From a virus (Duplodnaviria; Heunggongvirae; Uroviricota; Caudoviricetes), in the IMG/VR virus record IMGVR_UViG_2897346870_000003, positions 1 through 36,958 of that record: 36,958 nt of DNA; one strand, 5' to 3'. The translations under genes were made by a program, and so were the position numbers. The first letter of the stretch is position 1. Every line of letters starts with the position of its first letter. Below the pieces are notes generated by a model. That model saw only the letters and a list, made by a program, of their open reading frames with translations. It searched no databases and was not told where the DNA came from. Positions 1-36,958 of this stretch are shown here, one piece after another.

Positions 1-1131
1 TCACCATGCTACTTTGCTCCATCCTTTGCCTCGGTCGTCATGATAACGATCGGTTTGTTGTTGTGTTTTGTGACCAAGTAGTTTTTGTGTATCTAACCCC
101 TGTTCTTTATACAGGCGTTCAGATAACGACCTTTGCTCATGGAATGTTGCAGGTGAACCTTTCCCCCAGTCAATTCCTGCTAAGTCCCTCGCTTTACTGA
201 AATTCATCGTCAATGTGTTAGATTTAACCTGTGTTCCACGTTCAGCCTGTGAAGTCGTACGGGAAAAATGTACAAGGTATGGGCTGACTGCATAGTCACG
301 GCAGCGGGCTACTACATCGCGTAAACTCCAGTTAATCGCATTGAGGTGAAGAGAAAGAGGAATTGCGATTTTGCTCCCGGTCTTTTCCTGAATGACGTGA
401 AGATGATCCTCCCAAATATCACTAAATTTCATTTTGGATATATCTCCCAAACGCTGCCCAGTGACTAAAGCTAGGAGCATGGCATTTCCCATGTAACGAT
501 GAGTGGCGTCTGCGATATCGAATATTTTTTGCCATTCTTCCAGGCTGAGGCGTTGACGGGTAATTTTTCTTCTTGGTTGTTTAGTGGCTAATGCTGGGTT
601 ATAGCCAGGCGGAACTTCGCCGTAATGCTGTGCTTCCTTAAACACATCGATCAATACAGACCTTACGACTTGGGCCATTCTCGGCTGTCCCGCAGAGATA
701 TACTCTTCAAGCAATTGTGCTATATCTCTGACATCAACGGCTGAGATCAACTTCATTCCTGCTCGTTCCCTGAGCAAGGATACTGGTTTAGCTTTTTGCT
801 TATAGGTGTTGAGTCTTATATCACCACTTTTGAGCCTGTCATCCTGGATCGCTTGATAGCGATCTAACCAGGTTGACGTTGTTATCGCTTTTCCTTTACT
901 GGTTGCGATCCTGTCACTGATGGCCAGAATCTGCCGGGTTCTTTGTTCAGCCAGGCGCGTATTGGCTTCAGTGGCAATAGCGATAGCTTCAGCTTCGTTT
1001 GTTCCCAAAGCATGGAATTTCCCTGTTATTGGATGCTTATACCGCCAATAGACTTTATTTACCTTCCTACTATAAAGCGGATATAAGTTAGGGACTGAAA
1101 CATTATTCTTACGCGGTCTGGCTGCCATCAA
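1..1131 (-). CDS. int: Tyrosine integrase (lambda Int family), complete; stop codon at window positions 1-3
   Basis: 376-aa ORF; C-terminal HxxR...Y region (LLGHKTQQQTDRYHDDRGKGW) resembles the lambda Int catalytic tail as recalled; N-terminus is Int-like. Confidence 0.95.
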   Translation of the reverse strand: MMAARPRKNNVSVPNLYPLYSRKVNKVYWRYKHPITGKFHALGTNEAEAIAIATEANTRLAEQRTRQILAISDRIATSKGKAITTSTWLDRYQAIQDDRLKSGDIRLNTYKQKAKPVSLLRERAGMKLISAVDVRDIAQLLEEYISAGQPRMAQVVRSVLIDVFKEAQHYGEVPPGYNPALATKQPRRKITRQRLSLEEWQKIFDIADATHRYMGNAMLLALVTGQRLGDISKMKFSDIWEDHLHVIQEKTGSKIAIPLSLHLNAINWSLRDVVARCRDYAVSPYLVHFSRTTSQAERGTQVKSNTLTMNFSKARDLAGIDWGKGSPATFHEQRSLSERLYKEQGLDTQKLLGHKTQQQTDRYHDDRGKGWSKVAW

Positions 1132-1354
1132 TCAAAATCCGTTGCAAAAGTAATGAGTTATTTTTCTTAATTACTGGCGTTACCAGCTCTCCAACTAACT
1201 CGGCGTCCTCGCGCACTCGCCATAACCGACCTTGTTTCATTGCCGGTGGACAAAACAAATTCTGCTTAGCATAACGACGCAATGTGGAAACGCTTGGAGG
1301 ATTACTTCTGTATTTTTCAGAAGCCCATTCTTCAAGAGTTAACATTTGAAGCAT
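1109..1354 (-). CDS. xis: Excisionase (lambda Xis-like)
   Basis: 81 aa; MLTLEEWA...RRYAKQNLFCPPAMKQGRLW resembles lambda Xis as recalled; overlaps int start; AAGGTGA Shine-Dalgarno upstream. Confidence 0.8.
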   Translation of the reverse strand: MLQMLTLEEWASEKYRSNPPSVSTLRRYAKQNLFCPPAMKQGRLWRVREDAELVGELVTPVIKKNNSLLLQRILIDGSQTA

Positions 1355-1427
1355 ATGCGATCACCTTATTACTTCACTAACTGTTCAGTCTCTGCATATC
1401 GACCCTGCACGGTCGGTTAGTTTCTCC

Positions 1428-1516
1428 ACAAAACAGAGAAGAACACCTGCGGTGGCAGCAGCCCGGATGGATTGGGTTATGAGCCCGTCGTCCGATGATG
1501 CTCTTCTCTGTTTTGT
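1428..1516. repeat. 15-bp perfect inverted repeat (ACAAAACAGAGAAGA / TCTTCTCTGTTTTGT) flanking a 59-nt GC-rich spacer; part of a structured non-coding region
   Basis: Read directly: 1428-1442 is the exact reverse complement of 1502-1516. A further 10-bp stem at 1525-1534/1552-1561 follows. Confidence 0.7.
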
Positions 1517-1780
1517 AAAAAGGACGGTACCAGCCGGAAGCAAGGGTACAAGCTGGTACCGCCAAGACTACACACAGCATAAAGTTGTGGTGCCGGGTGC
1601 CTCCCGGTGCCTGGCGAAGGTTGTACACCAGACGGGTGGGTATCCACAGAAGGTCGACTGTCAGCCTCAACCTTAACCCGCGTGCGCTGAGCCGCATTCA
1701 CCACAACGCTAAGGATTCTCTCTGGTTGAAAATACTTAGCTGTTATGTGCCTGCTTTTAGCCACATCAGGCGAGGTGGAC

Positions 1781-1840
1781 CTGGTTATTCCCCAACAACA
1801 AGGATTCGGTTAATCTGGTTATCCCCAACAACGCAAAAGG
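1781..1840 (+). repeat. Two direct repeats CTGGTTAT(T)CCCCAACAAC immediately upstream of the 1848 ORF (candidate regulator-binding sites)
   Basis: Read directly: CTGGTTATTCCCCAACAAC at 1781-1799 and CTGGTTATCCCCAACAAC at 1815-1832. Confidence 0.6.
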
Positions 1841-1847
1841 AAAAGAA

Positions 1848-2282
1848 ATGTCCGGTAATATCTATACGCTGTACAAATCCCACTGTGAAAATGTTGGAAA
1901 GTATCGGGGCATTGAAATCAGTGGGGTAGTGTCATCAGTCGAAATAAGCAAAGTGGAATCAAGGGCAACATTACTTACTCTTCTGGACCTTGTCTTACAT
2001 GAGCACCGGAAGAAATTCGGCACTCCCTATAATCAGTTGAATGGGAAAAAGGCTCTGGTTCACCTTATTCTGATGAAGCATCACTGGATGCCAAAACAGA
2101 TTAATGAGATGAAATTTGATGAACTTCTTCTTTCAATTCAGGATGAACTCACACTTGATAAAATAAGCGTAACCGCCCAGAAATTTTTAGATTATCGAGA
2201 CTGGAGATCACAAATTCATCACTTTGATGATTTTGATGAAAATGAATGGGATCCTAATTTGTCTGCACAATATCTAAAGTAG
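1848..2282 (+). CDS. Hypothetical protein (144 aa), rightward accessory gene convergent with the leftward early operon
   Basis: ATG with AAGGAAAAG Shine-Dalgarno; no family recognised from the sequence. Confidence 0.6.
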   Translation: MSGNIYTLYKSHCENVGKYRGIEISGVVSSVEISKVESRATLLTLLDLVLHEHRKKFGTPYNQLNGKKALVHLILMKHHWMPKQINEMKFDELLLSIQDELTLDKISVTAQKFLDYRDWRSQIHHFDDFDENEWDPNLSAQYLK

Positions 2283-2460
2283 CATCCCGTGATAAAACCG
2301 TGATTTCCTGATCCAGTTTTTTTAAGGAGTCTATTGTTTCCTGTCGATAAGACAGCAATTCACGAAGCTGGTTTATAGCTGCCAGCTTCTTTGTCATCCA
2401 CTCGTAAATTTCCTCATTTGTGTATCCGGGCGCGACGATTTTTGGTTCTGTTTTGTGCAT
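2254..2460 (-). CDS. Hypothetical small coiled-coil protein (68 aa), first gene of the leftward early operon
   Basis: Start placed at the internal ATG (MHKTEPKIV...) because it is preceded by a strong GAGGAGGTG Shine-Dalgarno; sits downstream of the pL-like promoter. Confidence 0.6.
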   Translation of the reverse strand: MHKTEPKIVAPGYTNEEIYEWMTKKLAAINQLRELLSYRQETIDSLKKLDQEITVLSRDATLDIVQTN

Positions 2461-2519
2461 TTCACACCTCCTCAAGTTATCAGTTACTTGTTGATGGGGA
2501 CCAGATTGTTAAAGAGCTA

Positions 2520-2543
2520 AGCGTCCTGTAGGGCGCTTTTTTG
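2520..2543 (+). terminator. Rho-independent terminator on the plus strand (7-bp stem AGCGTCC/GGGCGCT, loop TGTA, T6)
   Basis: Hairpin followed by TTTTTT read directly; on the minus strand the stem is preceded, not followed, by the A/T run. Confidence 0.55.
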
Positions 2544-2610
2544 TTGCTAACGAATCATCCTGGACTTCATATGCCCCAGGCGGCTACTTCGTGGGCGTCC
2601 TGCCTGTTCG

Positions 2611-2655
2611 TTGTTTCTCTTGGGTACATTATGTATCTCATGGGTACATTGTCAA
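2611..2655 (-). promoter_or_regulatory. pL-like promoter (minus strand TTGACA-16-CATAAT) overlapping OL operators
   Basis: Minus-strand -35 at 2650-2655 and -10 at 2628-2633. ATGTATCTCATGGGTACAT (2631-2649) has the same 19-bp architecture as the operator at 3436-3454. Confidence 0.55.
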
Positions 2656-2694
2656 GTATGAAAAAACCTGCCGAAGCAGGTTCATAGACATTGA

Positions 2695-3369
2695 TTAGGC
2701 TTTGATTTTGTATCTTCTTGGTTTTCCTGAGAAAATCACTGTACCAATTATAGAGCAATTACCGTTGATTTTAATGTAAGGCTCAGGCCAATTTGGGTTT
2801 AACGCTTTGAGATAACGCTGTGTCCCATCTTCTATCAACCTTTTGAAGGTGGTTTCACCTGTATCGTGCATCAGTGCAATAACGTCGTCACCGTGGCAGG
2901 CAGGTACTTCAGGATCGACAAAAATCATGTCTCCCGGGCGGTACTCATCAATCATTGAATCACCTATCACCCGCAAGATATAAGTCATTTCCCCACAGGG
3001 TACAGGGCAGGGATACGTTTCTGCTGTGCTCAAATCAACCTCAGAATATCCAACTTCTTTCCATGCTCCGGCCTGTACCCATGATATGACAGGGACTAAT
3101 GTGATTTGTTTATTAGTGATTGAAACATCAGGTTTTTTTGTGATGTTCGTTGTCTGGTGTTCTTGATCGAGCCATCCGACAGGCAGGTCGAAACATTTTT
3201 CGATGTGTCGTGCCATGCTGTCACCGATATTTTTAGTAGCACCATCTCCCATAAACCTGCTGGTCTGGGTTGGCTCGCGATCAATCATAGTGGCAAAGGA
3301 AGAATTCCCGCCAACACCATCTCTCAGTTTTCTGGCGTTAGACCGCCGGATGTCATGGATTGTTTTCAT
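2695..3369 (-). CDS. cI: CI-type repressor with LexA-like S24 autopeptidase domain
   Basis: 224 aa; N-terminal HTH region and C-terminal S24-like segment (LVPVISWVQAGAW...RVIGDSMIDEY); divergent from cro across an operator region. Confidence 0.92.
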   Translation of the reverse strand: MKTIHDIRRSNARKLRDGVGGNSSFATMIDREPTQTSRFMGDGATKNIGDSMARHIEKCFDLPVGWLDQEHQTTNITKKPDVSITNKQITLVPVISWVQAGAWKEVGYSEVDLSTAETYPCPVPCGEMTYILRVIGDSMIDEYRPGDMIFVDPEVPACHGDDVIALMHDTGETTFKRLIEDGTQRYLKALNPNWPEPYIKINGNCSIIGTVIFSGKPRRYKIKA

Positions 3370-3375
3370 AACGAA

Positions 3376-3454
3376 ATTAAAACCCTTGTACCGTTAAGGT
3401 ACAAGTATCTTGAAGGTTCATTTCAATCATGTAATATGTACACCGGAGGTACAT
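3376..3454. promoter_or_regulatory. OR region: perfect 21-bp palindrome CTTGTACCGTTAAGGTACAAG (3385-3405) and operator ATGTACACCGGAGGTACAT (3436-3454), with candidate pRM and pR
   Basis: Palindromes read directly. Minus-strand TTGTAC-17-TTTAAT ends about 7 nt before the cI ATG, implying a leaderless cI mRNA; plus-strand TTGAAG...TAATAT is a pR candidate. Confidence 0.6.
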
Positions 3455-3459
3455 ATTGT

Positions 3460-3660
3460 ATGAAAGCGTATTGGGACTCTTTAACCAAAGAACAGCAGGA
3501 CGAGTTGGCCGGAAAAGTTGGCTCAACACCTGGCTACTTACGGCTGGTTTTCAATGGCTATAAAAAAGCCAGTTTTGTGCTGGCTAAAAAACTTGAGCAA
3601 TGCACGTCAGGTGCAATTACGAAATCTGACTTAAGACCGGATATCTATCCGAAAGATTAG
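3460..3660 (+). CDS. cro: Cro-like HTH regulator
   Basis: 66 aa, GGAGG Shine-Dalgarno, divergent from cI; HTH-like segment ELAGKVGSTPGYLRLVFNG. Confidence 0.85.
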   Translation: MKAYWDSLTKEQQDELAGKVGSTPGYLRLVFNGYKKASFVLAKKLEQCTSGAITKSDLRPDIYPKD

Positions 3661-3691
3661 CAGAACACTTTCAATTTTTAACCACAGAACG

Positions 3692-4255
3692 ATGAGGCTA
3701 ATCGTGGGTAAGCATCACTGGAAAATAGAAAAACAGCCTGAGTGGTACGTGAAAGCTGTCAGAAAAACTATCGCGGCGTTGCCGGGTGGTTACGCTGAAG
3801 CGGCTGACTGGCTGGATGTAACAGAGAACGCTTTATTCAACCGCCTTCGTGCAGATGGCGATCAGATTTTTCCGCTGGGATGGGCAATGGTTTTACAGCG
3901 TGCTGGTGGCACTCACTTCATTGCTGATGCTGTGGCGCAGTCTGCAAATGGCGTATTTGTGTCTCTTCCTGACGTCGAGGATGTGGACAACGCCGATATT
4001 AACCAGCGTCTGCTGGAAGTCATTGAACAGATCGGCAGTTATTCAAAACAGATTCGTTCAGCAATCGAAGACGGTGTAGTGGAACCGCATGAGAAGACAG
4101 CAATTAACGACGAGCTGTATCTCTCAATTTCGAAGCTGCAGGAGCATGCAGCACTGGTCTACAAAATCTTTTGCATTTCAGAAAGTAATGACGCCCGCGA
4201 GTGTGCAGCTCCGGGCGCCGTGGCGTGTCGTGACTGTGGAGAAACTAACGCATGA
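3692..4255 (+). CDS. CII-like regulatory protein (CP76 family-like), putative
   Basis: 187 aa directly downstream of cro; family assignment is from recalled features, not searched. Confidence 0.6.
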
Positions 4256-4590
4256 ACAGTTTAACAACACACTACCGTCGCTCGCAACTGATTGCGCTTC
4301 CTGTACCGGGTGGAAAAGCGAAGGTGGAGTATTGCTATGCAGTAAATGTACCAGGTGACAGGGAAATTGTAACCCACAGCTTTGCTGAGTGGGCTGTGGG
4401 TGATTTCAACCGGCAGAAGGAGACAGTCCTTTGCGACAAGTTAACCGCTGGTTCAAAGATCACTACGGAGTGCCCGTCAGAGTCATTCGTTGGGAACCGG
4501 AAACACAACGTGTTATCTACCTCCGCGAAGGCTATGAGCATGAGTGCTTCAGCCCGCTCGAACAGTTTCGTCGTAAATTCAGGGAAATAG
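4252..4590 (+). CDS. Hypothetical protein (112 aa)
   Basis: ATGA overlap with the upstream gene; a more protein-like alternative frame is noted in findings. Confidence 0.5.
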
Positions 4591-4599
4591 AGGTCGGTC

Positions 4600-5541
4600 A
4601 TGAGCACTAAATTAACCGGCTATGTATGGGATGGTTGTGCTGCATCAGGCATGAAATTATCCAGCGTGGCAATTATGGCCCGCCTGGCTGATTTCAGTAA
4701 TGACGAAGGTGTGTGCTGGCCATCAATTGAAACCATTGCCCGCCAGATTGGCGCGGGGATGAGTACCGTCAGAACGGCTATCGCACGGCTGGAAGCAGAA
4801 GGCTGGTTAACGCGTAGGGCGCGTCGCCAGGGTAACCGCAATGCGTCGAATGTTTATCAGCTTAACGTTGCGAAGCTTCAGGCAGCGGCATTTTCTCAAC
4901 TGTCAGATTCTGACCCGTCAAAATCTGACGCATCAAAATCTGACCCGTCAAAATTTGATGCGTCGAAATCTGGCAAAAAAGCGGGTTTTCACCCGTCAGA
5001 ATCTGGTGGGGATCCGTCAGTAAAATCAAAACATGATCCGTCAGATAAAAAAACTTCTCGTCCGGACGCTTCGCAACCGGACACGCAGACGGCTGAACAG
5101 GATTTTTTAACTCGCCATCCTGATGCGGTTGTATTCAGCCCTAAAAAGCGCCAGTGGGGGACGCAGGATGATTTGACCTGCGCACAGTGGCTCTGGAAAA
5201 AAATCATCGCCCTGTACGAGCATGCCGCCGAATGTGACGGCGAGGTGGTTCGTCCCAAAGAACCGAACTGGACAGCCTGGGCAAACGAAATTCGCCTGAT
5301 GTGTGTGCAGGATGGTCGTACTCATAAACAAATCTGCGAGATGTACAGCCGCGTCAGTCGCGATCCGTTCTGGTGCCGTAACGTGCTCAGCCCGTCGAAG
5401 CTGCGGGAAAAATGGGATGAGCTTTCCCTGCGCTTATCGCCGTCCGTCAGCACGTACACCGAAAAACGCGAAGACCCGTACTTCAAAGCCAGTTACGACA
5501 ACGTGGACTACAGCCAGATCCCGGCAGGATTCAGGGGGTGA
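4600..5541 (+). CDS. Replication initiation protein (lambda O-like; N-terminal HTH, internal iteron-encoded repeats)
   Basis: 313 aa; HTH-like N-terminus; the central SDSDPSKSDASKSDPSKFDASKS repeat is encoded by DNA iterons, the lambda-O arrangement. Confidence 0.8.
   Translation: MSTKLTGYVWDGCAASGMKLSSVAIMARLADFSNDEGVCWPSIETIARQIGAGMSTVRTAIARLEAEGWLTRRARRQGNRNASNVYQLNVAKLQAAAFSQLSDSDPSKSDASKSDPSKFDASKSGKKAGFHPSESGGDPSVKSKHDPSDKKTSRPDASQPDTQTAEQDFLTRHPDAVVFSPKKRQWGTQDDLTCAQWLWKKIIALYEHAAECDGEVVRPKEPNWTAWANEIRLMCVQDGRTHKQICEMYSRVSRDPFWCRNVLSPSKLREKWDELSLRLSPSVSTYTEKREDPYFKASYDNVDYSQIPAGFRG
4897..5050 (+). repeat. Origin-like iterons: about five tandem 15-bp repeats (CCGTCAAAATCTGAC-like) plus two GATCCGTCAG repeats, followed by an A-rich tract
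   Basis: Read directly within the O-like coding sequence. Confidence 0.7.
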
Positions 5542-5543
5542 TC

Positions 5544-6032
5544 ATGAGTCTTTTGAATGACGTTCAGAAATTCATTGAAGCCCATCCGGGGTGTACTTCC
5601 GGAGACATTGCGGATGCTTTTGCAGGTTACTCACGACAGCGCGTTCTGCAGTCAGCAAGCAAGTTACGTCAGAGTGGGCGTGTGGCTCACCGTTGTGAAG
5701 GGGATACACGCAGACATTTCCCGCGGCTGACTGAGATACCGCAGGAGCCGGAACCGCAACCAGTTCGTGAATCCAGACCTGTGCGCAATTTCTATGTCGG
5801 CACTAACGATCCCCGGGTGATTTTGTGCCTGACCCGCCAGGCGGAAGAACTGGAGTCCAGGGGCTTATACCGTCGTGCTGCAACGGTGTGGATGGCGGCA
5901 TTCCGTGAAAGCCACTCCCAGCAAGAGCGAAACAATTTTCTTGCGCGTCGTGAGCGGTGTTTACGGAAAAGCAGCAAGCGCGCTGTATCGGTTGAAGAGT
6001 GGTATCTGTCAGGGAATTACGTGGGGGCTTAA
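5544..6032 (+). CDS. Putative transcriptional regulator with a PerC-like C-terminal motif
   Basis: Start at the ATG 5 nt after AGGGGG; segment AEELESRGLYRRAATVWMAAF resembles the recalled PerC/Pch-family signature; unverified. Confidence 0.5.
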   Translation: MSLLNDVQKFIEAHPGCTSGDIADAFAGYSRQRVLQSASKLRQSGRVAHRCEGDTRRHFPRLTEIPQEPEPQPVRESRPVRNFYVGTNDPRVILCLTRQAEELESRGLYRRAATVWMAAFRESHSQQERNNFLARRERCLRKSSKRAVSVEEWYLSGNYVGA

Positions 6033-6358
6033 TGACGACGTTAACTCAATGCCAGCAGCAGGTGCTGGATATGCTGATTTCTTACCAGAAAGAACGTGGC
6101 TTCCCGCCAACCAATCAGGAGGTGGCTACCATGCTGGGATACCGTTCAGTGAATGCAGCGGTGGAGCATCTTCGCGCACTGGAGAAAAAAGGCGTCATCA
6201 CGATAAAGCGTGGCGTGGCCCGGGGCATCACGCTTCATACCGCGGTGAAGGACGACGACAGCGAGGTGGCCGGGATTATCCGCGCACTGCTTGCTGGTGA
6301 GGAAAACGCCAGGCTGCGTGCAGCCCACTGGTTACATGAGAGGGGGCTGAAAGTATGA
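6032..6358 (+). CDS. LexA N-terminal DNA-binding-domain homologue without the peptidase domain
   Basis: 108 aa; MTTLTQCQQQVLDMLISYQKERGFPPTNQEVATMLGYRSVNAAVEHLRALEKKGVITIKRGVARGI parallels the recalled LexA N-terminus; no S24 domain follows. Confidence 0.7.
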   Translation: MTTLTQCQQQVLDMLISYQKERGFPPTNQEVATMLGYRSVNAAVEHLRALEKKGVITIKRGVARGITLHTAVKDDDSEVAGIIRALLAGEENARLRAAHWLHERGLKV

Positions 6359-6744
6359 AGCTGATTCTGCCTTTTCCACCCAGCGTGAACACCTACTGGC
6401 GACACCCCAACAAAGTGGCATTTGCTGGTAAGAGCCTGATAAGCGCGGCGGGGCGAAAATTCCAGAGTGCGGCGTGCACAGCAATAGTTGAGCAGTTACG
6501 TCGTCTGCCGAAACCAACGTCGGCACCTGCTTCAGTGGAGATCGTGTTGTTTCCTCCGGATAACCGGATCCGCGATCTGGACAACTATAACAAGGCGCTG
6601 TTTGACGCCCTGACCCACGCGGGTGTGTGGGAAGACGACAGCCAGGTGAAAAGAATGCTGGTGGAGTGGGGACCGGTTATCCCGGAAGGGAAGGTCGAGA
6701 TCACTATCAGTAAGTACGAGAAAACGGCGGGTGCAGCCGCCTGA
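6355..6744 (+). CDS. rusA: Holliday junction resolvase RusA
   Basis: 129 aa; ...RIRDLDNYNKALFDALTHAGVWEDDSQV is a RusA-type catalytic region. Confidence 0.9.
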   Translation: MKLILPFPPSVNTYWRHPNKVAFAGKSLISAAGRKFQSAACTAIVEQLRRLPKPTSAPASVEIVLFPPDNRIRDLDNYNKALFDALTHAGVWEDDSQVKRMLVEWGPVIPEGKVEITISKYEKTAGAAA

Positions 6745-6763
6745 TCAAGAGGAGAAACGAAGT

Positions 6764-7561
6764 ATGAATAATCTGATGGTCATTGATGGTATTGAAGTTC
6801 GTCGTGATGCTTATGGGCGTTACAGCCTGAACGATCTGCACAGGGCTGCCGGTTCTCTGGATAAGCATAAGCCTGCATTCTGGCTCCGCAATGAGCAAAC
6901 TGAACGTTTAATAAGCGAGTTGCAGATTTGCAACTCGGTCAATATAGAGCCAGTTAACGTTATTCGTGGCGGAAATAACCAGGGGACGTATGTCTGCAAA
7001 GAACTGGTGTATGCCTATGCAATGTGGATCAGCCCGTCATTCCATCTGAAGGTGATCCGTACTTTCGATATGGTAACCAGCGCATCGGAAAAATTATCCG
7101 GGCAGGCTGCTGACAAGATGCAGGCTGGCGTGATTCTGCTGGACTTTATGCGCCGGGAGTTAAACCTGTCTAACTCTTCAGTGCTTGGTGCCTGTCAGAA
7201 ACTCCAGGAGGCTGTTGGCTTACCGAATCTGGCACCGCGCTATGCCATTGATGCTCCTGCTGACGCGCCTGATGGCTCAAGCCGTCCCACGCTGTCACTG
7301 AGTGCACTGCTGAAGCAGTATGGTATCCGCCTGACAGCTAATCAGGCATATCACCAGATGGTGAAGCTGGGGATCGTCGAGCAGCGCGAACGATACAGCC
7401 GTACCGCGATTAACAACATCAAAAAATTCTGGTCGCTGACAGCGAAAGGCTGCATGTTCGGCAAGAACATCACCAGTCCCGCAAATCCGCGCGAGACGCA
7501 GCCGCATTTCTTCGAATCCCGATTCCCTGAGCTGTTAAAGCTGCTCGATACCGTTCATTGA
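6764..7561 (+). CDS. KilA-N domain DNA-binding protein (antirepressor-like C-terminus)
   Basis: Start at the ATG after AGGAG; N-terminal KilA-N-like segment (MVIDGIEVRRDAYGRYSLNDLHRAAG). Confidence 0.8.
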   Translation: MNNLMVIDGIEVRRDAYGRYSLNDLHRAAGSLDKHKPAFWLRNEQTERLISELQICNSVNIEPVNVIRGGNNQGTYVCKELVYAYAMWISPSFHLKVIRTFDMVTSASEKLSGQAADKMQAGVILLDFMRRELNLSNSSVLGACQKLQEAVGLPNLAPRYAIDAPADAPDGSSRPTLSLSALLKQYGIRLTANQAYHQMVKLGIVEQRERYSRTAINNIKKFWSLTAKGCMFGKNITSPANPRETQPHFFESRFPELLKLLDTVH

Positions 7562-7562
7562 G

Positions 7563-8558
7563 GTGACCGTGAGAGCACTACTGACCCCTGAAATTGCCCC
7601 GCGTATGGGGATCGTATTGTTCAGGCCCGGTTCAGAGCTGATGCCCCTGTTTATGCAGGGGCGTGTACTGCTGGAGCCTGAGCCGGAGCATTATTCATCT
7701 TTCGCCAGTGGTGCCGTTCCCGCGGCATCACAACCGCTGGCGGATGATCCTGCCGTTCGGGCCGTGTTCCGCAATGAGGCAGTGATCCGTCGTGCTGGTG
7801 GCGTGGAATGTCTTGAAAGCTGGTTACTTCGTGAAAAAGGCTGCCAGTGGCCTCATTCCGACTGGCACAGCGAGAACATGACCACAATGCGACACGCGCC
7901 GGGCGCAATCCGTCTGTGCTGGCACTGCGATAATCAGTTACGTGATCAGTTCACGGAGCGGCTGGAATCAATGGCAACGGATAACTGTGCCCGTTGGGTG
8001 TTGTCTGTAGTCCGTCGGGATCTCGATTTTAATGATAACCATGCCGTGACAATGCCGGAACTGTGCTGGTGGCTGGTTCGTAATGACCTGGCGGATGCCT
8101 TACCGGAAAGCGCAGCCCGTAAGGCACTGAGATTACCGAAGTCTGTTTTGCCGTCTGTCACCCGGGAAAGTGACCTTGTGCCTTCGGTTCCTGCCACCAG
8201 CATTATCCAGGATAAAGCGAAAAAGGTGCTGGCGCTGAAAGTGGATCCGGAGTCGCCGGAGTCTTTTATGTTACGCCCCAAACGTCGTCGCTGGGTTAAT
8301 GAACAGTACACGCGCTGGGTTAAGACGCAGCCGTGTGCATGTTGTGGAAAGCCAGCTGATGATCCGCATCATCTGATAGGCCATGGTCAGGGTGGAATGG
8401 GTACAAAAGCGCATGACCTTTTTGTGCTGCCTTTGTGCAGAAAACACCACGACGAACTGCATGCGGATACCGTGGCATTTGAAGAGAAGTATGGCTCCCA
8501 GCTGGAGCTGATATTTCGTTTTATCGATCGTGCGCTGGCAATTGGCGTGCTGGCCTGA
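7563..8558 (+). CDS. DUF968-family protein with C-terminal Cys/His zinc-finger-like motif; start codon uncertain
   Basis: 331 aa; C-terminal CACCGK...HHLIGHG...CRKHHDELH; typical rusA-to-Q position. Confidence 0.75.
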   Translation: MTVRALLTPEIAPRMGIVLFRPGSELMPLFMQGRVLLEPEPEHYSSFASGAVPAASQPLADDPAVRAVFRNEAVIRRAGGVECLESWLLREKGCQWPHSDWHSENMTTMRHAPGAIRLCWHCDNQLRDQFTERLESMATDNCARWVLSVVRRDLDFNDNHAVTMPELCWWLVRNDLADALPESAARKALRLPKSVLPSVTRESDLVPSVPATSIIQDKAKKVLALKVDPESPESFMLRPKRRRWVNEQYTRWVKTQPCACCGKPADDPHHLIGHGQGGMGTKAHDLFVLPLCRKHHDELHADTVAFEEKYGSQLELIFRFIDRALAIGVLA

Positions 8559-8575
8559 TTTTGTGGAGAAGGTTG

Positions 8576-8926
8576 ATGCGTGATATGTATGAAGTATTGG
8601 ACCGCTGGGGTGCATGGGCTGCAGCAGATAACAGTGGTGTGGACTGGCAGCCTGTTGCTGCAGGGTTTAAAGGTTTACTACCTCATGGAAAGAAAACACG
8701 CCAACAATGCGATGATGATGAAGGCATCATGATTGACAGCTGTGTTGCGCGATTGCGGAAATATAAGCCAGAAGAATATGAACTGATCATTGCTCACTTT
8801 GTTATCGGTATTTCACTCCGTTCAATAGCAAAGAAACGGAAATGCTCTGACGGGTCAATCAGAAAACAACTTCAAGCAGCAATAGGAGTGATTGAAGGTA
8901 TTTTGTTGATTATTAAGCCCCTGTAG
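8576..8926 (+). CDS. Q: Late-gene antitermination protein Q
   Basis: MRDMYEVLDRWGAWAA... with conserved YELIIAHFVIGISLRSIAKKRKCSDGSIRKQL segment; GGAGAAGG Shine-Dalgarno. Confidence 0.88.
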   Translation: MRDMYEVLDRWGAWAAADNSGVDWQPVAAGFKGLLPHGKKTRQQCDDDEGIMIDSCVARLRKYKPEEYELIIAHFVIGISLRSIAKKRKCSDGSIRKQLQAAIGVIEGILLIIKPL

Positions 8927-8929
8927 GGC

Positions 8930-9514
8930 TTAATAATTCATATGAATTCTGTTTCCGAGATAATATAATCCAAAGAAAGTTGATACTAAGAGTTGCCAAA
9001 CGAGGAAAGTAAATACAACAGTATAAACCATTAAAACAATACTGTTTTGATAGACATTGATTAATGGTGAAAATATAGCATTAAGTATTATTATAACAAT
9101 GCTTAATGCTGTTAAAAAAGAGAATAGCATGCAAAGAAATAATCGTCTGGTCAGAACCTCCTCTGAATTTACTACTTTTCCATTTTCTTTTGTTACTTTT
9201 ATTTCAATAGAGGCATTTCTTTCATTGCTAATCAATGGTAAATCAATCTCAGCTCTATTGAAAGTTGCTATGGCGGCCAGAGCGGCAATATAAAACCCTG
9301 GTAGGTTAGAGATAAATGAAACGATTGATTTAATGAAACCATTGTCATCAAATAAATCTTTGACAGGGATTTTTAATAGAATGAAAAGTACTGCTGTGAT
9401 AGAAGTAAGTAGAATTGGTGCTACCCAATCATATGCAGCTTTGCCGCTAATACCTTTAATAAAAAGATATCCAAACGGCTTGCCTAGATGAGAGAAAACT
9501 GAAAGTATTGGCAT
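8930..9514 (-). CDS. Hypothetical 194-aa integral membrane protein with four predicted TM helices (candidate membrane effector)
   Basis: Four hydrophobic helices (WVAPILLTSITAVLFILL; IVSFISNLPGFYIAALAAIATF; LFLCMLFSFLTALSIVIIILNAIF; IVLMVYTVVFTFLVWQLLVSTFFGLYYL); GAGG Shine-Dalgarno; 7-nt gap to the upstream gene. Confidence 0.75.
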   Translation of the reverse strand: MPILSVFSHLGKPFGYLFIKGISGKAAYDWVAPILLTSITAVLFILLKIPVKDLFDDNGFIKSIVSFISNLPGFYIAALAAIATFNRAEIDLPLISNERNASIEIKVTKENGKVVNSEEVLTRRLFLCMLFSFLTALSIVIIILNAIFSPLINVYQNSIVLMVYTVVFTFLVWQLLVSTFFGLYYLGNRIHMNY

Positions 9515-9521
9515 AATAACC

Positions 9522-10544
9522 TCACATCAAATCTATCATTTTCACAACAAACTCTAGTTCAATTTTAACATATGAATCCTTCAGGCGCGAATTAAAGTTA
9601 TCGATAATGCTTTTCTTAATAAATGTTTTTTCTAAATTATTAAGATTGATGTTTGAGGTTTTGAAATCAACCTGCCTTGGTTTATTTGTTTCAGGATCTT
9701 GGAATTTAACCTTTAATTTATCATAACCACCATTCATTTTTTTATTGAAATGAGATGCTACATTTTTAATCCATCCAATAACATTGTCACCATGATTTGG
9801 AAGTAATTTTAATGTACTTTCAGTCGGAATGTAAGGTGAATTAACATCAGGAGCATTAATTGTTCCGAATTGATCCTTGACTAATATGACATCTGATAAT
9901 CCTTTTTGGCTTATTTTATTAAAAAGCTCCTTGTCTAACATTCCTGTAAATTCAAATATTGGTTTGTATCGTATTTTTACTTCTTTTTTTGATGTTGCAG
10001 AAATAACGTTAGTTGGATGTTTTGCGGTAAATAAGTCTTCATTGTCTTTCGCCACTTCAAAGAGAATTTTGTCTAAAAAACTATTTAACCGGGCCGTAGA
10101 TACACCTGGGGTAGATGTACAAATCATATCATAGGTTCTTTTATTTCCATTTAATGATATGACAACATAGGTAGAAACTTCATAGCCTTCACCTTGTTCA
10201 TATTTTGGTTGGATTTCAACGCGTTCATTAGTATTTATATTTTTTACAACGGTAGTACTTCCATTTTTATCAACACTATTAATAAGAAGGACAATATGCG
10301 TGGGTGAGTTATCTGGAAGTAAAGGATAAAGTTGTACATCTTGGAGAGTAACTACAATATTCCCAGAATCATATGAATGAACGAGTCCCTTTTGTTTAAC
10401 AATCAATGGGGCAAGCATGTACATTTCCGGAACAGGACATATACACTGGGCTTTTACCTCTTGTGTTGCCTTGGTTCTAAACTTTGTGTCAATGGTCAGA
10501 CTATGATGAGTAACGAGTCTTTCGCTAGCATTTAATTTTGCCAT
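9522..10544 (-). CDS. Hypothetical 340-aa soluble protein; first gene of an AT-rich antisense cargo operon (candidate sensor of a defence-like pair)
   Basis: Long ORF antisense to the late operon, visibly AT-rich with Lys/Asn-rich product; no family recognised by eye; no nucleotidyltransferase GS...DxD motif seen. Confidence 0.75.
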   Translation of the reverse strand: MAKLNASERLVTHHSLTIDTKFRTKATQEVKAQCICPVPEMYMLAPLIVKQKGLVHSYDSGNIVVTLQDVQLYPLLPDNSPTHIVLLINSVDKNGSTTVVKNINTNERVEIQPKYEQGEGYEVSTYVVISLNGNKRTYDMICTSTPGVSTARLNSFLDKILFEVAKDNEDLFTAKHPTNVISATSKKEVKIRYKPIFEFTGMLDKELFNKISQKGLSDVILVKDQFGTINAPDVNSPYIPTESTLKLLPNHGDNVIGWIKNVASHFNKKMNGGYDKLKVKFQDPETNKPRQVDFKTSNINLNNLEKTFIKKSIIDNFNSRLKDSYVKIELEFVVKMIDLM

Positions 10545-10580
10545 GAAATCATCCGATTATGATTTTTCGATTTATTTGTT

Positions 10581-10609
10581 AATCTTACAAAAACGCTAAC
10601 GCGTACGCA
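10581..10609 (-). promoter_or_regulatory. Candidate sigma70 promoter for the antisense cassette (minus strand TTGCGT-17-TAAGAT)
   Basis: Hexamers read on the minus strand about 35 nt upstream of the 340-aa gene start. Confidence 0.35.
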
Positions 10610-10655
10610 AAAATTATTGTATCGTGTTAAGAGTGGTTACTTCGCCACACAGCTT

Positions 10656-10687
10656 AAACCCGCCGTCGAGCGGGTTTTGTCGTTTCT
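10656..10687 (+). terminator. Rho-independent terminator on the plus strand upstream of holin; candidate tR' (Q target)
   Basis: AAACCCGC-CGTCGA-GCGGGTTT followed by a T-rich tract, about 140 nt before the holin gene. Confidence 0.5.
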
Positions 10688-10829
10688 GGGGCTGGGGATT
10701 CGTTGGTCCTGGTCTATTCCGCAGTTATCCATTGGTTCGGCTTCTTTGACGTTTCCGCTTCTAATTTGCTGTACATGATGTTCCCTCAATTTGCACCTGC
10801 TGTATCAGCGAGGTGAGAGATAACTACAA

Positions 10830-11156
10830 ATGCCTCATAACCCAAATACCTGGCTGGAGTTGTTCCAGAGCTGGTGGCGTGGAGACACACCGCTGGGCGC
10901 AGTGATTATGTCGATCGTTATGGCTGGCTTGCGCATTGCCTATTTTGGCGGTGGTGGTGGCTGGAAACGAAAAACGCTCGAGATTTTGCTCTGTGGTGCT
11001 CTGACGCTGACTTTTGCATCCGCTCTTGAGTATGTCGGATGGCCTAAATCTCTTTCTGTTGCCATTGGTGGCGGCGTTGGGCTGATCGGGGTCGATGCTA
11101 TTCGTGGGGCTGCAATGAGAGTAATCGGTAATAAGTTTGGTGGCTCTAAGGAGTAA
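10830..11156 (+). CDS. Holin (three predicted TM segments)
   Basis: 108 aa, hydrophobic segments, charged C-terminus, directly upstream of the endolysin. Confidence 0.75.
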   Translation: MPHNPNTWLELFQSWWRGDTPLGAVIMSIVMAGLRIAYFGGGGGWKRKTLEILLCGALTLTFASALEYVGWPKSLSVAIGGGVGLIGVDAIRGAAMRVIGNKFGGSKE

Positions 11157-11159
11157 TTT

Positions 11160-11636
11160 ATGCAGGTACTAAATTCCCAGCGTAAAGCTTTCCTCGATAT
11201 GGTGGCATGGTCAGAAGGAACGGATAACGGGCGAAAACCGACACGTAACCACGGTTATGATGTTATTGTCGGTGGAGAACTCTTCACTGATTACTCCGAT
11301 CACCCTCGCAAGCTTGTCACGCTAAACCCGAAACTCAAATCAACAGCTGCAGGCCGTTATCAACTTCTTTCGCGCTGGTGGGATGCTTACCGCAAGCAGT
11401 TAGGGCTGACAGACTTCTCTCCTAAAAGCCAGGATGCTGTTGCATTACAGCAGATTAAAGAGCGTGGCGCTTTACCGATGATTGATCGCGGCGATATTCG
11501 TCAGGCTATCGATCGTTGCAGCAATATCTGGGCGTCGTTACCTGGTGCAGGTTACGGTCAGTATGAACATAAAATCGGTGACCTGATTTCCCGGTTTAAA
11601 GAGGCTGGTGGGGTGGTAAATGAAGTTGAGCTATAA
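11160..11636 (+). CDS. R: Endolysin, lambda R-type lytic transglycosylase
   Basis: 158 aa; near-collinear with the lambda R sequence as recalled (QRKAFLDMVAWSEGTDNGRKPTRNHGYDVIVGGELFTDYSDHPRK...). Confidence 0.95.
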   Translation: MQVLNSQRKAFLDMVAWSEGTDNGRKPTRNHGYDVIVGGELFTDYSDHPRKLVTLNPKLKSTAAGRYQLLSRWWDAYRKQLGLTDFSPKSQDAVALQQIKERGALPMIDRGDIRQAIDRCSNIWASLPGAGYGQYEHKIGDLISRFKEAGGVVNEVEL

Positions 11637-12012
11637 GCTGGTTATCGCTGCATTCTTCTTTACTGTCATCGGTTCTTTCATCTGGTCTGCCAACCACTAC
11701 TACAGCAAATATCAGCACGAAAAGAAACGTGCTGATGAGGCTGTACAAAATGCTGAATCTGCAACAGCCATTACCCGTAACGTCCTGCAATCACTGCAAA
11801 TCGTCAATACAGTTATAGAGGTTAACCAGCATGCAAAACAGCAGATCGCACTGGAGTCACAGAGAACCCAGAAAGATATCAAAGTGGCTGTTGCGGATGA
11901 TGATTGTGCTGCACGCCTTGTGCCTGCTGCCGCTGCTGAGCGGTTGCGGAAGTACGCGGACAGTTTACGTACAAGTTCCGGCAGTACCACTCCCGACGAA
12001 TCTGATCGCTGA
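11620..12012 (+). CDS. Rz: Spanin inner-membrane subunit (Rz)
   Basis: N-terminal TM anchor, coiled-coil body, position after the endolysin. Confidence 0.85.
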   Translation: MKLSYKLVIAAFFFTVIGSFIWSANHYYSKYQHEKKRADEAVQNAESATAITRNVLQSLQIVNTVIEVNQHAKQQIALESQRTQKDIKVAVADDDCAARLVPAAAAERLRKYADSLRTSSGSTTPDESDR

Positions 12013-12154
12013 AACCTCGCAACCAGTTATTCCTGAGCCGCTGACTTTTGAGGGCAGCCTAGATTTGAACGTTAGTCTGTTATCGGCGTTGGGTCAATGT
12101 AACCTTGACAAGGCTAGCATCAGACAGATTGAACAATCACGATTCTCACAATAG
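11897..12154 (+). CDS. Rz1: Spanin outer-membrane lipoprotein subunit (Rz1), +1 frame overlapping Rz
   Basis: MMIVLHALCLLPLLSGC lipoprotein signal with lipobox, Pro-rich mature part; extends past the Rz stop. Confidence 0.65.
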   Translation: MMIVLHALCLLPLLSGCGSTRTVYVQVPAVPLPTNLIAETSQPVIPEPLTFEGSLDLNVSLLSALGQCNLDKASIRQIEQSRFSQ

Positions 12155-12302
12155 CGAGTTTTTATCATAAGAAAGGTGCTTTTCACTAAATCCCTGCATT
12201 TGAAGCTGAAGATGGAAAGAAACGCTACTGGGTATACTACTACTGGTCGCTTATTCTGAATCAGAAGAGAACGGCGTCCTTCAGCTCGAAGAGTCGGCTA
12301 TA

Positions 12303-12325
12303 AACAGGCACTTTGGGTGCCTGTT
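12303..12325. repeat. Hairpin AACAGGCAC-TTTGG-GTGCCTGTT just 3' of the minus-strand 131-aa gene
   Basis: Read directly; shares CAGGCAC arms with the palindrome at 12815-12839. Confidence 0.5.
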
Positions 12326-12330
12326 AATGA

Positions 12331-12726
12331 TTAGTCCTGCATGAATCTCTCTCTTTCTATTTCATAACCGTCGCTTTCTTCTCGGCAGTTTTGACATAAG
12401 AGATCTCCATAGTAACCTTGTAAGTTATAAGCTTCTTCTAGCTCATAGCCAGAGATAACCTTAGAGCAACCGTTATGGTGCCCGCCTGGATTTCTAACAC
12501 CACCACATGGGTGAGAAAGGAAAGGTTGCAATACCCTCTTTTGCGGTGCAGAAAGACTATCAAATCCTTTGGTTACAGCTAACTTAGCGATTCCACTAAC
12601 TTTGCCATCTTCATGATAAAATGCGTCACAATTAAGCATTGTATTGAGTAATGATTCTACTTCGTCAGACACTGGAAATACCTCTCTATAAACAAAAGTA
12701 ATAGCTATCACACAAAGCTTAAGCAC
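12331..12726 (-). CDS. Hypothetical Cys/His-rich small protein (up to 131 aa; start uncertain, ATG at 12639 possible)
   Basis: ORF in an AT-rich antisense island; C-terminal HPCGG...GGHHNGC...CQNC motif suggests a zinc-binding fold; no clear Shine-Dalgarno. Confidence 0.5.
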   Translation of the reverse strand: MLKLCVIAITFVYREVFPVSDEVESLLNTMLNCDAFYHEDGKVSGIAKLAVTKGFDSLSAPQKRVLQPFLSHPCGGVRNPGGHHNGCSKVISGYELEEAYNLQGYYGDLLCQNCREESDGYEIERERFMQD

Positions 12727-12814
12727 ATAAACTAAAATAAATCAAAATGTTAATGATAATCGTATAGTAAAAAGAAAAGGCTGAAGTAGCCGAGAGGTAG
12801 CAATAGCAGGTTAA

Positions 12815-12839
12815 GGCAGGCACTTAGTAAGTGCCTGCC
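12815..12839. repeat. Perfect 25-bp palindrome GGCAGGCACTTA-G-TAAGTGCCTGCC just 3' of the minus-strand 69-aa gene
   Basis: Read directly. Confidence 0.55.
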
Positions 12840-12844
12840 ACTGG

Positions 12845-13054
12845 TTAGTAACAAGATGGTGTATTGTTGAATCTGTAAGAGAGGCGAACTATTTCAGAAA
12901 CCCCTTTTCGGTTTAACAATCGCCTTATATTCTCTGGATTTTTGTAAATAAAAGGATTCCTTAGATCCTCGAACACTCCTCCTGCAATGCAAATCAAATA
13001 TTCCAGATCTTCTTGTGTTGGTAAGGTTGAAAGTTTGTTATTTGCATTATTCAT
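12845..13054 (-). CDS. Hypothetical small protein (69 aa)
   Basis: Start chosen at MNNANNK because AGGAG lies 8 nt upstream; AT-rich, antisense to flanking phage genes. Confidence 0.55.
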   Translation of the reverse strand: MNNANNKLSTLPTQEDLEYLICIAGGVFEDLRNPFIYKNPENIRRLLNRKGVSEIVRLSYRFNNTPSCY

Positions 13055-13175
13055 TTTACAGCTCCTAATTATTGCCGTTATTGGCGTGGTGCATGATAGG
13101 AAGTTTGTGATTTTTAACGGTAGCTGGGGCAAGCTTTTTGTGAATCCTATGCACATCATCAAATCGAGTTTTTCA

Positions 13176-13526
13176 ATGCCACAACGAACCCCAAAAGCCT
13201 GCCGTGTTCGCGGCTGCCACCATACCACTACTGACCCGTCAGGCTACTGCGAAAGCCACAAAAGCGAAGGCTGGAAGCAATACAAGCCAGGCCAGTCCCG
13301 ACACCAGCGCGGTTATGGTTCGAAATGGGATGTTATCCGTGAACGTGTGCTCAAGCGTGACAAAGGCCTGTGTCAGTTGTGCCTGCGTGCTGGTGTGGTG
13401 CGTGAGGCGAAGACCGTTGACCACATCATCCCTAAATCGCATGGCGGCACTGATGTCGACAGTAATCTGCAGAGTTTGTGCTGGCCGTGTCATAAGGCGA
13501 AGACGGCCCGTGAACGGCTAAAGTGA
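13176..13526 (+). CDS. HNH endonuclease (terminase-associated)
   Basis: CxxC...HH...CxxCH motif (ACRVRGCHH...VDHIIPKSHGGTDVDSNLQSLCWPCH), immediately upstream of the terminase genes. Confidence 0.85.
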   Translation: MPQRTPKACRVRGCHHTTTDPSGYCESHKSEGWKQYKPGQSRHQRGYGSKWDVIRERVLKRDKGLCQLCLRAGVVREAKTVDHIIPKSHGGTDVDSNLQSLCWPCHKAKTARERLK

Positions 13527-13620
13527 TAATAATTCTCAACTGCCAGTGGGGAGGGGCGGGTCAAATCCCTGTGACCTGACGTCTTCCGGACTGCCCGCCC
13601 CATCGTTTTTTTATACCCGC
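13527..13620. other. Putative packaging site (cos-like) or terminator: GGGGCGGG...CCCGCCCC inverted repeat followed by a T7 run
   Basis: Read directly between the HNH and small-terminase genes; GGGCGG-containing motif loosely reminiscent of lambda cosN. Confidence 0.3.
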
Positions 13621-13651
13621 GAAAAATGAAATTTAACCAGGAGTGCCGCAT

Positions 13652-14146
13652 ATGGCTGGAACGGCGGGGCGTTCCGGGCGTCGCCCCAAGCCAACGGCGC
13701 GCAAGGCGCTGGCCGGAAACCCCGGCAAGCGAGCCCTGAATAAAGATGAACCTGTTTTTACGCCCATCAAAGGTGTTGAGCCACCGGAGTGGTTCGCTGA
13801 AGAAGATCTCCCTCTCGCTACGATCATGTGGCAACTGACAACTAAAGAACTCTGCGGTCAGGGCCTGCTGTGCGTGACTGACCTCGCGGTGCTTGAGCGG
13901 TGGTGCGTGGCCTACGAGTTCTGGCGACGTGCCGTGAAAAATATTGCCAGACAGGGCAACACCATCATCGGTGCAATGGGCGGTATGGTCAAAAATCCGG
14001 AGCTGACCGCCAAAAAAGAACAGGAGTCCGAGATGAGCAGTACGGGGGCAATGCTCGGACTCGACCCCAGCAGCCGCCAGCGTCTGATTGGCCTGGCGGG
14101 GAAGAAGAAAGCCACTAACCCGTTTCTGAAAATCATCGAATCATGA
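13652..14146 (+). CDS. Terminase small subunit
   Basis: Position upstream of and overlapping the large terminase; AGGAG Shine-Dalgarno; basic N-terminus. Confidence 0.85.
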
Positions 14147-15876
14147 GCCGGAAATCTTACCCCAACGTAAATGCTGCCAATCAGTATGCCCGGGATGTCG
14201 TGCGCGGAAAGATTGTGGCCTGCCAGTTTGTGATTCAGGCCTGCCAGCGCCATCTTGATGACCTAATGGCGGAAAAAAGTAAGTCGTTTCGTTACCGCTT
14301 CGACAAGGACCTGGCTGAACGGGCCGCCAAATTTATTCAGCTGTTGCCGCACACCAAGGGTGAGTGGGCATTTAAGAGGATGCCCATCACGCTGGAGCCG
14401 TGGCAGCTCTTTGTGATCTGCTGCGCGTTTGGCTGGGTCAATAAAGGCTCCCGGCTGCGCCGCTTCCGTGAGGTGTATACCGAAATCCCCCGTAAGAACG
14501 GCAAATCGGCAATCTCTGCCGGTGTCGCCCTGTATTGTTTTGCCTGTGATAACGAGTTCGGCGCGGAAGTGTATTCCGGTGCCACGACGGAGAAACAGGC
14601 ATGGGAAGTCTTTCGTCCGGCAAGACTGATGTGTAAACGCACACCCATGCTGACGGAAGCGTTCGGGATTGAGGTTAACGCCTCAAACATGAACCGTCCG
14701 GAGGATGGTGCGCGTTTTGAACCGCTGATCGGTAACCCCGGTGATGGTTCATCACCCCACTGTGCGGTGGTGGATGAATATCACGAGCACGCCACAGATG
14801 CACTTTACACCACGATGCTTACCGGGATGGGGGCGCGACGTCAGCCACTGATGTGGGCTATCACTACCGCCGGGTACAACATTGAGGGGCCGTGCTACGA
14901 CAAACGGCGGGAAGTCATCGAGATGCTCAACGGCTCGGTGCCTAACGATGAACTGTTCGGGATCATCTATACCGTTGATGAAGGTGACGACTGGACCGAC
15001 CCGCAGGTGCTGGAAAAAGCTAACCCGAATATCGGGGTGTCGGTTTATCGCGAGTTTTTGTTAAGTCAGCAGCAGCGTGCGAAAAATAACGCCCGTCTGG
15101 CAAACGTCTTTAAAACAAAACACCTCAATATCTGGGTGTCGGCGCGTTCGGCGTATTTCAACCTGGTGAGCTGGCAGAGCTGCGAGGATAAATCACTGAC
15201 CCTTGAGCAGTTCGAGGGGCAGCCGTGCATTCTGGCCTTTGACCTGGCGCGTAAGCTGGATATGAACAGCATGGCGCGACTTTATACCCGCGAGATTGAC
15301 GGTAAAACGCATTACTACAGTGTGGCTCCGCGCTTCTGGGTACCGTATGACACGGTGTACAGCGTCGAGAAAAATGAAGATCGACGGACAGCCGAACGCT
15401 TTCAGAAATGGGTGGAAATGGGCGTTCTGACCGTTACCGATGGTGCGGAGGTGGATTATCGCTACATCCTCGAGGAGGCCAAAGCGGCGAACAAAATCAG
15501 CCCGGTCAGTGAGTCACCCATCGACCCCTTCGGGGCGACCGGGCTGTCGCATGACCTTGCTGATGAAGACCTGAACCCCATCACCATCATTCAGAACTAC
15601 ACCAACATGTCCGATCCGATGAAAGAACTGGAAGCGGCGATTGAATCGGGGCGCTTTCATCATGACGGCAATCCCATCATGACCTGGTGTATCGGCAACG
15701 TGGTCGGCAAAACCATTCCGGGTAACGATGATGTGGTGAAGCCCGTCAAAGAGCAGGCGGAAAACAAAATCGATGGTGCAGTTGCGCTGATTATGGCGGT
15801 TGGCAGAGCCATGCTGTACGAGAAAGAAGACACGTTGTCTGACCACATTGAGTCCTATGGGATCCGCTCGCTTTAA
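14143..15876 (+). CDS. Terminase large subunit
   Basis: 577 aa; Walker A-like EIPRKNGKS and a C-terminal nuclease region. Confidence 0.95.
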
Positions 15877-15887
15877 CTGAGGTAATT

Positions 15888-16070
15888 ATGATCATGCTGA
15901 TTCTCGCGCCTCTGGTGGGCGTGCTGGGGGCGCTTTTGCTGGCGTATGGTGCCTGGCTGATTTATCCCCCGGCGGGGTTTGTTGTTGCCGGGGCGTTGTG
16001 CCTGTTCTGGTCGTGGCTGGTGGCGCGATATCTCGACCGTACACAGTCGTCTGTCGGCGGAGGTAAATAG
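15888..16070 (+). CDS. Hypothetical small membrane protein (60 aa)
   Basis: GAGGT Shine-Dalgarno; two hydrophobic segments; tight fit between terminase and portal. Confidence 0.45.
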
Positions 16071-17311
16071 TGTTCTTTTCGGGATTATTTCAACGAAAAA
16101 GTGACGCACCGGTGACCACGCCAGCAGAGCTGGCGGATGCTATCGGGTTGTCCTACGACACCTATACCGGAAAGCAGATCAGCAGCCAGCGGGCCATGCG
16201 ACTGACGGCGGTTTTTTCCTGTGTCAGGGTGCTGGCGGAGTCGGTCGGGATGTTGCCCTGCAATCTGTATCACCTGAACGGCAGCCTTAAACAGAGAGCC
16301 ACCGGCGAACGTCTGCATAAGCTGATCTCCACGCATCCCAATGGCTATATGACGCCGCAGGAGTTCTGGGAGCTGGTGGTCACCTGTCTGTGCCTGAGGG
16401 GAAACTTTTACGCCTACAAAGTGAAAGCATTTGGCGAAGTGGCTGAACTGCTGCCCGTCGATCCCGGCTGTGTGGTACCGAAGCTTAACAGTAGCTGGGA
16501 GCCGGTCTATCAGGTCACATTCCCGGACGGCTCAACGGATGTGCTGACCCAGGAGGATATCTGGCATGTGCGCACGCTGACGCTGGACGGTCTGGTGGGA
16601 CTGAATCCCATCGCCTATGCCCGCGAGGCAATATCGCTGGCAGCAGCGACTGAAGAGCACGGTGCCAGACTGTTCAGCAATGGCGCGGTGACGTCCGGTG
16701 TGTTGCGTACAGAACAGACGCTGTCGGATCAGGCTTATGAGCGCCTGAAGAAAGATTTTGAGGAGCGTCACACCGGGCTTGGCAATGCTCACCGCCCGAT
16801 GATCCTTGAGATGGGGCTGGACTGGAAGTCGATGGCATTGAACGCCGAGGACAGCCAGTTCCTGGAAACCCGCAAGTTTCAGCTTGAAGAAATCTGTCGT
16901 CTGTTCCGTGTGCCATTGCACATGGTGCAGAACACCGATCGCGCCACCTTCAACAATATCGAAGAGCTGGGGCTGGGATTTATCAACTATTCACTGGTGC
17001 CGTATCTGACCCGCATTGAGCAGCGGATCAACACCGGACTGGTACGAAAAAGTAAGCAGGGCATTTATTACGCCAAATTTAACGCCGGGGCGTTACTGCG
17101 CGGGGATATGAAGTCACGTTTTGAAGCCTACGCTACCGGGATCAACTGGGGCATTTACTCTCCCAATGACTGCCGCGACCTGGAAGATATGAATCCGCGT
17201 CCCGGTGGTGATGTCTATCTCACACCGATGAACATGACCACGAAACCCTCCGATGGCAGTAAAGCCGGTAAGCAGAAGGATAACGCCAATGCAGACGAAA
17301 CAACGTCTTGA
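16070..17311 (+). CDS. Portal protein (HK97 family-like)
   Basis: 413 aa after the terminase; GTG start with GGCGGAGG Shine-Dalgarno. Confidence 0.9.
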   Translation: MFFSGLFQRKSDAPVTTPAELADAIGLSYDTYTGKQISSQRAMRLTAVFSCVRVLAESVGMLPCNLYHLNGSLKQRATGERLHKLISTHPNGYMTPQEFWELVVTCLCLRGNFYAYKVKAFGEVAELLPVDPGCVVPKLNSSWEPVYQVTFPDGSTDVLTQEDIWHVRTLTLDGLVGLNPIAYAREAISLAAATEEHGARLFSNGAVTSGVLRTEQTLSDQAYERLKKDFEERHTGLGNAHRPMILEMGLDWKSMALNAEDSQFLETRKFQLEEICRLFRVPLHMVQNTDRATFNNIEELGLGFINYSLVPYLTRIEQRINTGLVRKSKQGIYYAKFNAGALLRGDMKSRFEAYATGINWGIYSPNDCRDLEDMNPRPGGDVYLTPMNMTTKPSDGSKAGKQKDNANADETTS

Positions 17312-17939
17312 TGTACCGCTGAGTCTGAAATCTGTCAGTGACTCCGGCGAGTTTGAAGGGTATGGCTCCGTCTTTGGTGTAAAGGACAGCCACGATGATG
17401 TGGTGATGTCCGGGGCATTTGCTGCTTCCCTGCGGGCGTGGAGTGACAGAAAAGCGTTACCTGCGCTGCTCTGGCAGCACCGCATGGATGAACCCATCGG
17501 TGTTTACACCGAAATGAAGGAAGACGATGTCGGGCTTTACGTCAGGGGACGGTTGCTCATTGATGATGATCCCCTCGCAAAACGCGCACATGCACACATG
17601 AAGGCCGGTTCGTTAACCGGCCTTTCTATTGGGTACGTCCTGAAAGACTGGGAATACGACCGGAGCAAAGAAGCCTTTCTGTTGAAAGAAATCGACCTCT
17701 GGGAAGTCAGTCTGGTGACGTTCCCGTCTAACGACGAGGCGCGGATCAGCAACGTCAAGAACGCGCTGGCCCGCGGGGAAATCCCCGAACAGAAAAAAAT
17801 CGAAAGAGTCCTGCGTGATGTCGGACTCTCCCGTACCCAGGCCAAAGCATTCATGGCCGGGGGCTATGGCGCACTGTCCCTGCGCGACGCTGAGGATGTG
17901 GGCTCTGCACTGAATGCACTTAAAAATCTGAACTTCTAA
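17289..17939 (+). CDS. Prohead protease (HK97 gp4-like)
   Basis: Position between portal and capsid; start at the ATG yielding MQTKQRLDV... Confidence 0.85.
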   Translation: MQTKQRLDVPLSLKSVSDSGEFEGYGSVFGVKDSHDDVVMSGAFAASLRAWSDRKALPALLWQHRMDEPIGVYTEMKEDDVGLYVRGRLLIDDDPLAKRAHAHMKAGSLTGLSIGYVLKDWEYDRSKEAFLLKEIDLWEVSLVTFPSNDEARISNVKNALARGEIPEQKKIERVLRDVGLSRTQAKAFMAGGYGALSLRDAEDVGSALNALKNLNF

Positions 17940-17953
17940 TCAGGAGAAATACG

Positions 17954-19159
17954 ATGGCGGTTGATATTAAAGATGTGGAACAGGTCGCGCAGGAGCTGCA
18001 GCAGAAGTTTGACGACTTCAGGGCAAAGAACGACAAGCGCGTGGATGCGATTGAGCAGGAAAAAGGTAAACTTGCCGGGCAGGTGGAAACCCTGAACGGG
18101 AAACTCAGCGAGCTGGAAAATCTCAAAAGCGACCTTGAAAAAGAGCTGCTTGAGCTGAAACGTCCGGCAGGTGGTGCGCAAAATAAACTGGCCACAGAGC
18201 ACAAAGAGGCGTTTGTGGGCTTTCTACGTAAAGGCCGTGAAGACGGTCTGCGCGATCTGGAGCGCAAGGCATTGCAGGTGGGCACCGATGAAGACGGTGG
18301 CTATGCCGTGCCGGAAGCACTGGATCGCAACATTCTCACCCTGCTGAAAGATGAAGTGGTGATGCGCCAGGAAGCCACGGTAATCACTGTTGGCGGTTCC
18401 GACTACAAAAAACTGGTGAATCTGGGCGGCACGGCTTCCGGATGGGTTGGCGAGACTGACGCGCGCTCCCAGACCGCCACCTCAAAACTGGGACTGATTG
18501 AACCTTTCATGGGGGAAATCTACGGTAACCCGCAGGCCACCCAGAAAATGCTGGATGATGCCTTTTTCAACGTGGAAGCATGGATCAACAGCGAGCTGGC
18601 AACCGAATTTGCCGAACAGGAAGAAATTGCCTTTACCACCGGCGATGGTACCAAGAAGCCGAAAGGGTTCCTGGCGTATGAATCCACTGATGAAACCGAT
18701 AAGGTCCGGGCGTTCGGCAAACTTCAGCATATTGTATCCGGCGAAGCGACGGCGGTGACCGCAGACGCCATTATCAAACTGATTTACACGCTGCGTAAGG
18801 CACACCGCACTGGCGCGAAGTTCATGATGAACAACAACAGCCTGTTTGCCATCCGTCTGCTTAAAGACAGCGAGGGTAACTATCTGTGGCGTCCGGGGCT
18901 GGAACTGGGGCAGCCGTCCTCTCTGGCGGGTTACGGTATCGCTGAAAACGAACAGATGCCGGATATCGCCGCTGATGCGAAAGCCATTGCATTTGGTAAC
19001 TTCAAACGGGGTTACACCATCGTTGACCGTATCGGCACCCGCATTCTGCGTGACCCGTACACCAATAAACCGTTTGTCGGTTTTTATACCACCAAGCGCA
19101 CCGGCGGGATGCTGGTCGATTCGCAGGCCATCAAACTGCTGAAGATTGCAGCGGCGTAA
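17954..19159 (+). CDS. Major capsid protein (HK97 fold) with N-terminal coiled-coil scaffold domain
   Basis: 401 aa; coiled-coil N-terminus then capsid-like body; position after the protease. Confidence 0.92.
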   Translation: MAVDIKDVEQVAQELQQKFDDFRAKNDKRVDAIEQEKGKLAGQVETLNGKLSELENLKSDLEKELLELKRPAGGAQNKLATEHKEAFVGFLRKGREDGLRDLERKALQVGTDEDGGYAVPEALDRNILTLLKDEVVMRQEATVITVGGSDYKKLVNLGGTASGWVGETDARSQTATSKLGLIEPFMGEIYGNPQATQKMLDDAFFNVEAWINSELATEFAEQEEIAFTTGDGTKKPKGFLAYESTDETDKVRAFGKLQHIVSGEATAVTADAIIKLIYTLRKAHRTGAKFMMNNNSLFAIRLLKDSEGNYLWRPGLELGQPSSLAGYGIAENEQMPDIAADAKAIAFGNFKRGYTIVDRIGTRILRDPYTNKPFVGFYTTKRTGGMLVDSQAIKLLKIAAA

Positions 19160-19208
19160 TCACTCAGGGGCGCGGAACCGCACCCCCTGTTCTGACGGGT
19201 GAAGAATC

Positions 19209-19409
19209 ATGATCCTGAAACAAGATCTGAAATGGTCACCGGACGGTATGCGTGTTGAGGTCATTCGGGCCGGTGAGTATGACGACGGGGCGCTTCCTGC
19301 CCGGGTGCAGGAGATTGCACTTCAGGCCGGGTTAGCAGAGCGCGGAATCAGTGCAAAAAGCAGTAAAGCGGCAAAAGAGAAAAAAGCCACGACCAGTAAA
19401 GAGGGCTGA
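19209..19409 (+). CDS. Hypothetical small head-associated protein (66 aa)
   Basis: Shine-Dalgarno present; located between capsid and connector genes. Confidence 0.45.
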   Translation: MILKQDLKWSPDGMRVEVIRAGEYDDGALPARVQEIALQAGLAERGISAKSSKAAKEKKATTSKEG

Positions 19410-19411
19410 GT

Positions 19412-19735
19412 ATGCTTCTGACAATGGAAGAGATTAAATCCCAACTCCGGCTGGATGAGGATTTCGATGCTGATGACCGTCATCTGCAACTGCTGGCCTG
19501 TGCGGCGCAAAAGCGGACGGAAACGTATCTGAACCGGAAGCTCTATGCACCGGATGAAACCATTCCGGACAGCGATCCGGACGGGCTGCACCTGCCGGAT
19601 GATATTCGTCTGGGGATGCTGATGCTTATCAGCCATTTTTACGAAAATCGCTCGTCGGTTACGGAAGTGGAGAAACTCGACATGCCGCAGAGTTTTGGCT
19701 GGCTTGTCGGCCCGTACAGGTACTTTCCGCAATGA
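19412..19735 (+). CDS. Head-tail connector protein (gp6-like)
   Basis: 107 aa; position and size. Confidence 0.75.
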   Translation: MLLTMEEIKSQLRLDEDFDADDRHLQLLACAAQKRTETYLNRKLYAPDETIPDSDPDGLHLPDDIRLGMLMLISHFYENRSSVTEVEKLDMPQSFGWLVGPYRYFPQ

Positions 19736-20142
19736 AAATTCGTCAGGCGCAGACCAGCGCAACCTACATTCTGCCGGACCCCGGTGAACTGAATAAACGC
19801 GTCCTGATCCGCCAGCGGGTGGATATGCCCGCGGATAACTTTGGCGTGGAGCCTCAATACCCGGTTGCGTTCCGGACATGGGCGAAGGTTGTCCAGACCA
19901 GTGCCACCACCTGGCAGGAAACCGCGCAGACCGGTGACGCCATCACCCATTACATCACCATTCGTTACCGCCGGGTGATCACCGCTGATTATGAGGTGGT
20001 CTGCGGTGACAGTGTGTACCGGGTGAAATGTCAGCGCGATCTGAACGGGGCACGGCGCTTTCTGCTGCTGGAGTGTACGGAGCTGGGCGAATGTAGGCAG
20101 AGTCACGGAGGCAACAATGACGACTTCCTTTTTGCACGTTGA
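19732..20142 (+). CDS. Head closure / head-tail joining protein (gp7-like)
   Basis: Overlapping start/stop in the head-completion block. Confidence 0.7.
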   Translation: MKIRQAQTSATYILPDPGELNKRVLIRQRVDMPADNFGVEPQYPVAFRTWAKVVQTSATTWQETAQTGDAITHYITIRYRRVITADYEVVCGDSVYRVKCQRDLNGARRFLLLECTELGECRQSHGGNNDDFLFAR

Positions 20143-20623
20143 TTTTCAGCAGCCCGCGGAGATGCGCTTTAACCGCGCCCGTGTCCGGCGGGCGTTTGTC
20201 ACGATTGGTCAGCGTCATATGCGTGATGCCCGTCGGCTGGTGATGCGCCGTGCGCGGTCGGCACCGGGTGAAAACCCCGGTTATCAGACCGGACGCCTGG
20301 CTCGTTCGATTGGTTACATGGTACCCAGAGCCAGTAAACATCGCCCTGGTTTTATGGCACGTATAGCCCCTAACCAGCGTAATGGAGAGGGAAACCGCCG
20401 TATCACCGGTGATTTTTATCCGGCTTTTTTGTTCTATGGCGTGAGGCGAGGTGCAAAGCGTCGTCGCAGCCATCATCGTGGTGCATCCGGTGGCAGCGGC
20501 TGGCGACTGGCTCCACGTAATAACTTCATGGTGGAAACGCTTGAAAAGAACCGCAGCTGGACACGCTATTTTCTGGCGCGGGAATTGCGTAAATCACTGA
20601 AGCCGGAGCGACGACACAGATGA
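20117..20623 (+). CDS. HK97 gp10-like virion morphogenesis protein
   Basis: 168 aa, basic; position. Confidence 0.7.
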   Translation: MTTSFLHVDFQQPAEMRFNRARVRRAFVTIGQRHMRDARRLVMRRARSAPGENPGYQTGRLARSIGYMVPRASKHRPGFMARIAPNQRNGEGNRRITGDFYPAFLFYGVRRGAKRRRSHHRGASGGSGWRLAPRNNFMVETLEKNRSWTRYFLARELRKSLKPERRHR

Positions 20624-21180
20624 AACTGACGCCTGTTATTGCTGCGCTGCGTGCCCGCTGCCCGTATTTTGAAAACCGGGTGGCAGGCGCGGCACAGTTC
20701 AAAAATCTGCCGGAGGTCGGAAAGCTGAGACTCCCGGCGGCGTATGTGGTACCGGGGGATGATTCTCCGGGAGAAAACAAAAGCCAGACCGACTACTGGC
20801 AGGAGCTGAAAGAGGGCTTCTCCGTGGTTGTCATACTGAGTAACGGTCGTGATGAGCGCGGTCAGTTTGCTTCGTATGATGTGGTGGACGATGTCCGGCA
20901 GATGCTCTTTAAGGCCCTGCTGGGCTGGAACCCGGAAGCGTGCGGTAACCCGATTAACTATGACGGCGGCACGCTGCTGGATCTGAATCGTCATGAGCTG
21001 ATTTATCAGTTCGATTTTTCGATCATCAGCGAGCTGACCGAAGACGATACCCGCCAGCAGGATGATCTGAACAGTCTGGATGAACTGCAAACGCTGGCGA
21101 TTGATGTTGATTATCTCGAGCCCGGTAACGGGCCTGACGGCGATATCGAACATCACACCGAAATAACCCTTCCTTCCTGA
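20620..21180 (+). CDS. Putative virion/tail completion protein (Mu-like module)
   Basis: 186 aa, acidic C-terminus; lies between the gp10-like gene and the sheath gene. Confidence 0.6.
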   Translation: MKLTPVIAALRARCPYFENRVAGAAQFKNLPEVGKLRLPAAYVVPGDDSPGENKSQTDYWQELKEGFSVVVILSNGRDERGQFASYDVVDDVRQMLFKALLGWNPEACGNPINYDGGTLLDLNRHELIYQFDFSIISELTEDDTRQQDDLNSLDELQTLAIDVDYLEPGNGPDGDIEHHTEITLPS

Positions 21181-21188
21181 GGATCCTC

Positions 21189-21359
21189 ATGTTTGTCAAA
21201 CCTGTTAAAGGGCGGTCAGTTCCTGACCCTGCCCGCGGCGACCTTTTGCCCGCCGAAGGGCGAAATGTTGACGAGAACAACTACTGGCTGCGCCGTGAAG
21301 CAGCGGGTGATATCCGGCGCGTGAATAAAAAGGTGAATACCGATGACGATAAGCTTTAA
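21189..21359 (+). CDS. Small protein preceding the sheath (DUF2635-like, 56 aa); absent from the supplied ORF track because it is under 60 aa
   Basis: Translated by hand: MFVKPVKGRSVPDPARGDLLPAEGRNVDENNYWLRREAAGDIRRVNKKVNTDDDKL; GAGGA Shine-Dalgarno. Confidence 0.45.
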   Translation: MFVKPVKGRSVPDPARGDLLPAEGRNVDENNYWLRREAAGDIRRVNKKVNTDDDKL

Positions 21360-22839
21360 CACCATTCCGTCGAATACGCTGGTTCCGTTGTTTTATGCGG
21401 AAATGGATAACCAGGCGGCGAATACTGCACAGGACAGCGGAGCATCGCTGCTGATTGGTCATGCCAATAACGGTGCAGAGATTGTTGCCAACAGTCTGGT
21501 ACTGATGCCGTCGGCAGACTATGCACGCCAGATTTGTGGTGCGGGAAGTCAGCTGGCGCGTATGGTCGAGGCTTATCGCCAGACTGACCCGTTTGGCGAG
21601 CTGTATGTGATTGCCGTTCCTGAATCCACAGGCGCGGCGGCAACGGTTACGCTGACGGTGACCGGGGAAGCAACCGAAAGCGGCACGGTGAATGTCTATG
21701 TGGGACGTACCCGCGTGCAGGCTCCGGTGACCAACGGCGATAACGTCACGACGATTGCCAGCAGTATCCAGGATGCCATCAATGCCGTTCCGACTCTGCC
21801 GTTTACAGCTTCATCTTCGGCTGGTGTTGTCACGCTGACCGCGCGTCATAAGGGGCTTTGCGGGAATGAAATTCCTGTCAGCCTCAATTACTACGGCTTC
21901 GGTGGGGGTGAAGTGCTGCCAGCGGGCGTACAGATTGCCGTGGCGACGGGGACCGCCGGAACGGGCGCTCCGGTTCTCACCGGCGCGGTGGCTGCAATGG
22001 CGGATGAGCCGTTTGATTATATCGGTCTGCCGTTCAACGACACGGCCTCCGTTAACACACTGGTGACCGAGATGAACGATACCAGCGGTCGCTGGAGCTA
22101 TGCGCGTCAGCTGTATGGTCATGTGTATACGGCAAAGACCGGCACACTGTCAGAACTGGTGAACGCAGGTGACCAGTTTAACCAGCAGCACATCACCCTG
22201 GCGGGGTACGAAAAAGAGACCCAGACGCCTGCCGACGAGCTGGCGGCAAGCCGTACCGCCCGCGCAGCGGTGTTTATCCGCAACGATCCGGCACGTCCCA
22301 CGCAGACCGGTGAGCTGGTGGGTATGCTGCCTGCGCCGAAGGGGAAACGGTTCACGATGACCGAGCAGCAGACCCTGCTGTCTCATGGCGTGGCAACGGC
22401 GTATGTCGAAAGCGGGGGGCTGCGCATTCAGCGTGATGTCACCACGTACAGGAAAAATGCTTACGGGGTTGCGGATAACAGCTACCTCGACAGCGAGACG
22501 CTGCATACCAGTGCGTATGTACTGCGCAAACTGAAATCCGTCATTACCAGTAAGTACGGGCGTCACAAGCTTGCCAGCGACGGTACCCGCTTTGGTCCCG
22601 GTCAGGCGATTGTCACCCCGGCGGTAATCAAAGGGGAACTGCTGGCAACCTACCGTCAGCTTGAGCGTGCGGGGATCGTGGAAAACTACGAACTGTTTAA
22701 GCAGTACCTGGTTGTGGAGCGTGATGCCAGCGATCCGAACCGCCTGAACACGCTGTTCCCGCCTGACTATGTTAACCAGTTGCGTGTCTTTGCCTTGGTT
22801 AACCAGTTCCGTCTTCAGTATTCAGAGGAGTCTGCATAA
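21343..22839 (+). CDS. Contractile tail sheath protein (Mu gpL-like)
   Basis: 498 aa, followed by the tube gene. Confidence 0.88.
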   Translation: MTISFNTIPSNTLVPLFYAEMDNQAANTAQDSGASLLIGHANNGAEIVANSLVLMPSADYARQICGAGSQLARMVEAYRQTDPFGELYVIAVPESTGAAATVTLTVTGEATESGTVNVYVGRTRVQAPVTNGDNVTTIASSIQDAINAVPTLPFTASSSAGVVTLTARHKGLCGNEIPVSLNYYGFGGGEVLPAGVQIAVATGTAGTGAPVLTGAVAAMADEPFDYIGLPFNDTASVNTLVTEMNDTSGRWSYARQLYGHVYTAKTGTLSELVNAGDQFNQQHITLAGYEKETQTPADELAASRTARAAVFIRNDPARPTQTGELVGMLPAPKGKRFTMTEQQTLLSHGVATAYVESGGLRIQRDVTTYRKNAYGVADNSYLDSETLHTSAYVLRKLKSVITSKYGRHKLASDGTRFGPGQAIVTPAVIKGELLATYRQLERAGIVENYELFKQYLVVERDASDPNRLNTLFPPDYVNQLRVFALVNQFRLQYSEESA

Positions 22840-23195
22840 TGGCCCGTATCGGGGGAACCTGTTATTTCAAAATTGACGGTCAGCAGCTATCGCTGACCGG
22901 CGGCATTGAGGTGCCCATGAACAGGACGGTCAATGATGACATCATCGGCCTGGACGGTTCAGTGGACCGCAAGGAAACTCACCGTGCGCCCTATGTCAAA
23001 GGGACCTTCAAGGTGCCGAAGAATTTTCCGGTGAGCAAAATCACCTCGTCTGATGAGATGACCATCACTGCCGAGCTGGCGAACGGTCAGGTCTATGTAC
23101 TGTCGTCTGCCTGGCTGCACGGCGAAGCGAACCATAATGCCGAAGAAGGCACGGTCGATCTTGAGTTCCACGGTGAAGAAGGGGATTACCAGTAA
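22839..23195 (+). CDS. Tail tube protein (Mu gpM-like)
   Basis: 118 aa immediately after the sheath. Confidence 0.8.
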   Translation: MARIGGTCYFKIDGQQLSLTGGIEVPMNRTVNDDIIGLDGSVDRKETHRAPYVKGTFKVPKNFPVSKITSSDEMTITAELANGQVYVLSSAWLHGEANHNAEEGTVDLEFHGEEGDYQ

Positions 23196-23464
23196 TGAAA
23201 GAGCTTGAGTTAAAGAAACCGATTACCGCTCATGGCGAGACACTCTCCGTACTGGAGTTTGATGAGCCCACCGGGAAAGATGTCCGCGAGCTGGGGTATC
23301 CCTACCAGATGAATCAGGATGAGTCCGTCAGACTTCTGGCGCATGTGGTGTCGAAATACATTGTGCGGCTGGCGAAAGTGCCGCAAAACTCTGTCGACCA
23401 GATGTCTCCGGCAGACCTGAATGCAGCGGCGTGGCTTGTGGCTGGTTTTTTCCTCCAGGCCTGA
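23195..23464 (+). CDS. Tail assembly chaperone (short form)
   Basis: 89 aa directly upstream of the tape measure gene. Confidence 0.75.
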   Translation: MKELELKKPITAHGETLSVLEFDEPTGKDVRELGYPYQMNQDESVRLLAHVVSKYIVRLAKVPQNSVDQMSPADLNAAAWLVAGFFLQA

Positions 23465-23613
23465 CGGCTGAATACCTCACTGATCGCTTCTTTGACTGCG
23501 CCAGCTACTGGCGCATTAATCCTTTCGAATTGCTGAATATGCCGATCAGTGAAATTCCCTTACTGGTCAGTCAGGCAAACAGGATAGAGCAGGAGAAACG
23601 CACACATGGCTGA
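23446..23613 (+). CDS. -1 frameshift extension of the tail assembly chaperone (long fusion form); slippery heptamer T_TTT_TTC at 23446-23452
   Basis: The -1 frame ORF overlaps the chaperone 3' end and runs to the tape measure start; the heptamer was read in the zero frame. Confidence 0.6.
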   Translation, partial: FFPPGLTAEYLTDRFFDCASYWRINPFELLNMPISEIPLLVSQANRIEQEKRTHG

Positions 23614-25438
23614 ATTTGAGCTTAAGGCGTTGATCACCGGTGTCGACAGGCTTTCTCCCGCGCTGTCGAAAATGCAAAAGAAAATCCGGGGATTTAAACG
23701 CCAGGCGGAAGAAGCGTCACAGGGTGGGCTGGCGCTTGGTGGCGGACTGGCAGCGGGTCTGACGCTTTCCCTGAAATCTTATGCCGATCAGGAAAACGCC
23801 GCCACCGGGCTGAAAGTCGCCATGATGGATGCGAACGGCGAGGTTGGAAAGAGCTTTCAGGACATCAATAAACTGGCTATTGGCCTGGGTAACCAGCTAC
23901 CCGGTACAACGGCTGATTTCCAGAACATGATGCAGATGCTGGTGCGTCAGGGGATCCCGGCAGAAAACATTCTTGGTGGTGTGGGTAAAGCGACAGCTTA
24001 TCTTGCGGTACAACTGAAAAAAACACCGGAAGCGGCTGCTGAGTTTGCTGCAAAGATGCAGGATGCTACCGGAACTGCGTCAGAAGACATGATGGGGCTG
24101 TTCGACACTATCCAGAAGGCGTTTTATCTGGGCGTTGACGATACCAACATGTTGTCCTTCTTCACTAAAACCAGTTCTGTTCTGAAGATGGTGAATAAGG
24201 ACGGACTTCAGGCTGCACAGAGCCTTGCCCCTATCAGCGTCATGATGGATCAGATGGGGATGAACGGGGAGTCGGCAGGTAATGCCCTGCGAAAAGTTAT
24301 CCAGTCCGGATTAAGCGTTAAGAAAATCAGGGACGTCAATAAAGTCATGGCCCGCCAGAAACTCGGAGTGCAGCTCGATTTTACTGACGGCAAAGGGAGT
24401 TTTGGCGGTCTTGATAACATGTTTAAGCAACTGGCAAAGCTGCGAAAACTGACCGACGTTAAGCGAACAGGTGTACTTAAGGCAATATTTGGTGATGATG
24501 CCGAAACCCTTCAGGTGGTCAATGCTCTGATCGATAAAGGAAAGGATGGTTACGATCAGATCCAGCAGAAGATGAATAAACAGGCCAGCCTGAATAAACG
24601 TGTTCAGGCACAGCTTGGTACGCTGTCCAACCTGTGGGAGGCAATGACGGGGACCGCAACTAACGGTCTTGCAGCTATTGGCGGCGCATTTTCTGGTGAC
24701 GCTAAAAATATCACGCAATGGCTGGGGGAGTTGGGGGAAAAATTCACGAAGTTTGCGGATGAAAATCCCCGGGTTATTCGCGGCGTCGTCGGGCTTGCTG
24801 CCGGTCTTGCGATTCTGAAACTGGGATTGATGGGCGTGGGCAGTGCCATCAGTATTGTCAGCAGGATCATGTCGATGACGCCGATTGGCATGATTGCGAC
24901 GGCGATTGCTCTGGCTGCGGGATTAATTATCACTAACTGGGATGTTGTCGGACCTTATTTCAAGAAGCTCTGGGAAACCATTGGTCCTTATTTTGAGGCT
25001 GGCCGGGAACTTCTGAAGAAGGTTTTTGCCTGGTCGCCGCTGGGGATGGTGATCAATAACTGGGGACCGGTTGTTAAGTGGTTTCAGGATATGTGGGATA
25101 AGCTGAAGCCGATTATTGAATGGTTTACCGGCAGTTCCGGTGACACGGTCGATACCATTAACTCGGCGCAGTGGGGCGCGGGTGCTTATGATGCTTATGG
25201 GACGGGAATACCGGCACGGGGATACACTCCTTATCCGGCGGTGGATCCGGCTCAGGCAAACAACGCCTCCGATGCCACAGGCTCGAATCCCTTCATGATT
25301 AATAAAGCTACCGCGCCAAAAGTTGATGGTGAGATCAAGGTATCATTTATAAATATGCCACCAGGTATGCGGGTTACGGAAACACGCTCCAGTGGCATTG
25401 ATATAAATCACGATGTTGGCTATACCCGATTTTGGTAG
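23606..25438 (+). CDS. Tail tape measure protein
   Basis: 610 aa, Ala/Gly-rich with hydrophobic stretch; position after the chaperone. Confidence 0.92.
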   Translation: MAEFELKALITGVDRLSPALSKMQKKIRGFKRQAEEASQGGLALGGGLAAGLTLSLKSYADQENAATGLKVAMMDANGEVGKSFQDINKLAIGLGNQLPGTTADFQNMMQMLVRQGIPAENILGGVGKATAYLAVQLKKTPEAAAEFAAKMQDATGTASEDMMGLFDTIQKAFYLGVDDTNMLSFFTKTSSVLKMVNKDGLQAAQSLAPISVMMDQMGMNGESAGNALRKVIQSGLSVKKIRDVNKVMARQKLGVQLDFTDGKGSFGGLDNMFKQLAKLRKLTDVKRTGVLKAIFGDDAETLQVVNALIDKGKDGYDQIQQKMNKQASLNKRVQAQLGTLSNLWEAMTGTATNGLAAIGGAFSGDAKNITQWLGELGEKFTKFADENPRVIRGVVGLAAGLAILKLGLMGVGSAISIVSRIMSMTPIGMIATAIALAAGLIITNWDVVGPYFKKLWETIGPYFEAGRELLKKVFAWSPLGMVINNWGPVVKWFQDMWDKLKPIIEWFTGSSGDTVDTINSAQWGAGAYDAYGTGIPARGYTPYPAVDPAQANNASDATGSNPFMINKATAPKVDGEIKVSFINMPPGMRVTETRSSGIDINHDVGYTRFW

Positions 25439-25466
25439 CCAGGATTCCCCTCACATGTATTGCTGG

Positions 25467-25494
25467 TTGTAAGTCATAAATAGAGTGATAGAAT
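25467..25494 (+). promoter_or_regulatory. Candidate sigma70 promoter of the tail-module moron (TTGTAA-16-TAGAAT)
   Basis: Hexamers read directly about 35 nt upstream of the moron ATG. Confidence 0.35.
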
Positions 25495-25529
25495 TAATGC
25501 ACATTTAGAAAAATGTTAATAGGCGAAAA

Positions 25530-26060
25530 ATGAAAGGCTATATCACAGCAAGTGTAATTCTTGGATCAGCGGCTATTTTTTCATCTCTCATAATCTCTGG
25601 CAACATCTCCTTTAAAGATGAACATATTATTCAGTTATCTGGAGGAGCCATAAAACTTGGTGATGTTTATAAAGAAAATAAATTGATAAGTGCAAAGATT
25701 ATTTTTCCAGATAATCAGGGTGAACAGATTCTTGTTGTCGACGGCAATCCTGAAAACTTTAAGGAGGATTTTCAGGAGAAATTAAATAAAGTAATAAAAA
25801 CTTTAAATGCGTCAAAGAAAAAAGATGAAGAGAAAGTTAGCCTGGATAATTTAAGTGTTATTGAAGAGTCTAAACTAGAGCTCGTTTCTGCGGTGCGTTA
25901 CTCTGCTCAGTATGTTCCTATGTTTACTCTGACGCTGGACAAAAAAGAAATTACCATGCCTAAAAATACGGTAATATTTCCATTTGCCAGCGATGAAACA
26001 GCTAAGTATTTAAATGAACAACAGCAAAAGTATAAAGATTCGTTGTTTCTGACTCGCTAA
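25530..26060 (+). CDS. Hypothetical moron protein with N-terminal signal-anchor/TM helix (176 aa)
   Basis: AT-rich ORF between tape measure and baseplate genes; ITASVILGSAAIFSSLIIS hydrophobic N-terminus; Lys/Glu-rich body. Confidence 0.7.
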   Translation: MKGYITASVILGSAAIFSSLIISGNISFKDEHIIQLSGGAIKLGDVYKENKLISAKIIFPDNQGEQILVVDGNPENFKEDFQEKLNKVIKTLNASKKKDEEKVSLDNLSVIEESKLELVSAVRYSAQYVPMFTLTLDKKEITMPKNTVIFPFASDETAKYLNEQQQKYKDSLFLTR

Positions 26061-26078
26061 TTAATAAAATTCATTACA

Positions 26079-26108
26079 AGGCCACCTTCTAATAGGTGGC
26101 TTTTTAAT
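26079..26108 (+). terminator. Rho-independent terminator after the moron gene
   Basis: GCCACC-loop-GGTGGC stem followed by TTTTT. Confidence 0.7.
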
Positions 26109-26121
26109 TTTCGGAGTATAT

Positions 26122-27450
26122 ATGACGTGGAAAGACAGGCTTCAGGACGCGTCATTTCGCGGCGTGCCGTTTAAGGTTGAAGAAGAAAGTGCGGGAACCG
26201 GTCGCCGTGTGGAAACACATGAATACCCGAACCGCGACAAACCCTATACCGAAGACCTGGGGAAAATCACTTTTCGCCCGTCCATCACGGCTTATGTGGT
26301 GGGAGATGACTGCTTTGACCAGCGCGATCGCCTGATTGACGCGCTGAATAAACCCGGTCCCGGCACGCTTGTCCACCCGACATACGGTGAGTTGAAAGTC
26401 TGTGTTGACGGGGAAGTTCGGGTCAGCACATCGAAGAGTGAAGGGCGTATTGTCCGCTTTGACCTGAAGTTTGTCGAAGCGGGAGATCTCTCTTACCCCA
26501 CATCAGGCGTGGCGACGGCGCAGACGCTGATGTCATCCTGTTCTGCACTGGATGACTGCATCAGTGACAGCTTCAGCGGTTTCAGTATCGATGGCGTGGC
26601 GGATTTTGTGCAGAACGACGTTATCGGTAATGCCAGCACAATGCTTGGGTATGTTTCTGATGCGATGAAAGTGGTGGATTCTGCTGTATCGGATGCCGCC
26701 AGGCTGTTGCAGGGGGATATCTCGGTACTTATGCCGCCGCCATCGTCAGGAAAAAATTTCGTTGAGCAGGTGCAGAAAATGTGGCGTACCGGGAAACGCC
26801 TTTATGGTAACGCCAGCGACCTGGTCACCATGATCAAAACGCTTTCTGGTGTCAGCCTCGGCAGCGATTTGCAACCGCGCGGCGTCTGGAAAACGGACAG
26901 TAAAACCACCGCCACAGCGACGCAGCAGCGTAACATGGTTGCCAGCACCCTTCGTACGACTGCAATCAGCGAAGCGGCGTATGCCGTTACCCGATTGCCT
27001 GCGCCAACAACTTCTGCGGTGATGCAGAATGCCGCAGTGGGGCAGTCAACAACACCCGCGCAGAGCTCCGGCTGGCCTGCCGTCACGCATCCGGTGCTGA
27101 ACAATGCACCGGCGGTGAAAAACACGGTTGACCTGCCAACGTGGGAAGAACTGACCGACATTCGCGACACACTGAATATGGCAATTGATAAGGAGTTGTC
27201 CCGTACAACCAGTGATGCGCTGTTTCTGGCGCTGCGCCGGGTGAAAGCAGATCTGAATGCGGATATCAACACGCGCCTTGAACAGTCTGCTCGGATCATT
27301 CAGCGCACGCCGGATGAGGTTTTACCCGCGCTGGTGCTGGCGGCGACCTGGTTTGATAACGCGGCGCGTGACGCGGACATTATCCGGCGTAATGCCATTA
27401 CGCATCCCGGCTTTGTGCCGGTGATCCCTCTGAAGGTGCCAGTGCAATGA
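26122..27450 (+). CDS. DNA circulation protein (Mu gpN-like)
   Basis: 442 aa after the tape measure/moron; N-terminal region typical of Mu N-like proteins. Confidence 0.85.
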   Translation: MTWKDRLQDASFRGVPFKVEEESAGTGRRVETHEYPNRDKPYTEDLGKITFRPSITAYVVGDDCFDQRDRLIDALNKPGPGTLVHPTYGELKVCVDGEVRVSTSKSEGRIVRFDLKFVEAGDLSYPTSGVATAQTLMSSCSALDDCISDSFSGFSIDGVADFVQNDVIGNASTMLGYVSDAMKVVDSAVSDAARLLQGDISVLMPPPSSGKNFVEQVQKMWRTGKRLYGNASDLVTMIKTLSGVSLGSDLQPRGVWKTDSKTTATATQQRNMVASTLRTTAISEAAYAVTRLPAPTTSAVMQNAAVGQSTTPAQSSGWPAVTHPVLNNAPAVKNTVDLPTWEELTDIRDTLNMAIDKELSRTTSDALFLALRRVKADLNADINTRLEQSARIIQRTPDEVLPALVLAATWFDNAARDADIIRRNAITHPGFVPVIPLKVPVQ

Positions 27451-28526
27451 ACGATAACGTCACGCTACGGGTAAATGGCCGGGAGTGGAATGGCTGGACA
27501 TCGGTGCGCATCGGTGCCGGTATTGAACGGCTGGCGCGGGATTTCAGCGTGGAGATCACCCGCCAGTGGCCGGGAGATGAGGGTATCACCACGCTTCAGC
27601 CGCGCATTAAAAATGGTTCAAAAGTGGAAGTGCTGATTGGTGATGAGCTGGTGATCACCGGCTGGGTGGAGGCGACCCCCGTTCGTTACGATGCCCGTTC
27701 GGTCAGCACCGGTATTGCCGGACGTAGTCTGACTGCTGACCTGATTGACTGTGCAGCCGAACCGACACAGTTTAACGGACGATCGCTGGTACAGATTGCG
27801 CAGGCGCTTGCTGCGCCTTTCGGCATTGAGGTGGTGAACAGCGATGCGCCGTCGGGTGTTATTCCGGATGTCCAGCCTGATCACGGTGAAACGGTGATCG
27901 AGGTGATCAACAAAATACTCGGTCAGCAGCAGGCGCTGGCTTATGACGACCCGCACGGCAGGCTGGTGATTGGTGGTATTGGCTCAACGCGGGCACATAC
28001 CGCGCTGGTACTTGGGGAAAACATCCTTTCCTGTGATACGGAGAAGAGTATCCGGGAGCGGTTTTCAGTTTACCAGGTGGCGGGGCAGCGTGCCGGAAAC
28101 GACGATGATTTCGGTGAGGCCACCACCACCGCGCTGCGGGCCCGCACAGAGGATGCATTTATTGCCCGTTACCGTCCGATGTATATCAGGCAGACAGGGC
28201 AGGCTACGGGGGCAGGCTGTATTGCGCGTGCTGACTTTGAAGCCCGACAACGGGCGGCGCGGACGGATGAAACCACCTATGTGGTGCAGGGCTGGCGACA
28301 GGGTAACGGTACGCTGTGGCAGCCCAACCAGCGGGTGATTGTCTTCGATCCGGTCTGTGGTTTCGACAATACCGAACTGCTTGTCTCGGAAGTCACGTTT
28401 ACTCAGGACCAGAATGGCACCCTGACGGAAATCCGTGTCGGCCCACCTGATGCTTATCTGCCTGAACCCGAAGCCCCCGGCGCGCGGAAAAAGAAAAAAG
28501 CCAGAGTACAGGAGGACCCGTTCTGA
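27447..28526 (+). CDS. Baseplate hub protein (Mu gpP / P2 gpD-like)
   Basis: 359 aa; position and size. Confidence 0.85.
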   Translation: MNDNVTLRVNGREWNGWTSVRIGAGIERLARDFSVEITRQWPGDEGITTLQPRIKNGSKVEVLIGDELVITGWVEATPVRYDARSVSTGIAGRSLTADLIDCAAEPTQFNGRSLVQIAQALAAPFGIEVVNSDAPSGVIPDVQPDHGETVIEVINKILGQQQALAYDDPHGRLVIGGIGSTRAHTALVLGENILSCDTEKSIRERFSVYQVAGQRAGNDDDFGEATTTALRARTEDAFIARYRPMYIRQTGQATGAGCIARADFEARQRAARTDETTYVVQGWRQGNGTLWQPNQRVIVFDPVCGFDNTELLVSEVTFTQDQNGTLTEIRVGPPDAYLPEPEAPGARKKKKARVQEDPF

Positions 28527-29074
28527 TGAAGGCGATTGAAACCATACAGCGACAACTCCTCGGCCTGATTGGGCGGGCGGTGGTGAAAAGCATCAGTGCC
28601 GCCACGAAATGTCAGACCGTGGATGTGTCCCTGATTGCCGGTGAACCCAAAGCCGGGGTTGAACATCTTGAACCCTACGGTTTTACCGCAAGGGCAAACA
28701 GCGGTGCGGAAGCGGTGGTGTTGTTTCCGGATGGTGACCGTTCTCATGCGGTGGTTGTTACGGTGTCGGACCGGCGCTACCGCCTGAAAGGGCTGCAGAC
28801 GGGTGAGGTGGCTGTCTATGACGATCAGGGGCAGTCCGTGACGCTGACCCGGGAGGGGATCGTGGTGGACGGTGCAGGTAAAACGATCACGTTTCGCAAT
28901 TCACCTAAAGCACGTTTTGAAATGGACCTGGAAGTGACAGGACAGGTGAAAGACCTGTGCGACTCCAGCGGCACCACCATGTCAGCGATGCGGCTTGCCT
29001 ATAACGGGCATCGTCACAGAGAGAACGGTCAGGGCAGTAACACCGACAAACCTGATAAAGCGATGGAGGCATGA
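28526..29074 (+). CDS. Baseplate spike/assembly protein (Mu gp45 / gpV-like)
   Basis: 182 aa; position. Confidence 0.8.
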   Translation: MKAIETIQRQLLGLIGRAVVKSISAATKCQTVDVSLIAGEPKAGVEHLEPYGFTARANSGAEAVVLFPDGDRSHAVVVTVSDRRYRLKGLQTGEVAVYDDQGQSVTLTREGIVVDGAGKTITFRNSPKARFEMDLEVTGQVKDLCDSSGTTMSAMRLAYNGHRHRENGQGSNTDKPDKAMEA

Positions 29075-29499
29075 TGGAACTGTGGCTGACGGTGAACGGT
29101 AAACGCACCTGCGCCAGCGCACCGCTGGATCCGCTGACCCGCGCCGTGGTGATTTCCCTGTTTACCTGGCGGCGGGCGGAGCCTGATGACAACGCCGACG
29201 TCCCGATGGGATGGTGGGGGGATACCTGGCCTGCGGTACAGAATGACCGTTACGGCTCCCGACTGTGGCTGCTTCAGCGCAGCAAACTGACCAATCAGCT
29301 GGTGCTGACGGTAAGGGGGTATATCCGCGAATGCCTGCAATGGATGATTGATGACGGCGTGGTGTCCCGTATTGATCTGGATATCCGCCGCACCGGGATT
29401 AATGAACTGGGTAACAGTATCACTCTCTGGCGTCGTGACGGACCGGTAATGATTTCTTTTGATGATCTGTGGAGTGCGATAACGCATGGCGGACAGTGA
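29071..29499 (+). CDS. Baseplate protein (Mu gp46-like)
   Basis: 142 aa; position. Confidence 0.8.
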   Translation: MMELWLTVNGKRTCASAPLDPLTRAVVISLFTWRRAEPDDNADVPMGWWGDTWPAVQNDRYGSRLWLLQRSKLTNQLVLTVRGYIRECLQWMIDDGVVSRIDLDIRRTGINELGNSITLWRRDGPVMISFDDLWSAITHGGQ

Positions 29500-30544
29500 A
29501 TTTCAGCGCCCGACGCTGGCAGAAAATATCAGTATGCTCCGTAACGATTTATTCGCCAGGCTGGACGTCAGCGACACGCTCCGGCGCATGGATGAAGACG
29601 TGCGGGCAAAGGTGTATGCGGCGGCGCTGCATACGGTTTACGGGTACATCGATTATCTGGCAATGAACATGCTGCCTGACCTGTGCGATGAGTTCTGGCT
29701 GGCGCGACATGCTGCGATGAAACGGTGTCCGCGCAAGGGGGCCACGGCTGCCAGCGGGTATATGCGCTGGGAAGGTGTCAGCGATGGCCTGAAGGTGACC
29801 GCCGGGAGTGTTATTCAGCGCGATGACCTGGTTCAGTATACTGCAACTGCCGATGCAACCAGCTCCGGTGGTGTCCTGCGCGTGCCGATCGCCTGCTCAA
29901 ATGCAGGCGCGGTCGGTAACGCTGACGACGGTACGGCATTAATCCTGGTCACGCCGGTGAATGGTCTGCCGTCTTCCGGTGTGGCTGACACCCTGACAGG
30001 CGGATTTGAAACTGAAGAGCTGGAAACGTGGCGCGCCCGCGTCATTGAGCGGTATTACTGGACGCCGCAGGGCGGGGCTGACGGGGACTATGTCGTCTGG
30101 GCTAAAGAAGTGCCCGGCATTACCCGCGCATGGACATACCGTCACTGGATGGGAACGGGAACTGTCGGTGTGATGATTGCCAGCAGTGACCTGATTAATC
30201 CCATTCCGGAAGAATCAACGGAAACGGCGGCAAGACAACATATCGGGCCACTGGCCCCGGTGGCAGGCTCTGATTTGTATGTGTTCAGGCCGGTGGCACA
30301 TACGGTGGATTTTCATATCCGCGTGACGCCGGACACACCGGAAATACGGGCTGCCATCACCGCGGAGTTGCGTTCGTTCCTGCTGCGTGATGGTTATCCG
30401 CAGGGAGAACTGAAGGTATCGCGTATCAGTGAGGCGATTTCCGGTGCGAACGGGGAATACAGCCATCAGTTGCTTGCACCGGCAGACGATATCTCCATTG
30501 CAAAAAATGAACTGGCGGTACTGGGGACGATTTCATGGACGTGA
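29486..30544 (+). CDS. Baseplate J-like protein (Mu gp47-like)
   Basis: 352 aa; position. Confidence 0.88.
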
Positions 30545-31119
30545 CAAACGATGATTACATCCGCCTGTTATCGGCACTGTTGCCGCCCGGTCCGGCGTGG
30601 TCAGCCAGCGATCCGGCGATTGCCGGTGCGGCACCGTCATTAACCCGTGTTCATCAGCGTGCGGATGCCCTGATGCGGGAGCTGGATCCGCGCACCACCA
30701 CTGAACTGATAAACCGCTGGGAGCGTCTGTGCGGTCTGCCGGATGAATGTATTCCGGCGGGAACGCAGACCCTTCGCCAGCGTCAGCAACGGCTGGATGC
30801 GAAGGTTAACCTGGCGGGCGGCATCAACGAGGATTTTTATCTTGCACAGCTTGCTGCCCTGGGCAGACCAGATGCCACCATCACGCGATACGACAAAAGC
30901 ACGTTCACCTGCTCATCGGCCTGTACTGACGCGGTGAATGCGCCGGAATGGCGGTATTACTGGCAGGTCAACATGCCAACCACCACCAACACCACCTGGA
31001 TGACATGTGGCGATCCCTGTGATTCCGCACTGCGTATCTGGGGTGACACCGTTGTCGAGTGTGTGCTTAACAAACTCTGCCCGTCGCATACCTACGTAAT
31101 TTTTAAATATCCGGAGTAA
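30535..31119 (+). CDS. Baseplate/tail protein (Mu gp48-like, DUF2313)
   Basis: 194 aa; position before the tail fibre gene. Confidence 0.85.
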
Positions 31120-31122
31120 TCC

Positions 31123-31875
31123 ATGCATCGTATAGACACGAAAACCGCGCAGAAGGATAAGTTCGGCGCGGGTAAGAACGGTTTTACCCGTGGTAACCCC
31201 CAGACTGGTACGCCTGCCACCGATCTGGATGATGACTACTTTGACATGTTGCAGGAGGAGCTTTGCAGCGTTGTGGAGGCATCCGGTGCCAGCCTGGAGA
31301 AGGGGCGGCATGACCAGCTGCTTACCGCGCTTCATGCGCTGCTGTTAAGCCGCAAGAATCCGTTTGGCGATATCAAATCGGATGGCACGGTGAAAACGGC
31401 TCTCGAAAACCTTGGTTTGGGGTTGGGTTCGGCATTACCCGTTGGCGTACCTGTTCCGTGGCCTTTGACCACACCGCCAACAGGCTGGATGAAATGCAAC
31501 GGTTCCAGATTTAGCCTGACAGGTTACCCCGCGCTTGCCGCTGTGTTCCCTTCTGGTGTGCTTCCAGACCTGCGCGGTGAGTTTATCCGAGGATGGGATG
31601 ATGGGCGCGGTGTCGATGCTGGCCGTGCAATAATGACAACGCAAGAGGATGCCATCCAAAATATTACCGGCGAAGTTGGTTTTATTCAGTATTTTGGCGA
31701 AACGCATCATTCTGGCGCGCTGTTTCCCGGTGGTGCTCAAAACATCACCAACGTAGATCCGGGCGGTGATACTAGAGCTCAAAGTGTGTTCTTTGATGCG
31801 TCAAGATCTGTACGAACCGCATCAGAAAACCGTCCGCGTAACATCGCGTTTAACTACATTGTAAGGGCAGCATGA
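31123..31875 (+). CDS. Tail fibre protein (constant N-terminus fused to the currently expressed variable C-terminus)
   Basis: 250 aa; the hix-like crossover site lies at codons 95-102 (ENLGLGLG). Confidence 0.85.
31400..31425. other. Left inversion crossover site (hix/gix-like): CTCTCGAAAACC-TT-GGTTTGGGGTTG
   Basis: Left half matches the recalled hixL half TTCTTGAAAACC in 10 of 11 positions; core TT. Confidence 0.7.
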
Positions 31876-32483
31876 TGACCGTAAACGAAATCACTTTAGA
31901 CGAAAATGGATTTGCCACGGAAGCTGGCTTTATTACCGTTTACAACTACAACGGCGAAACGCGGGAGTATATTTCTTCATCACTTGAATTCCTGCCTTTT
32001 GGTGTTGGCGTTCCTGCTCATTCCACAACTGAGGCACCAGGAGAAAGCAAGGCCGGTTTTGCCATCCGCAGGACCGCTGATTTGACTGGCTGGGAGCTTG
32101 CGCCAGACCATCGCGGCGAAACTGTTTACAGCACGACCAATGGCAAACCTGTAACTGTTTCACAGTTGGGCGAATACCCGGAAGGAACCACCGTCAAAGC
32201 GCCTTCTACGCAATACGACAAATGGGATGGCAAAAAATGGGTGACTGATAGCGATGAACAGCATCGCGCCGCAGTAGAAGCGGCAGAAGCACAGCGCCAG
32301 TCGCTGATTGATGCTGCAATGGCTTCCATCAGTCTGATTCAACTGAAATTACAGGCCGGGCGGAAGCTGACGCAGCCAGAAAACACCCGACTTAACGCTG
32401 TGCTGGATTATATTGACGCGGTGACGGCAACAGATACCAGCACAGCGCCGGATGTCATCTGGCCTGAACTGCCGGAGGCGTAG
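31872..32483 (+). CDS. Tail fibre assembly protein (expressed orientation)
   Basis: 203 aa after the fibre gene; conserved C-terminal ...VIWPELPEA. Confidence 0.85.
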
Positions 32484-32892
32484 GCCATTCAATATCTGGC
32501 ACACTGGAGGTATCAACCAGCTCCAGTGCGTCCAGATAATCCAGCCACGAATTATATTGCGCCAGTTCCTCGCCTTTCAGACGACCAATAGCGGCTTTAC
32601 CGGGCCATTGTTTACTGTTCATGTATTCGTTGGCCTGATTAATTAATAGCTGTCTTTTTGACTCAGAAATTTCAATAAGTTCTTCATGCGTGGGTGAAGG
32701 AATATCTGCCCACGCAGGCATTCCGTCTGCACCTGCAATACGTCGCTTACCCTGCGGAGGTGTCGCCATAAACGACTCGGCACGTCGGGTTTCAATATCT
32801 TTTGCATCATCAGGCCATGTGCCGGAATCGCGGTATACGGCCTCATTACCAGCCAGATAAAACGCATTTTTTTTAGCACTGTATTTGTACAT
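32455..32892 (-). CDS. Tail fibre assembly protein (alternative, silent orientation)
   Basis: 145 aa; related C-terminus ...[13 protein letters not shown]; inverted within the segment. Confidence 0.8.
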   Translation of the reverse strand: MYKYSAKKNAFYLAGNEAVYRDSGTWPDDAKDIETRRAESFMATPPQGKRRIAGADGMPAWADIPSPTHEELIEISESKRQLLINQANEYMNSKQWPGKAAIGRLKGEELAQYNSWLDYLDALELVDTSSVPDIEWPTPPAVQAR

Positions 32893-32893
32893 A

Positions 32894-33466
32894 TTATTTC
32901 CCTACCGCAATCCAGAAAAATGAACTCATGCTGGCTACTGGTGCTCCGCCCGCTGTTGGAATCATCAGATTTCGGACGCCGCATCCTAAATTAGTTATCG
33001 TTGGCGCTGAAATTACTGGCGACTGAACTACGTTAGGAAGCGATGCCTGCTGAGGACCAAATCCCACATACATCGGGTATGCAGAGAACGCGACAGGAAA
33101 CGTAATAAAGATCTCTCCAGTTGATGATGGATTGGCTGTCCCCCACTGAATAATCAGACCTGACGGTAATTTTTGCCAGCCATGGCTGGTCAGGCTGGAT
33201 GTGAAGTCATTCATATCCGGAATCTGATTTGCCCCTGAGCCAACATCCCTTTGAGCCGCACTTTTCAGATCAAGATAAGTTCTTAGTTCAGCCTTATCCT
33301 TACCGCTTAAATCTGTCAGTGTCTGGTCTTTTGGTTGCGCATAGTCTTTTGTTGCCAGACGAACTACTGTATTTGTTCTGGCGAATCGCATATACGGGGC
33401 ATTGACGTTACTACTGTCAAACCCTGCAATTTTACATTCATCACCAATTAATGCATCTCCCAAACC
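32894..33466 (-). CDS. Alternative tail-fibre variable C-terminal segment (no native start; expressed only after inversion)
   Basis: Minus-strand ORF whose 5' end crosses the right recombination site; joining the constant part at the crossover gives in-frame ...ENLGLGDALIGDECKIAG... Confidence 0.7.
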   Translation of the reverse strand, partial: GLGDALIGDECKIAGFDSSNVNAPYMRFARTNTVVRLATKDYAQPKDQTLTDLSGKDKAELRTYLDLKSAAQRDVGSGANQIPDMNDFTSSLTSHGWQKLPSGLIIQWGTANPSSTGEIFITFPVAFSAYPMYVGFGPQQASLPNVVQSPVISAPTITNLGCGVRNLMIPTAGGAPVASMSSFFWIAVGK

Positions 33467-33480
33467 AACGTTTATGAAAA
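33455..33480. other. Right inversion crossover site: ATCTCCCAAACC-AA-CGTTTATGAAAA, inverted relative to the left site
   Basis: Core AA is the reverse complement of the left core TT; the 13-bp inverted repeat AAC(C/G)TTGGTTTGGG is shared with the left site. Confidence 0.7.
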
Positions 33481-33534
33481 TGCAGAAATAACGAGCAAAT
33501 GGCATCATTCCTGCTTTTGTCAGGGAGATCTACC

Positions 33535-34089
33535 ATGCTTATTGGCTATGTACGTGTGTCAACAAATGACCAGAACACAGATCTACAACGTAATGCGCTG
33601 AACTGTGCAGGATGCGAGCTGATTTTTGAAGACAAGATAAGCGGTACAAAGTCCGAAAGGCCGGGACTGAAAAAACTGCTCAGGACATTATCGGCAGGTG
33701 ATACGCTGGTGGTCTGGAAACTGGACCGACTGGGGCGCAGTATGCGGCATCTTGTCGTGCTGGTGGAGGAGTTGCGCGAACGAGGCATCAACTTTCGTAG
33801 TCTGACGGATTCAATTGATACCAGTACCCCAATGGGGCGCTTTTTCTTTCATGTGATGGGTGCCCTGGCTGAAATGGAGCGTGAACTGATTGTTGAAAGA
33901 ACAAAAGCTGGACTGGAAGCTGCTCGCGCACAGGGACGAATTGGTGGACGTCGTCCCAAACTTACACCAGAACAATGGGAACAGGCCGGACGATTAATTG
34001 CATCAGGCGTTCCTCGCCAGAAGGTGGCGATTATCTATGATGTTGGTGTGTCAACTTTGTATAAGAGGTTTCCTGCAGGGGATAAATAA
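33535..34089 (+). CDS. pin: Serine DNA invertase (Hin/Gin/Pin family)
   Basis: MLIGYVRVSTNDQNTDLQ... with catalytic Ser, C-terminal HTH; AGGGAGA Shine-Dalgarno. Confidence 0.95.
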   Translation: MLIGYVRVSTNDQNTDLQRNALNCAGCELIFEDKISGTKSERPGLKKLLRTLSAGDTLVVWKLDRLGRSMRHLVVLVEELRERGINFRSLTDSIDTSTPMGRFFFHVMGALAEMERELIVERTKAGLEAARAQGRIGGRRPKLTPEQWEQAGRLIASGVPRQKVAIIYDVGVSTLYKRFPAGDK

Positions 34090-34195
34090 AGTTAAAGACA
34101 CTTTGTGTACAAAAGAAAGTAAAACAACAGCAACTTGTTGCAATTTTATCAATAAAAGTAGTATTGTCGTGAAAAATTGATTAAAGATTAATATT

Positions 34196-35029
34196 ATGCA
34201 TGTTTTTGATAATAATGGAATTGAACTGAAAGCTGAGTGTTCGATAGGTGAAGAGGATGGTGTTTATGGTCTAATCCTTGAGTCGTGGGGGCCGGGTGAC
34301 AGAAACAAAGATTACAATATCGCTCTTGATTATATCATTGAACGGTTGGTTGATTCTGGTGTATACCAAGTCGTAGTATATCTGGCGTCATCATCAGTCA
34401 GAAAACATATGCATTCTTTGGATGAAAGAAAAATCCATCCTGGTGAATATTTTACTTTGATTGGTAATAGCCCCCGCGATATACGCTTGAAGATGTGTGG
34501 TTATCAGGCTTATTTTAGTCGTGCGGGGAGAAAGGAAATTCCTTCCGGCAATAGAACGAAACGAATATTGATAAATGTTCCAAGTATTTATAGTGGCAGT
34601 TTTTGGGCGTCTATAATACGTGGAGAACTATCAGAGCTTTCACAGCCTACAGATGATGAATCGCTTCTGAATATGAGGGTTAGTAAATTAATTAAGAAAA
34701 CGTTGAGTCAACCCGAGGGCTCCAGGAAACCAGTTGAGGTAGAAAGACTACAAAAAGTTTATGTCCGAGACCCGATGGTAAAAGCTTGGATTTTACAGCA
34801 AAGTAAAGGTATATGTGAAAACTGTGGTAAAAATGCTCCGTTTTATTTAAATGATGGAAACCCATATTTGGAAGTGCATCATGTAATTCCCCTGTCTTCA
34901 GGTGGTGCTGATACAACAGATAACTGTGTTGCCCTTTGTCCGAATTGCCATAGAGAATTGCACTATAGTAAAAATGCAAAAGAACTAATCGAGATGCTTT
35001 ACGTTAATATAAACCGATTACAGAAATAA
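34196..35029 (+). CDS. mcrA: McrA-type HNH restriction endonuclease (modified-cytosine restriction)
   Basis: 277 aa; C-terminal HNH motif (CENCG...HHVIPLSSGGADTTDNCVALCPNCH); the pin-mcrA pairing next to the icd fragment matches the recalled e14 arrangement. Confidence 0.85.
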   Translation: MHVFDNNGIELKAECSIGEEDGVYGLILESWGPGDRNKDYNIALDYIIERLVDSGVYQVVVYLASSSVRKHMHSLDERKIHPGEYFTLIGNSPRDIRLKMCGYQAYFSRAGRKEIPSGNRTKRILINVPSIYSGSFWASIIRGELSELSQPTDDESLLNMRVSKLIKKTLSQPEGSRKPVEVERLQKVYVRDPMVKAWILQQSKGICENCGKNAPFYLNDGNPYLEVHHVIPLSSGGADTTDNCVALCPNCHRELHYSKNAKELIEMLYVNINRLQK

Positions 35030-35167
35030 AATTATTTATTAAAGTCACATTTAAGACGTAATATCCTACAGGGTAAAAATTTTCTCTGATCTTAACTTCT
35101 GCAAATGTTAACTGCTATTTTTATGCTAAAAATGGTTATCAAAACTCAAAAACACATGTTTATAATC

Positions 35168-35204
35168 AATGAGTTATAGAAATGCTAAGGGCTAATGAGT
35201 TATA
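35168..35204 (+). repeat. Direct repeats AATGAGTTATA (x2, 26 bp apart) in the AT-rich att-proximal arm; candidate Int arm-type or IHF sites
   Basis: Read directly at 35168-35178 and 35194-35204. Confidence 0.4.
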
Positions 35205-35262
35205 TGCAAATTAGTAAAATTATGTTGCTATGTCAAATAGTTACGATTTAGTCATCTAACTA

Positions 35263-35427
35263 ATGCTGCGCCATATGGGTTGGACTGAAGCGGCTGACCT
35301 GATTGTTAAAGGTATGGAAGGCGCAATCAATGCCAAGACCGTAACTTATGACTTCGAACGTCTGATGGAAGGCGCTAAGCTGCTGAAATGTTCAGAGTTT
35401 GGTGAAGCGATCATCGAAAACATGTAA
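35263..35427 (+). pseudogene. icdC: Displaced 3' end of isocitrate dehydrogenase gene icd (icdC remnant) marking attR
   Basis: Translates to [54 protein letters not shown], the Icd C-terminus as recalled; no upstream icd sequence. Confidence 0.9.
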
Positions 35428-35450
35428 TCTCTCCATGTGTTAAATATTGA

Positions 35451-35479
35451 AACGGGCGTATAACACGCCCGTTGTTTTA
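35451..35479 (+). terminator. Rho-independent terminator (icd terminator): AACGGGCG-TATAACA-CGCCCGTT plus T-rich tail
   Basis: Read directly 24 nt after the icd-fragment stop codon. Confidence 0.8.
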
Positions 35480-35529
35480 TTTATGTGGATATTATTAATA
35501 GCATATCGAGCATATTTATATGAAGCCCA

Positions 35530-35853
35530 TTACTTGAGCCCATATGGGCATATTTTTATAATGCAACTATTATGTAAACATTTATTTGTTATTTTGCTTT
35601 CTCCTGGAGGACACTCTTGACTGCTTTTGAGTAAACTCCATAAATCCTTGTTGAATGGTGCGATGTGATAAATAGTAATAGGATATTCTTTATCCTTAAG
35701 GATAATACCAGACTTAACCGGTGTAAATATACTGCCAGGAGGGAGAAATATAGTAGATTGATACCAGATGATCATTTTCATATTACCCCATATGGCTGAA
35801 AAAGATATACCACATGTAGGTTGAATTACCGTGTCAATTACTATCCACTTCAT
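35530..35853 (-). CDS. iraM: Anti-adaptor protein IraM-like (107 aa), host gene beyond attR
   Basis: 107-aa ORF in an AT-rich region right after the icd remnant; matches the recalled K-12 order mcrA-icdC-iraM-ycgX and IraM size; not searched. Confidence 0.7.
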
Positions 35854-36315
35854 TTGTTATGTCTTATCCCACGGTATTTAATATGGTTCATTAGGATGTT
35901 TGTTTCTTGATTTTGCATATGAGTATATTACCCCCCCCCTCAAAAAAATAAATTAATTAAAATGATGGCTTATATAAAATAAAATTTAAAGCAAGGAATC
36001 TCAATGGATGTTAAACAAAATGAGATTTTGTGAAAGCAATAAATTATTGACTTCGTTTTAGATTTGTTTAGCTATAATGTTATACATTCAAATGACTGAA
36101 CATCCTGTAATTAAAACATAGCCTTTATGCTACTTTGTGCCAATTTGCTAAACATTATGGTTGCCTTTTTATATAACGATAATAATGAATATAAGCATGA
36201 CATGAGAATAAGGTTTCAATTTTTGAGTTATATAGGAATGATTTAACCTGTTCCTGGCTAAAATACATATAACCGGATGATGACTAAACCAAAATACATG
36301 TGCGTTAAGTATTGA

Positions 36316-36345
36316 AACGGACGTGTGGCACGGCCGTTGTTTTTA
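36316..36345 (+). terminator. Diverged second copy of the icd-terminator-like hairpin (AACGGACGTG-TGG-CACGGCCGTT plus T5)
   Basis: 9 of 10 bp stem plus T-run; flanking TTAAGTATTGAAACGG...CCGTTGTTTTTAT parallels 35441-35480. Confidence 0.55.
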
Positions 36346-36553
36346 TAAATATGTTAACCGTTATAAAATAACGTATCAAAAGTCAAGTGATCACATTTCA
36401 AATATCAAGTTGATAGTATTAGTCTGGTGATTATTTATGGGTGACAATAAAAAGACAGTATTAATCATCCATAGAGATAGTCTCTGCACTTTTATTTCCA
36501 TTATGCTAATGCCTTACTGAATTATGAAGCATTTCTTAAGTATCCAACTTTAG

Positions 36554-36958
36554 CTAGATTAATGGTTTATTATTTTCTACATCTTCAATATATAAAAGCG
36601 TATTATCAATGGCGTAGTAACTGCGTTTGTTATGATTAACATCAGTAACCCACCGGAAAACGCCCGCGCCTGCCAGTGTTGAACAGTATTCCCGAAATGT
36701 AGATTTTCCGCAAATATGAAGCAATGCGGCCTCTTTTATTTTAGCAGGGTTCTTGGTCGTACTAACTTTTAACAGGTTCCTGGTTCCTCTTAATAACAAA
36801 ACCGTATCATCGTGAGTAATAATTCTGATGTTATCCGTAGCCAGATAATAAATGTAATGTGCAATACGGTGATGTTTTAATTCTGAATAAAACCAGGAGA
36901 AGTTTTGCTCTTTTCTCACTTGCTCAAACATCTTTTGAAAAACAACGACCTGATCCAT
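36554..36958 (-). CDS. ycgX: YcgX-like protein (134 aa); start codon at the window edge
   Basis: 134-aa ORF whose ATG is complementary to 36956-36958; assignment from recalled K-12 gene order and size. Confidence 0.65.
   Translation of the reverse strand: MDQVVVFQKMFEQVRKEQNFSWFYSELKHHRIAHYIYYLATDNIRIITHDDTVLLLRGTRNLLKVSTTKNPAKIKEAALLHICGKSTFREYCSTLAGAGVFRWVTDVNHNKRSYYAIDNTLLYIEDVENNKPLI

Follow-up and report, generated by a model that had tools for sequence, protein, structure and literature searches.

A decayed second copy of the icd terminator beyond iraM: probable layered prophage remains at the icd integration site of Escherichia coli

The right end of the window, the whole stretch of 36,958 nt analysed here (IMG/VR virus record IMGVR_UViG_2897346870_000003, positions 1 to 36,958), carries the end of an e14-type prophage and, beyond it, the gene iraM between two elements that resemble the terminator of icd. 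This arrangement raises the question of how iraM came to lie there. The original prediction was that iraM had itself been acquired by an older integration at icd, which left tandem att scars on both sides of it. In what follows, the end of the resident prophage, the relationship of the two terminator-like elements (T1 and T2), the flanks of the second element, and the distribution and affinity of iraM are examined in turn.

At the right end of the window, pinE and mcrA (34196-35029) lie upstream of the AT-rich P arm of the resident e14-type prophage (35030-35262, plus strand). The P arm is followed by icdC (35263-35427, plus strand), an ORF on the attR side that comprises the last 54 codons and the stop codon of a displaced icd 3' end, and by T1 (CATGTGTTAAATATTGAAACGGGCGTATAACACGCCCGTTGTTTT; 35434-35478, plus strand), the icd 3'-UTR with its intrinsic terminator, in which a stem (35451-35459 paired with 35465-35473) encloses the loop ATAAC and precedes a T-run. 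icdC is labelled as a partial isocitrate dehydrogenase pseudogene in the matching genomes; where the prophage is absent, the same stretch forms the 3' end of an intact icd. Since the prophage-free genomes match the window only from 35263 onward, the prophage ends at this position, as had been read from the letters beforehand, and the assignment of 35263-35479 to the displaced icd end on the attR side is supported. No second icd fragment was found in the 37-kb window, and therefore the left junction of the prophage lies outside it.

Beyond T1 is the iraM island (35479-36296, minus strand), which contains iraM (35530-35853, minus strand), an AT-rich region upstream of it that includes ymgK, and a C9 tract (35921-35929). 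The island is followed by T2 (CATGTGCGTTAAGTATTGAAACGGACGTGTGGCACGGCCGTTGTTTT; 36297-36343, plus strand), a relic second icd 3'-UTR/terminator with an imperfect stem (36316-36325 paired with 36329-36338, with one A/G mismatch). The alignment of T1 and T2 spans 47 columns and contains six substitutions and one indel of 2 nt; its local score was 53, as compared to a mean of 18.4 (sd 2.2, maximum 28) for shuffled sequences; a repeat search returned the pair as 43 nt, 84% identical and 865 nt apart. The ancestral form of T2 (CATGTGCGTTAAGTATTGAAACGGGCGTATGGCACGCCCGTTGTTTT), which is kept with a perfect T1-type stem in five other iraM-carrying genomes, differs from T1 by three substitutions (A>G in TTAAAT and AA>GG in the loop) and a CG insertion. 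Because the shared part includes ca. 17 unpaired nucleotides 5' of the hairpin (CATGTG..TTAA.TATTGAA) and the T-run as well as the hairpin itself, the likeness goes beyond that of a generic hairpin and supports T2 as a true paralogue of the icd terminator; the fear that the copy beyond iraM might be a mere hairpin with no shared flanks was thus not borne out.

The homology is, all the same, confined to these 47 nt. Alignments anchored either at CATGTG of the UTR or at CATGT of the last icd codons gave the same outcome, with neither flank better than shuffled sequences. Upstream of T2, no remnant of the icd coding sequence was detectable in the anchored alignments (p 0.06-0.37), so that the similarity is significant in the terminator/3'-UTR part, ends at the T-run and does not extend to the 165-nt coding part. 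When the e14 P arm (35030-35262) was used as a query, no likeness to it was found upstream of T2 (z 0.4), and the phage 21-type P' arm showed no similarity to the flanks of T1 or T2. A transposon-type target-site duplication was also considered and is not supported: the repeat is 47 nt long and imperfect even in its ancestral form, and 35479-36296 contains no transposase and no sizeable ORF other than iraM.

The way in which icd-targeting phages are built bears directly on what a scar at this locus should look like. The use of icd by e14 and phage 21, the displaced icdC and the phage-borne icd end have long been known (PMC6379469, PMC13626634, PMC12803456). In elements of both the phage 21 type and the e14 type, attP holds an icd 3' end, a terminator and a P' arm, host homology stops at the T-run, and the crossover lies inside icd, 165 nt before the stop codon. 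A phage 21-type attL is seen in O157:H7 TW14359, where the terminator after icd is the same as T1 and leads into TTCCCCAAAAC-type repeats and then an integrase gene; an e14-type attL is seen in strain TUM9812, whose icd terminator has diverged (TTAACGGGAGCGTAATGCTTCCGTTATTTTTT) and precedes three GTTATCAAAA repeats, with intE beyond them. The annotation of phage 21 (GenBank OL657228.1) likewise lists an ICDH-like 3' fragment, a terminator, 'attP subsites P1P2P3' with the consensus YYTTCCCCAAAA, and int. From 80 Enterobacteriaceae loci retrieved through RluE, we examined 76 icd 3' ends. The terminator of most of them fits the pattern AACGGGAGCC....GGTTCCCGTTTTTT; in many of the loci the T-run is directly followed by an arm of either the e14 or the phage 21 type, and tandem icd 3' remnants were found downstream in six, from the genera Kosakonia, Enterobacter, Salmonella and Citrobacter. 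The reference description of the phage 21 attP is reportedly that of Wang et al. from 1997 (J Bacteriol 179:5705). Since both phage families bring an icd end and a terminator and their homology with the host stops at the T-run, a stack of copies is expected to build up from one integration to the next, as each integration moves the previous icd end and terminator to the far side of the new prophage. With respect to T2, the proposal of tandem scars at the same att site has to be qualified: T2 is paralogous to the icd terminator, but it does not mark that site in the strict sense, as the crossover takes place 165 nt upstream within icd and no coding remnant precedes T2.

We then compared the sequence directly right of T2 (36344-36400, plus strand) with the phage arms. 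The 55 nt right of T2 (TAACCGTTATAAAATAACGTATCAAAAGTCAAGTGATCA) could be aligned in register with the e14-type P' arm (TAACGGTTATCAAAATTTTATCAAAACAAGTTATCA), with a local score of 32 against 16.5 ± 2.6 for shuffled sequences (maximum 29 of 500; z 5.9), and a blastn comparison of 36295-36384 with the terminator and P' arm of the divergent lineage L106, which is described below, gave 75% over 92 nt (E 2e-9). In left-anchored comparisons with 17 e14-type arms, the T2 flank scored z 3.5 (0/300 shuffles) and the same flank in an iraM-less strain z 3.1, while fourteen control flanks scored z -2 to 1.6. A profile HMM of e14-type P' arms matched the flank weakly (E 0.19). With this in-register similarity, family-specific arm-type repeats probably stand directly after the terminator at T2. 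These results suggest that 36344-36400 is a probable decayed e14-type P' arm, and T2 with its right flank looks like an old attL-type scar of an e14-type element.

Direct repeats within the arm of the resident prophage had also been proposed as candidate arm-type sites of the integrase. The repeat AATGAGTTATA is real: exactly two copies are present, at 35168-35178 and 35194-35204, 26 nt apart, where ca. 0.5 one-mismatch matches would be expected per whole window. It was, however, absent from the e14-type P' arms and from the one other P arm examined, that of the e14-type element of Kosakonia, and the conserved motif is instead GTTATCAAAA, with which AATGAGTTATA has only GTTAT in common. GTTATCAAAA is shared by the e14-type P' arms and the P arms of the window and the Kosakonia element; it is located at 35135-35144, within GGTTATCAAAAC (35134-35145), ca. 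126 nt before the icd fragment, and its placement is the same in the Kosakonia e14-type attR, while the phage 21-type attRs have TCCCCAAAA at that position. An nhmmer profile of 21 e14-type P' arms also matched the window at 35131-35147 (E 0.012). The AATGAGTTATA repeats could serve the binding of another factor.

The distribution of iraM was examined in 5426 complete E. coli genomes. The icd-linked iraM allele was present in 3913 of them, and the junction of the island, T2 and its flank was contiguous in 3687, in which T2 accompanies the icd-linked iraM. In another 1037 genomes (ca. 19%), a single terminator was joined to the right flank of T2 by a contiguous junction and the 865 nt were absent, which amounts to a presence/absence polymorphism with its breakpoints at the repeats. 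Examples without iraM are Nissle 1917, LF82 and an O25:H4 strain, all of which we take to belong to phylogroup B2. In strain DLL7555, which is prophage-free at icd, a T1-type terminator runs directly into the T2 right flank (TTGTTTT followed by TATAAATATGTTAACCG...), then ymgL and ycgX, and exactly the inter-repeat 865 nt are missing. The absence of iraM from CFT073 has been reported (PMC4045071). In O157:H7, the whole right side is lost, from the prophage as far as ompT. A locus from Shigella flexneri that resembled a variant island was discarded, since its assembly is rich in errors and IS1 interrupts the left flank of iraM. The divergence of bluR-bluF and rluE-icd separates the iraM-less genomes, the iraM-carrying genomes and the divergent lineage as a three-way split, and gives no polarity for the iraM indel.

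These data have to be weighed against the alternative that a small iraM-bearing DNA was inserted at the terminator by a Campbell-type or illegitimate event, for instance as a circular fragment that carried a terminator homologue and crossed over within the identical right-hand 15 nt (CACGCCCGTTGTTTT). On this view, the genomes without iraM would preserve the ancestral form, and T2 would be a later arrival that came together with iraM. The T1-type hairpin joined to the T2 right flank in iraM-less strains is what a crossover at the right end predicts, and both the missing icd coding remnant and the confinement of the similarity to 47 nt fit such an event. It would, however, require recombination within 15 nt, and it leaves unexplained why T2 is continuous with a flank resembling the e14-type P' arm, a flank that iraM-less strains have as well. 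Besides, the T2 right flank differs by 5.7-7.6% from its iraM-less form, and the ancestral T2 differs from the terminator of the iraM-less strains by 4 events in 47 nt, about the divergence of the adjacent flank; these values are compatible with T2 and its right flank being one orthologous block, and since the two divergences are alike, they would fit T2 as a former working terminator. Furthermore, a search for free elements that carry a T2-type terminator gave none: the 27 true matches in viral contigs were chromosomal flank included in prophage predictions, four others were unrelated 18-mers, and the cultured phages had only T1-type or loop-variant terminators. We consider this insertion an unlikely origin of the island.

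Both iraM and ycgX have relatives in phages. IraM matched phrog_4407 (4e-51), and YcgX (ycgX, 36554-36958, minus strand, within the ymgL-ycgX region at 36401-36958) matched PF07166, DUF1398 (1.2e-47), and phrog_413 (1.5e-41). Homologues of IraM with 54-73% identity lie between the antiterminator gene Q and the holin/lysis genes, adjoining nanS-p or stx, in prophages of E. coli and E. albertii and in Stx2 phages such as 1717 and 2851; E. albertii prophages have a YcgX homologue with 70% identity, placed between their lysis genes and nu1. The IraM/IraL/RssC anti-adaptor family is thus found in moron positions of prophages. One prophage (L113) has an iraM-like gene between Q and the lysis genes and a DUF1398 gene between the lysis genes and nu1. 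Both morons run antisense to the late genes, and this order and orientation equal what is seen for iraM and ycgX in the window, provided that the attL side of the prophage faces icd. The similarity of the phage-borne iraM homologues to the island was limited to the coding region (ca. 70-73%), and their non-coding flanks showed none. No int or xis was found between T1 and bluR, and only the two morons are left there. iraM and ycgX are thus shown to belong to phage protein families, and their homologues are morons of lambdoid and Stx prophages.

A divergent lineage that is labelled E. coli (L106) provides a further comparison. Its rluE-icd region is ca. 96% identical to that of E. coli proper, as compared to 98.4-98.8% within the species. 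Downstream of icd, it carries a T1-type terminator and a fresh e14-type P' arm, then a 455-aa gene and one for a TrkH-like protein, and finally iraM, a ymgB-like gene and ycgX; T2, the arm-like flank and ymgL have no copy there. iraM and ycgX of L106 differ from those of E. coli by ca. 12-20% (19% and 11% for the two genes, respectively), and bluR-bluF and icd by 3-4%. Since iraM and ycgX are far more diverged than the flanking genes, they were probably acquired independently, and the layout is probably not the ancestral one. L106 thus probably represents a separate, related acquisition at icd, which favours the general idea of integration and leaves the exact history in E. coli unfixed; as L106 has no segment of T2, P' arm and ymgL, the E. 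coli locus may also be a single rearranged prophage remnant or the product of another order of events. In line with the latter, one old icd prophage could have carried both iraM and ycgX, and T2, the P' arm and ymgL would have come to lie between them when the locus was later duplicated in part or rearranged, with no second integration. L113 and L106 hold the two genes in one element in the same order and orientation, and L106 has no terminator copy between them, as this history would have it. It calls, however, for several ad hoc steps (a duplication and two deletions), and the divergence of iraM and ycgX in L106 against that of their neighbours speaks against it, which makes it improbable in our judgement and weaker than the insertion at the terminator.

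We also evaluated whether T2 still has the properties of a terminator. T1 has all the properties of an intrinsic terminator, namely a stable hairpin (9 pairs in the terminator scan; -18.4 kcal/mol, z -4.5), a T-run, a co-oriented gene and a conserved stem. All three iraM-less genomes that were examined share its hairpin, loop and T-run without change, as do, except for one T-run base in a single locus (L152), all phage 21-type attL/attP copies of the same loop type, and its 5' unpaired part is variable in the O25:H4 strain 18044 and in phage 21. The folding energy of T2 is -11.7 kcal/mol (z -0.3), about that of shuffled sequences; no plus-strand gene lies upstream of it among the ORFs of the window, and an Rfam scan of 33000-36958 gave nothing near any gathering threshold. 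In the K-12-like lineage, T2 has three changes in addition to those of the ancestral form (G>A, A>G and C>G), one genome (L135) has an intermediate with only the G>A, two of the five genomes with the ancestral form (L096 and L097) have one further G>A in the 3' arm, and a separate stem-breaking G>A is found in a different lineage. The segment containing T2 has 10.6% variable columns, a rate similar to that of its non-coding neighbours. The changes in the hairpin had been described as compensatory-like; no broken pair is restored, however, and in the window G>A and C>G strike both partners of one base pair and leave the A/G mismatch. Because the stem changes leave this mismatch and the folding energy falls to the level of shuffled sequences, while other lineages keep a perfect stem, that description is unsupported. 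From its pattern of substitutions, T2 is a decaying relic, drifting and not compensating, which would no longer terminate anything. The proposal that T2 is maintained as a functional element, be it a terminator or insulator that serves the iraM-ycgX intergenic region or a secondary attachment site, with selection or gene conversion keeping it like T1, can draw on its presence with iraM in ca. 3700 genomes and on its remaining hairpin and T-run, but with shuffle-level energy, independent stem-breaking substitutions in several lineages, neighbour-like variability, neither a plus-strand gene nor an Rfam RNA upstream, and a poor T-run as the tail on the minus strand, it is very improbable.

Based on these results, we favour the reading that the 1.7 kb from the resident prophage to bluR are stacked prophage remains at the icd integration hot spot, to which we assign a probability of roughly 0.65. 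According to this reading, an old e14-type prophage would have left T2, the decayed P' arm, ymgL and ycgX, the last of which would be its surviving DUF1398 moron from the position between Rz and nu1. The present icd end with T1 would then have been brought in, or left standing, by a later icd prophage, which would have decayed to its Q-S moron iraM; deletions would have taken the integrase and arms of this prophage together with the 165-nt icd fragment that once stood before T2. The resident e14-type prophage would have come last, creating icdC and T1 at its right end. The iraM-less strains would either have never carried the second element or have lost it by excision or recombination between the repeats. 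The original prediction of an iraM acquired by integration at icd with tandem scars left behind is partly supported, namely by the layout, the arm-like flank, the morons, the indel seen in 1037 genomes, the linkage in 3687 and L106. An attR-type scar of the oldest element was not found between ycgX and dadA, and an icd 3'-end/terminator profile run from icd to dadA in an e14-free strain matched only the real icd end; since the cross-genus terminator profile also missed T2 (E <= 10), this result says little on short scars that consist of a terminator only.

The stacking of copies may also bear on the terminator of icd itself. All sampled Escherichia loci without a directly following e14-type arm have the terminator stem GGGCGT/ACGCCC, while almost all other sampled Enterobacteriaceae have GGGAGCC/GGTTCCC, and the Escherichia type is identical to the terminator of the phage 21-type attP. 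Since the Escherichia terminator is unlike that of the other Enterobacteriaceae and identical to that of a phage attP, it could conceivably be of phage origin and be kept uniform by repeated integration and loss of icd phages, with T2 as a fossil of an earlier copy; we offer this as a tentative idea that is more doubtful than not. If it is true, the terminator of a host gene would be in effect supplied and maintained by phages.

We found no earlier description of the second terminator copy or of layered scars at icd in the literature. iraM has been placed on the e14 prophage (PMC4045071), and this placement is contradicted by our observations: because iraM lies outside the attR of e14 and is present in most e14-free genomes, it is not part of e14. 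Its corrected placement would be an older prophage remnant outside that attR. The clean 865-nt difference at the terminator copies would account for the absence of iraM, the PhoPQ-linked RpoS stabiliser, from a fifth of the complete genomes. The icd site appears to accumulate layered scars of which terminator and arm fragments alone persist, and such scars should be useful for delimiting prophages and for interpreting the mosaicism of icd 3' ends. The scars at T1 and T2 are otherwise a matter of genome archaeology; the mechanism is not new, and relatives of IraM on prophage islands are already known (PMC4045071).

Among the known systems, IraL of CFT073, which is carried on the potB island (Hryckowian et al. 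2014, PMC4045071), and the iraM homologues of Stx2 phages resemble the present case in that members of the IraM family reside on prophage-type islands, which supports a phage origin of icd-linked iraM. Those genes lie inside recognisable prophages, in the Q-S region, whereas icd-linked iraM is an orphan between terminators. The attR/icdC structure of e14 in E. coli K-12 (Hill, Gray & Brody 1989, as cited in PMC6379469 and PMC13626634) is at the same locus, where a lambdoid element supplies a new icd 3' end and the old one is displaced to the right, and it corresponds to 35263-35478 in the window; T2 differs from it in lacking the coding fragment, so that just the 3'-UTR and terminator are left, and in lying 0.87 kb further right, beyond iraM, with no recognisable prophage bounding it. 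In the phage 21 attP, an ICDH-like 3' fragment precedes a terminator that shares 95.7% identity with T1 over 47 nt, three YYTTCCCCAAAA sites and int follow, and the order of terminator and then arm repeats is the same as that proposed for T2 and 36344-36400, except that the repeats beside T2 are e14-like (GTTATCAAAA) and degenerate and are not followed by int. Finally, tRNA and tmRNA genes carry tandem arrays of prophages and islands with repeated att scars. The icd target is, unlike these, a protein-coding 3' end with its terminator, and its older scars are without the coding part; as in these arrays, however, repeated integration at a single site leaves copies of the 3' end of the target, as direct repeats, between elements in decay.

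The divergent Escherichia lineage represented by locus L106 (GCA_009898965.1) carries a YmgB/AriR-family gene between iraM and ycgX (8800-9060; PF10798, 8.7e-14). This gene is paralogous to ycgZ-ymgA-ariR, which lie nearby, and only ca. 35 nt of it is left in E. coli proper, at 35885-35919 of the window. A different hairpin terminator, GCCCCTCTACGAAGGGGC followed by a T-run, was found on the reverse complement of L106 at ca. 6700-6745. This hairpin occupies the exact spot where T1, the icd 3'-UTR and terminator of the window (35434-35478), adjoins the iraM 3' flank, and the homology between the window and L106 begins immediately after the T-run of the L106 terminator. The T-runs of T1 and the GCCCCTCTACGAAGGGGC terminator have a short GTTTT match in common; a deletion mediated by this match could have placed T1 beside iraM.

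Extra icd 3' fragments were present 2-5 kb downstream of icd in the comparison loci L019, L040, L029, L044, L068, and L072. The genera carrying such fragments were Kosakonia, Enterobacter, Citrobacter, and Salmonella, the last with two degenerate copies. Stacked icd scars seem to be common throughout the family. In L007, labelled Enterobacter hormaechei, RluE and the icd end are 100% identical to those of E. coli and are joined to a terminator and downstream DNA of the Enterobacter type, which suggests that this locus is recombinant or a chimeric assembly. L008, a 4.4-kb contig labelled Streptomyces flavalbus whose RluE is 99% E. coli, is probably contamination.

Full-length weak matches to IraM (25-27% identity, tblastn) were obtained in the Enterobacter loci L007, L028, and L029 at ca. 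14.5-14.8 kb, ca. 4 kb past rluE on the side opposite icd. These matches may represent a distant IraM/RssC-like gene at a conserved location. The closest homologue of YcgX (77%) in other Escherichia lineages (L100-L102, e.g. sp. E10V10) lies away from icd; it is found close to the fli operons, flanked by tusA-like and acetyltransferase genes.

A C9 homopolymer (35921-35929) followed by TCA7 is situated upstream of iraM in the window, approximately 70 nt from the start of the gene. The length of this tract was C8, C9, or C10 among K-12-like copies, and just C3-C4 was found at its position in other E. coli lineages. While the tract could be a slippage-prone run within the iraM regulatory region, its length differences could also be sequencing noise.

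Six tandem 15-nt units (TCAAAATCTGACCCG-like) were detected at 4888-5010 by the repeat search of the window, and they look like the replication-origin iterons of a lambdoid phage. Since the same search found no second icd fragment within the window, the prophage ending at 35262 is longer than 35 kb. It is, therefore, much larger than e14 of K-12 (15 kb), although its right end, with pinE and mcrA, is e14-like.
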